From positions 1 through 38,680 of the forward strand of contig CALVEW010000001.1 of assembly GCA_944326645.1 (NCBI GenBank): a stretch of DNA of 38,680 bases. Direction: 5' to 3'. Every line of letters begins with the position of its first letter. Positions within the stretch are counted from its first letter, which is position 1. The position numbers were made by a program, and so were the translations under genes. Under the pieces are notes generated by a model. That model worked only from the letters and a program-made list of their open reading frames with translations. It did no database searches and had not been told where the DNA came from. The stretch is from Candidatus Gastranaerophilales bacterium (lineage in GTDB: Bacteria; Cyanobacteriota; Vampirovibrionia; Gastranaerophilales; Gastranaerophilaceae). Of this stretch, positions 1 through 38,680 are shown piece after piece.

Positions 1-79
1 GGGTAGGTATTGTTAAATGTTTCTATGGTATTATTGAAGGGGTAAATAAGGGGAAATTAAAAGGAAAAAGGAATATATT

Positions 80-2704
80 ATGTTAAAGCTTTTAGTAAAA
101 TTATTGGGTGGATCAAACGAAAAGAAAATAAAAGAGGCAATGCCAATAATTGACCATATCAATGCTTTAGAACCAGAATTTGAAAAAATGTCAGATGATG
201 AATTAAGAGCAAAAACAGATGAATTTAAAGAAATTTTAAAAAATCGTCCAACCTCAGATAATATAAAAGCAGATAGAATATTAGAAAAGGAAACCCTTGA
301 TAAAATTTTACCTGAAGCATTTGCGACAGTAAGAGAAGCAGCAAAAAGAACTTTAAATATGCGTCATTTTGATGTTCAGTTATTAGGTGGTTATTTCTTA
401 CATAATGGAAACATTGCAGAAATGAGAACAGGTGAAGGTAAAACCTTGGTTGCAACTCTTCCTGCTTACTTGAATGCTTTAACAGGGAAAGGTGTTCACG
501 TTATCACAGTTAATGATTATTTGGCAAAACGTGATAGCGAATGGATGGGAAGAATTTATAGATTTTTAGGTTTGACTGTTGGAGTAATATTATCAGGTGG
601 CAGAAATGAAATGGAATTTGAAGATAAAAAAGCTGCTTATGAATGTGATATTACTTATGGAACAAATAACGAATTTGGTTTTGATTATCTAAGAGATAAT
701 ATGGCCGGTTCATTGGATATGTTAGTTCAAAGACCATATAACTATGCAATTATTGACGAAGTTGACAGTATTTTAATTGATGAAGCAAGAACTCCATTAA
801 TTATTAGCGGTAAATTAGAAAAATCAGCTGATACATACAAATTGATGGCTAAAATTGCTCCTCTTTTAGAAAAAGATAAAGATTATGAAGTTGATGAAAA
901 AAATAAGAATGTAATTCTATCAGAAGAAGGAATTGATAGAGCTCAAGAATTAATCGGTTGTAAGGATTTATTTGATATCTCAACACAATATGCTCATCAT
1001 TTATTACAAGCACTAAAAGCCAAAGAATTATTTATCAAAGATACTGATTATGTAATCAAAGATGGTGAAGTTGTAATCGTTGATGAATTTACAGGTCGTT
1101 TAATGGAAGGCAGACGTTGGTCTGATGGTTTGCATCAAGCTGTTGAAGCTAAAGAAGGAGTAAAAATTCAAGACGAAACTCAAACATTAGCAAGTATTAC
1201 CTTCCAAAACTTATTTAGGCTATATCCAAAGTTATCAGGAATGACTGGTACTGCAATGACAGAAGAAGCAGAATTTGGTAAAATTTATAATTTGGAAGTT
1301 ACAGTAATTCCTACAAATAAAAAAGATATAAGAATAAATTATCCTGATGTAATTTATAAAACAGAAAGAGCAAAGTTTAATGCCGTAGTAGAAGATATCA
1401 TTGCACAGCATAAAATCGGTCGCCCTGTTTTAGTAGGTACAATTAGTATTGATAAATCAGAATATTTATCATCATTATTGAAAAAACGTGGCATTAAGCA
1501 TAATGTATTAAACGCAAAATATCATGAAAAAGAAGCATACATCATTGCTCAGGCAGGTCGTTATGGAGCTGTAACTATTGCAACGAATATGGCTGGTCGT
1601 GGTACTGATATTCTATTAGGTGGTAATGCAGAATATTTAGCAAAAGAAATGTTAGATAACAGAAAATACACACCTGATAAAACACCAAATTATGAAGAAA
1701 AGAAAAATGAAGCCTTAGCAGAAGCTAAAAAAATTACAACAGAAGAACATGATAAAGTTGTAGAAGTTGGCGGATTACATGTAATTGGTACAGAACGTCA
1801 TGAATCAAGACGTATCGATAATCAATTAAGAGGTCGTGCTGCAAGACAAGGGGACCCTGGTTCTACAAGATTCTTTTTATCATTAGAAGATAATTTGATG
1901 AGAATATTTGGTGGTGATAAATTAGTTACTTTGATGAATATGATGAATGTAGAAGAAGATATGGCAATAGAATCAGGATTGATTACAAAACAGATTCAAT
2001 CTGCTCAAAGAAAAGTTGAAACATATCACTTCGATATTCGTAAAAATGTCCTTGAGTATGATGATGTTATGAATATTCAAAGAGAAAAATTTTATGCTCA
2101 ACGACGCAAAGTATTGGCAGGTGGTAACCTAACAGAAGATATTATATTTATGATGGAACAGGAATTGGATAGAATTTTAAAAAGTTATATTTCACCTGAA
2201 CAACCTGTTGATGAATATATATATGATGACTTGGTTACAATGGTAAAAGAGATTCATTCAACCGTTCCACAATTAGATTATTTGAAAGTTGATGATATAA
2301 AAAATATGCGTTATGAAGAGATGTATGATAGATTAAAAGAAGGAATGTTAAACGCATATAGAGATCATGAAAAAGAAGTTATCACTTTCTACAACGATGT
2401 AATGAAAGAATATAATCCTGATAGAAAACCAGAAGAAATGTATGCAGATGACAATGTAATGCGTCATATTGAAAAGGATATTTTATTAAGAGTTGTAGAT
2501 AATAAATGGATTGATCACTTACATAATATTGATATGCTAAAAGATGGTATAGGTTTACGTGCATACGGTCAAAAAGATCCGTTAATTGAATATAAGCGCG
2601 AAGCATATGATTTATTCAATAATATGATGCACGAAATACAAGGTGATACAGTAAGATACCTATTCAGAACAAAATTTGGTGTTCAATTTGTAACAGAAGA
2701 ATAA
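80..2704 (+). CDS. secA: Preprotein translocase ATPase SecA
   Basis: 874-aa ORF with SecA motor motifs ([60 protein letters not shown]). Purine-rich SD upstream. Confidence 0.97.
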
Positions 2705-2727
2705 TTAAAATATAAAGAAAGATAAAT

Positions 2728-4026
2728 ATGCAAATCGCAATAGTTGGAACAGGATATGTTGGTTTAGTAGCAGGTGTTTGTTTTGCCGATATGGGCAACG
2801 AAGTTATTTGTGTTGATAATAACGAAGAAAAAATTGAACGATTAAATCAAGGAATAATACCAATATATGAGCCAGGTCTTGAAGAACTTGTTAAATCTAA
2901 TGTTCTTGAAAATAGACTTGTTTTTTCGTCAGATTTAGATTCTGCAGTAAAGCAATCACAGGTTTGTTTTATAGCAGTTGGAACACCTCAAGGCGAAGAT
3001 GGTTCAGCAGATTTACAATATGTATTTGATGTTGCAGAATCAATTGCAAAATCAATGAATGAATACAAAGTAATAGTTGATAAATCGACTGTTCCTGTAG
3101 GAACAGCTGAAAAAGTTGCAAATATTATTAAAGCAAATACCATTTACCCCTTTGACGTAGTTTCTAATCCTGAATTTTTAAAACAAGGGAATGCAGTAGA
3201 TGATTTTCTACATCCTGATAGAGTCATTATTGGTTCAGATTCAGATAAAGCAACTCAAATTATGCAAGATATTTATGCTCCATTTTTTAGAACAGGTAAT
3301 CGTGTGATAGTAATGGATGTAAAATCAGCAGAAATGACTAAATATGCAGCAAATTCATTTCTTGCCACAAAAATATCTTTTATGAATGAAATCGCAAATC
3401 TTTGTGAAAAAGTTGGTGCAGATGCGGAAATGGTTAGAGTTGGTATGTCGACAGATAGCCGAATCGGAAACAAATTTTTATTTCCGGGACTTGGTTATGG
3501 CGGAAGTTGTTTCCCTAAAGATGTCAAAGCCCTAATAAACACAGGATTAGAAAATGGTTGTGAAATGAGTATAATTTCTTCTGCAGATAAAGTTAATAAT
3601 AAACAAAGAAATATATTTATTGAAAAAATAACCAAACGATTTGGAGAAAATTTAGAGGGTAAAACATTCGGGATATGGGGTTTGTCATTTAAACCTAAAA
3701 CTAATGATATGCGCGAAGCTCCTTCTATAACGATAATTAATTCATTATTAGAGTGTGGCGCAAAAGTAAAAGCTTTTGATCCTAAAGCTATTGAAACTGC
3801 TAAATTTTATTTTGGAGATAAAATAACTTATGCAAAAACATCCTACGAAGCATTAGAAAACGCTGATAGTATGTTACTTTTAACAGAATGGAACGAATTT
3901 AGACGACCAGATTTTGAAAAAATAAAATCTTTATTAAAATATCCGATAATTTTTGACGGAAGAAACCAATATGATTCAAAAAGGCTTAAAGAAAAAGGAT
4001 TTGAATATTATCAGATAGGAAAATAA
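2728..4026 (+). CDS. ugd: UDP-glucose 6-dehydrogenase
   Basis: 432 aa. N-terminal Rossmann motif IAIVGTGYVGLV and catalytic-Cys region GYGGSCFPKD, both typical of the UDP-glucose/GDP-mannose dehydrogenase family. Confidence 0.93.
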   Translation: MQIAIVGTGYVGLVAGVCFADMGNEVICVDNNEEKIERLNQGIIPIYEPGLEELVKSNVLENRLVFSSDLDSAVKQSQVCFIAVGTPQGEDGSADLQYVFDVAESIAKSMNEYKVIVDKSTVPVGTAEKVANIIKANTIYPFDVVSNPEFLKQGNAVDDFLHPDRVIIGSDSDKATQIMQDIYAPFFRTGNRVIVMDVKSAEMTKYAANSFLATKISFMNEIANLCEKVGADAEMVRVGMSTDSRIGNKFLFPGLGYGGSCFPKDVKALINTGLENGCEMSIISSADKVNNKQRNIFIEKITKRFGENLEGKTFGIWGLSFKPKTNDMREAPSITIINSLLECGAKVKAFDPKAIETAKFYFGDKITYAKTSYEALENADSMLLLTEWNEFRRPDFEKIKSLLKYPIIFDGRNQYDSKRLKEKGFEYYQIGK

Positions 4027-4061
4027 ACATATAATTTTTTATCAGCAATTAATAATTTATA

Positions 4062-4100
4062 ATAAAAAACGGGACTTTGAAAAAAGTCCCGTTTTCTTTT
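4062..4100. terminator. Bidirectional rho-independent terminator between convergent ugd and glgP
   Basis: 10-bp perfect stem AACGGGACTT/AAGTCCCGTT (4068-4077/4084-4093) with a 6-nt loop. A-run upstream and T-run downstream, so a U-tract follows the hairpin on both strands. Confidence 0.8.
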
Positions 4101-4116
4101 ATGATTTTATCTTTTT

Positions 4117-5808
4117 TTATTTGATATTTGAGAAAGTCCAAGCATCAAATGTAGGAGTTTCAGAAATATTTAATTCTTTCTTTTCTTCACCTGTACAAGA
4201 ATCATCATGAGCGATTGGTTTATACAATCTGTTATAGTATTCGATAACCATTCTATCAGAGTTGAAGTATCCTTCAGCAGTTCTGATAGCTTGACGCATC
4301 ATTCTAGCCCATTCAGGTTTGTTATTGTAGTAAGTAGGAATGATTTGGTCTTCGATAATACTCATAACGCATTCATGATCTTTCCAATGACGTTCTTCCC
4401 AAGGCATATCATCATCTAATCCTTCGTATTCAACAGTATAACCGTTGATTCCGTTGAATGTACCTTCAACAGTCCATCCATCAAAGATTGATAAGTGTAA
4501 TGCACCGTTTGCATTAGCAGACATACCTGAAGTTCCTGATGCTTCGAATGGTCTTAATGGAGTGTTTAACCAAATATCTGAACCACGTTTTAACATACCT
4601 GATAATTTTAATTCATAACCTGGTAAAACAACAACATTTTTCAATGTGTGTGAACGGTTCAATAATTTGTTGAACATTTCTTTACCCATTACATCATCCG
4701 GGTGGAACTTACCTGCGAAAATAATTTGGATTTTATTTTCATTTAATAATTTTTCGATTCTTTCCTTGTTCATTAAGATTAACCAAGCACGTTTGTAATC
4801 AGCAAATCTTCTTGCCCAAGTAATTGTTAATACGTTAGGATCGAATCTCTTACCTGCTACGTTTGCAATGTATTTGAATAATTTTTTCTTCATTTCTAAT
4901 TTAGCAGATAATAATTCTTCATCAGTAGAATCTCCTGACATTCTCTTATCTTGCCAGTAATGTAGGTTAACAGCGTTGGTGATAGCTCTGATTGGACATC
5001 TTCCATCAACCCATTCCCACATTTTGTTAGCAACTAAACCGTGTAATTGAGATACAGCGTTAGCAATTCTTGACATTCTTAAAGCAGCAACTGTTAATGA
5101 GAAGTTTTCTCCACCTAATTGTACAGCTCTTTCTCTTGAACATCCTGAGAAGAAACCACCTTCTAATAATGTATCTATCCAATGTACTTCGTTACCTGCT
5201 GCAACAGGAGTGTGAGTTGTAAATACAGTTTTCTTTTTAACTTCGTTTAAGTCACCGTTGTATTGTCTTAATAATTCAAATGCTGCAGGTAAAGCGTGAC
5301 CTTCGTTCATGTGAACTACATCAAAGTTATAACCAACTTTTTGTAATACTCTGATACCTGCAATACCTAAAATTGTTTCTTGAGCTATTCTGATTCTTTC
5401 ATCTCCATCATATAATCTGTGAGAGATTCTCTTAGCCCATTCGCTGTTTCCTTCGATATCTGTTGTTAGTAAATATACAGGGCAAGCTCCGAATAATTCA
5501 GGTTCTACTCTGTATGCTTTTACTTTAACTTTTTCTCCAAAAGTTTCTACTTCTACTGTAACATTAATATCAGTTAAGAAATCATAATATTTTCTGATAT
5601 AAGCTACTTCTACTTGTCCTGAATGATCGATACGTTGATCATAATAACCGTAAGACCATAACATTGTTACACCAACCATAGGCATTTGAAGATATCCTGC
5701 AGATAACATGTGAGAACCTGCTAAGAATCCTAAACCACCTGAGTAAGTTGATAATGATTGGTCTAGTGCAATTTCCATAGAAAAATACGCTACGTTTGGT
5801 AATGACAT
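4117..5808 (-). CDS. glgP: Alpha-glucan phosphorylase (GT35, short about 560-aa type)
   Basis: 563 aa. N-terminus AYFSMEIAL...YSGGLGFLAG and C-terminal EASGTSGMSANANGAL (PLP-Lys region) are typical of the alpha-glucan phosphorylase family. Codon choice looks like that of a highly expressed gene. Confidence 0.9.
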   Translation of the reverse strand: MSLPNVAYFSMEIALDQSLSTYSGGLGFLAGSHMLSAGYLQMPMVGVTMLWSYGYYDQRIDHSGQVEVAYIRKYYDFLTDINVTVEVETFGEKVKVKAYRVEPELFGACPVYLLTTDIEGNSEWAKRISHRLYDGDERIRIAQETILGIAGIRVLQKVGYNFDVVHMNEGHALPAAFELLRQYNGDLNEVKKKTVFTTHTPVAAGNEVHWIDTLLEGGFFSGCSRERAVQLGGENFSLTVAALRMSRIANAVSQLHGLVANKMWEWVDGRCPIRAITNAVNLHYWQDKRMSGDSTDEELLSAKLEMKKKLFKYIANVAGKRFDPNVLTITWARRFADYKRAWLILMNKERIEKLLNENKIQIIFAGKFHPDDVMGKEMFNKLLNRSHTLKNVVVLPGYELKLSGMLKRGSDIWLNTPLRPFEASGTSGMSANANGALHLSIFDGWTVEGTFNGINGYTVEYEGLDDDMPWEERHWKDHECVMSIIEDQIIPTYYNNKPEWARMMRQAIRTAEGYFNSDRMVIEYYNRLYKPIAHDDSCTGEEKKELNISETPTFDAWTFSNIK

Positions 5809-5871
5809 AATTTATACCCTTTTTCTTGTGTGTAAACATAAAACATGGATTTATTTTTTCCACGTTCCATT

Positions 5872-5900
5872 AATATAACAACAAAATACTATGAAATCAA
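5872..5900 (-). promoter_or_regulatory. Predicted sigma70-type promoter of glgP
   Basis: On the - strand, TTGATT, a 17-nt spacer, then TATATT, about 60 nt upstream of the glgP ATG. Confidence 0.4.
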
Positions 5901-6010
5901 TCTTTTTTCAAAAACTTTAAAATATCTCAAATCAACAAAATAGCTGCTTTGCAGATATTTCATACTTTTTAGGGGATTATTGCTTTGTTAAAAAAATTAA
6001 TACTTTTGGA

Positions 6011-7000
6011 TTAATTCTTCAATATTATTTGACTTATGTCATGATAATCAAATTTTAAACAAGGTAATTCCATACATGAAATAGTTCTTCTTTCCCATAA
6101 ACATGGTTTATCAGGACATGTACAATTATTTTTTAGAGCTATTACATTTTCATTTTGAGGAATTAATTTTTTATCATCTGTTGGACCAAAAAATACATAT
6201 GTTTTTACACCTAAGCCAACAGCAATATGTAAAGGAGCAGAATCTGAACATACAAATTTTTCTGCAGATGATATTAATTCTGCTAATTCGGTTAAATTTT
6301 TTGTTGTTCCGTATAAATTTTCATAATCTTTATGTTTTGTATATTCTTCAATTTCTTTTATACAATCTTTATCATCAGGTCCACCAATCAAAATAACTTT
6401 TTTACCTGCTTCTTGTAATAAATCAACTAATTGAGCCCACTCATAGCCTTGTATTGTTTTAATGATACCTTTAATTCGGCTCATTCTGCTTACCCCGGGG
6501 TGAATGATTACAGAATTTGGAATTTTTTGTTTTATATTAATATCTAATATTGGTAATTCAGTAATTTGATTTGTTAATGGGGTTACTAAATCGTGATACA
6601 TTTTAGCTGCATATTGATTTTTATTCAATGTTACTGCATCTGTTAAAAGCATTTTGCTTAAACTTCCTGTATCAAAACCTATTCTTCTTGGTATAAATGT
6701 ACTTGCAGATATTACACTCATCATTGGATTTGCTCCTGATGTAATTATTGTGTCATATCCTCCAGTCATTCCATGAAAAATTAAACGAAGTAATTCTGTA
6801 TATTTGTTTTTTGTTTTGATATCTATGGTTAAAACTTCATCTATAATATCAGATAAATCTTTAATCCCTTTTGCTCGAGATTCTAAGGCTAATGTTATAT
6901 GTGAATCCGGATATTCTTTTTTTAATGACCATAGAGCCGGTAAAAATAATATCTCATCACCAATTCCGCCAAAATTTACTGCTAATATTTTTTTAACCAT
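6011..7000 (-). CDS. Glycosyltransferase family 9 (ADP-heptose:LPS heptosyltransferase-like)
   Basis: N-terminus KILAVNFGGIGDEILFLPAL and C-terminal DSAPLHIAVGLG are typical of GT9. Start moved to ATG 7000 (SD GAGGT 6 nt upstream) from the track's TTG at 7015. Confidence 0.85.
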   Translation of the reverse strand: MVKKILAVNFGGIGDEILFLPALWSLKKEYPDSHITLALESRAKGIKDLSDIIDEVLTIDIKTKNKYTELLRLIFHGMTGGYDTIITSGANPMMSVISASTFIPRRIGFDTGSLSKMLLTDAVTLNKNQYAAKMYHDLVTPLTNQITELPILDINIKQKIPNSVIIHPGVSRMSRIKGIIKTIQGYEWAQLVDLLQEAGKKVILIGGPDDKDCIKEIEEYTKHKDYENLYGTTKNLTELAELISSAEKFVCSDSAPLHIAVGLGVKTYVFFGPTDDKKLIPQNENVIALKNNCTCPDKPCLWERRTISCMELPCLKFDYHDISQIILKN

Positions 7001-7058
7001 ATTATTACCTCGCAAATATTATTTTAATATAAAAATTGATTATTGTTAATAAAATATA

Positions 7059-7126
7059 TTCCGTGCTATTTGTATGTTTTTCAAAAACATGATATTATAT
7101 TTAAAATACAACTTATAGCACGGGAA
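7059..7126. promoter_or_regulatory. Inverted repeat bracketing the XRE-gene promoter (candidate operator pair)
   Basis: TTCCGTGCTAT (7059-7069) and ATAGCACGGGAA (7115-7126). The 9-bp core CCGTGCTAT/ATAGCACGG is perfectly complementary. The arms abut the predicted -35 and the SD. Confidence 0.45.
7070..7098 (+). promoter_or_regulatory. Predicted promoter of the XRE-family gene
   Basis: TTGTAT, a 17-nt spacer, then TATTAT, with an extended-10 TG at 7090-7091. Confidence 0.4.
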
Positions 7127-7131
7127 ATGAA

Positions 7132-7350
7132 ATGAATCAAAATGAATTTATTATAAAAAGATTTAAAGAATTAAGAGAAGAATTTAATCTTTCTCCTGAT
7201 GAATTAGGAAAAAAGATGAGTAAAAATGGAAGTTATATAAATGCAATTGAACTTGGTTTAAAAAATGTTGGAATATTGCATGTTCTTAAATTATGTGAAG
7301 TTTTAAATATAGAGCCAAATAAGTTTTATGAAGGATATGTAGAAGAATAA
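7132..7350 (+). CDS. XRE/Cro-C1 family helix-turn-helix transcriptional regulator
   Basis: 72 aa. The pattern FKELREEFNLSPDELGKKMSKNGSYINAIELG matches HTH_3-type regulators. Confidence 0.8.
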   Translation: MNQNEFIIKRFKELREEFNLSPDELGKKMSKNGSYINAIELGLKNVGILHVLKLCEVLNIEPNKFYEGYVEE

Positions 7351-7443
7351 TAATATTATGGTTTTTTAATTTACATTTATTCCTACTTTGTAGTAAAATT
7401 ATTCTATATTTGAAAGAATAAGCAAAAGGGGGTTGGGGTAAAT

Positions 7444-8718
7444 ATGGAAACAGGTATTTACTCTGTAAAATTAGAAGATTTAAAAGGTCATCGTATCTCA
7501 ACAGATACAAGAACTATTCAAAAAGGTGACATTTATTTACCATTAAAAGGTGCAAATTTTGATGGTGAAAAATTCATATCTCAAGCAGTAGAAAAAGGTG
7601 CAATTGGTTTTTTAACAACAGGTGATGAAAAAATTGACGGAACAATATCTTTTAAAGTTCCTGATACAAAAATTGCTTATTTAGAATTAGCATCTCAAAG
7701 AAGATTAAAAATTAACCCTAAGGTTATTCTTATTACAGGAAGTTCAGGAAAAACTACAACTAAAGAACTTGTTTATTCTGTTATTTCTCAAAAATACAAA
7801 ACTTTTAAAACCCCACTTAATCACAATAACGAAATCGGATTTTGCCAAACGATTTTTGAAATGCCTGATGATACAGAAGTTCTTGTATTAGAAGCAGGCA
7901 TGAGAGGGTTAGGAGAAATTGAATTAATTTCAAAATATGCAATTCCTGATATTACAATCATTTCTAATGTCGGAACAGCTCATATTGGAAGATTAGGTTC
8001 TCGTGATAATATTGCAATAGCTAAATGCGAAGTTGTAAAATATCAAAAAAATGATGGATTGTTTATTGGTCACGATGATGAATTAATCCACAAACATCTT
8101 AATTTTGATGGTGAAAAGATTTTTTACTCAATAAATAATACAGAAATTGTTGAAAGAAAAATTGGTTATTCTAAATTTAATTATAAAAATTCTGAATACC
8201 TTTTAAACATTGAAGGTGATTATAATATAGAAAATTCTATTGCTGCAATAGAAGCAGGTTTGGCTTTACATATTTCACCTGATGAAATACAAAAAGGTTT
8301 AGAAGAATACAAACCAATAGAAAAACGTTGGGAGATTGAGCATGTTGGAAAGTTTGATATCATTAATGACAGCTATAATGCTAATCCTGAATCCATGAAA
8401 GCAACATTAAAAACAATTTTTGATCTTTATCCTGATGCGTTAATTGTTTTAGGTGATATGGGTGAATTAGGTGAAAATGAAAAAATTTACCATAAAGAAG
8501 TTGGTGATTTTATTCAAAAAAATGCTCATTCTACAAATAAATTTGTAACGGTTGGAGATTTAGCAAAAGAAATTTATAGCAAAAATAATTTTTCTAACAA
8601 TGAATCTGCTGCTCGTTATATAATAGAAACATATAAAGAAGGTGCAACTATATTTTTTAAAGCATCCAGATCAATGAAATTTGAAGAAATTATAAATTAC
8701 ATAAAGGAGAACATCTAA
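7444..8718 (+). CDS. murF: UDP-N-acetylmuramoyl-tripeptide--D-alanyl-D-alanine ligase
   Basis: Mur ligase P-loop ITGSSGKTTTKE. Position immediately upstream of mraY. 424 aa. Confidence 0.9.
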   Translation: METGIYSVKLEDLKGHRISTDTRTIQKGDIYLPLKGANFDGEKFISQAVEKGAIGFLTTGDEKIDGTISFKVPDTKIAYLELASQRRLKINPKVILITGSSGKTTTKELVYSVISQKYKTFKTPLNHNNEIGFCQTIFEMPDDTEVLVLEAGMRGLGEIELISKYAIPDITIISNVGTAHIGRLGSRDNIAIAKCEVVKYQKNDGLFIGHDDELIHKHLNFDGEKIFYSINNTEIVERKIGYSKFNYKNSEYLLNIEGDYNIENSIAAIEAGLALHISPDEIQKGLEEYKPIEKRWEIEHVGKFDIINDSYNANPESMKATLKTIFDLYPDALIVLGDMGELGENEKIYHKEVGDFIQKNAHSTNKFVTVGDLAKEIYSKNNFSNNESAARYIIETYKEGATIFFKASRSMKFEEIINYIKENI

Positions 8719-9701
8719 TGATAATGACTTCCGTATCCTTTTTATTAGGATTAATTTTATGCTTGTTATTTGGAATTCCATATATTGATTTTTTAAAGAA
8801 AAGGACTATTGGTCAGTATATTAGAGAAGAAGCTCCTGAAGCTCACGCTCAAAAAGCGGGAACTCCTACAACTGGTGGGGTATTTATAATTTTAGCTGCT
8901 TTATTAGCTTCTGTTACAACATTATTTATGGCAGAAAAATTTATTACTGCAGCTTGGATTGTTTTGATTACATTTTTATTTTATGCGCTTGCAGGTTTTC
9001 AAGATGATTTCTTAAAAATAAAAGGACACGAAAATAAAGGTTTGAGTGCAAGGGGTAAATTATTGCGCCAAATTATTATTGCATTACTTCCAATATTTTA
9101 TGCAATTCAAACTTATGGAACTTTTGGAACTCAAATTTCGTTTGGACATGTTGTTATTGATTTAGGTTGGTGGTATCCAATACTTGCTATTTTAGCTGTT
9201 ACTGGTGCTTCTAATGCTTACAATTTAACAGATGGATTAGACGGATTAGCTGCATCAACAGGTGTTCCTGTATTTATGGCTTGCTCTGCTATTGCTTTAT
9301 TATCAAATTATGATTATATTGCAATAATATCTGCTGCTATGGCAGGAGCTTTATTAGGGTTCTTAAAATATAATAAACCTAAAGCTCAAGTTTTTATGGG
9401 TGATACAGGTTCTTTAGCTATCGGTGGTTTATTAGGTACTTTAGCTATTATGGGTAAATTTGAAATTTATTTAATCCTTTTAGCAGGTATTTTTGTTATT
9501 GAATGTTTATCTGTTATGATTCAGGTTACTAGTTTCAAATTAACAGGAAAAAGAGTTTTTAAAATGTCACCTATTCACCATCATTTTGAACTTTGTGGAT
9601 TTACAGAAAGACAAATTGTAAAAGGTTTTGCTATTGTTTCTTGTATTTTCTCAGGTTTAGCTGTTTTAATTTTTGAATTATTTCACACAGGGGTTCTATA
9701 A
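8718..9701 (+). CDS. mraY: Phospho-N-acetylmuramoyl-pentapeptide transferase
   Basis: 327-aa polytopic membrane protein with the MraY motifs NAYNLTDGLDGLA, FMGDTGSLAIGG and SPIHHHFE. Its start overlaps the murF stop (TAATG). Confidence 0.95.
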   Translation: MIMTSVSFLLGLILCLLFGIPYIDFLKKRTIGQYIREEAPEAHAQKAGTPTTGGVFIILAALLASVTTLFMAEKFITAAWIVLITFLFYALAGFQDDFLKIKGHENKGLSARGKLLRQIIIALLPIFYAIQTYGTFGTQISFGHVVIDLGWWYPILAILAVTGASNAYNLTDGLDGLAASTGVPVFMACSAIALLSNYDYIAIISAAMAGALLGFLKYNKPKAQVFMGDTGSLAIGGLLGTLAIMGKFEIYLILLAGIFVIECLSVMIQVTSFKLTGKRVFKMSPIHHHFELCGFTERQIVKGFAIVSCIFSGLAVLIFELFHTGVL

Positions 9702-11050
9702 TGATTACTAACTGGCATGATAAAAAAGTTTTAATAATGGGTTTTTCATTAAGTGGGAAATCTGCGGCAAAATATCTTGCAGGTAAAGGGGCTGAAGTTT
9801 ATATAACAGAAGGCAGAGAAGAAAAAGAAGAAGATAAACAAGATATTAAAGAATTAAAAAAATTAGGAATAAAAATAGAGTTTGGAAAACATTCTGACAA
9901 GTTTATTGAAAATTCTTATGTTGCAATAATAAGTCCTAGTGTTCCATTAGAGTCTGAATTGTATAAAAAAGTTAAAGAAAAAAATGTTCAAATAATATCA
10001 GAAGTAGAACTTGCATACAAAGAAACAGGAAAGCCATTTGTTGCTATAACAGGAACTAATGGAAAAACAACTACTACTGCATTAGTTTCACATATTTTGT
10101 CTTCTGAATATAATGCACCTGTATGCGGAAATATTGGAGTTCCGCCAACATCTTTATTAAATTCTGATGTTGATTATTTTGTTTGTGAATTAAGTTCTTT
10201 CCAAATGGAGCATACAAACGCTTTCAGAGCTCAAATTGCTTGTTGGACTAATTTTACTCCTGATCATATTACTTGGCATGGTACATTAGAAAATTATTTT
10301 AACGCAAAAGCTAAACTGTTTAAAAACCCAACTGCAGCTGCCTTTGCAATATTAAATGGTGCTGATGAAAAATTATTAGAATTTTCTAAAACTTGTGCAG
10401 GTCAAATTTTCTTATTTGATAAAGAAACTGATGATAATTGTTGCTATATCAAAGAGGATAGTATTTATTTTAAGCGTAAAGGCAAAGAAGAATTTATTAT
10501 TAAATTATCAGATTGTCCTTTAATTGGTCATCATAATTATCAAAATATTATGTGTGGTGTTATTATTGCAAAATTAATTGGAATAACAAATGAACATATT
10601 AAAGAAAGAATTATTAATTTTGTTGTTCCTGAACACAGATTAGAAAAAGTTAGAGAATATAATGGAATAACTTTTTATAACGATTCAAAAGCAACAAACC
10701 CTGAAGCTTCTATTGTTGCTATAAATTCATTTAATAACTGCGATGTTGCATTAATTGCAGGAGGTAGAGATAAATTAACTACTTTAGATGAATTTTGTGA
10801 ATCTGTAAAAAATCATATCAAAACAGTTATTTTAATAGGAGAAGCAACTGAAAGATTCGAAGAAAATTTAAAATCATCAGGCTTCAATAACATAATAAAA
10901 GCAGATTCACTTGAATCAGCTATTGATAAAGCAATTGAATTAAAACCGGATAATGTTTTATTATCACCGGCATGTGCAAGTTTTGATATGTTCAAAGGTT
11001 ACGAAGAAAGAGGAACGGTTTTTAAAGAATATGTATTATCAAAGAAATAA
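9701..11050 (+). CDS. murD: UDP-N-acetylmuramoylalanine--D-glutamate ligase
   Basis: Mur ligase P-loop ITGTNGKTTTT, an N-terminal Rossmann-like GFSLSGKSAAKYL, and dcw gene order. Confidence 0.9.
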   Translation: MITNWHDKKVLIMGFSLSGKSAAKYLAGKGAEVYITEGREEKEEDKQDIKELKKLGIKIEFGKHSDKFIENSYVAIISPSVPLESELYKKVKEKNVQIISEVELAYKETGKPFVAITGTNGKTTTTALVSHILSSEYNAPVCGNIGVPPTSLLNSDVDYFVCELSSFQMEHTNAFRAQIACWTNFTPDHITWHGTLENYFNAKAKLFKNPTAAAFAILNGADEKLLEFSKTCAGQIFLFDKETDDNCCYIKEDSIYFKRKGKEEFIIKLSDCPLIGHHNYQNIMCGVIIAKLIGITNEHIKERIINFVVPEHRLEKVREYNGITFYNDSKATNPEASIVAINSFNNCDVALIAGGRDKLTTLDEFCESVKNHIKTVILIGEATERFEENLKSSGFNNIIKADSLESAIDKAIELKPDNVLLSPACASFDMFKGYEERGTVFKEYVLSKK

Positions 11051-12206
11051 TCAAAATAAAGGGCGTGTTCCTAGAAACACTACCCAGCAAAATATAATTA
11101 TTACACCACCTGATAAAACTTTGATGGTGGTAGTATTATTTTTAGTTGTTATAGGGATTATGGTTATTTTCTCAGCAAGTGCTCCTAAATGTGTAAATAT
11201 GGGGGTTAATCCTGCTAAATTTGCCATTCAACAGATTTTGGGAGTAATTGTTGGGTATTTAGGTTTAAGATTTTTAAGCAATTATGATTATCGAAAATTG
11301 GTTAATGTAACAAGTATTTATGCTTACATCGTTATAGGTTTATTATTACTTGTTCATTTTACTGGTGATATCGTAAATGGTGCGCAACGTTGGTTGAATA
11401 TAGGTCCATTAAGTTTACAGCCATCAGAGTTTGCGAAACCTGCTATTGTAATGTTATTAGCAAATGTGTTCCATAAAGATGCAAATATTTTAGATCCTAA
11501 CAAATGGGCATCTGCTTTTATTCCTATTTTAATAATGGTTGGATTAATCTTTGTTCAACCAAATTTAAGTATGGTAATCTTACTTGGAATGACTTCAGTT
11601 GTTTTATATTTATGCGGAAATGGATCTGTAAAACTTATTGGTATGATGGGAGCAACTGTTATACCTGTATTATTAATGCATGGTTTAAAAGGCTATCAAT
11701 CTTCAAGAATTACAACATGGTTACATCCTGAAAGTGACCCATTAGGTGCAGGTTATAACATTATTCAATCACTTGTTGCTTTTGCATCAGGCGGACTCTA
11801 TGGAGTTGGATTTGGTGCTTCAAAACAAAAATTAGCTTGGCTTCCTGAGGCTCATACGGACTTTATTTTCGCTGTTGTTGGCGAAGAATTAGGGTTTGTT
11901 GGTTGTGTTTTAGTATTAGTTTTATTCTGGACATTGTTGCAAAGAGGTTTTGTTATTGCATCAAGATGTCCTGATATGTATGGGAAATTACTAGCTGTTG
12001 GTTTAACATTCTCAATATGTTTCCAAGCATTTTTAAATATGTCTGTTGCAAGTTCATTTGTTCCTGCAACAGGTGTTCCAATGCCATTTATTAGTTATGG
12101 TGGTTCATCCGTGATGGTTTCTTTATGGATGATTGGTATTTTATTAAATATTTCTAAGAAGAGAGTACAAAAAATAAGGGTACAACAAAATGTCGAATAT
12201 ATGTAG
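11031..12206 (+). CDS. ftsW: Peptidoglycan glycosyltransferase FtsW (SEDS family)
   Basis: Polytopic membrane protein with SEDS motifs (RWLNIGPLSLQPSEFAKP, LPEAHTDFIFAV, PFISYGGSS). Start set to ATG 11031. The track ORF start at 10953 lies deep inside murD, so the exact start is uncertain. Confidence 0.85.
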   Translation: MYYQRNNQNKGRVPRNTTQQNIIITPPDKTLMVVVLFLVVIGIMVIFSASAPKCVNMGVNPAKFAIQQILGVIVGYLGLRFLSNYDYRKLVNVTSIYAYIVIGLLLLVHFTGDIVNGAQRWLNIGPLSLQPSEFAKPAIVMLLANVFHKDANILDPNKWASAFIPILIMVGLIFVQPNLSMVILLGMTSVVLYLCGNGSVKLIGMMGATVIPVLLMHGLKGYQSSRITTWLHPESDPLGAGYNIIQSLVAFASGGLYGVGFGASKQKLAWLPEAHTDFIFAVVGEELGFVGCVLVLVLFWTLLQRGFVIASRCPDMYGKLLAVGLTFSICFQAFLNMSVASSFVPATGVPMPFISYGGSSVMVSLWMIGILLNISKKRVQKIRVQQNVEYM

Positions 12207-13317
12207 CAAAAAATATTTTATTACAGGAGGAGGTACAGGCGGTCATATATATCCTGCTATGGCTGTTGCTGATACTCTTGCTGAAATGGGAGAAGATGTT
12301 GAAATTTTTTATGTAGGAAATCCTAATAATTTAGAATATTCTATTGTTCAACAAAAAGGTTATAAATTCTTACCTATTTATATTAAAGGTATGCCTAGAA
12401 AATTTGGGTTTAAATTTTTATGGTGGGGATTTAAACTATCTATAGCAGTTTTACAATCATTATATTATTTGAATAAATATAAACCTGATGGGATTTTTGG
12501 AACAGGAGGATATGTTTCTGCACCTATTATGATTGCATCAATTTTACAGAAAAAAACACCTTTTATGATGCATGATTGTGATGCTCAACCGGGTTTAGTT
12601 ACAAGGAAATTAGCACCTTATGCAGCATCTGTATCTTTAGCTTTTGATAAAGCAAAAGATTATATAACTAATAAAAACTGTCAAGTTAATGGTAACCCTT
12701 TAAGACCAAGATTTAAAACTTTAACAAAGGGTTTAGCAAGAGCTGGTTTAACTCTAGATTACAATAGACCTGTTTTATTAGTAATGGGTGGCTCTCAGGG
12801 AGCAAAATCAATTGATGACGCTTTTGTAGAAATTGTTAAAGAATTATCTACAGTTAATAATATCCAAATAATTTTCCAAACAGGTAAAAAGAATTTTATG
12901 GATATAACTGAAAGATTAGAAAAACTTTATCCTCATTACAATAAAGACAAAAATATTATTGTAAGACCTTACTTTGATGATATGGTTACTGTTTTAAAAT
13001 CTGCAGATATAGTTATTTCAAGAGCCGGTTCATTAAGTTTATCAGAAATTTTTGCATCTGATGTTGCACCTGTTCTTATACCATATCCACATGCAGCTTC
13101 TGATCATCAAAGAAGAAATGCTAAATTTGTAGAAGAACAAGGAGCTTGTATTTATTTAGAAGATAAAGATGCTAATCCTAATTCATTAAAAGAAATCATT
13201 AATAAATTAATAAATGATAATGAATTACAAACAAGATTACGTTCAAATTGTGCAAAGTTAGCTCAATTTGATGCTCTTGATAATATCGTTAAACAATTTC
13301 TTGAAGTTGTGGAGTAA
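12190..13317 (+). CDS. murG: UDP-N-acetylglucosamine--N-acetylmuramyl-(pentapeptide) pyrophosphoryl-undecaprenol GlcNAc transferase
   Basis: N-terminal GGGTGGHIYPA motif, a GT28 C-terminal domain, and dcw gene order. Confidence 0.92.
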   Translation: MSNICSKKYFITGGGTGGHIYPAMAVADTLAEMGEDVEIFYVGNPNNLEYSIVQQKGYKFLPIYIKGMPRKFGFKFLWWGFKLSIAVLQSLYYLNKYKPDGIFGTGGYVSAPIMIASILQKKTPFMMHDCDAQPGLVTRKLAPYAASVSLAFDKAKDYITNKNCQVNGNPLRPRFKTLTKGLARAGLTLDYNRPVLLVMGGSQGAKSIDDAFVEIVKELSTVNNIQIIFQTGKKNFMDITERLEKLYPHYNKDKNIIVRPYFDDMVTVLKSADIVISRAGSLSLSEIFASDVAPVLIPYPHAASDHQRRNAKFVEEQGACIYLEDKDANPNSLKEIINKLINDNELQTRLRSNCAKLAQFDALDNIVKQFLEVVE

Positions 13318-13320
13318 TGA

Positions 13321-14313
13321 ATGAAACAAGGTCAAATCATCAAAATTCATTCAGATTTTTATTATGTACTTTCAGACAATCAAATGTTTGAGTGCAAACT
13401 TAGAGAAGTTCTGAAAAAACAACAGAAAAAAATCTGCGTTGGTGATTTTGTTGAATTTGATAATGGTCATATTGTTAATACACTTCCTCGGAAAAATTAT
13501 ATTTTAAGACCTGCAGTAGCTAATATTGACCAAATTGTAATTGTATCTGCCGTTGAAGAACCTCATTTAGATTTTCAACAATTAGACAGATATATTGCTT
13601 TTGGTGAGTATTTTAATATTGATATCAAACTTTGTTTTAATAAAAACGATTTATCAACAAATGATGAAACAATAGAAAAAGTTTATTCAATATATGAACC
13701 AATGGGATATGATATTATTTTCACTTCAGCATTAGAAAAATTAGGGATTGAGGATTTCCAAGAAATGATGGAAGGCAAAACATCTGTTCTTTGTGGTTCA
13801 TCAGGGGTTGGAAAATCAAGTTTATTAAACGCTTTAAACCCCGATTTTCATTTAAGAACAAAAAGTATTAGCGAAAAAACAGGTCGAGGAACTCATACAA
13901 CAAGACATTCTGAAATTTTAAATATTTCAGAAAATACAAGAATTATTGATACTCCTGGGTTTAGTAATTTAAAATTTGATTTTCTTCTCCCTTGGGATGT
14001 AGCAAAACTATTTAGAGAAATGCGTCCTTATTTAGGAAATTGTAAATATCAAAATTGCCTTCATTTAATGGAAAATGATTGTGCAGTAAAAGAAAATCTA
14101 GATAAAATTTCAATTAGCAGATACAAAAGTTACGAAGAATTTGTTGAAGAAGCTAAGGAATACAAAGAAAAAATAAAATATGAAGGGCGTAAAAAAGAAA
14201 CATTTGAAAAAAAACACAATGATAAATCTGCCGTAAAAATTAGTGCTCAAAAAAGATTATCATCAAGAAGAACTTTGAAACAACAACTTTATAAGGAAGA
14301 TATAGATGAATAA
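13321..14313 (+). CDS. rsgA: Ribosome small-subunit-dependent GTPase A (circularly permuted GTPase)
   Basis: Contains NKNDL, GSSGVGKSSLLNAL and DTPGF, plus the zinc-finger region CKYQNCLHLMENDCAV. Carries a Lys/Glu-rich C-terminal tail of about 48 aa. Confidence 0.9.
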   Translation: MKQGQIIKIHSDFYYVLSDNQMFECKLREVLKKQQKKICVGDFVEFDNGHIVNTLPRKNYILRPAVANIDQIVIVSAVEEPHLDFQQLDRYIAFGEYFNIDIKLCFNKNDLSTNDETIEKVYSIYEPMGYDIIFTSALEKLGIEDFQEMMEGKTSVLCGSSGVGKSSLLNALNPDFHLRTKSISEKTGRGTHTTRHSEILNISENTRIIDTPGFSNLKFDFLLPWDVAKLFREMRPYLGNCKYQNCLHLMENDCAVKENLDKISISRYKSYEEFVEEAKEYKEKIKYEGRKKETFEKKHNDKSAVKISAQKRLSSRRTLKQQLYKEDIDE

Positions 14314-15166
14314 TTTAATTGAAAAAGTAAACAAAGCATTAGAAGAATATATGGTTGAAGAATATCCTCAAGATATTTTTAAATCAATGAAATATACAGT
14401 AACATTACCTGGCAAAAGATTACGTCCGGTAATGTGTTTAGAAGCTTGCAGATTTTTTGGCGGAGATATGGAAGCAGCTATGCCAACAGCTTGTGCCATA
14501 GAAATGTTACACGCACAAAGTTTAATTCATGACGATTTACCTTGTATGGATAACGATGATTTTAGACGTGGAAAACCTTCTAACCATAAAGTTTTCGGAG
14601 AAGCTATTGCTGTTTTAGCAGGTGATGCATTGTTATCTTATGCTCCTCAATTAATTATTGAAAAATCTGATAAATTATCTGATTCTGTAAAAATAAAAGT
14701 TTTACACGAATTTATGAAAACAGCAGGCGCATATGGAATTATAGCAGGTCAAGTTGTTGATATTGAATCAGAAAACAAAGGTATTAAAGATTCTAAAGTT
14801 TTAGAATATATCCATACACATAAAACAGCAGATTTATTTAGATTAGCTCTAAAAGCTGGTGCAATTATTGCGGGAGCTGATGAAAATGGTTTAAAAGATA
14901 TGGATGATTTAGCTCAAAAATTTGGTTTAGCTTTCCAAATATATGACGATATTTTAGATGAAATATCTACATTTGAAGAACTTGGAAAAACTATTGGTAA
15001 AGATAAAGAAGCTAATAAACTTACTTATACTTCATTGTATGGATTAGAAAAAGCAAGAGAAAAAGTTAATTCGCTTTTTGCTGAAATCTATGATATAATT
15101 GACAAGTACAATTCAGAAGTGTTTAGACATATCATTGATAGTATGAAAAAGAAATTAGACAAATAA
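14306..15166 (+). CDS. Polyprenyl (farnesyl/geranylgeranyl) diphosphate synthase
   Basis: First Asp-rich motif is DDLPCMDNDDFRRGKP and the second is YDDILD, both in a trans-isoprenyl diphosphate synthase fold context. Confidence 0.9.
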   Translation: MNNLIEKVNKALEEYMVEEYPQDIFKSMKYTVTLPGKRLRPVMCLEACRFFGGDMEAAMPTACAIEMLHAQSLIHDDLPCMDNDDFRRGKPSNHKVFGEAIAVLAGDALLSYAPQLIIEKSDKLSDSVKIKVLHEFMKTAGAYGIIAGQVVDIESENKGIKDSKVLEYIHTHKTADLFRLALKAGAIIAGADENGLKDMDDLAQKFGLAFQIYDDILDEISTFEELGKTIGKDKEANKLTYTSLYGLEKAREKVNSLFAEIYDIIDKYNSEVFRHIIDSMKKKLDK

Positions 15167-15176
15167 CGGAGGGTTA

Positions 15177-15650
15177 ATGGACGTATCAAAATTAGTTAAT
15201 ACAGGTTATGAAGTAATTTTTGCAAGTTTAACTGCTCCATTAATCGCTCAAACAATAAAATTTTTCTTACACTTAATAATGGATAAAAAAGTAGACCTAC
15301 GTTTGTTTACAACAACCGGTGGAATGCCAAGTGCTCATTCAGCAAGTGTTGTGGCTTTATCTACAATGGTCGGAATTTTAAGAGGTTTTGATTCTGTGGA
15401 ATTTGCTATTGCTCTTGGTTATGCGTTAGTTGTAATGTATGATGCAGCAGGTTTAAGACGCGCAGCAGGTCGTCAAGCTGCTTGTTTGAATAGAATCCTT
15501 GATGATTTTTACAAACACGAAATTCAAGCTATCGGCGGGAAGTTAAAAGAATTATTAGGACATACTCCTATACAAGTATTTTGGGGTGCTGTATTAGGTG
15601 TTGTTTATGCATTTTACTTACATAATTATTTTTTAACTTTAATTAAATAA
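15177..15650 (+). CDS. Divergent PAP2 / acid-phosphatase-vanadium-haloperoxidase-related membrane protein (DUF212)
   Basis: 157-aa membrane protein with GGMPSAHSASVVAL and YDAAGLRR motifs, typical of the divergent PAP2 family. Confidence 0.8.
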   Translation: MDVSKLVNTGYEVIFASLTAPLIAQTIKFFLHLIMDKKVDLRLFTTTGGMPSAHSASVVALSTMVGILRGFDSVEFAIALGYALVVMYDAAGLRRAAGRQAACLNRILDDFYKHEIQAIGGKLKELLGHTPIQVFWGAVLGVVYAFYLHNYFLTLIK

Positions 15651-15657
15651 TATACAT

Positions 15658-15686
15658 AAAAAAAAGACCTTGTGTTATCAAGGTCT
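15658..15686 (+). terminator. Hairpin terminator after the DUF212 gene
   Basis: 8-bp stem AGACCTTG/CAAGGTCT with a 6-nt loop. The A-run lies upstream, so the clean U-tract is on the opposite strand. The + strand tail is only GTCCGTTT. Confidence 0.5.
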
Positions 15687-15743
15687 GTCCGTTTAAATAA
15701 GAAGAGAGAGCTTTATACTTTTATAAAGTATTTTAGATATAAA

Positions 15744-15757
15744 AAATTGCGCAATTT
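15744..15757. promoter_or_regulatory. Perfect 14-bp palindrome AAATTGCGCAATTT (candidate operator)
   Basis: Seen directly in the sequence, about 185 bp upstream of the 103-aa ORF. Confidence 0.25.
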
Positions 15758-15777
15758 GATTTAAATTTTCACTATAT

Positions 15778-15794
15778 TGTTACAATACTTAACA
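15778..15794. promoter_or_regulatory. TGTTA-N7-TAACA inverted repeat (shared motif, copy 1)
   Basis: TGTTACAATACTTAACA. A near-identical box occurs at 16311-16328 upstream of the next gene. Confidence 0.35.
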
Positions 15795-15941
15795 TGCTGT
15801 ATCCCATGTCACACATGCGTTTCAGGGGGATTAGATATTTTTATTAATCTTATTCGTTCATAAAATTATCTCACATATTAGACTAAATGGGGATTTATAT
15901 AAAACATTATCGTCTACAATTTTATTAGTGGGAGATTAGTT

Positions 15942-16253
15942 ATGAATAAAATACAAGAAAGATATTTAGAATTTAAAAACATCAGTAAAGATATTATTGA
16001 TTGGTTTGAATATGTCGCAGAGGAAAATAATTGTAAAATTGAAAAAAAAGAATGGAAAAGTAAATATAACAATTATGTAATTTATGATTATGAACCATTC
16101 TGTTCGGAAGGTTTTGAAATAAATGTACTTTTAAGCTCTGTAGATATGTCATACTTAAATTTTGTGAAATTTCTCTATAATGACAAAATTAGTACAATAG
16201 AATATTTAAATAATTGTGTAAAAAATTCGTCGATAAGAAATTATATTACATAG
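15942..16253 (+). CDS. Hypothetical 103-aa cytoplasmic protein
   Basis: ORF with SD GGGAGA 7 nt upstream, bracketed by hairpin terminators on both sides. No recognisable family. Confidence 0.6.
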   Translation: MNKIQERYLEFKNISKDIIDWFEYVAEENNCKIEKKEWKSKYNNYVIYDYEPFCSEGFEINVLLSSVDMSYLNFVKFLYNDKISTIEYLNNCVKNSSIRNYIT

Positions 16254-16263
16254 TTTTAAAAAG

Positions 16264-16297
16264 TAACCTGATTTTAAATAATCAGGTTATTTTATTA
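16264..16297 (+). terminator. Rho-independent terminator
   Basis: 9-bp stem TAACCTGAT/ATCAGGTTA with an 8-nt loop, followed by TTTTATTATT. Confidence 0.75.
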
Positions 16298-16310
16298 TTA
16301 TAGACAATTA

Positions 16311-16328
16311 TGTTACAAATTCTTAACA
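16311..16328. promoter_or_regulatory. TGTTA-N8-TAACA inverted repeat (shared motif, copy 2)
   Basis: TGTTACAAATTCTTAACA, 78 nt upstream of ATG 16406. Confidence 0.35.
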
Positions 16329-16405
16329 TTTTTAATTTAAAAAGTCAATTTCAATTCAATAAAAAACTTTATAAAAGTAAGGGGAATTAATAGAGGATTA
16401 CAAAT

Positions 16406-17605
16406 ATGTCAATGGGATTTAATATTACAACAAGTAATGCAGATACAGCAGCTTTCCTTAATTGGATGAATGCAGCTTGGTATGATCCAACATACAGAGG
16501 AAATGTTCTTCTAGATTATGTAAATATTCCTGTAACTATGGATTTAATCCAACCAACAGGTGGCGAAAGAAGAGCACCTTTGAATGGATATGACATGAGT
16601 AATGCTGTAAATTTTCTACCTGGTCAATTTGGCTTATCAATGCATGCAGCACTTACAGATCCAAGTATTTGGTCTGATGGAACATTAAGTAATTTTGATA
16701 TAGGTTTATCAAGCTACTTAAATGCTAGCTATGCAAATGGATTTTTTGATCTTAACCCATTCGCAGTTGGATTAAATAATAATGTGAATTGGAATTTTGA
16801 TTTAAACTGGGGTGCATTTGGCAATATATTAGGTTCTTATGTACCTGAAACTGCTGCAGATGATGCAGATAAATTAAATAATAGCGATAAAGCAAAATTT
16901 GAAAGAAAAATCAAATTACTTTCAGAATGTGGTGATTATGATGATAAAATTGATGCAATTAGAAAAAAAATAGGTAATGACTATAAAAAAGGAATTAAAG
17001 AAGTTGATAAATTATTAGATGAAGTAGACTCAACTACATTACATGAAAAAGCAAATGAATTATATAAAGCAGATTTTGAATCCAGACAGGAAAAAGCAGA
17101 ACAATATTCAGAACAATGGGCTCGTCAGATAGCAAATAGTACTGATGCTAAGAATTTTAAAGTAAGTATGTCAGGAGTAACTAAAGACAATATTCTTGAT
17201 GTATTAGGAGCATTTCTTAGAAATGAGCAATATGTTCAAGCAGGTTCAGCAAGTTGGAAAACTTTAATTGAAAATAATTTTAAAGAAATATCAAAATTAT
17301 TACTTGCAAAAGCAGAAGAAATGAAAAAATCTACAAAAAATAATCAATATAAAACAGATATAAAATCAGTAATGGATGCTATAAAATCAGCAAAAACTCC
17401 ACAAGAACAAGTTACAAATACATATAATTTATTTGAAACATTAAGAAGAATCCAAGCAGAAAATAACGACAAAGGTGTTTATCAACGTTATGGAATTCCT
17501 GCTGATAAAATTGATAATAATAGAGCTTCTAATGTAGCAACTGCAAATTATACAAAAGAAAAAAATGCTTATAAATCACAACAAAAATTAGATAAAGCAG
17601 CTTAA
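16406..17605 (+). CDS. Hypothetical 399-aa protein (aromatic/Asn-rich N-domain plus Lys/Glu-rich helical C-domain)
   Basis: Long ORF with SD AGAGGA. No signal peptide and no recognised domain. Confidence 0.7.
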   Translation: MSMGFNITTSNADTAAFLNWMNAAWYDPTYRGNVLLDYVNIPVTMDLIQPTGGERRAPLNGYDMSNAVNFLPGQFGLSMHAALTDPSIWSDGTLSNFDIGLSSYLNASYANGFFDLNPFAVGLNNNVNWNFDLNWGAFGNILGSYVPETAADDADKLNNSDKAKFERKIKLLSECGDYDDKIDAIRKKIGNDYKKGIKEVDKLLDEVDSTTLHEKANELYKADFESRQEKAEQYSEQWARQIANSTDAKNFKVSMSGVTKDNILDVLGAFLRNEQYVQAGSASWKTLIENNFKEISKLLLAKAEEMKKSTKNNQYKTDIKSVMDAIKSAKTPQEQVTNTYNLFETLRRIQAENNDKGVYQRYGIPADKIDNNRASNVATANYTKEKNAYKSQQKLDKAA

Positions 17606-18429
17606 TCTAAGCCTAAATCTAATGTTGGAGCTTTGGCAACAATTGCACTTGAAGAGATTATATCAACTCCTGTTGATGCAATCTCTTTTAGAGTTGTTAG
17701 ATTAACATTCCCGCTTGCTTCAACAATTGCTCTACCATTAATCTTTTCAACTGCTGTTTTCATTTCATCAATAGTCATATTATCAAGCATAATGATATCA
17801 ACGCCACAAGCTAGAGCTTCTTCTACTTGTGATAATGTATCACATTCTACTTCGATTTTATGAGCGTGAGATATTGATTTTTTCAAAATATTGATTGCAT
17901 TAGTTAATGTTCCTGCAAATTTTACGTGATTATCTTTCAACATTGCACAATCAGATAAATTAAATCTATGTACAGTTCCACAACCAACTTTTACTGAATA
18001 TTTTTCAAAAACTCTAAAGCAAGGTGTTGTTTTTCTTGTATCAACGATTTTTGCTTTATATTCACCAATTGCATTTTGATATTTTCTTGTTTCAGTTGCA
18101 ATACCTGACATTCTTTGAACATAATTTAATGCTGTTCTTTCACCAGTTAATACTGCTCTAGCTGATCCTTTTATATCTGCAATCTTATCGCCTTTTTTAA
18201 TTTCATCTCCATCTTTGAAATAAAATTTTATATCTATATCCTTATCTAAAACTTCAAATACTGTTTTAAAGACATCTCTACCACAAAATACACCATCTAC
18301 ACGGCTATTTAAAGTACATTCTAATTTATCATCTTCAGATACCAAATTATCTGTTGTGATATCTTCAAATCCTATATCTTCTTCTAATGCTTGTTTTACA
18401 TATTTTTCGATTAAAAATTTATTTAACAA
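17602..18429 (-). CDS. nadC: Nicotinate-nucleotide pyrophosphorylase (quinolinate phosphoribosyltransferase)
   Basis: The QPRTase family pattern is present (ALEEDIG..DITT, TGERTALNYVQRMSGIAT, DTRKTTP, MLDN). Start proposed at TTG 18429 (SD GGAGAA 7 nt upstream), overlapping the nadB stop. The track ORF extends to 18516 with no internal ATG. Confidence 0.88.
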   Translation of the reverse strand: MLNKFLIEKYVKQALEEDIGFEDITTDNLVSEDDKLECTLNSRVDGVFCGRDVFKTVFEVLDKDIDIKFYFKDGDEIKKGDKIADIKGSARAVLTGERTALNYVQRMSGIATETRKYQNAIGEYKAKIVDTRKTTPCFRVFEKYSVKVGCGTVHRFNLSDCAMLKDNHVKFAGTLTNAINILKKSISHAHKIEVECDTLSQVEEALACGVDIIMLDNMTIDEMKTAVEKINGRAIVEASGNVNLTTLKEIASTGVDIISSSAIVAKAPTLDLGLD

Positions 18430-20035
18430 AACTAGGTTCTCCTTGTCCTTTAATAATACAGTTATGAATAGCTTCAGGATATAATTCTTGGCAGTCAACT
18501 CGGTAATGAGCCCCACGTGATTCTCTGCGTTTAATAGCAGATTTTATTATCAATAAGGACACAGTCAACATATTTCTAAATTCATATTCTGATTTATTCA
18601 AACATTTTGTTTTTCTATCAAATTTTTGTTTTAAAGCAAATATTAAATCTAAACCTTTTAATAAAGATTCTTCTGATCTTAATATTCCTGCATATTCCCA
18701 CATTATTTCTTCTAATTCTAATTTCAAGTTTTCTACATCAAAATCTTCATCGCTCATTGGTATAGAATAACTATCAATAGTTTTTTTGATATTTTCATCA
18801 ATTTTCCTAGGCGGAACTAAATTAACAAAAGATAAATAATTTGCTAATTCGTGCGCAGAAACAACACATTCTAATAAAGAATTACTTGCCAATCTGTTAG
18901 CTCCGTGTAGACCTGTTGAAGCACATTCTCCTATGGCATATAACCCACGAATAGAAGTTCTTCCTTCTAAGGTTGTTTTAATCCCACCCATCATATAGTG
19001 AGCAGCAGGAGCTACAGGGATTGGGGTTTTTGAAATATCAATATCATATTTTTTACAAACTTTTGAAATTGTAGGAAATCTTTTTACAAGTTTATCTGCA
19101 GGAATACATGTTGCATCCAAGAAAACTTTGTCACTATCTGTTGAATGCATTCTATCATAAATCGCTCTAGTAACTACATCACGTGGAGCTAATTCTTTTA
19201 ATTCACTATACTCATCCATAAATGCAACACCGTTTTTATCAACAAGCTTTGCGCCTTCTCCACGAACAGATTCTGATATCAAAAATCTTTTTCTAGCTCC
19301 TTCAATACACAATGCAGTTGGGTGGAATTGAACAAATTCCATATCTTGTAATATTGCACCTGCATTATATGCTAAAGCTAAACCATCGCCTGTTGCAACT
19401 GTAGGGTTTGTAGTGTATTTATATATTTGTCCCAAACCACCTGTTGCTAATATTATTGCGGATGAATAAATTGTTTGATATTCATTTGTTAATGAATTAT
19501 ATGTAATTAATCCCTTACATTCACTATCATTATTGATTAAAAGCTCAGTTACTATTGAATCTTCTTGAATATCTATATTTGGATTTTCTTTTGCTCTTCT
19601 ACATAATGTTTTTTCAATAACACTTCCTGTTGCATCACCACCTGCGTGTAATATTCTTCTTACACTATGAGCTCCTTCTAATGTATAAGCAATATTACCG
19701 TTTTCATCTCTATCGAATTCAACTCCAAAATTTATTAAATCATTTATTACTTCATCTGAATTCTCTGAAATAAATCTTACTGTTTCTTCATCAGATAATC
19801 CTGCGCCTGCTCTTAAAGTGTCTTTAACATGCAAATCTACTGAATCATCTGTATTATTGTTCATTACACCAACAATACCGCCTTGTGCATAGCGAGAATT
19901 ACTTTCTCCAAAATTTGATTTAGTTATTACCAATAAGCCATCAGGTAATTTTATTTGTTGAGCGATTTTTAATGCGCAAAACAAACCTGAAATTCCACTA
20001 CCTACTATTACGGCTGAATATTTTGAGTATTTCAT
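18419..20035 (-). CDS. nadB: L-aspartate oxidase
   Basis: 538 aa. FAD-binding N-terminus VIVGSGISGL, and the fumarate reductase/succinate dehydrogenase flavoprotein-like motifs FHPT and GANRLASNSLLE. Confidence 0.93.
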   Translation of the reverse strand: MKYSKYSAVIVGSGISGLFCALKIAQQIKLPDGLLVITKSNFGESNSRYAQGGIVGVMNNNTDDSVDLHVKDTLRAGAGLSDEETVRFISENSDEVINDLINFGVEFDRDENGNIAYTLEGAHSVRRILHAGGDATGSVIEKTLCRRAKENPNIDIQEDSIVTELLINNDSECKGLITYNSLTNEYQTIYSSAIILATGGLGQIYKYTTNPTVATGDGLALAYNAGAILQDMEFVQFHPTALCIEGARKRFLISESVRGEGAKLVDKNGVAFMDEYSELKELAPRDVVTRAIYDRMHSTDSDKVFLDATCIPADKLVKRFPTISKVCKKYDIDISKTPIPVAPAAHYMMGGIKTTLEGRTSIRGLYAIGECASTGLHGANRLASNSLLECVVSAHELANYLSFVNLVPPRKIDENIKKTIDSYSIPMSDEDFDVENLKLELEEIMWEYAGILRSEESLLKGLDLIFALKQKFDRKTKCLNKSEYEFRNMLTVSLLIIKSAIKRRESRGAHYRVDCQELYPEAIHNCIIKGQGEPSFVK

Positions 20036-20094
20036 AATCCTCTAACCTTGCTTATTTATATTTTTATTTTAAATCAAAATTTTTTTTATTGCTA

Positions 20095-20262
20095 TTAATT
20101 TATTTGTTCATTTGAGATATTAAATACAAAAGGAGTTTTAAAACCTGTTGTGTAATCTGATAATGTATATCTTACTACCGGCATGTCATATAAATACCCC
20201 TTATGCATTGAGGTAGTAAATTCATATACACGACTCTTCCCTATTTCTCTTATTTGCTCCAT
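20095..20262 (-). CDS. Hypothetical 55-aa protein (hand-translated, below the ORF-track cutoff)
   Basis: ATG 20262 is preceded by SD AGGGGA with an 8-nt spacer that overlaps the ubiA-like stop codon. Product is MEQIREIGKSRVYEFTTSMHKGYLYDMPVVRYTLSDYTTGFKTPFVFNISNEQIN, which is not low-complexity. Confidence 0.4.
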   Translation of the reverse strand: MEQIREIGKSRVYEFTTSMHKGYLYDMPVVRYTLSDYTTGFKTPFVFNISNEQIN

Positions 20263-20275
20263 TATTAATATCCCC

Positions 20276-21259
20276 TTATGAAGAATACAATAATAATACT
20301 ACACCAAATATTAAAGAAAAGCATACCATTAAGTTTCTCGCCTGATACATTCTTAACATAAATGCACCTGAACCTTCTTCAATTATTTCATCCCAATTTT
20401 CCATAAAATATTCAAAAAATTTTCTATCCGGTATTGCTTTTTTATCAATAATAAATATTTTTAACGAATCAATTAAATTGATTGCTAATGGAATTGTGAC
20501 ATAAGTAAGCATAATTTGCCAGTCAACTATATCAAATATTGCAGATAATAATACAGAAATATAAGAAATAGATAAAAGTTTTTTTTGGAAATTTAGACTA
20601 TCCCACTTGTCAGAAAACAAATTAGCTAAAGTTTTTTTCCTTTGTCTTTTATCTAAGTCATAGTCTAATAATGTATCAGTATAAAGCATGTTAACAGTCA
20701 TTAATGCTGAAGGGATTGAAACTATAATTGTTTTCCAATCATAATGTCCTGTCATTACATAATTTATACCTCCAAAAATATACGGGCCGTAAATTAAAAA
20801 TATTGCAATTTCACATAATCTAAACTTACCTAATATTGGATATAAAATAGCAAGTAGCCCCCCTAAAATCATAAAAATGATTGCTCCGATTCCAACATTT
20901 ATAGCAAAATATATTCCTATTAATGATGCAAGCCCAAAAAAGATAATTGCTAACATTAAAAGTTGAGCAGGTGTCATTGAAGAGTTTAAAATATAACTAC
21001 ATTTACCTTCTTGAGCATTTTCGAGTTGTAAATTATTATATTTATCATATTTTTTAGGTAAAATTTTAAAATCTATATAATCATCAAACATATTAGCAGC
21101 CAAATGTGCTAAAGAAATCCCTAATAAAGCAATAATACCATATATAGGATATCCGTTTTGTGTAATAGAATAACAAAATGCAACAAACCACGATAATATA
21201 GACATAGGAAGCGCATAACTTCTTGTAACAGTAAGCCAAAATTGTATTTTTTTTATCAT
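20276..21259 (-). CDS. UbiA-family (MenA-like) aromatic prenyltransferase
   Basis: 327-aa polytopic membrane protein with the Asp-rich motif NMFDDYIDF and a second YTDTLLDYDLD motif. Confidence 0.8.
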   Translation of the reverse strand: MIKKIQFWLTVTRSYALPMSILSWFVAFCYSITQNGYPIYGIIALLGISLAHLAANMFDDYIDFKILPKKYDKYNNLQLENAQEGKCSYILNSSMTPAQLLMLAIIFFGLASLIGIYFAINVGIGAIIFMILGGLLAILYPILGKFRLCEIAIFLIYGPYIFGGINYVMTGHYDWKTIIVSIPSALMTVNMLYTDTLLDYDLDKRQRKKTLANLFSDKWDSLNFQKKLLSISYISVLLSAIFDIVDWQIMLTYVTIPLAINLIDSLKIFIIDKKAIPDRKFFEYFMENWDEIIEEGSGAFMLRMYQARNLMVCFSLIFGVVLLLYSS

Positions 21260-21471
21260 CTAAAAATTCTCCCGAAAGACATAACATCTTCGTATGAAGC
21301 TCCTGCTTCTAATAACTCTTCTGCAGCAACTCCAAATAATGTAATCAACTCTATGGCTTCTGTTTTTTGATTAATATTTTCTACAATTTTTTCTATTGCA
21401 GCTTCTCTAGTTAAATTAGATATTTGTCTATTAACTCCTAATGCAAGACTTCTTCTTTTAGCTTTACCCAT
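21256..21471 (-). CDS. Hypothetical 71-aa protein
   Basis: SD GAGGA 6 nt upstream. Its start overlaps the ROK stop by 8 nt and its stop overlaps the ubiA start (ATGA), which indicates translational coupling. Confidence 0.6.
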   Translation of the reverse strand: MGKAKRRSLALGVNRQISNLTREAAIEKIVENINQKTEAIELITLFGVAAEELLEAGASYEDVMSFGRIFR

Positions 21472-22351
21472 TGCTATCCTCTAAAGCCTTAATTGCTAAT
21501 AATCCGGCACCTATCATGCCTGAATAATTTCCGGCTGTTGCTAATTTTACTTTTATAGGAGTAGTTACAATTTCACTATTTACTTCTTTTTCAACTAGTT
21601 CAGTATCAACAAACTGAGCCATTGATCCTGATAATACTACACAATCGGGATCAAATAAATTAGCCAGTCCGACTATTCCAATTTTTATATGATTCTGCCA
21701 TGTAGATAAAATTTCTTTCATTAGAGGGTTTCCTTTGTCCACTCCTTCAACCACGTCATAAGTTGTGATATCTTCATTTCCGCTCATTTCTTCAGCAGTT
21801 TTCTTTAATCCTGTTCCTGACGCGTATGCTTCAAAACAATCATAACTACCGCATGTACATTTTCGACGTTTATCAGGGTACATCTTGAAATGCATCTCAC
21901 CTGCTGCACCTGATTTCCCTTTTAACAATTTATTATCAATTATAATTCCACCGCCTACACCTGTTCCTAATGTTAGCATGACTGAATATGCACAACCTTT
22001 TGATGCTCCCACTTCATGCTCTGCCCATGCTGCACAATTAGCATCATTTTCTACAAAAACAGGTAATTTACTTAATGATGCAAAATCAAATTCTCTATAA
22101 TTTTTTGCTAAATTTCCTGTGGAACTTATTACTCTAGTGTTTTCATTATTGACCGCACCAGCTGTTGATATACCTATTGTATCTACATTATTTTCATATT
22201 TTTTTACTGCAGATAGTACAATTTCTTGTATTTCTTCTAAAGTTTTTGGTGTGGAATGCTTTTCTACTTCACCTACAATTTGACCATTTTCATCTACTAT
22301 TGTGTGATAAATCTTTGTTCCACCAATATCAAATGTTAATGCTTTTTTCAT
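21464..22351 (-). CDS. ROK-family sugar kinase (glucokinase / N-acetylmannosamine kinase-like)
   Basis: N-terminus FDIGGTKI, the motif ENDANCAAWAE.GA..G, and the zinc motif CTCGSYDCFEAYASG. Confidence 0.88.
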   Translation of the reverse strand: MKKALTFDIGGTKIYHTIVDENGQIVGEVEKHSTPKTLEEIQEIVLSAVKKYENNVDTIGISTAGAVNNENTRVISSTGNLAKNYREFDFASLSKLPVFVENDANCAAWAEHEVGASKGCAYSVMLTLGTGVGGGIIIDNKLLKGKSGAAGEMHFKMYPDKRRKCTCGSYDCFEAYASGTGLKKTAEEMSGNEDITTYDVVEGVDKGNPLMKEILSTWQNHIKIGIVGLANLFDPDCVVLSGSMAQFVDTELVEKEVNSEIVTTPIKVKLATAGNYSGMIGAGLLAIKALEDSNG

Positions 22352-22364
22352 TGATTAAATCCCT

Positions 22365-22550
22365 TTATTCAAAATGATGATATTTATATTTTGATGCAAT
22401 CTCTCTATTTGCTGCAGAAATTACACGGCTTACAAACGGATAAAAACGTGCATCACGAATTGGATTGCCATTTTCATCTGTTAAGGCAAATTTCGGATAT
22501 ATTGTTTCTTCTTCTTCAACGTATTCTTCTGTTGTAAGTTCTTCGTCCAT
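22365..22550 (-). CDS. Hypothetical 61-aa acidic protein
   Basis: SD AAGGT 5 nt upstream, inside the nanE 3' end. The start lies 1 nt after the nanE stop. Confidence 0.55.
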   Translation of the reverse strand: MDEELTTEEYVEEEETIYPKFALTDENGNPIRDARFYPFVSRVISAANREIASKYKYHHFE

Positions 22551-22551
22551 T

Positions 22552-23244
22552 TTATACCTTATATTTTTCGTCTAATCCATTTATGAAACGTTTAGTTATT
22601 AATTGAGGTCTTGTAATTGCAGACCCTATCACAACCGCATGAGCACCTAACTCAAATGCTCTATTAATTTGTTCAGGCTCCCATATTCTACCCTCTAAGA
22701 TTACAGGTTTATCTGTTTCTTTTACCAAAGCCTCTAATAATTTAAAATCAGGGCCATCTCCCTCTATTGGAGATTGTGTAGTATATCCTGATAATGTAGT
22801 TGATAATATATCAACTCCTAAATTGGCACAATTTATACCTTCTTCTAATGTAGAAATATCTGCCATTGATTTTCTACGATTAATTTTTATATATTTAATA
22901 ATTTCTTCTAAAGTACATTTAGGACGAGGTCTTGATGTACCATCAAATGCTACAATATCTGCACCCGCTTGGATTAAATCTACAACATCCTTCAAAGTTG
23001 GTGTGATATAAACTATTTCTTTCCAATTCTTTGGAATAACATCAGGCTTTGTTAACCCTATTACAGGCACATCAGAAATAGCTTTAGCTATTTTTACATC
23101 TCTTACTCCTGCAACTCTTAAACCTTGAGCACCACCATTCAATACCGATTTTATCATCGCAGTCATACATTCTTCTCTGTATAACGGTTCACTTGGCATT
23201 GCCTGACAAGAAACAATTATTTTATTTTTTAATTTTTTTATCAT
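22552..23244 (-). CDS. nanE: N-acetylmannosamine-6-phosphate 2-epimerase
   Basis: 230 aa. IVSCQAMPSEPL...GGAQGLRV...PVIGLTK and a C-terminal GAHAVVIGSAITRP, typical of NanE. Confidence 0.9.
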   Translation of the reverse strand: MIKKLKNKIIVSCQAMPSEPLYREECMTAMIKSVLNGGAQGLRVAGVRDVKIAKAISDVPVIGLTKPDVIPKNWKEIVYITPTLKDVVDLIQAGADIVAFDGTSRPRPKCTLEEIIKYIKINRRKSMADISTLEEGINCANLGVDILSTTLSGYTTQSPIEGDGPDFKLLEALVKETDKPVILEGRIWEPEQINRAFELGAHAVVIGSAITRPQLITKRFINGLDEKYKV

Positions 23245-23334
23245 ATCCTTATTTTACTAAAAAAAATCAATCCATGTTTGATTATTACAAAAGGTAAAGA
23301 GTGGATATAATAATATTTTTCACTTAAATTTTAA

Positions 23335-23360
23335 TAAAAAAAAGACCCTCAAAAGGGTCT
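23335..23360 (-). terminator. Rho-independent terminator downstream of the 51-aa ORF
   Basis: 7-bp stem AGACCCT/AGGGTCT with a 4-nt loop. On the - strand it is followed by a U-run of 7 or more (+ strand A-run 23336-23342). Confidence 0.7.
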
Positions 23361-23433
23361 GAAAATTAAGTTAGTGGGAATTAAGTTGAGTTAAGTTAAG
23401 TTATACTTTGTTTAACCCAAACACAACTCCTGT

Positions 23434-23589
23434 CTACAGTTTGAATTTTGTTCGGTTGTTAAATGCCAATATTCTCATCTCTTCAAATAAAATATCTCTT
23501 TGATCAGTTGGTTCTGCATCAAGCTTTTTAAATTCTTCAGATATTTCGTTTGCTTTTGCATTAATATCATAGATGTTCAATACTGCCAT
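23434..23589 (-). CDS. Hypothetical 51-aa helical protein (hand-translated)
   Basis: ATG 23589 with SD AGGTGAG 4-5 nt upstream. Product is MAVLNIYDINAKANEISEEFKKLDAEPTDQRDILFEEMRILAFNNRTKFKL. It has its own predicted promoter and terminator. Confidence 0.5.
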   Translation of the reverse strand: MAVLNIYDINAKANEISEEFKKLDAEPTDQRDILFEEMRILAFNNRTKFKL

Positions 23590-23656
23590 TGCTCTCACCT
23601 GCGATTCTTCTTAGTTTCTCTCTCTTAATATCTCTTGTGTTTATTTAATGCTTACT

Positions 23657-23685
23657 TATATATAAAGTATATACTCATCTCTCAA
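23657..23685 (-). promoter_or_regulatory. Predicted promoter of the 51-aa ORF
   Basis: On the - strand, TTGAGA, a 17-nt spacer, then TATATA. Confidence 0.4.
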
Positions 23686-23818
23686 TTTCACATGTTTTGT
23701 TTTTTGTAATAATTGTTTACAAAAGGAGGTTGGTGGATTCAAGAAGACAGTAATCAAGGAATCAAGAGGGAACGACTTGTGACTCGGATTTTTATCCACT
23801 TTTTGGGATACACTTCAT

Positions 23819-23850
23819 CACCCTTTCCTAGGGAGAGGGTGGGGTGAGGG
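23819..23850 (+). other. G-tract element: 10-bp hairpin overlapping a canonical G-quadruplex motif
   Basis: CACCCTTTCC-tag-GGAGAGGGTG (23819-23841). It has one G:U pair on the + strand that would be a C-A mismatch on the - strand. GGGAGAGGGTGGGGTGAGGG (23831-23850) is four G3+ runs with loops of 1-3 nt. Confidence 0.5.
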
Positions 23851-23910
23851 TTAGTCAATTTAAACACTATTCAAAGTGTAGGGTACAATTTATTGCTCCA
23901 TACTACTATC

Positions 23911-23998
23911 ATATTGAATTTATTAAATGGTGGGCACGCATTCGCTTTGCCCACACTACTTACTTAGTAATTAACAAGAATAATTTGTTGGGTTGCAC
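23911..23998 (+). repeat. Direct repeat copy A (44-bp block, variable linker, 22-bp block)
   Basis: 23911-23954 is identical to 24403-24446, and 23977-23998 is identical to 24454-24475. Contains the hairpin GTGGGCA-N11-TGCCCAC. Copy A also has GTTGGGT-tgc-ACCCAAC. Confidence 0.9.
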
Positions 23999-24023
23999 CC
24001 AACCTACAACTTGCTAATAAATA

Positions 24024-24032
24024 TGATATAAT
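24024..24032 (+). promoter_or_regulatory. Extended -10 promoter TGaTATAAT of the ORF24 transcript
   Basis: Perfect TGnTATAAT. The -35 region is weak. Predicted +1 is near A24039. Confidence 0.45.
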
Positions 24033-24108
24033 TATTTAAAGGGTAACACTCACACTTACCACCGACACACGCAGTAGAATGGAAACTGGTCGGAAAGGGG
24101 GTGATACT

Positions 24109-24183
24109 ATGGAAAGATATCAATTAAAAAGTGCTATCAAGCTACTGATAACACTTTTACAAATAATTGACATTTTACTGTAG
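24109..24183 (+). CDS. 24-aa hydrophobic/amphipathic peptide, candidate type I toxin (module 1)
   Basis: AAGGGGGTGAT (near-perfect extended anti-16S complement) lies 4-5 nt before ATG 24109. Product is MERYQLKSAIKLLITLLQIIDILL. Hand-translated. Confidence 0.45.
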   Translation: MERYQLKSAIKLLITLLQIIDILL

Positions 24184-24224
24184 GGAGTGAATGGTTCAGG
24201 AATTAGCACTTCCTGAACTCCCTT
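24126..24224 (-). ncRNA. Predicted antisense RNA of about 99 nt, convergent with and overlapping the 3' half of the ORF24 mRNA
   Basis: +1 is predicted at 24224 from the promoter at 24231-24258. It ends at a 10-bp stem AGUGUUAUCA/UGAUAGCACU (one G:U pair) plus U4-5, at 24155-24126, inside the ORF24 coding sequence. Confidence 0.45.
24183..24222 (+). terminator. 3' stem-loop of the ORF24 transcript
   Basis: GGGA-(7-nt bulge)-GTTCAGGAA-ttagcac-TTCCTGAAC-TCCC, starting inside the stop codon. The downstream tail TTATTAATATT is A/T-rich rather than a clean T-run. Confidence 0.45.
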
Positions 24225-24230
24225 ATTAAT

Positions 24231-24258
24231 ATTATACCGTATTTTTACATTTTTTCAA
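24231..24258 (-). promoter_or_regulatory. Near-consensus promoter of antisense RNA 1
   Basis: On the - strand, TTGAAA, a 16-nt spacer, then TATAAT. Confidence 0.5.
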
Positions 24259-24402
24259 TATTATCCTAAATTTCAATATTAATAATAGTTTCAGATAAGA
24301 AGCCAATAGATATGTATGATTTGTTAATCAGAGAACAAAATTGTTTGTCAGTATAGCAATGCTAACCTTGCTTACTAAAAAGTTTTGTTTTGTTGTGCTA
24401 TA

Positions 24403-24475
24403 ATATTGAATTTATTAAATGGTGGGCACGCATTCGCTTTGCCCACCATACTTAGAATAATTTGTTGGGTTGCAC
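24403..24475 (+). repeat. Direct repeat copy B
   Basis: See copy A. The hairpin GGTGGGCA-N11-TGCCCACC lies about 60 nt downstream of the 189-aa gene stop on the - strand and may act as its terminator. TGcTATAAT (24396-24404) abuts the left repeat edge. Confidence 0.9.
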
Positions 24476-24505
24476 TACTTACTAATTTTATTCTAATTTT
24501 TGCAC

Positions 24506-25075
24506 TCAAGTTTTACCATTACCAATCATGTCTTTTAAAGAATCAGCCATATGATCATAAAGGAAAACTTCTGAGTGAATTATTTTCATATTTTCTCCTT
24601 CACCTCTTGTGATTGTAAATAGAATTGAGTTATCAGGGAAATTCTTATCTATTTCTTTCAATGTAGAACTAGAACCATGAGTAAGTGTCATTGAATCGCC
24701 ACGCGAAGCAATTCCAGATTTATAAACAGATTTAAGCCTATTGTACATATCTTCATAAGTTACATTCTCAATTTTTGAAACACCATTAGCAGAAGCTTTT
24801 TTTGCAGCCTTATAAGATTTAACATCTAGTCCTACTTTGCTAGCAGCTTTTTCTAATTCTTTGAAGGCAGACTTATTTTTTATTGCCAAACCAGCAATTA
24901 CTGCTACTGCAAGAGCTCCTGCTCCAATACCTACCTTCATGCCGGTACTCATCTTTTTGTCATTGTTTTCTGCAGGTTTTTGAGAAGAAGTATTGTCTAT
25001 CGGTTTTGAAGCAACTGTATTTACACCATTACCCAAATTTGTTCCACTTACATTTAAACCAGTTACACCAGACAT
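24506..25075 (-). CDS. Hypothetical 189-aa single-pass membrane protein
   Basis: Start set to ATG 25075 (SD AAGGAAGG 6 nt upstream) rather than the track start at 25120. Gly/Asn/Ser-rich N-terminus, one TM segment GMKVGIGAGALAVAVIAGLAI, and a C-domain of about 110 aa. No recognised family. Confidence 0.7.
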   Translation of the reverse strand: MSGVTGLNVSGTNLGNGVNTVASKPIDNTSSQKPAENNDKKMSTGMKVGIGAGALAVAVIAGLAIKNKSAFKELEKAASKVGLDVKSYKAAKKASANGVSKIENVTYEDMYNRLKSVYKSGIASRGDSMTLTHGSSSTLKEIDKNFPDNSILFTITRGEGENMKIIHSEVFLYDHMADSLKDMIGNGKT

Positions 25076-25172
25076 AATTAACCTTCCTTTTATTTTGTTT
25101 CTATATTTATATAAAAACAAGGAAAAATATTAATTTGCCCGCCCCGCCACATCATATCATATCATATAGCAG

Positions 25173-25200
25173 ATTATACCTGAGTTTCAGCCTTTGCAAA
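25173..25200 (-). promoter_or_regulatory. Predicted promoter of the 189-aa gene
   Basis: On the - strand, TTTGCA, a 16-nt spacer, then a perfect TATAAT. This gives a leader of about 90 nt. Confidence 0.4.
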
Positions 25201-25256
25201 ACCATTTTAATATTTCGTTACATTATTAATACCTTGCAAATGCTATTTAATTTAAA

Positions 25257-25285
25257 TAGACAAATAAAAGTAAATATAGTAATAT
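25257..25285 (+). promoter_or_regulatory. Promoter of the ORF29 transcript
   Basis: TAGACA, a 17-nt spacer, then TAATAT. Predicted +1 is at A25292. Confidence 0.5.
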
Positions 25286-25382
25286 GATTCCACAGGGTAA
25301 AAGTAACTCTTTTCAAAAGGAAAGCTAACCAACAAAATTAGTTAAGACTTCGGGTTAGCTCCCGACTAGAAGGGAGGTCTAT

Positions 25383-25472
25383 ATGGATAATTTCAATATT
25401 AGTTTATTATTAATCTTTCTGATTTTATACATATTAAAAAACGGCTCTTACCCAAAAGGCAAGAACCGCTAA
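25383..25472 (+). CDS. 29-aa hydrophobic peptide with a basic tail, candidate type I toxin (module 2)
   Basis: SD GGGAGG lies 5 nt before ATG 25383. Product is MDNFNISLLLIFLILYILKNGSYPKGKNR. Hand-translated. Confidence 0.5.
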   Translation: MDNFNISLLLIFLILYILKNGSYPKGKNR

Positions 25473-25516
25473 GACTTCTACAGAGTTATTGACAGTCTAG
25501 CAAACTGTCACCCTGT
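25436..25516 (-). ncRNA. Predicted antisense RNA of about 81 nt, convergent with and overlapping the 3' end of the ORF29 mRNA
   Basis: +1 is predicted at 25516. It ends at an 11-bp stem CGGUUCUUGCC/GGUAAGAGCCG (two G:U pairs that are C-A mismatches on the + strand), loop UUUUG, then U6 (25468-25436), inside the ORF29 coding sequence. Confidence 0.5.
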
Positions 25517-25530
25517 ATATTTATTATTTA
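25491..25530 (+). terminator. 3' stem-loop and T-rich tail of the ORF29 transcript
   Basis: GACAGT-ctagcaa-ACTGTC (25491-25509), then ACCCTGTATATTTATTATTT. Confidence 0.4.
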
Positions 25531-25551
25531 CTATGTTCCTAAATTTGTCAA
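25523..25551 (-). promoter_or_regulatory. Near-consensus promoter of antisense RNA 2
   Basis: On the - strand, a perfect TTGACA, a 17-nt spacer, then AATAAT. Confidence 0.55.
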
Positions 25552-25641
25552 TCCCGTGACTATTTTAAAGATTTAATTAGAAATAATAAAAATATAACAA
25601 ACTTATCAAAATGAGATTTTTATAATTTAGTTATAAAATCC

Positions 25642-26526
25642 TTATTTTACACTTACTAAATCATGCATTATGATGTTTCTGATGTAACTGTAATAAGGAT
25701 TATTTCCATATTTTTCAATTCTGTTTAATAAATCAGGTGCAGAAATAAAACCTTGATTATATGCAATTTCTTCTAAACAAGAAATTTTTGCACCGGTATT
25801 CAATTCCATAGATTTAACAAAATTGCTTGCCTGCAACATTGAATCATGAGTTCCTGTATCTAACCAAGCAAAACCTCGTCCTAGAATTTCTACATTTAAC
25901 ATTCCACGTTCTAAGTACATTTTGTTCAAATCTGTAATTTCTAATTCGCCTCTATCTGATGGCATTAATTGTTTTGCAAAATCACATACGTTAGAATCAT
26001 AGAAATATAAGCCTGTTACTGCATAACTTGATTTTGGATTTTTTGGTTTTTCTTCTAATGATATGGCTTTTTTATTTTTATCAAATTCTATTACACCAAA
26101 TCTTTCAGGGTCTTTAACCAAATAACCGAATACAGTTGCACCGTGATTTGATGTAATCGCTTCCTTCATCATTGTTGAGAAACCGTGACCGTGGAATATG
26201 TTATCACCAAGTATCAACGCAACATCTTCTCCGTTTATAAAATCTTCTGCAATAATAAAGGCATCTGCGATACCATTTTGAATATATTGAATCTTATATG
26301 ATAACTTGATACCAAATTGTGAACCATCACCTAAAACTTTTATAAAATTATCATAGTCAGTTTCATTTGTAATAATTAAAATGTCCTTTATCCCTGCTAA
26401 CATTAGAGTAGACAATGGATAATAAATCATTGGTTTATCATATATTGGTAACAAAATTTTTGAAATCGGTTGAGATGCAGGGTATAATCTTGTTCCTGCT
26501 CCTGCTGCTAAAATGATACCTTTCAT
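25642..26526 (-). CDS. rfbA: Glucose-1-phosphate thymidylyltransferase
   Basis: The N-terminus MKGIILAAGAGTRLYPASQPISKILLPIYDKPMIYYPLSTLMLAGI is near-canonical RmlA. 294 aa. Confidence 0.95.
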   Translation of the reverse strand: MKGIILAAGAGTRLYPASQPISKILLPIYDKPMIYYPLSTLMLAGIKDILIITNETDYDNFIKVLGDGSQFGIKLSYKIQYIQNGIADAFIIAEDFINGEDVALILGDNIFHGHGFSTMMKEAITSNHGATVFGYLVKDPERFGVIEFDKNKKAISLEEKPKNPKSSYAVTGLYFYDSNVCDFAKQLMPSDRGELEITDLNKMYLERGMLNVEILGRGFAWLDTGTHDSMLQASNFVKSMELNTGAKISCLEEIAYNQGFISAPDLLNRIEKYGNNPYYSYIRNIIMHDLVSVK

Positions 26527-26628
26527 TAAATAACTCCTTAATATAAATTGATAAACAATATTATAACATTAATTATACTATCCTGTAAATTGTTTAAGAA
26601 ATTTATTCATTGTATAATAAATAATGCA

Positions 26629-27189
26629 ATGAAAAATATTTACACAAAGATACACGATTTTTGGTTCCAAATTCCTGAAAAAATTAGATTTGTTTTTATT
26701 GGAGGATTTAATTCTCTTGTATCATTTGTGATGTTTGTTTTTCTTATTCACTTTTTTGCTCAATTTTTTGTAGATGATACAACAAGATTATATAATTATA
26801 TTAGAATACACCATATCCCTGTATTAGAACATATTTCTTTTATACAATTTATTAGACAGTTTTCTCTTGCTCTAGCTTGGTTGTTATCTTCTTTTGTATC
26901 CTTTACTACACAAAGATTGTTAGTTTTTAGAGCTAAAGGACAAGCATCTATTCTAAAACAATACATAAAATGTTTATATACTTGGTTTATCGGATATTTA
27001 ATTAATGCTATTACTTTAGAAATTTTTGCTTATATTTTTGAAAAAATAGATTTGTTCCCTACTGTGATAGAAACAGACATAGCACAAGCATTTGCACTTG
27101 TATTTTCTGCAATTTCCACATATGTTTTATTCAAATATTTTGCATTTAAGAAGAAAAAACAACATAATTCTAATAATGAAATTATTTAA
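26629..27189 (+). CDS. GtrA-like membrane protein
   Basis: Four predicted TM helices and a GtrA-type N-terminus (RFVFIGGFNSLVSF). Start moved to ATG 26629, because the track TTG at 26548 is only 22 nt from the rfbA start. The start is uncertain. Confidence 0.65.
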   Translation: MKNIYTKIHDFWFQIPEKIRFVFIGGFNSLVSFVMFVFLIHFFAQFFVDDTTRLYNYIRIHHIPVLEHISFIQFIRQFSLALAWLLSSFVSFTTQRLLVFRAKGQASILKQYIKCLYTWFIGYLINAITLEIFAYIFEKIDLFPTVIETDIAQAFALVFSAISTYVLFKYFAFKKKKQHNSNNEII

Positions 27190-27241
27190 ATTTTGTTTAC
27201 AATTTGAAATCAAGAAAATGCTTTGTTACAATTAATTTATT

Positions 27242-28504
27242 ATGATGAAATTATCTAGCGAAGAAGTTTTGAGAGTTATACCGTCGTTTTTTGAAACAAA
27301 TCTAAATTCGGATGTTTCAGCTAATACTGTGTTTGAACGTCTTAATAAAATATTTGATTTTGAACAAGCATATATCTATTATCTCAATCCGGCAGGTGCG
27401 CAGTTAAAATTTTCAGCTAATAATGATAACGAATTTATTATTGATAAAATTTTTGAATTAACTCCTAAAGTAATAGAAAAAATGTATAATAATGAAGGAT
27501 ATTTATTAGATGAAAAATCAGAAATAATAAAAGCTTTGAATATTCTTAATTGTAAATCTTTTATGTTGCAAAAATTAGGAATTGGTTCAACAGTTTTTGG
27601 TTTTATTATCCTTGCTAAAAAAGAAAATAAATTCTATAACGAAATTGATTTGAATGTTCTTAAATCTTGTACATTAATTATGTCGTATCTTATCAAAGAT
27701 TTAGAGCTTTCTAATGTGTTTAAAATTCAACTTAAAGCATTAAAAGACGGTATCGTTGAAAAAAATGAAGCTTTAAAAGTTATAAAAGAACAAAATGAAA
27801 AAATATTAGAAGCAGATAAAGCTAAAAATGAATTTTTGGCAAATGTATCTCATGAATTAAGAACTCCATTAAATGCAATTTTAGGCTTTTCTGAAATTTT
27901 ATCAACAAATCTTTATGGTGTTCTTAATCCTAAACAAGCTGAATATATCCAAGATATTAGAGTTTCAGGAATACACCTTTTAAGTATGATTAATGAAATT
28001 CTTGATATATCTAAAATTGAAGCAAAAGCTGTTAAATTAGTACGTTCTACATTCTATATTTCAAGAGCATTAGACGAAGTTGTTAACATTTTAGAGCCTT
28101 TGGCTATTAAGAAATCAATTAAATTAAACAAAATACTTGATACAGATTTTGAAGTTTATGCAGATTATCAAAAAATTCAACAAATACTTTATAATCTTGT
28201 TAATAACGCAATTAAATTTAGTCCTGAAAATGGACAAGTTGATATTGAAGGAACAGTAGAAGATAAGGCTTTTTCTATAAAAGTTCATGATAATGGAATT
28301 GGTATTGATAAAAAATACCACGGGAAAATTTTTGCCAAATTTGTTCAACTAGATAGTGCATATACAAAAAAAGAAAGCTCTACAGGACTTGGGCTTACTA
28401 TTACAAAAGAATTAGTTGAACTTCACGGGGGAAAAATTTCATTAAAAAGTGAAGTAAATAATGGTTCAACATTTATAGTTAATATCCCTCTAATTAGAGA
28501 ATAA
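27242..28504 (+). CDS. Sensor histidine kinase (cytoplasmic GAF-like N-domain, HisKA, HATPase_c)
   Basis: H-box FLANVSHELRTPLNAI, N-box LVNNAIKFS, and G-boxes DNGIGI and GLGLTI. No adjacent response regulator. Confidence 0.9.
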   Translation: MMKLSSEEVLRVIPSFFETNLNSDVSANTVFERLNKIFDFEQAYIYYLNPAGAQLKFSANNDNEFIIDKIFELTPKVIEKMYNNEGYLLDEKSEIIKALNILNCKSFMLQKLGIGSTVFGFIILAKKENKFYNEIDLNVLKSCTLIMSYLIKDLELSNVFKIQLKALKDGIVEKNEALKVIKEQNEKILEADKAKNEFLANVSHELRTPLNAILGFSEILSTNLYGVLNPKQAEYIQDIRVSGIHLLSMINEILDISKIEAKAVKLVRSTFYISRALDEVVNILEPLAIKKSIKLNKILDTDFEVYADYQKIQQILYNLVNNAIKFSPENGQVDIEGTVEDKAFSIKVHDNGIGIDKKYHGKIFAKFVQLDSAYTKKESSTGLGLTITKELVELHGGKISLKSEVNNGSTFIVNIPLIRE

Positions 28505-28520
28505 TTAATAATAAATATTC

Positions 28521-29762
28521 TTATATATTTATTGTTGCGCAAATATCTTTTCTATAATTTTTGCCTTCAAAATTTATAAATTCTAATTCTTCGTACAAAC
28601 CAAGTTTAGCTCTTGATAAAGTTTTAGCAGATTTTGTGACAACTAAAACTCTATCACCTTGAGTTTCATATTCCAAATACTCATTACGTTTTGTATTTAA
28701 ATGAGCAACAATAGTATCATCTTGTAATTCATCCAATCCTTCTATTACTGAATTTTTATATTTACCACAAGATAAAACTCCTGATACTGCAAATTCATCT
28801 TTTAACGGAATACAATCATAGTCATCTGAGAAAGATCCTATAGAGCAAGCTTCCATTAATTTATAAATATCATGATCAATTAATGATAATATACATTGAG
28901 CATCATGATTTCTTAAAAAAGTATTGCATTCAATAATAGATATTGTATCTTCTTTTGTAAGTATTCCATCAATACCTATAATTCCTAAATAAGGAGTTCC
29001 TTGTTGTTCTAAATAATCAACTAAAGGATATGCAATTTCAGAAACTAAATAAGCAATATGGTCATCAGTTAATTTTAAACAAGGTGAATAAGCGCCCATA
29101 CCGGAAGTTAAAACTCCTCCATCACCTTCTAATGCATATTTATAATCTACAATTGAACCAATTGGAAGTACTTTATAACCATCTGTCATTACGTATAAAG
29201 TAAAATTAGTTCCATAAATATATTCTTCAATTATAACTTTTTCTTCACCTGAAAAGAAACAATCTTCAATAAAAGCTTTTGCTATTGTTTCAGTAGGGCA
29301 AATCATTACTGAATTTGAAGGTTTATGTTTATCTGTTTTTACAACAATCGGCATTTGACAATTTTTTAGATAATCAAAAGCTAATTGTTTTTTCTCAAAA
29401 ATACCAAATCTTGGAGTTGGTATTTTTAGTTTATACATTAATTTTTTACCAATAGATTTGTTTGTTGCAAAACTTGCAGCAGATGCAGATGGTGCAAAAA
29501 TTCTTAAATTATTAATCTCAAAAAGTCTTGCAATATCAGCTTCTATTGCTATTTCTGAAGAACAAATCGTAAATGAAATATCATTTTCTAATGCAAAATC
29601 TACCAATTCTGCAACACTATTTTCTCTTATGTCTACAACTGTTGCAAACTCTGATATTGCATCATTACCTGGGGCAACAAATACATTGAAACTTTCTGAT
29701 AAAATTTTTGCTAATGAATATTCCTTTGCAGAATTTCCGATAATTAATATATTTTTTTCCAT
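28521..29762 (-). CDS. Phosphoribosylamine--glycine ligase (PurD)-like ATP-grasp protein, divergent
   Basis: Length and order are PurD-like (VAPGN, GMGAYSP, GDRVLVV conserved), but several canonical PurD motifs are replaced (see finding). Confidence 0.7.
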   Translation of the reverse strand: MEKNILIIGNSAKEYSLAKILSESFNVFVAPGNDAISEFATVVDIRENSVAELVDFALENDISFTICSSEIAIEADIARLFEINNLRIFAPSASAASFATNKSIGKKLMYKLKIPTPRFGIFEKKQLAFDYLKNCQMPIVVKTDKHKPSNSVMICPTETIAKAFIEDCFFSGEEKVIIEEYIYGTNFTLYVMTDGYKVLPIGSIVDYKYALEGDGGVLTSGMGAYSPCLKLTDDHIAYLVSEIAYPLVDYLEQQGTPYLGIIGIDGILTKEDTISIIECNTFLRNHDAQCILSLIDHDIYKLMEACSIGSFSDDYDCIPLKDEFAVSGVLSCGKYKNSVIEGLDELQDDTIVAHLNTKRNEYLEYETQGDRVLVVTKSAKTLSRAKLGLYEELEFINFEGKNYRKDICATINI

Positions 29763-29820
29763 AACCCAATATTAGCATAAAACTTACCCACCGTAAACAG
29801 GAGTTGAGTTTATTTTTTCA

Positions 29821-29829
29821 TGTTATAAT
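29821..29829 (+). promoter_or_regulatory. Extended -10 promoter TGtTATAAT of the alcohol dehydrogenase gene
   Basis: Perfect TGnTATAAT about 30 nt upstream of ATG 29860. SD AAAGGAGAA. Confidence 0.45.
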
Positions 29830-29859
29830 CTCAATGACACTAAAAGAAAGGAGAACTTT

Positions 29860-31059
29860 ATGTGGGAAAAAGACGTAGATATTAATCAAGTTCGTGAAAT
29901 TAGAACAAGAACTCTTGTTTACTTCGGATGTGGTGCAATAGAAAAAATAGAAGATATTGCTAAAGATTTAAAATCTAAAGGTGTAGACAAGCTCGTTGTT
30001 ATGTCAGGACGTAACGCATATAAATCTACAGGTGCTTGGGATTATGTAGAAAAAGCTCTTAAAAATAATGGCATTGGATATATTAATTATGATAAGGTAA
30101 CACCAAATCCTACAACAGAAGCAATTGATGAAGCTGCTCAAATGGCAAAAGAATTTGGTGCTAAAGCAGTTATAACAATTGGTGGAGGTTCTCCAACCGA
30201 TGCGGGTAAATCTGTTGCTATTTTACTTAAATATCAAGATAAAACAGCTGCTGATATTTATGAATTCACATTTACACCGGAAGAAGCTGCACCTATCGTT
30301 GCTATAAATCTTACACACGGTACAGGTTCTGAAACTAACAGATTTGCTGTTGCTACAATTTTAGAAAAAAATTATAAACCAGCAATTGCTTATGATTGTA
30401 TTTATCCAACATATGCAATTGATGATCCTAAACTAATGGTTAAATTGTCTCCAAAACAAACAAGATATGTTTCAATTGATGCTGTTAACCATGTTGTAGA
30501 AGCTGCTACATCTAAAGTTGCTTCTCCTTATTCTATTTCTTTAGCTAGAGAAGTTATTGAATTGGTTGGTAAATATTTACCTAAAGCAATTGCGAATGCT
30601 GAAGATTTAGAAGCAAGATATTTCTTATGTTATGCAGCAATGATGGCAGGAGTTGCGTTTGATAATGGTTTATTACACTATACTCACGCGCTTGAACATC
30701 CGTTAAGTGCTCTTAAACCTGATTTCTCTCACGGTTTAGGATTAGCTATTTTACTACCTGCAGTTATTAGAAATATTTATGCAGCTAAAGCTGATACTTT
30801 AGCTTACATCTTAGAACCTATTGTTCCTGGATTGAAGGCTGATGCTGCTGATACTGAAAAAGCTGCAACAGGAGTTTATGAATGGTTAAAATCAGTTGAT
30901 GTTCCAAACAAACTTAAAGATGAAGGTTTTTCTGAAGCTGATGTTGAAACATTAACTAATTTAGCATTCACTACACCTTCTCTTGATGGTTTACTTTCTA
31001 TAGCTCCAACTAATGCTGATAAAAAAGCGGTTGAAACTATTTATCGTGAATCTTTATAA
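29860..31059 (+). CDS. Iron-containing (group III) alcohol dehydrogenase
   Basis: 399 aa. GGGSPTDAGK motif and metal-binding His cluster HALEHPLS...HG. Confidence 0.9.
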   Translation: MWEKDVDINQVREIRTRTLVYFGCGAIEKIEDIAKDLKSKGVDKLVVMSGRNAYKSTGAWDYVEKALKNNGIGYINYDKVTPNPTTEAIDEAAQMAKEFGAKAVITIGGGSPTDAGKSVAILLKYQDKTAADIYEFTFTPEEAAPIVAINLTHGTGSETNRFAVATILEKNYKPAIAYDCIYPTYAIDDPKLMVKLSPKQTRYVSIDAVNHVVEAATSKVASPYSISLAREVIELVGKYLPKAIANAEDLEARYFLCYAAMMAGVAFDNGLLHYTHALEHPLSALKPDFSHGLGLAILLPAVIRNIYAAKADTLAYILEPIVPGLKADAADTEKAATGVYEWLKSVDVPNKLKDEGFSEADVETLTNLAFTTPSLDGLLSIAPTNADKKAVETIYRESL

Positions 31060-32432
31060 GAGTTTATGCTGGAACCAATATTTAATATTTGGTGAGCAAA
31101 AAATTCAATATATGATTGACAGTCCAAATTTAATTTGGACTGTTTTATTTTAGTATTAGCATCAAATAATTTTTCATTATAAACACATAGTTTTTTAGAC
31201 GGAATTTTATAAACATATATTTCAGCAGATATTTGTGGGATATCAGCTTGTTTATATTTTCTTAAATTTTTAGGAATAATTCTGATATCATTTATTGAAT
31301 CATCAGGTAATAATCTATTTGTTGGTTCAATAAGTGTTTTAGTGTACGTTTCAATTGTGTGGTTTCCTAGTTTATATACAATATCCATTTTCATATTTTT
31401 TATAGACATCTTGGAAATATTTTGAATATTGAATTTCAAAATTATTTTGTGTTTATTTCCAATTTTATATAAAGTTTTATCTGTAACTTTAAAATCTATA
31501 TCTTGTTTAGAGATGATATTTATATAAACATAATCTAATAACGCTTTAGCTCTAAAATCATATAATTTCGCTTTATTATAATTACCTTGGTTTTCGCATA
31601 GATTTACAAGTTTTATTAAAGAATTATAATATGCAGTATAATCAACTTGCGTAGGATATTCTTTAAATAATTTGTCAAAATATTTACAAGATAATTCAGG
31701 ATCAGTATTAGCTGTCATTAATGCTAATTTGTATCTGACAATAAAATCTTTTGGTGTAACTTTTTCTGCAATTTTTAAAAATTGTACGGCTTCTTCTGCT
31801 TTATTAGAATTTACAGCAATATCTGCTAAAATTACAGCAGTTTCCGATAATTTTTTATTTAATGAATATAAATATTTTAATGATGGTTTAGATAATTTTA
31901 CCCAATAATAGCGAGATTTTTCATATTCTTTAAGTGCAAAATAATACTTTTGATTATTATAATAAGCATCACCTTTTTTTCTATATAAAAAGGATTGGTA
32001 TTTTATTAATGCACTATTAGCTATTTGAGGGAATTCATCGATAATTTGTTGAGCTTCTTCAAATCTTAAACGTTCAATATAGAAAGAAGCTAATTCATAT
32101 AAAGGTCTATATATATTAAGAGGAGCTTTCGCAACAGCTTTTTTGTAATAATATTCAGCTTTATCATATTCTTTGATAACATTATATAAATATCCTAAAT
32201 GCATATCTATACGATAATCATCAGGATAATTCATTTCTAGATTTATATTTTGTTCAATTACTGTATTTTTAATATATTCATTTAAAACTTTTTCATTATA
32301 TTTTGATGATGAATTATTTATTACATCATATTGAGCATAATAAATTAAACATCCTGAAAAAATTCCGGCTGCTAATAACGTCCATAAAATTGTACTCAAA
32401 TATGAGAAAATATCAATTTTGTATTTATTCAT
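31041..32432 (-). CDS. TPR-repeat membrane-anchored protein
   Basis: N-terminal TM helix (ILWTLLAAGIFSGCLIYYA), several TPR-like Y/A-rich repeats, and a beta-rich C-domain. Confidence 0.75.
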   Translation of the reverse strand: MNKYKIDIFSYLSTILWTLLAAGIFSGCLIYYAQYDVINNSSSKYNEKVLNEYIKNTVIEQNINLEMNYPDDYRIDMHLGYLYNVIKEYDKAEYYYKKAVAKAPLNIYRPLYELASFYIERLRFEEAQQIIDEFPQIANSALIKYQSFLYRKKGDAYYNNQKYYFALKEYEKSRYYWVKLSKPSLKYLYSLNKKLSETAVILADIAVNSNKAEEAVQFLKIAEKVTPKDFIVRYKLALMTANTDPELSCKYFDKLFKEYPTQVDYTAYYNSLIKLVNLCENQGNYNKAKLYDFRAKALLDYVYINIISKQDIDFKVTDKTLYKIGNKHKIILKFNIQNISKMSIKNMKMDIVYKLGNHTIETYTKTLIEPTNRLLPDDSINDIRIIPKNLRKYKQADIPQISAEIYVYKIPSKKLCVYNEKLFDANTKIKQSKLNLDCQSYIEFFAHQILNIGSSINSYKDSR

Positions 32433-33147
32433 TTACACCTTGTATTGATATAGAATCTACACCTGCAAGTTTTTCTATCTTTTTATATAATGATTGAACC
32501 GGCTTTTTAGATACAATTTCAACGGTCATACTAACTTTTATTTTGTCAGGGTTTTCAAAAAGTTTTTGGATTTTTAGAGCATCAACCTTTTTAAAGTTTT
32601 CAGTCATAAAATCTTTTATGTTATCAACTTCTTCTTGTTGACAGAATAATGTAACTTTCATTCTTCTTATATTTTTTGAAGAATTGCTTAAAACTTTTCT
32701 TTCAAAGACTCTAATAAGTGTTAATACAAGTACAGATGCGAAAGTAGAAATAGTAGCAATACCATACATTCCGCTACCACAAGCCATACCAATACTTGCA
32801 GCCATCCATAAAGTTGCAGCTGTTGTTAAACCAAATACGGTAGGTCCATTTCTTAATACTGTTCCTGCACCGATAAAACCTATACCTGTTACTATCTGAG
32901 CAGCAACACGAGCTGTATCTCTTATCCCATTTGGATGATATTCTGGAATGTCACCAGAGAACATTGGAAATCCGTATATTGATATTAAAGTAAATACACA
33001 AGCTCCTAAACATACTAATATATGTGTTCTTAATCCTGCATATTTATTTGTTATTTCTCTTTCAAATCCTAATATAAATCCTAAAGCTATTGCTGATAGA
33101 ATTCTTATACTAAATTCTATATCCATAGGTCCAATTATGTTTTCCAT
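32425..33147 (-). CDS. mgtC: MgtC/SapB family membrane protein
   Basis: ALGFILGFEREITNKYAGLRTHILVCLGA motif, four to five TM helices, and a soluble C-terminal domain. Confidence 0.88.
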   Translation of the reverse strand: MENIIGPMDIEFSIRILSAIALGFILGFEREITNKYAGLRTHILVCLGACVFTLISIYGFPMFSGDIPEYHPNGIRDTARVAAQIVTGIGFIGAGTVLRNGPTVFGLTTAATLWMAASIGMACGSGMYGIATISTFASVLVLTLIRVFERKVLSNSSKNIRRMKVTLFCQQEEVDNIKDFMTENFKKVDALKIQKLFENPDKIKVSMTVEIVSKKPVQSLYKKIEKLAGVDSISIQGVNE

Positions 33148-33168
33148 GCTATTCTCCGAATCTGTCTT

Positions 33169-34227
33169 TTACTCTCTTATTTTTCCTTTTGGATCTAATA
33201 TATCTCTTATTGTATCACCTATTAGGTTAAATGATAATACTGCAACAAAAATTAAAAATCCCGGTGTCAAAAGCCAAGGTCTATATAATATATTAATGTA
33301 TTCTTGAGCTTCTTTCAACATGTTACCCCAACTTGCATCAGGTTGTTGTATACCTAAACCTAAGAAACTTAAACCTGATTCTGCCAATATATATGATGGG
33401 ACTGACAAGGTCATCGCAATTATTACATAGCTTGTTGTTTGAGGAAGAATATGTTTTAAGATTATTCTTAAATTCGATGCACCAATTGTTTTTGCAGCTG
33501 ACACGAATTCTTCGTTTTTAATAGATAAAACCATACCTCTTACAACTCTTGCAAAACCTGACCAACCAATCAATGCTAGAATCACAACTATTAATGTGAA
33601 TCGTTGTGTGCTTGTCATATTAGATGGTAATATTGCAGCAAGTATTATTAACAAGTAAAAACTTGGAATTGCCATAACCGCTTCTGCAAAACGCATCATT
33701 ATATTATCTACCCAACCGCCAAAATAGCCTGATATACCACCATAAATTAAACCTATCGGGAATAATATAAATAATGACAAAAATCCAATTGTCAAAGATA
33801 TTCTGCCACCAAATAATAATCTTGAAAAAACATCACGACCATTAATATCAGTACCAAGTAAATATAATCTTCCTGTTTTTTCAACTCCAAATAAATGAAT
33901 ATTAGTTTTTATCAAACCTAAAAACTTATATTCTTCACCTCGATTAAATGGTTTTATATAATACTTATGAGATTTATCTAAAGTATAAACAGCCTGATAT
34001 AATTCTGGTACAAACTCTCGTTTATAATTATAAGTATATGGTCTTGAGAATTTCCCGTTTTCATCTATTACAAAGATTTTAGATGGTGGAGCATAAGATT
34101 GGTTTCTATCAGAAAAATCTTTTGAATAAGGCGCAATAAAATCAGCAAATAATATCATAAGATACATCACAACCAAAATTATAAATGCAATACTTGCATA
34201 TTTATCCTTCATAATTTCTTTAATCAT
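33169..34227 (-). CDS. ABC peptide/nickel-type transporter permease (OppC/DppC-like)
   Basis: BPD-transporter inner-membrane component with the EAA-like region SAAKTIGASNLRIILKHILP. Confidence 0.9.
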   Translation of the reverse strand: MIKEIMKDKYASIAFIILVVMYLMILFADFIAPYSKDFSDRNQSYAPPSKIFVIDENGKFSRPYTYNYKREFVPELYQAVYTLDKSHKYYIKPFNRGEEYKFLGLIKTNIHLFGVEKTGRLYLLGTDINGRDVFSRLLFGGRISLTIGFLSLFILFPIGLIYGGISGYFGGWVDNIMMRFAEAVMAIPSFYLLIILAAILPSNMTSTQRFTLIVVILALIGWSGFARVVRGMVLSIKNEEFVSAAKTIGASNLRIILKHILPQTTSYVIIAMTLSVPSYILAESGLSFLGLGIQQPDASWGNMLKEAQEYINILYRPWLLTPGFLIFVAVLSFNLIGDTIRDILDPKGKIRE

Positions 34228-35198
34228 TTACCCACCCCCCTTATTCTAGGATCGGTAATAATTAATAAAATATCAGCAAGTAAATTACCTAATACCAGCA
34301 TTATTGAACCCATCATCAATGATGCCATTACCAAATTTATATCTGATTTCATAACAGCTTCCAATATCAAACGTCCCAACCCTGGATATTGGAATACATA
34401 CTCAGTTAATGCAGCACCACTCAATAATCCTGCAAATTCAAAACCTAACAATGTAATTAGAGGGTTTAAGGCATTTCTAAGTGCATGTTTAAATATAACC
34501 TGCCATTCTGATAAGCCTTTTGCTCTTGCAAATTTAATATATTCAGAATCCATTACATCTAACATATTTGCTCGCATTTGACGCTGTAAGCCGGATAAAG
34601 ATATTGTGAATAAAACAGTTACAGGTAATACTAAATGTTTTGCTAAATCTAATATTTTCCCCCCTAATGACATCTCATCAAAATCAAAACTTGTTAATCC
34701 TCCAACAGGGAATAATGAAGTTTTGACTGCAAAAATCAATAATAATATTGCAAAGAAAAATGATGGAATCGCCATTCCAATACTTGATAAAACAGTTAAT
34801 AACCTATCAAATTGACTTTTATGAAAAACTGCACCTAAAATCCCTAAAGGGACGCCAACCAACCAAGTCATAAATATTACAATACTTGTAAGAAGTAATG
34901 TATTAGGTATTCTTTCTTTTAATTTATCAGCAACTCTTTCGCCTGATGATGTTACACCTAAATCACCTCTTACAAAAGATGATGCCCATTTTCCATATTG
35001 TACCGGTATTGGCTTATCTAATCCCAATCTTTGAGTTTCTTTTTGTAGTGTTTCTTGAGATATTGAAGGATTTAACCTTAATTCTGCCAACGGATCTATT
35101 GGACTTAATCTTATTATGAAAAAGCTGATTATTGATACAATGAACAATAACGGTAATGTTTGAATTATTCGTTTTAATATGTATTTTATAATATTCAT
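34224..35198 (-). CDS. ABC peptide/nickel-type transporter permease (OppB/DppB-like)
   Basis: N-terminus YILKRIIQTLPLLFIVSIISFFIIRL and EAA region YIKFARAKGLSEWQVIFKHALRNAL. Confidence 0.9.
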   Translation of the reverse strand: MNIIKYILKRIIQTLPLLFIVSIISFFIIRLSPIDPLAELRLNPSISQETLQKETQRLGLDKPIPVQYGKWASSFVRGDLGVTSSGERVADKLKERIPNTLLLTSIVIFMTWLVGVPLGILGAVFHKSQFDRLLTVLSSIGMAIPSFFFAILLLIFAVKTSLFPVGGLTSFDFDEMSLGGKILDLAKHLVLPVTVLFTISLSGLQRQMRANMLDVMDSEYIKFARAKGLSEWQVIFKHALRNALNPLITLLGFEFAGLLSGAALTEYVFQYPGLGRLILEAVMKSDINLVMASLMMGSIMLVLGNLLADILLIITDPRIRGVGK

Positions 35199-37048
35199 TG
35201 TTTAACCTTTTCTATATAAATTTCTTCTATATTGTACAATACCCCTGAAAGTGTTGAAGGATATGTATTTTTAAATTTACGTCTTATTGCAACAACTCGA
35301 GTTGGAGAATACAAATAAATTATTGGTCTTTCATCATAAATTATTTGTTGATATTTATCATAATATTTTTTTCTTTCTTCAAAACTCAACTTTAATGCTG
35401 CTTGTTCAAATATATTATCTAATTCTTTTTCCCAACTTAACCTATCATCAACGGAATATCCTACAGGACGTTGATTGAATAAATGTAGAGGGCCATTTGA
35501 TGCCCATACATTTTTTCCATTGTGTGGTTCTAATGGAGAGCCTGTAAGACCCATTATAGACATATCCCAATCATAAGTATTGGTTAATTTATTAACTAAA
35601 GTATTGAATTCAACAGGCTTAAAGTTAACACTTATACCTAAATCAGCCAAATCCTGTTTTATCATAACACCGATTGATTCACGTTCTGTGTTTCCTGCAT
35701 TTGTATATAAATCAAACTCAACTTTGTTTCCGTTTTTATCATACAAAAGCCCATTTTTCCCATAATAAAAACCACTTTGTTTTAATAGTTTTTTTGCGTA
35801 TGATAAATCTCTATTGTGACCTTTTATAGATTTATTTAAATAAATTCCGTTTAAACTTTCAGAAGTGAACAATGGCTCTGCTAAACCATAAGCAATGTTT
35901 GTTACTAAACTTTTTCTATCAATTGCATAATCTATTGCTTCTCTAAAATTTTTATCAGCAAACCATTTTTGCTTAATTGGATTTACATAATATTTGCCCT
36001 TATCATCTTTTCTGTTATTTAAATTAATCGCAAGAAACATTGTCCCTGTATCAGCACCTAAATTATAAATATAATAATCAGAATTTGCCTCTTTTGCTTT
36101 ATATCTTGCAACTGTTGCTCCTCTAAGGGTTATGGTATCTATTTCTTTGCCTTCAAATTTCAAGATTTCATTGTTTAAATCTCCAACAATTAAATAGACA
36201 ATTTGGTTTAAATAAGGCAATTTTTTATTATCTAAATTTATTTCATAATAATTTGGGTTTCTATCAAATACTACACGCTGTGCAGGAACATATTTTTTTA
36301 AATGAAATGCTCCTGAATAAACAATATCTTTAGGGTTAATTGTCGTTGCTAAAATTCTATCAAATGATTTTTCCCAATTAGGAATAGATGTAAAATAATG
36401 CTTTGGAGCAATTGGATTTGACAATATTCTTAAAAACGGTGCAAAAGGTTTTGGAACAGTAAATACAACAGTATAATTATCTATTTTTTCTATTGTTGGT
36501 AATTGCCCATCAATAATTATACTATCTCTTACAGATGTATTACCTAACCCTGCAAAGACAATATCTTTCCAAGTGAATATTACATCATCTGCTGTTATTG
36601 GTTTCCCATCAGACCATTTTATACCATGTCTTAAAGATATAATATATTTATTTCCCTTAACCTCGATAGATTTAGCTAGTTTAGGTGTAACTTCACCAGT
36701 TACAGGGTTCATACTAACTAACCCGTCATACATCATATTCGCCATTTGTGATGATGTAGCATCTTTTGCAGTAAAAGGATTGAATGTCTTTGGACCTTCA
36801 CCAATAGTTGAAGTAATTAATCTTCCACCATAATCACCTACAGGTAATTGTGATTGTAAATAATCTATTCCATTTATTGTAACTGTTTTAGGATTTGGGA
36901 ATATTTTATTGAGAGGATATTTATCTAATTGAACTTCTTTTACTACAGGAATTTCTGATTGAGAAAAATTTGTATCTCTCTTCAAACATGCCGGCATGCA
37001 AGCTGTTAAAATCCCTATTAAAATAATTAAATAAATCACTCTCTTCAT
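35195..37048 (-). CDS. ABC transporter substrate-binding lipoprotein (family 5, OppA/DppA-like)
   Basis: SBP_bac_5-like sequence. Start placed at the Met giving MKRVIYLIILIGILTAC (lipobox LTAC). The track ORF begins 12 codons earlier at 37084, and neither start has a clear SD. Confidence 0.85.
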   Translation of the reverse strand: MKRVIYLIILIGILTACMPACLKRDTNFSQSEIPVVKEVQLDKYPLNKIFPNPKTVTINGIDYLQSQLPVGDYGGRLITSTIGEGPKTFNPFTAKDATSSQMANMMYDGLVSMNPVTGEVTPKLAKSIEVKGNKYIISLRHGIKWSDGKPITADDVIFTWKDIVFAGLGNTSVRDSIIIDGQLPTIEKIDNYTVVFTVPKPFAPFLRILSNPIAPKHYFTSIPNWEKSFDRILATTINPKDIVYSGAFHLKKYVPAQRVVFDRNPNYYEINLDNKKLPYLNQIVYLIVGDLNNEILKFEGKEIDTITLRGATVARYKAKEANSDYYIYNLGADTGTMFLAINLNNRKDDKGKYYVNPIKQKWFADKNFREAIDYAIDRKSLVTNIAYGLAEPLFTSESLNGIYLNKSIKGHNRDLSYAKKLLKQSGFYYGKNGLLYDKNGNKVEFDLYTNAGNTERESIGVMIKQDLADLGISVNFKPVEFNTLVNKLTNTYDWDMSIMGLTGSPLEPHNGKNVWASNGPLHLFNQRPVGYSVDDRLSWEKELDNIFEQAALKLSFEERKKYYDKYQQIIYDERPIIYLYSPTRVVAIRRKFKNTYPSTLSGVLYNIEEIYIEKVKQ

Positions 37049-37145
37049 AATAAATAGGATATCATATTTTAAAGTATTTGGCATAATACAACTAAACTAG
37101 TGAAAAGTATTAACTAGATTATAATAAATATTATTATTTACACCG

Positions 37146-37174
37146 TTGCAGAATATTTTTTAAAGTTGTATAAT
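37146..37174 (+). promoter_or_regulatory. Predicted promoter giving a leader of about 250 nt for the 140-aa gene
   Basis: TTGCAG, a 17-nt spacer, then a perfect TATAAT. Confidence 0.4.
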
Positions 37175-37431
37175 ATGTAGGTGGTAAAGATATATTACTC
37201 TTGTCCGTTTAATAATATTTTTATCATTAATCGAACTTTATTAAGAAATGTAAAATGAAGTTTTTTCCGTCAAAAACCCAACAAATAAAGGGTTTACAAA
37301 AATAAGTGTAAAATACACAATAAGAACTAGCAAAAAATTTTTTTTACATGGTTTTAAACTAATTGCGGAAGGATATGCTTATATAAACAGGGACACATCA
37401 CTGGGCAATAACGCAATGAGAGGTAACTCAA

Positions 37432-37854
37432 ATGGTAGACAATAGAGCCGCTGGCTTCTACGGTATATCAGGCGCTTTAAATTTTAAAAGTGGTGATATC
37501 TCAGGAACAGCAGCAAAGACAAATGAAGAAAAAGCAGGGTCAGACGCTGAATATATGCGACAAGAAAAGCAAAATGGCGAATCAAAAGATTCTGCAAAAT
37601 ATAGCGATAAAAGCGCTCAGTTAAATGCTGCTTTAAGTTCTCTTGCTATGCTTAATGTATCTTCTATTATTAGCTCTAAACTTCCTAAACTTAAACAATC
37701 GACTCAAAGATTTAAAGAATTAATCGATGAAACTGAAGAACTTCTTGTCACTTTAAATGAAGAACACGAAAAAAATAAAAAGAATCCTTTTAAACAAGAA
37801 AATCCGTTCTCAAAACAAGAAGAAGATGATGAAGAAGATGATGAATATTACTAA
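37432..37854 (+). CDS. Hypothetical 140-aa protein with an acidic C-terminal tail
   Basis: SD GAGAGGT. Gly/Ser-rich N-terminus and a terminal EEDDEEDDEYY. No recognised family. Confidence 0.65.
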   Translation: MVDNRAAGFYGISGALNFKSGDISGTAAKTNEEKAGSDAEYMRQEKQNGESKDSAKYSDKSAQLNAALSSLAMLNVSSIISSKLPKLKQSTQRFKELIDETEELLVTLNEEHEKNKKNPFKQENPFSKQEEDDEEDDEYY

Positions 37855-37856
37855 AA

Positions 37857-37885
37857 AGAACTTGAAATTTTCAAGTTCTTTTTTA
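37857..37885 (+). terminator. Rho-independent terminator
   Basis: Stem AGAACTTGAA/TTCAAGTTCT with a 3-nt loop, followed by T6. Confidence 0.85.
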
Positions 37886-37953
37886 TAAAACAATAACTGT
37901 TATTACCTATTTTTGTTTTATGTATAATAATTTATACAAAGTGAGGTTAAAAT

Positions 37954-38680
37954 ATGAAACAAAAAATTGTGTCAGGAATGCGTCCTACAGGGAAACTACA
38001 TTTAGGTCATTACTTAGGTGTAATTGATAATTGGGTTAAGTTACAAAACGACTATGATTGTTATTTCTTCATCGCTGACTGGCATGCTCTCACTACTAAA
38101 TACGACAAAACAGAGAACATGATTGAAGATGTTAGAAATGTTGCTATGGATTGGCTTGCATCTGGTATAGATCCTGAAAAATCAACAATCTATGTTCAAT
38201 CTCTTGTTCCTGAAACAGCAGAATTACATATATATTTAAGTATGATTACACCTCAAAATTGGGTTGAACGTGATCCGACATTAAAAGATATGGCTAAAAT
38301 TCTTAAATCTAAAGAAGGAATCGGAACTCAAGTTAATTATGGATTAATGGGATATCCTGTTCTTATGACTGCTGATATTCTTACATTTAATGCAGAATTT
38401 GTTCCTGTTGGAATTGACCAGGTTGCACACGTTGAATTAACTCGTGATATAGCTAGAAGGTTCAATCATATTTATCAAACAGAATTCTTTAACGAGCCAC
38501 AACCTAAACTTAATAATTGCTCATTAATTTGTGGTCTTGACGGTAACAAAATGGGTAAATCATTTAATAATGATATAAAAATATCTGATACAGAAGAAGT
38601 TACCGCTAAAAAGGTTATGACTGCAATTACCGATAGAAGCAGATTAAGAAAAGATGACTTAGGACATCCTGATGAATGCG
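37954..38680 (+). CDS. trpS: Tryptophan--tRNA ligase (5' partial, runs off the window)
   Basis: Hand translation gives MKQKIVSGMRPTGKLHLGHYLGVIDNW... with the HIGH motif (HLGH) and a KMSKS-type KMGKS. SD GTGAGG 7 nt upstream. Absent from the track because no stop lies in the window. Confidence 0.93.
   Translation, partial: MKQKIVSGMRPTGKLHLGHYLGVIDNWVKLQNDYDCYFFIADWHALTTKYDKTENMIEDVRNVAMDWLASGIDPEKSTIYVQSLVPETAELHIYLSMITPQNWVERDPTLKDMAKILKSKEGIGTQVNYGLMGYPVLMTADILTFNAEFVPVGIDQVAHVELTRDIARRFNHIYQTEFFNEPQPKLNNCSLICGLDGNKMGKSFNNDIKISDTEEVTAKKVMTAITDRSRLRKDDLGHPDEC

Follow-up and report, generated by a model that had tools for sequence, protein, structure and literature searches.

Module 1 (positions 24024-24258) lies in a 38,680-nucleotide stretch of DNA from a Candidatus Gastranaerophilales bacterium; the whole of this stretch is called here the window. 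The module is probably a gene pair of the type I toxin-antitoxin kind, in which a predicted mRNA for a peptide that resembles ShoB is faced by a predicted, convergent antisense RNA. The pair very probably belongs to a previously undescribed family that is carried by gut Melainabacteria and by their phages. [quoted passage not shown] What is new here, very probably and as judged from sequence comparison, is a family of ShoB-like peptides in the Melainabacteria and their phages. The host lineage is uncultured.

An earlier note, made from the letters of the window alone, had described at this place a peptide mRNA with a strong Shine-Dalgarno (SD) sequence and a convergent antisense RNA ending within the open reading frame (ORF). 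Direct reading found all of the listed features where the note had put them (Table 1), and the layout is now backed by comparison of about 20 diverged copies. Every element of the module recurs in the same position in sequence-diverged homologues from different genomes and phages.

Table 1. Features of module 1 and of the island that contains it.
Feature	Positions	Strand	Remarks
Extended -10 of peptide mRNA, TGATATAAT	24024-24032	+	Direct reading; predicted +1 at 24039 +/- 1
Predicted peptide (toxin) mRNA, ~188 nt	24039 to about 24226	+	Closed multi-helix fold
5' motif AGGGTAA + CACTC	24040-24051	+	AAGGG pairs with CCCTT (24220-24224); CACTC pairs with GAGTG (24185-24189, just 3' of the stop codon)
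Anti-SD, CACTT-CC	24053-24060	+	Pairs with SD core GGGGGTG (24097-24103)
Leader hairpin	24062-24093	+	CCGAC (24062-24066)/GTCGG (24089-24093); fold and homologues
Shine-Dalgarno, AAGGGGGTGAT	24095-24105	+	11 nt; direct reading
24-codon ORF, MERYQLKSAIKLLITLLQIIDILL + TAG	24109-24183	+	ATG at 24109, TAG at 24181-24183; ShoB-like peptide
3'-UTR mRNA hairpin	24193-24219	+	GGGAG + CUCCC flanks; complement is the 5' hairpin of the antisense RNA
Antisense intrinsic terminator	24120-24158	-	14-bp stem (24127-24158), then U-rich tail; within ORF codons 7-17
Predicted antisense (antitoxin) RNA, ~100-105 nt	24224 to about 24120	-	Two hairpins
Antisense promoter, TTGAAA-16-TATAAT	24231-24258	-	+1 at 24224; score 11/12
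Variable island, ~1.9 kb	23725-25642	.	Module 1, module 2 (25257-25551), 190-aa ORF (24506-25078, - strand), two repeat copies

The copies come from gut metagenomes, from Gastranaerophilales/Melainabacteria genomes, from more than 15 IMG/VR phage contigs and from one GenBank phage. A generic pattern matched mostly Gastranaerophilales/Melainabacteria genomes; the window itself shares no long nucleotide match with any of them, and no marker in it points directly to a taxon. Both the 5' motif and the SD were demanded by the first two retrieval patterns, and the conservation of these two elements rests mainly on members that were not selected by pattern. Copies were retrieved with no constraint on the ORF or on the 3' side, and further ones came from HMM or BLAST searches. 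Common to all of the retrieved copies are an ORF of 24-25 aa, the TAG-GG stop context, the 3' hairpin and the antisense promoter. Among GenBank phages, the window's module gave by BLAST a single result, a match to a Vibrio phage that is spurious, and tblastn with a family peptide gave no match; Dulem virus 31 came up by blastn when a more typical member (L141) served as the query. In GenBank phage PP511318.1 the copy is unannotated.

The ORF bears several signs of being a gene. Its length, its frame and its stop context are conserved in the approximately 20 copies, and the sole indel among the ShoB-like ORFs keeps the frame. The 24-aa ORF sits inside a listed ORF of 34 aa; the shorter reading is the right one, because conservation does not extend to the upstream in-frame ATG at 24079. 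A family HMM from which the window had been left out gives the window's ORF 17.5 bits, against 9.1 bits for the best unrelated small ORF. Over its last 17 residues the peptide has a GRAVY of 2.04; its hydrophobic part runs to no more than about 17 residues, with K, Q and D inside it.

Selection on the peptide is visible between close members, where pN/pS is 0.12 (L117/L119), 0.34 (L092/L153) and 0.36 (L115/L138b). Between distant members it is about 1, and here overlapping RNA signals constrain the synonymous sites. As proof of coding, dN/dS was set aside, being convincing for close pairs only. The antisense terminator may impose part of the peptide's conservation; the I-I-K motif, for example, is written ATA ATA AAA, which is the U-tract of that terminator on the opposite strand.

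The likeness to ShoB was measured with the ShoB sequence verified from the E. coli K-12 annotation. Against the family, ShoB scored 28.1 bits where the best of 20,000 composition-matched shuffles reached 18.1, and 29.7 bits where the best of 10,426 natural small ORFs reached 9.1. Aligning the family with ShoB by hhalign gave a probability of 96.9% and E = 1.8e-10, in an alignment that reaches both C-termini. ShoB has 26 aa, the family 24-25 aa, and the two stay similar right up to the C-terminus (RYLIKRVIKIIIAVLQLILLFL versus RYQLKSAIKLLITLLQIIDILL and RQIIKAAIIAVIAALKIVLLFL); both carry a polar stripe of Lys/Gln on a hydrophobic helix. ZorO, TisB, DinQ, Ibs, Ldr, Fst and PepA1, which served as controls only, scored at most 7.6 bits against the family and were dismissed as relatives.

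At such a length, of course, the likeness could reflect either homology or the convergence of very short amphipathic helices, which sequences this short do not tell apart. The peptides matched nothing in Pfam or NCBIfam at E up to 10; this blank is uninformative for the likeness to ShoB, because ShoB itself gets no match there and has no model. Rfam gave nothing at gathering thresholds over the whole window; over the island, a search at E up to 10 brought up noise alone. In an exact-product look-up, neither the 34-aa ORF nor the neighbouring 190-aa ORF was on record.

The predicted mRNA is unusually structured. Its minimum free energy (MFE) is -57.4 kcal/mol (z = -5.85). Individual MFE folds give one architecture common to 12 members, with the helix that closes the 5' end on the 3' end present in 11 of the 12. 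These folds for single sequences were substituted where a 12-sequence MAFFT alignment misaligned the 3' UTR and caused RNAalifold to lose the helices there. In an alignment of eight sequences, 93.3% of the cells are paired, and 16 pairs have changed on both sides, against 7.8 +/- 1.6 in shuffles (0/500) and 2-7 in slid controls.

Individual helices tell the same story. The CACTC:GAGTG helix is kept in homologues despite sequence change, as GACC/GGUC, GUACC/GGUAU or ACAUCC/GGGUGU. The pairing of anti-SD and SD covaries, where CUCCC with GGGGG becomes CCUCC or CUUCC with GGAGG in three members; alignment columns 22/65 hold CG in seven and UA in three. The leader hairpin has changed on both sides at pairs 27/58, 28/57, 29/56 and 37/53, and in the homologues the leader folds better on the sense strand than on the antisense strand. 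The region of the start codon pairs with the end of the ORF, again with compensatory changes, and such changes mark the 5'-3' closing helix as well. Pairing of the antisense RNA with the ORF end could in principle release the AUG. The 3'-UTR hairpin is, on average over the homologues, more stable on the sense strand by 2.9 kcal/mol.

The signals for transcription and translation of this mRNA are likewise conserved. A -10 box scoring at least 5/6 stands 5-8 nt 5' of AGGGTAA in 10 of 15 family members, and the 5' AGGGTAA motif, which the earlier note had seen in only two modules, proved real and present throughout the family. The SD is kept as GAAAGG(G/A)GGTGA in all members, including those not selected by pattern (L024, L138b, L114, L075 and the Dulem virus). 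Since the mRNA lacks a U-tract terminator of the canonical kind, its 3' end is placed from the conserved 5'-3' helix.

On the opposite strand, a promoter scoring 9-11/12 lies in the same position, just past the mRNA 3' end, in all 15 of 15 family members. The predicted antisense RNA (MFE = -40.5 kcal/mol, z = -7.85) is complementary to the mRNA over its 3' UTR, its stop codon and codons 6-24, with full complementarity over about 105 nt. Its terminator was correctly seen to lie inside the ORF, with a hairpin and a U-run; the stem is of 14 bp, and not of 10 bp as first proposed. Six of its pairs have changed on both sides. The caveat attached to it, that its strand specificity was the weaker, fell: in eight of eight members the stem of 13-15 bp is perfect, with a U-run, on the antisense strand only, and carries a C-A mismatch on the sense strand, where the hairpin is weaker by 4.4-5.1 kcal/mol on average.

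Several of the marks of a type I system are found here. There is a predicted antisense gene, with promoter and terminator of its own, that is complementary in silico to the toxin mRNA. There is a hydrophobic ORF of under 60 aa with its own ribosome-binding site. There is also structure in the toxin mRNA that, by predicted folds and covariation, would restrict translation by sequestering the SD or the AUG.

These elements suggest a mechanism. The weak extended -10 promoter would deliver the mRNA of about 188 nt, which would encode a 24-residue, amphipathic, membrane-directed peptide resembling ShoB. This mRNA would be translationally silent, held by pairing of its 5' AGGG with its 3' CCCU, of the anti-SD leader with the strong SD, and of the AUG region with the ORF end. 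The stronger, near-consensus promoter past the mRNA 3' end would deliver the convergent antisense RNA of about 100 nt, whose terminator hairpin would be encoded within the coding sequence and which would be perfectly complementary over two thirds of the ORF, through the stop codon and the 3'-UTR hairpin. Being in excess, this RNA would pair with the mRNA, probably beginning with a loop-loop contact at the 3' hairpin, and the duplex would presumably be broken down as those of TxpA/RatA and BsrG/SR4 are by RNase III. This mode of repression is assigned by analogy, because the antisense RNA leaves the SD and the AUG uncovered. Should the labile antisense RNA be lost, the mRNA would be translated, and the peptide would then depolarise the membrane as ShoB does. 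Phages and small genomic islands carry the module, which probably serves to maintain these elements, or else in phage-related exclusion or defence.

ShoB, the nearest known peptide, is toxic (PMC2887945). Its antitoxin RNA, OhsC, is divergent and lies upstream of shoB without overlap, pairing with the long shoB 5' UTR (PMC2887945, PMC8594479). In module 1, by contrast, the predicted antisense RNA is no sRNA of the OhsC type: it is convergent, with overlap of both 3' UTR and ORF, and the mRNA has a short 5' UTR of about 70 nt. Nor did reading of the shoB locus beside module 1 find resemblance at the nucleotide level. The hosts differ as well, with ShoB in E. coli and Shigella and the module 1 family in the Melainabacteria and their phages.

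In its layout the module comes closer to a class of 3' convergent cis-antisense systems, TxpA/RatA, BsrG/SR4 and YonT/SR6 of B. subtilis and SprG/SprF of S. aureus (PMC8594479). In these systems and, by prediction, in module 1, the antisense RNA extends over the 3' UTR into the last part of the ORF and the SD is sequestered within the toxin mRNA; both occur on prophages or genomic islands. Unlike these, module 1 has its antisense terminator in mid-coding sequence and an mRNA closed by a 5'-3' helix; their peptides are unrelated and longer (38-59 aa), and the host is of a different phylum. No homology to TxpA/RatA or BsrG/SR4 emerged from Pfam or NCBIfam (peptide, E up to 10), or from Rfam above noise. 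In bsrG the SD is likewise sequestered, and degradation is by RNase III.

Full-length hok/sok and aapA1/IsoA1 mRNAs are kept inert by long-distance pairing of 5' and 3' ends together with sequestration of the SD. The module 1 mRNA is predicted to be closed and its SD hidden in the same way. As in those systems, alternative pairings are possible, since the UAGGG at the stop codon and the 5' AGGG both match the 3' CCCU. Sok and IsoA, in contrast, pair with the 5' region of their targets, the toxins are unrelated to that of module 1, and activation by 3' processing belongs to those systems. Clostridioides difficile, in turn, has type I systems, on prophages and near CRISPR arrays, with multi-copy, short, hydrophobic, Lys-rich toxins and overlapping antisense RNAs (PMC5961336, PMC6563280). 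The module 1 family is similarly prophage-borne and multi-copy, with a short, hydrophobic, Lys-rich peptide and an overlapping antisense RNA; it differs in RNA scaffold and in host phylum, and no sequence similarity was detected.

The alternatives are best weighed against this comparative record. AT-rich DNA will, of course, offer promoter-like and hairpin-like sequences by chance. Indeed, a scan of the window found promoter-like matches 17 times, where 12.5 +/- 3.7 were expected, and TGNTATAAT eight times, where 6.4 were expected; neither is commoner than chance would have it. A mere juxtaposition of such sequences between genes would nonetheless not produce fold z-scores of -5.9 and -7.9, and it is refuted by the conservation of position, with compensatory changes, across diverged homologues; its probability is negligible. 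A different proposal would read the module purely at the RNA level, as a structured sense/antisense sRNA pair or a phage regulatory RNA whose ORF is an untranslated by-product. The invariant SD of 11-12 nt, properly distant from the ATG and masked by a covarying anti-SD, needs a role in ribosome access. The proposal is highly improbable. It can point to very strong RNA structure conserved on both strands, to the pN/pS near 1 of distant members and to the part of the peptide motif that coincides with the terminator. Set against these are the purifying selection in close pairs, the constancy of the ORF, in length, frame and place of the stop, over about 20 copies despite stop-rich, AT-rich DNA, and the fact that where the ORF cassette is exchanged on the same scaffold, the newcomer is again a short, hydrophobic, Lys-rich ORF.

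A stronger competitor, if still an unlikely one, accepts the peptide and denies its toxicity. Here, the product would be a regulated small membrane protein, a phage "moron" peptide that modulates the host or phage membrane (for example, in superinfection exclusion, holin timing or transporter modulation), with its expression tuned by the antisense RNA. Many small membrane proteins are not toxins, and many copies of the module lie in phage tail-gene clusters in late-gene orientation. However, a predicted threefold silencing of translation, joined to a conserved, stronger and constitutive-looking antisense promoter, is the hallmark of a toxin that has to stay off; the likeness of the peptide is specifically to ShoB, whose toxicity is proven; and tandem arrays and the presence or absence of islands are typical of type I toxin-antitoxin loci.

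The genomic setting bears the marks of mobility. The metagenome contigs L004, L010 and L011 lack the island that holds module 1 but are otherwise 99% identical; in them the flanking genes are joined by a terminator-like hairpin of about 60 nt. Elsewhere, copies lie inside phage tail-gene clusters, and tandem and multiple copies occur. Within the window, a profile search with nhmmer found only one copy of module 1. Modules 1 and 2 adjoin each other in several other genomes too, and their proposed kinship holds, in that architecture and 5' AGGGUAA motif are common to both. Of the suggestion that they form a small paralogous family, the shared scaffold stands and the smallness does not: what Gastranaerophilales/Melainabacteria and their phages have is a large superfamily. 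The two peptides have no detectable relationship (-0.8 bits). Cross-regulation between the two antisense RNAs, which the earlier note had raised, is not predicted, with duplex energies within about one standard deviation of shuffles.

This pairing of a common scaffold with different peptides invites a wider reading, offered tentatively and with somewhat less than even confidence. Toxin ORF cassettes would be swapped into a shared scaffold, each with an antisense terminator in its coding sequence, and one of the cassettes would be a true homologue of ShoB. The parts of this scaffold are the 5' AGGGUAA, the anti-SD leader, the TAG-GGU stop context, the 3' hairpin, the CCCU 3' end and the adjacent antisense promoter. 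Because the terminator is encoded inside the coding sequence of each cassette, RNA and peptide would constrain each other. If this is true, ShoB is an old toxin spread by phages, and not a recent invention of the enterobacteria. It would also follow that a toxin can outlast a change of its antisense partner and of that partner's position, whether 5' divergent or 3' convergent.

Type I systems are regarded as narrow in distribution and difficult to detect; nearly all work on them, to our knowledge, has concerned Proteobacteria and Firmicutes. Nothing in the literature searched links the Melainabacteria to type I toxins. Module 1 indicates that a ShoB-like family exists in a phylum that is uncultured and akin to the Cyanobacteria, and also in the phages of that phylum. 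Here, a ShoB-like peptide is joined to an antisense layout so far classed as Gram-positive, a combination that bears on how toxins and antitoxin RNAs evolve independently. The module also offers a case of dual coding, in which the intrinsic terminator of one strand is embedded in the peptide-coding sequence of the other. Such genes are currently missed by annotation, and the conserved RNA scaffold gives a handle for finding many more of these loci in metagenomes.

Module 1, a 24-aa peptide ORF faced by a predicted convergent antisense RNA, was examined by reading the sequence from 23700 to 25800 and listing its ORFs. All the coordinates that the earlier note had assigned to it were confirmed (see table), and module 2 (25257-25551), said there to share the layout, proved to have the same organisation. 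The interpretation as a type I toxin-antitoxin-like pair is supported by the sequence comparisons that follow, its functional part being predicted. Motifs of these kinds are, individually, not rare in the window's DNA, which is ~30% GC. What is exceptional is how the two predicted RNAs fold. For the sense RNA (24039-24230) the folding energy is -57.4 kcal/mol (z = -5.85), with 3' CCCUU predicted to pair with 5' AAGGG. For the antisense RNA (24224-24115) it is -40.5 kcal/mol (z = -7.85), in a fold of two hairpins with a U-run after the second.

Features of module 1 in the window, of the family's predicted mRNA fold, and of comparison loci (L-numbers) carrying other ORFs on the same scaffold
Feature	Position	Strand	Basis
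Extended -10 element TGATATAAT	24024-24032	+	sequence read
Leader stem CCGAC/GTCGG	24062-66 and 24089-93	+	sequence read
SD AAGGGGGTGAT	24095-24105	+	sequence read
ORF start ATG	24109	+	sequence read
24-aa ORF MERYQLKSAIKLLITLLQIIDILL	stop at 24181-83	+	sequence read, ORF listing
Hairpin 3' of ORF	24193-24219	+	sequence read
Antisense promoter TTGAAA-16-TATAAT	24258-24231	-	11/12 score
mRNA element 1: closing helix, 5' AGGG : 3' CCCU			RNAalifold, MFE folds
mRNA element 2: 5' leader with bases directly after stop codon; sequence varies among members			
mRNA element 3: anti-SD:SD helix; CUCCC/GGGGG to CCUCC/GGAGG			
mRNA element 4: leader hairpin			
mRNA element 5: AUG paired with ORF end			
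mRNA element 6: hairpin inside ORF			
mRNA element 7: 3'-UTR hairpin			
Scaffold with other ORF MISVALLLCMRLKEKIPVLEILEFILIKS	L091 690-916		
Scaffold with other ORF MSLLLFQLFDLLVKKLKKPQSWNSWSFF	L155 1497-1730		
Scaffold with other ORF MDLLIYLFLDYLIQKYKKKVPDLELLELFIKS	L024 3720-3960		
Scaffold with other ORF MIDKIIMLLISFDLLLVALKLLVKS	L042 7392-7583 and L027 4889-5080		

A pattern generalised from modules 1 and 2 (5' AGGGTAA, gap, SD, ATGGA) matches only these two within the window. Applied to GTDB with one genome per species, it matched 100 stretches, of which ~60 come from Candidatus Gastranaerophilales, Melainabacteria or Vampirovibrio gut genomes. Nearly all of those ~60 encode module-2-type peptides, such as MDNFNISLLLIFLILYILKNGSYLNR; one locus alone (L092) is of the module-1 type. 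This distribution makes a Gastranaerophilales genome the most probable source of the window. About 20 distinct relatives of module 1 came from three further searches: a metagenome scan in which the 5' motif and SD were the only constraints, a scan of viral contigs with a related pattern, and nhmmer over all fetched sequence. Their peptides include MKRQIIKSAIKVLIALLTFICCFL, MRIRQIIKAAIIAVIAALKIVLLFL, MTKTIIKTAITVIITVLQIVIYWL, MKRDIIKRALNAVGLFLQMISLFI, MDNRIIKAAITAIIAALQIVILYL and MKRQIIKSALIGLEALLKVILLFL, and the relatives in L024, L138b, L114, L029, L075 and the GenBank phage PP511318.1 stand outside any pattern selection. IMG/VR viral contigs, 19-38 kb long, account for at least 15 of the relatives. 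Around the module in L138 and L151 are phage tail genes, for sheath/tube, assembly chaperone and tape measure. Two or three copies occur on some contigs, part of them in tandem, and module 1 adjoins module-2 copies in several Gastranaerophilales genomes.

PP511318.1 (L213, Dulem virus 31) is a deposited circular phage genome of 35.8 kb. Its module-1 homologue (3480-3730, encoding MNNVTIKIAITVIIAILQIILHCL) is unannotated and is overlapped in other frames by the record's annotated "hypothetical proteins"; the taxonomy line reads Microviridae, although baseplate and tail proteins are encoded.

Signals around the ORF are conserved among the relatives. A sense -10 box precedes AGGGTAA by 5-8 nt, and an antisense promoter (9-11/12 score), usually nearer consensus than the sense promoter, holds a fixed place just past the mRNA 3' CCCU in 15/15 members. 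RNAalifold and per-sequence MFE folds concur on seven mRNA elements. Across an alignment of eight sequences, 93.3% of cells are paired and both-sided pair changes number 16, where shuffles give 7.8 +/- 1.6 (0/500) and slid controls 2-7; these counts lean towards the structure because it came from the same alignment.

The earlier note had placed the antisense terminator in a stem within the ORF, cautioning that its sense-strand version had only one C-A mismatch and was followed by U4, which made strand specificity weaker than in module 2. Here, the family answers the caution. The antisense strand has a perfect 13-15 bp stem followed by a U-run in 8/8 members, while the sense strand always has a C-A mismatch, with a mean difference of 4.4-5.1 kcal/mol. 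This hairpin, perfect only on the antisense strand, is therefore read as the antisense terminator. The 3'-UTR hairpin favours the sense strand by 2.9 kcal/mol, as does the leader by 4.2 kcal/mol; no canonical terminator was found at the mRNA 3' end.

The ORF itself keeps its 24-25 codons, its frame and its TAG-GG stop context, with a one-codon indel the only one; an ATG farther upstream, at 24079, is not kept among relatives. Close pairs give pN/pS of 0.12-0.36 and distant pairs ~1, the latter being expected because the overlapping RNA constrains synonymous sites and hydrophobic residues swap freely. The conserved I-I-K (ATA ATA AAA) is the site of the antisense terminator's U-tract, and thus the constraints on RNA and peptide are entangled.

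The module-1 peptides look like E. coli ShoB, whose sequence (MTDCRYLIKRVIKIIIAVLQLILLFL) was checked in the K-12 annotation. Aligned with ShoB by BLASTP, the window peptide has 9/18 identities (pairwise E 2e-5), and hhalign of the family profile gives a probability of 96.9% (E = 1.8e-10), in an alignment reaching both C-termini. In hmmsearch, ShoB scores 28.1 bits, against a maximum of 18.1 among 20,000 composition-matched shuffles; seven other type I toxins, module 2 and a third peptide family all score at most 7.6. With an HMM of 15 members that leaves the window out, ShoB scores 29.7 bits and the window peptide 17.5; no score among 10,426 natural small ORFs exceeds 9.1. By these scores the family is, in sequence, specifically ShoB-like, with the window copy among its more divergent members. 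These are, of course, helices of 24 residues, so the likeness may be homology or convergence.

The antisense layout is not that of ShoB. OhsC, the sRNA of that system, lies divergent to shoB without overlapping it (PMC2887945, PMC8594479), whereas the predicted module 1 antisense RNA overlaps the 3' side of its mRNA and the ORF. Module 1 shares this layout with TxpA/RatA, BsrE/G/H, YonT and SprG/SprF of Gram-positive bacteria, a class defined by 3' overlap including the ORF (PMC8594479). The literature searched held no link between Melainabacteria and type I toxins.

Both modules lie on an island (~23725-25642), together with a 190-aa ORF and two copies of a repeat. Near-identical metagenome contigs (L001, L008, L012) carry the island, as do two 95%-identical ones (L002, L003) whose module 1 is 100% identical. 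L004, L010 and L011 lack it; their flanks are 99% identical, and they have in its place a ~60-nt terminator-like hairpin between the RmlA gene and the NanE-side genes. The stretch 23725-25642 is an insertion/deletion island; no integrase or transposase lies within it.

The direct repeat (23906-23998 and 24398-24475) has one copy on each side of module 1, 492 nt apart, with 95% identity over 57 nt and ~80% over 93 nt. Each copy holds a hairpin, GGTGGGCA-N11-TGCCCACC; TGCTATAAT (24396-24404) precedes the second. The repeat was found at none of the other fetched loci, and may be a tandem-duplication remnant or a minus-strand terminator. Between the modules, the 190-aa ORF (24506-25078, minus strand) has a low-complexity N-terminal region and one Gly/Ala-rich hydrophobic segment, matches no Pfam or NCBIfam family, and is the island's most variable part (189-195 aa in relatives). 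On either side of nanE, small minus-strand ORFs (23434-23598, 51-54 aa; 22365-22550, 61 aa) are predicted as genes in all related contigs, with no family match.

Related loci carry other short, hydrophobic, Lys-rich ORFs, unrelated to that of module 1, within the same 5' UTR, TAG-GGT stop context, 3' hairpin and antisense promoter (see table). In L091, where this was read, an antisense-strand hairpin and U-run also lie within the ORF. One scaffold holding different short ORFs suggests a modular frame in which toxin cassettes are exchanged on conserved regulatory sequence. The module-2 family (26-aa peptides) is widespread, with ~60 species-level Gastranaerophilales/Melainabacteria genomes matched; its copies run in tandem, as many as four together (L024 2419-4328 and L055 5232-6382 among them), its homology running ~300 nt, exactly from promoter to promoter. 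In the third peptide family (MEFNVTEKALILILMIVVALKFQK; L027 ~4450-4700, L042 ~6950-7200, L082) a 5' AGGGTAA, an SD and a convergent promoter are arranged in the same way; its hosts are 'Clostridium sp. CAG:967', Gastranaerophilales genome HGM07947 and Candidatus Stercorousia. Two Firmicutes loci (L049 and L073; Oscillospiraceae, termite gut) follow the same plan, with AAGGGTAA at +1, then a leader hairpin, a strong SD, a hydrophobic ORF of 22-25 aa with a KK end, and 3' GCCCTT. A convergent TTGACA promoter was read just downstream in L073. From these loci, the scaffold may extend beyond Melainabacteria.

As modelled, the module 1 mRNA would be silent and closed, with SD and AUG masked. The single 3' CCCU could pair either with UAGGG at the stop codon or with the 5' AGGG, a competition that hints at a conformational switch like that of hok or aapA1. 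The predicted antisense RNA (~100 nt, convergent) is driven in silico by the stronger of the two promoters. Its complementarity to the mRNA is complete over codons 6-24, the stop codon and the 3' UTR, and it leaves SD and AUG uncovered. No cross-pairing is predicted between module 1 and module 2 RNAs. By analogy with known systems, excess antisense RNA would pair with the mRNA, probably via complementary 3'/5' hairpin loops, and this pairing would set off degradation of the duplex. Were the antisense RNA lost, a ShoB-like, membrane-depolarising peptide would be translated. The module would stabilise or serve its carrier phage or island.

Follow-up and report, generated by a model that had tools for sequence, protein, structure and literature searches.

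Does the short stretch at positions 25257 to 25551 of the window (the whole 38,680-nucleotide stretch of Candidatus Gastranaerophilales DNA analyzed here) encode a small toxin and its antisense antitoxin? An earlier note, made from this sequence alone, had described a hydrophobic 29-aa peptide whose mRNA is overlapped at its 3' end by a convergent cis-antisense RNA, and had proposed an unannotated locus resembling the type I toxin–antitoxin systems. The evidence from the single sequence was mixed, and it was the comparison with homologues that proved decisive. Based on this comparison, we consider that the stretch is probably a cassette of the type I toxin–antitoxin class, self-contained and equipped with two promoters.

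Extent and Distribution of the Cassette

The outer features of the cassette are as follows:

25257-25551, no strand assigned: the whole cassette, 295 bp, with the two -35 hexamers as its limits
25257-25285, + strand: promoter of the peptide mRNA from the promoter scan, TAGACA-17-TAATAT, with the -35 hexamer at 25257-25262 and the -10 hexamer at 25280-25285
25523-25551, - strand: promoter of the antisense RNA, TTGACA-17-AATAAT, with a scan score of 11/12; conserved

Promoter-like sites are common in the 30% GC DNA of the window, with 33 matches found against 23 ± 5 in shuffled sequences, and a single sequence proves little for this reason. The + strand promoter was recovered where the earlier note had placed it, with a score of 9/12 matches, and is kept across the homologues. 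The - strand promoter had been called perfect, which is true of the -35 hexamer; the -10 hexamer matches the consensus at 5 of 6 positions.

Sequence homology with the copies from phages and prophages extends from TAGACA to TGTCAA, and the flanking sequences are unrelated. Since these limits are the -35 boxes of the + strand and the - strand promoter, respectively, the unit is the 295-bp two-promoter cassette. The collection of homologues, from Gastranaerophilales bacteria of the gut and from their phages, yielded 9 distinct copies: 1 chromosomal copy (the window and its strains), 2 copies in prophage-like regions, and 6 copies on phage contigs from IMG/VR. The sequence set consisted of the window (with an identical module in L001, L002, and L008), L003, L016, L017, L027, L038, L040, L057, L060, and L064. 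In a comparison of the ORFs, L003, a strain variant of the window copy, differed from it by 2 synonymous changes and nothing else. The 9 copies have diverged to a mean column identity of 80% and are located in unrelated flanks, and every element is kept. Conservation of the arrangement of ORF, promoter, and terminator in related genomes, which the earlier note had suggested as a check, was thus found in 9 distinct copies.

In the 9 homologues, the + strand promoter has the -35 sequence T[AC]GACA, the -10 sequence TAnnAT and a variable spacer, with conservation values of 0.96 and 0.91 for the 2 hexamers compared to 0.65 for the spacer. Both hexamers of the - strand promoter are identical in 9/9 homologues at a constant spacing of 17 nt, where it should be noted that the - strand -35 hexamer was itself used to delimit the copies during extraction. 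Taken together, both promoters are footprinted, with hexamers conserved at 0.91 to 1.00 and spacers at 0.65 to 0.79. An identical copy of the - strand promoter precedes a Shine-Dalgarno (SD) sequence and an ATG, that is, a protein-coding start, in the strain variant L005.

Only one scan of genome contigs was performed, with the C-terminal motif KNGSYPKGKNR, which later turned out to be specific to a minority of the family, and the distribution across genomes is therefore under-sampled. A search of 307 kb of fetched loci with covariance model R1, which represents the antisense RNA, recovered one cassette copy per locus and no further or diverged copies, and gave no sign at these loci of the multi-copy pattern that is common for chromosomal type I systems. 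BLAST searches with the cassette against plasmids and phages returned chance matches or none, scans of viral sequences with the conserved blocks and a metagenome scan with a codon-degenerate C-terminal pattern returned nothing, and a viral scan aimed at the 26-aa subfamily returned known members only. The sole match in a second metagenome scan was a look-alike promoter in L024, where a near-identical version of the - strand promoter drives a prepilin gene. The pattern CGGGTTN{5,6}CCGACTAGAA gave 4 false positives, of which L062, L066, and L067 were Hsp70-like coding sequences and L058 was an unrelated region.

Conservation of the Peptide Gene

The peptide gene on the + strand comprises the following elements:

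25372-25377, + strand: SD sequence GGGAGG, 5 nt upstream of the ATG (25383)
25383-25472, + strand: 29-codon ORF MDNFNISLLLIFLILYILKNGSYPKGKNR and its stop codon, from the ORF list; conserved in the 9 copies

Both elements were found at the positions given in the earlier note, and both are kept in all homologues, the SD sequence as GAAAGAGG or GAAAGGGGG. The ORF has the same start and frame and a length of 26 or 29 aa in 9/9 copies, with the invariant residues M1, N5, L8, I14, L15, and K19-N-G-S22. The variable columns were distributed over the first, second, and third codon positions as 13/3/18, a total of 164 synonymous pairwise codon differences were counted in the alignment, and all replacements were conservative, within the groups L/I/V/F/M, Y/F/C, S/T/A, or D/E/S. 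This pattern of variation indicates that the ORF is under coding selection, so that the locus contains the small (<60 aa) hydrophobic peptide ORF, selected as coding sequence, that characterizes the type I class.

The peptide consists of a single hydrophobic stretch followed by a basic tail and is a presumed membrane toxin; the terms toxin and antitoxin are used here as presumptive labels. It counts against a toxin that the fully hydrophobic core spans only about 13 to 15 residues. Searches with the peptide identified no match in Pfam-A and NCBIfam at E ≤ 10, no family match was obtained for the peptide or the cassette in PHROG and PADLOC, and a profile of the 9 peptides gave a chance match to polyhedrin and nothing else among PDB chains.

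The Predicted Antisense RNA and Its Terminator

Two features were predicted for the opposite strand:

25436-25516, - strand: predicted antisense RNA, about 81 nt, consisting of a 5' hairpin, a single-stranded linker, and a terminator; no ATG
25436-25470, - strand: intrinsic terminator, with the stem at 25470-25440 followed by the T run, inside codons 19-29 of the ORF

For the antisense RNA, the predicted minimum free energy is -35.6 kcal/mol (z = -5.4), and 0/200 shuffled sequences folded as well. RNAalifold recovered the same 2 antisense hairpins. Across the homologues, 92.4% of the cells were paired and both partners had changed in 7 pairs, and the 2 hairpins covary. This is in agreement with the RNA of about 81 nt that had been proposed for the - strand. 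Its whole length is complementary to the 3'-terminal part of the ORF and the 3'UTR. It has no coding potential and is the presumed antitoxin.

The terminator was 98.4% paired across the homologues, and terminator-like matches are rare, with 3 found compared to 1.4 in shuffled sequences. The 11-bp core with 2 G·U pairs described in the earlier note is present as stated, but the full stem, with G·U pairs counted, amounts to 14 bp, of which 4 are G·U. In every copy, 13 to 14 of the 14 pairs can form on the - strand (2 to 4 of them G·U) versus 10 to 12 on the + strand, and the terminator is therefore complete only on the - strand, which bears out its proposed strand specificity. Thus, viewed at the sequence level, the antisense RNA is a separate gene with its own promoter and terminator and is complementary to the mRNA.

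A search with the Rfam covariance models gave 0 matches at the gathering score, and the sole match below the threshold, to PyrR, was attributed to chance (E = 4.9). Hence, neither the peptide nor the RNA matched a family in Pfam, NCBIfam, PHROG, PADLOC, PDB, or Rfam, as the earlier note had supposed.

Long-Range Pairing in the Peptide mRNA

The mRNA is predicted to be at least about 225 nt long, with a structured leader of 91 nt (90 nt in the earlier note) and a strong SD sequence. The positions of the +1 sites of both RNAs and of the mRNA 3' end are predictions, the mRNA +1 site being taken from the promoter, and no terminator was evident on the + strand. The elements predicted in this mRNA are:

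25292-25310, + strand: predicted 5' end, with ACAGGGT at 25292-25298 (H1a) and AGTAACTCT at 25302-25310 (H1b), both of which pair with the mRNA 3' end
25307-25314, + strand: candidate anti-SD segment CUCUUUUC, which overlaps H1b and is an alternative partner for GAAGGGAG (25369-25376)
25323-25360, + strand: leader hairpin H2, AGCTAACC at 25323-25330 and GGTTAGCT at 25353-25360, with a 22-nt loop; from the fold, conserved
25343-25351, + strand: leader-loop copy of the direct repeat TAAGACTTC, the predicted second binding site of the antisense RNA
25470-25478, + strand: 3'UTR copy of the direct repeat TAAGACTTC, stop codon included, which on the - strand corresponds to the single-stranded antisense linker
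25482-25516, + strand: 3' element of the mRNA, with the 3' strand of H1b at 25482-25490, H3 at 25491-25509, and the 3' strand of H1a at 25510-25516

The comparison indicates that the 5' end of the mRNA pairs with its own 3' end via H1a and H1b, a lock that was absent from the earlier note. Across the homologues, H1a was 97% paired with 1 pair changed on both sides and H1b was 84% paired with 5 such pairs, and H3 was 93% paired, both partners having changed in 4 of the 6 pairs. The leader hairpin H2, which had been described before, was present and conserved, with 93% of the cells paired and 2 pairs changed on both sides. For the + strand helices as a whole, 91.4% of the cells were paired versus 31% to 45% with slid partners, the covariation score was reached by 0/500 shuffles, and 12 pairs were changed on both sides versus 1 to 5 in the slid controls, although some of the covariation counts correspond to few independent events since the family is small (10 sequences, of which 6/10 came from one metagenome). 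The comparative data show that the cassette is real and conserved with compensating mutations.

Another feature missing from the earlier note is the covarying repeat in the leader loop. A repeat of 7 to 9 nt in the loop of H2 covaries with the segment located just after the stop codon, so that the antisense linker is predicted to pair also with the leader, as a second target site. Duplexes between cognate loops and linkers had a mean energy of -11.8 kcal/mol compared to -6.1 kcal/mol for non-cognate pairs, and the observed mean was reached by 0/20000 permutations.

The SD sequence had been proposed to be sequestered by pairing of CUCCC (25359-25363) with GGGAG (25372-25376). Both strings are present and pair in the window copy, but the other copies form only 2 to 4 of the 5 pairs, and this helix was rejected as a feature of the family. 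By contrast, CUCUUUUC can form 6 to 8 of 8 pairs with the SD region in all homologues, and this helix appeared in the predicted minimum free energy structure of 9/9 copies when the 3' region was blocked, and CUCUUUUC may therefore be the anti-SD segment.

From these predictions the following mechanism can be proposed. The antisense RNA would bind to the 3' region of the mRNA and contact the leader loop, and this binding would open the 5'-3' lock and release the 5' segment CUCUUUUC. Once released, the segment would base-pair at the SD region and RNase III would act on the long duplex, with the outcome that translation would be blocked and the mRNA degraded. If the antisense RNA were lost, the peptide would be made and would damage the membrane. 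The fold predictions lend little support to the refolding step, because the predicted accessibility of the SD sequence hardly differed between the free mRNA (0.11 to 0.37) and the antisense-bound mRNA (0.08 to 0.40), and because the anti-SD helix was already predicted in the free mRNA of some copies.

Genomic Setting and Alternative Explanations

The cassette is located in the late or lysis region of Gastranaerophilales phages, and 8/9 copies are found on phages or prophages, the exception being the window copy with its L003 variant. The phage copies are situated between genes for tail-fibre-assembly proteins and genes for DUF1353, holin, and endolysin proteins, and related phages lack the cassette. 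The window copy is instead located in a variable hot spot of the chromosome without phage genes; this hot spot carries MntA/HepT in L008-L011, and L004 lacks the island. Both settings, the late or lysis region and the hot spot, would fit a role in element stabilization, or in phage-related addiction or exclusion.

This setting also raises the alternative that the cassette is real but that the peptide is a small phage membrane protein under cis-antisense control. The cassette would then be no addiction module but a moron (an accessory phage gene that brings its own promoter) regulated by antisense RNA. Such a protein could serve in lysis timing, superinfection exclusion, or receptor masking. 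In line with this idea, 8/9 copies lie among the late or lysis genes of phages and share the strand of the neighboring genes for tail-fibre assembly, DUF1353, an XhlA-like holin, and endolysin, and since the phage ORF is co-directional with the late genes it could be expressed simply as a late-gene product; the short hydrophobic core points in the same direction. On the other hand, the window copy has no phage genes around it and occupies by itself a hot spot of the chromosome, where other strains carry the bona fide toxin–antitoxin pair MntA/HepT, and every copy has kept 2 promoters of its own. Moreover, the predicted lock of the mRNA, with a 5'-3' helix and a sequestered SD sequence and AUG, is typical of genes with harmful products such as hok and aapA1. 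We therefore regard a moron without toxin function as unlikely.

It is considerably more improbable that the - strand RNA acts chiefly in trans as an sRNA, or that its hairpin is merely the terminator of rfbA, with the overlap with the peptide gene being incidental. For rfbA, a - strand gene at 25642-26526, the stem at 25470-25440 is the first terminator encountered in the window, but the gene has a terminator of its own where the island is absent, and a 5' hairpin followed by a single-stranded linker and a terminator is the typical build of a trans-acting sRNA. Yet the phage copies have kept the promoter and the terminator without any upstream gene on the - strand, and the linker covaries with the cognate leader loop, which argues that the partner is the mRNA of the cassette itself. 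Furthermore, the homology ends exactly at both promoters, which shows that the 2 genes travel as one unit. Finally, a spurious ORF accompanied by promoter- and terminator-like strings in AT-rich intergenic DNA could have come together by chance, as might be suspected from the frequency of promoter-like matches (33 versus 23 expected) and from the + strand promoter with just 9/12 matches. But the 9 diverged copies keep all elements, with codon-periodic variation and compensatory changes, and these comparative data refute a chance constellation, to which we assign a negligible probability. The comparison of the 9 copies thereby supports the layout in which the mRNA for a small membrane peptide is overlapped at its 3' end by a convergent cis-antisense RNA, and the cassette looks like a new type I toxin–antitoxin-like family, with a layout closest to those of par/Fst and bsrG/SR4.

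Comparison with Known Type I Systems

The par system of pAD1 (Fst, RNA I/RNA II; with the relatives SprA1/SprA1AS) resembles the cassette in its convergent RNAs with overlapping 3' ends and in its small hydrophobic peptide. In par, short direct repeats in both genes make the antitoxin RNA complementary to the leader at the 5' end of the toxin mRNA, a long way from the overlap (PMC4147584), and the covarying repeat at 25343-25351 and 25470-25478 fills this role in the cassette as a single repeat of 7 to 9 nt. While par has the 2 repeats DRa and DRb over the initiation region, the one repeat of the cassette lies upstream of the SD sequence, in the loop of a hairpin. The peptide of the cassette has no Fst/Ldr match in Pfam, its terminator is complete on the - strand only and is neither shared nor bidirectional, and the overlap covers the last 11 codons (19-29), whereas the overlap in par stays outside of the coding region.

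Antisense RNAs that overlap the 3' end are also found on prophages, as in bsrG/SR4 and txpA/RatA (PMC4147584), and when SR4 binds at the 3' end of the bsrG mRNA, the mRNA changes its fold and the SD-sequestering stem becomes longer (PMC4147584, PMC3834814). These 2 Bacillus subtilis systems, from the SPβ prophage and the skin element, share with the cassette a convergent cis-antisense RNA over the 3' part of a small membrane-toxin mRNA and an association with phages or prophages (8/9 copies of the cassette), and a switch that sequesters the SD sequence, as described for SR4, is predicted for the cassette. They differ in the size of the peptide, which is 26 to 29 aa in the cassette versus 38 to 59 aa, in the shorter antisense RNA (about 81 nt, with an overlap of about 80 nt), and in the host, which belongs to the Gastranaerophilales and not to the Bacillota. 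No match in Pfam, NCBIfam, or Rfam pointed to homology of the toxin or the RNA with TxpA/RatA or BsrG/SR4. To our knowledge, neither a 5'-3' lock nor a leader-loop contact has been described for bsrG or txpA.

Long-distance pairing between the 5' and 3' ends keeps the full-length toxin mRNAs of hok/Sok and aapA1/IsoA1 compact and translationally inert, and the covarying helices H1a and H1b predict a similar long-range pairing in the mRNA of the cassette. There, the antisense RNA is directed against the 5' or translation-initiation region, and the mRNA must be trimmed at its 3' end to become active, whereas the antisense gene of the cassette lies over the 3' end of the mRNA. No match to HOK_GEF was identified in Pfam, nor any other Pfam match that would point to homology with the Hok/Gef or AapA peptides.

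Implications

The phylogenetic range of type I toxin–antitoxin families is narrow, the families are almost never detected by annotation pipelines, and no mention of type I toxins together with Melainabacteria or Gastranaerophilales was found in the literature searched. A broader proposal, which we put forward tentatively, is that the cassette represents the first type I toxin–antitoxin family of the Vampirovibrionia (Gastranaerophilales, Cyanobacteriota) and their phages, that it is mobile between the late regions of phages and toxin–antitoxin hot spots in chromosomes, that it combines 3 modes of control so far known from different families, namely a 3'-overlapping antisense RNA as in bsrG and txpA, a covarying repeat for a second contact in the leader loop as in par, and a hok-like 5'-3' lock that the antisense RNA would open to release an anti-SD segment for the ribosome-binding site, and that its RNA design has been reused with unrelated peptides. 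Such reuse appears to have occurred in Module 1 of the window and with a 24-aa peptide of phage L023, where single-sequence tests for the direct repeat were not significant. If this is true, the RNA design would serve this lineage as a general chassis for genes of small toxins.

The cassette adds a family, well delimited and validated by comparison, from a gut lineage that is uncultured and from the phages of this lineage, and brings explicit base-pair predictions for the 5'-3' lock, the leader-loop contact, and the candidate SD switch. It also suggests that RNA-controlled cassettes for small peptides are carried by these phages at a moron site adjoining the lysis genes, and that type I-like and type VII (MntA/HepT) modules alternate at one and the same hot spot of the chromosome.

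Elements of Module 2 in the window

All of the Module 2 elements named in the earlier note were found in the window at the positions where it had placed them:

25257-25285, + strand: promoter of the peptide mRNA, TAGACA-17-TAATAT (promoter scan)
Upstream of the ATG at 25383, + strand: leader hairpin and SD (read in the sequence)
25383-25472, + strand: 29-codon ORF, with the ATG at 25383 (ORF listing)
25470-25440, - strand: terminator of the antisense RNA (terminator scan)
25551-25523, - strand: promoter of the antisense RNA, TTGACA-17-AATAAT (promoter scan)

Folding of the predicted 81-nt - strand RNA gave a 5' hairpin and a terminator (-35.6 kcal/mol, z = -5.4), and the predicted fold of the mRNA had a z-score of -3.4, with an MFE structure that joined the first 7 nt to the last 7 nt. 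Evidence from the single sequence is weak here because promoter-like strings are frequent in this 30% GC DNA (33 observed versus 23 expected). A search of Rfam gave no matches.

Homologues and limits of the cassette

Because the peptide is too short for protein searches, homologues were sought with DNA patterns and neighbouring genes. A codon-degenerate pattern of 12 codons, the final 11 sense codons plus the stop, had a match in one species genome, in a prophage-like region of a MAG contig (locus L016), and the prophage-like locus L017 was found via homologues of the adjacent DUF1353 protein. In closely related prophages, the two flanking genes abut with no cassette between them. A search of IMG/VR with an alignment of the tail-fibre-assembly-like protein encoded upstream yielded 32 loci, and more came from a leader pattern; together these provided the phage contigs L027, L038, L040, L057, L060, and L064. 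The cassette in L040 was identical to those in L041 and L042, and the number of distinct cassette sequences was 9, or 10 with locus L003 included.

The homology spans the region from the + strand -35 hexamer to the - strand -35 hexamer, beyond which the flanks are unrelated, and the unit is therefore a cassette of 295 bp with a promoter at each end. The phage copies are located in the late region near genes for tail-fibre, DUF1353, holin, and endolysin proteins, and their ORF is co-directional with the late genes. The same moron site, 3' of the tail-fibre-assembly-like gene, contained other small cargo in related phages (L025, L026, L028-L031, L044, L048-L050), among them ORFs of 58 aa (rich in Lys/Glu) and 70 aa and one that resembles a secreted protein or lipoprotein; given this variety, the site is a general insertion hot spot.

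The peptide gene

The proposal that the 29-codon ORF is a gene was borne out by the SD, ATG, and reading frame, which were kept in all copies, with products of 26 or 29 aa and the consensus M[DES][NDK][FIL]N[IL][STA]L[LFI][LIM][IV][FL][LM]IL[YFC][IV][LFI]KNGS[YH]…[RK]. Within codons 1-22, the variable alignment columns were distributed 13/3/18 over codon positions 1/2/3, there were 164 synonymous pairwise codon differences, and amino-acid replacements were confined to chemically similar groups. The antisense RNA does not extend over codons 1-18 and so cannot account for their conservation; the ORF is a coding peptide gene. The C-terminal tail was variable (YPKGKNR, HYKK, YLNR, HLNR, YRIR, YPKR), yet the terminator stem encoded there was kept. 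The peptide had no match in the Pfam, NCBIfam, PHROG, and PADLOC families or among solved structures.

The antisense RNA gene

All copies have the hexamers TTGACA and AATAAT at a 17-nt spacing (spacer conservation 0.79), with the caveat that the -35 hexamer had been used to delimit the sequences. In the strain variant L005, the same promoter is followed by identical sequence through ACAGG and then by an SD and an ATG, and a prepilin gene in L024 has a near-identical promoter upstream; the promoter is of a type really used by the lineage. The lineage-typical motif, TTGACA-N7-GGAAYATAGTAAATAAT, occurs before the antisense RNAs of all module copies and, at L024 74-102, before the prepilin-type gene. 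The L005 stretch at 3879-3949, which corresponds to window 25551-25512 and beyond, comprises the promoter through ACAGG and then the SD and ATG (MFDNQD…) in place of the antisense RNA. At this junction, window 25514, the contigs L006 and L007 also break, which suggests that cassettes have been exchanged exactly at the transcription start.

The - strand RNA was aligned independently with MAFFT. Pairing reached 93% in the 5' hairpin, where both sides had changed in 4 of 6 pairs, and 98.4% in the 14-bp terminator (slid controls 35-51%); RNAalifold returned the same fold. The strand-specificity of the terminator, previously noted in the window, extended to every copy: 13-14 of 14 pairs, including 2-4 G·U, form on the - strand versus only 10-12 on the + strand, where A·C mismatches replace the G·U pairs. 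No ATG was present in the sequence of the predicted RNA. The cassette contains a conserved antisense gene with a perfect overlap of about 80 nt with the mRNA, including the last 11 codons.

Pairing within the mRNA and with the antisense RNA

Four + strand helices were tested on a MAFFT alignment, A2:

25292-98 with 25510-16, + strand: H1a (MFE structure and A2)
25302-10 with 25482-90, + strand: H1b (A2)
Leader hairpin, + strand: H2 (A2)
25491-96 with 25504-09, + strand: H3 (A2)

Overall, 91.4% of cells were paired versus 31-45% with slid partners, 12 pairs were changed on both sides versus 1-5 in the slid controls, and the observed covariation score was reached by 0 of 500 shuffles. Compensatory changes were seen in H1a (ACAGGGT/ACCCTGT to GCAGAGT/ACTCTGC in L017), H1b (GTAAC/GTTAT to GATGC/GCATC), and H3 (GACAGT/ACTGTC to GGCAC/GTGCC or GGTAG/CTACC), and complementarity between the 5' and 3' ends of the mRNA, 220 nt apart, has therefore been maintained. 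This 5'-3' lock (H1a and H1b) is a feature absent from the earlier note. Pairing of the mRNA ends is known from the hok and aapA1 mRNAs.

The sequence TAAGACTTC (25343-25351), which forms the 3' half of the loop in H2, recurs directly after the ORF (25470-25478), and the two copies vary in concert among the homologues (TAGAACTTC, CAGAACTC, TAAGTCTC, TAGACCTC, TGACCTC). On the antisense RNA, the 3' copy corresponds to the single-stranded linker, and the repeat therefore maintains antisense-to-leader complementarity. Predicted duplexes between each linker and its own leader loop had a mean of -11.8 kcal/mol versus -6.1 for non-cognate pairs, and the cognate mean was reached by 0 of 20000 permutations, with L064 as the single weak case; the predicted contact is thus cognate. 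The arrangement follows the principle of par RNA I/RNA II, where the DRa and DRb repeats maintain such complementarity (PMC4147584).

The CUCCC/GGGAG anti-SD helix proposed earlier was not conserved among the homologues. In every copy, the 5' segment CUCUUUUC (25307-25314), which has CUCU in common with H1b, has a possible pairing partner at the SD, GAAGGGAG or GAAAGRGG. When the 3' region was made unavailable, as in an antisense duplex, an anti-SD helix enclosing H2 was present in the predicted MFE structure of 9 of 9 mRNAs. A duplex of the antisense RNA with the mRNA 3' region would thereby allow CUCUUUUC to close over the SD, and the predicted refolding suggests an SR4-like switch (PMC4147584, PMC3834814). 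We treat this switch only as a hypothesis, because the SD is predicted to be poorly accessible even in the free mRNA, with little change upon antisense binding. By analogy, the mRNA/antisense duplex might also trigger decay by RNase III.

The chromosomal island and related cassettes

The closest named relatives of the PurD protein in the window were from Candidatus Gastranaerophilales and Gastranaerophilaceae MAGs (51-64% identity), which places the host among the gut-dwelling, non-photosynthetic Cyanobacteriota. Limits drawn from contigs encoding an identical RfbA protein place a variable 1.9-kb island at 23725-25641, between rfbA and a gene for 51-54 aa. L004 lacks the island, and rfbA there has its own terminator; other strains contain in this slot, before the 51-aa gene, a gene for a 200-aa membrane protein and MntA/HepT, a type VII toxin-antitoxin pair. 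The cargo is strain-dependent, comprising type I-like modules, MntA/HepT, and a family of 183-214 aa membrane proteins without a Pfam domain. Module 2 was absent from L010-L015 (boundary near 25236). It was identical in the window, L001, L002, and L008, despite only 93% identity of the L008 flanks, and differed by 2 changes, both synonymous, in L003.

An element of 57 nt + 22 nt with the hairpin GTGGGCA…TGCCCAC, present twice in the island (23906-23998 and 24398-24475) and also in L008-L013, could be a miniature mobile element or REP-like. An (ATCAT)n run at 25150-25168, immediately 3' of the predicted - strand promoter of the gene for the 200-aa membrane protein, differs in copy number among strains (window, L002, L008, L010, L015) and could act as a phase-variation-like tract.

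A second cassette, Module 1 (about 24024-24258), shows the same layout:

24109-24183 (ORF), + strand: extended -10 TGATATAAT, SD, and 24-codon ORF MERYQLKSAIKLLITLLQIIDILL
24258-24231, - strand: convergent promoter, TTGAAA-16-TATAAT

Its candidate antisense RNA (24224 to 24118) is predicted to fold into a 5' hairpin and a terminator that lies within the ORF (z = -7.2), and MntA/HepT occupies the slot in L008-L011. The phage L023 (= L046; 6147-6421, - strand) shares this two-promoter architecture and the insertion site of the phage cassettes, but its hydrophobic peptide of 24 aa, MVEKIIMLLLAFSIAAIALNLLKP, is unrelated. Its ends are 5' GTAGGGC and 3' GCCCTAC, and an 8-nt segment, CGAAGAAA, lies in the leader loop and again after the stop codon. 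In its leader hairpin, CCUCC pairs directly with the SD. The repeats of Module 1 and L023 had no statistical significance in single-sequence tests.

Classification

Module 2 falls outside each of the named families with which it was compared (Fst/par, TxpA/BsrG, Hok, and AapA), on sequence or architectural grounds, and the literature searched held no paper linking type I toxins with Melainabacteria or Gastranaerophilales. We are highly confident that Module 2 is a conserved peptide/antisense-RNA cassette, and judging from the sequences it is probably, with somewhat less assurance, a true toxin-antitoxin pair. We class it as a new family in which known control elements are combined in an unusual way.
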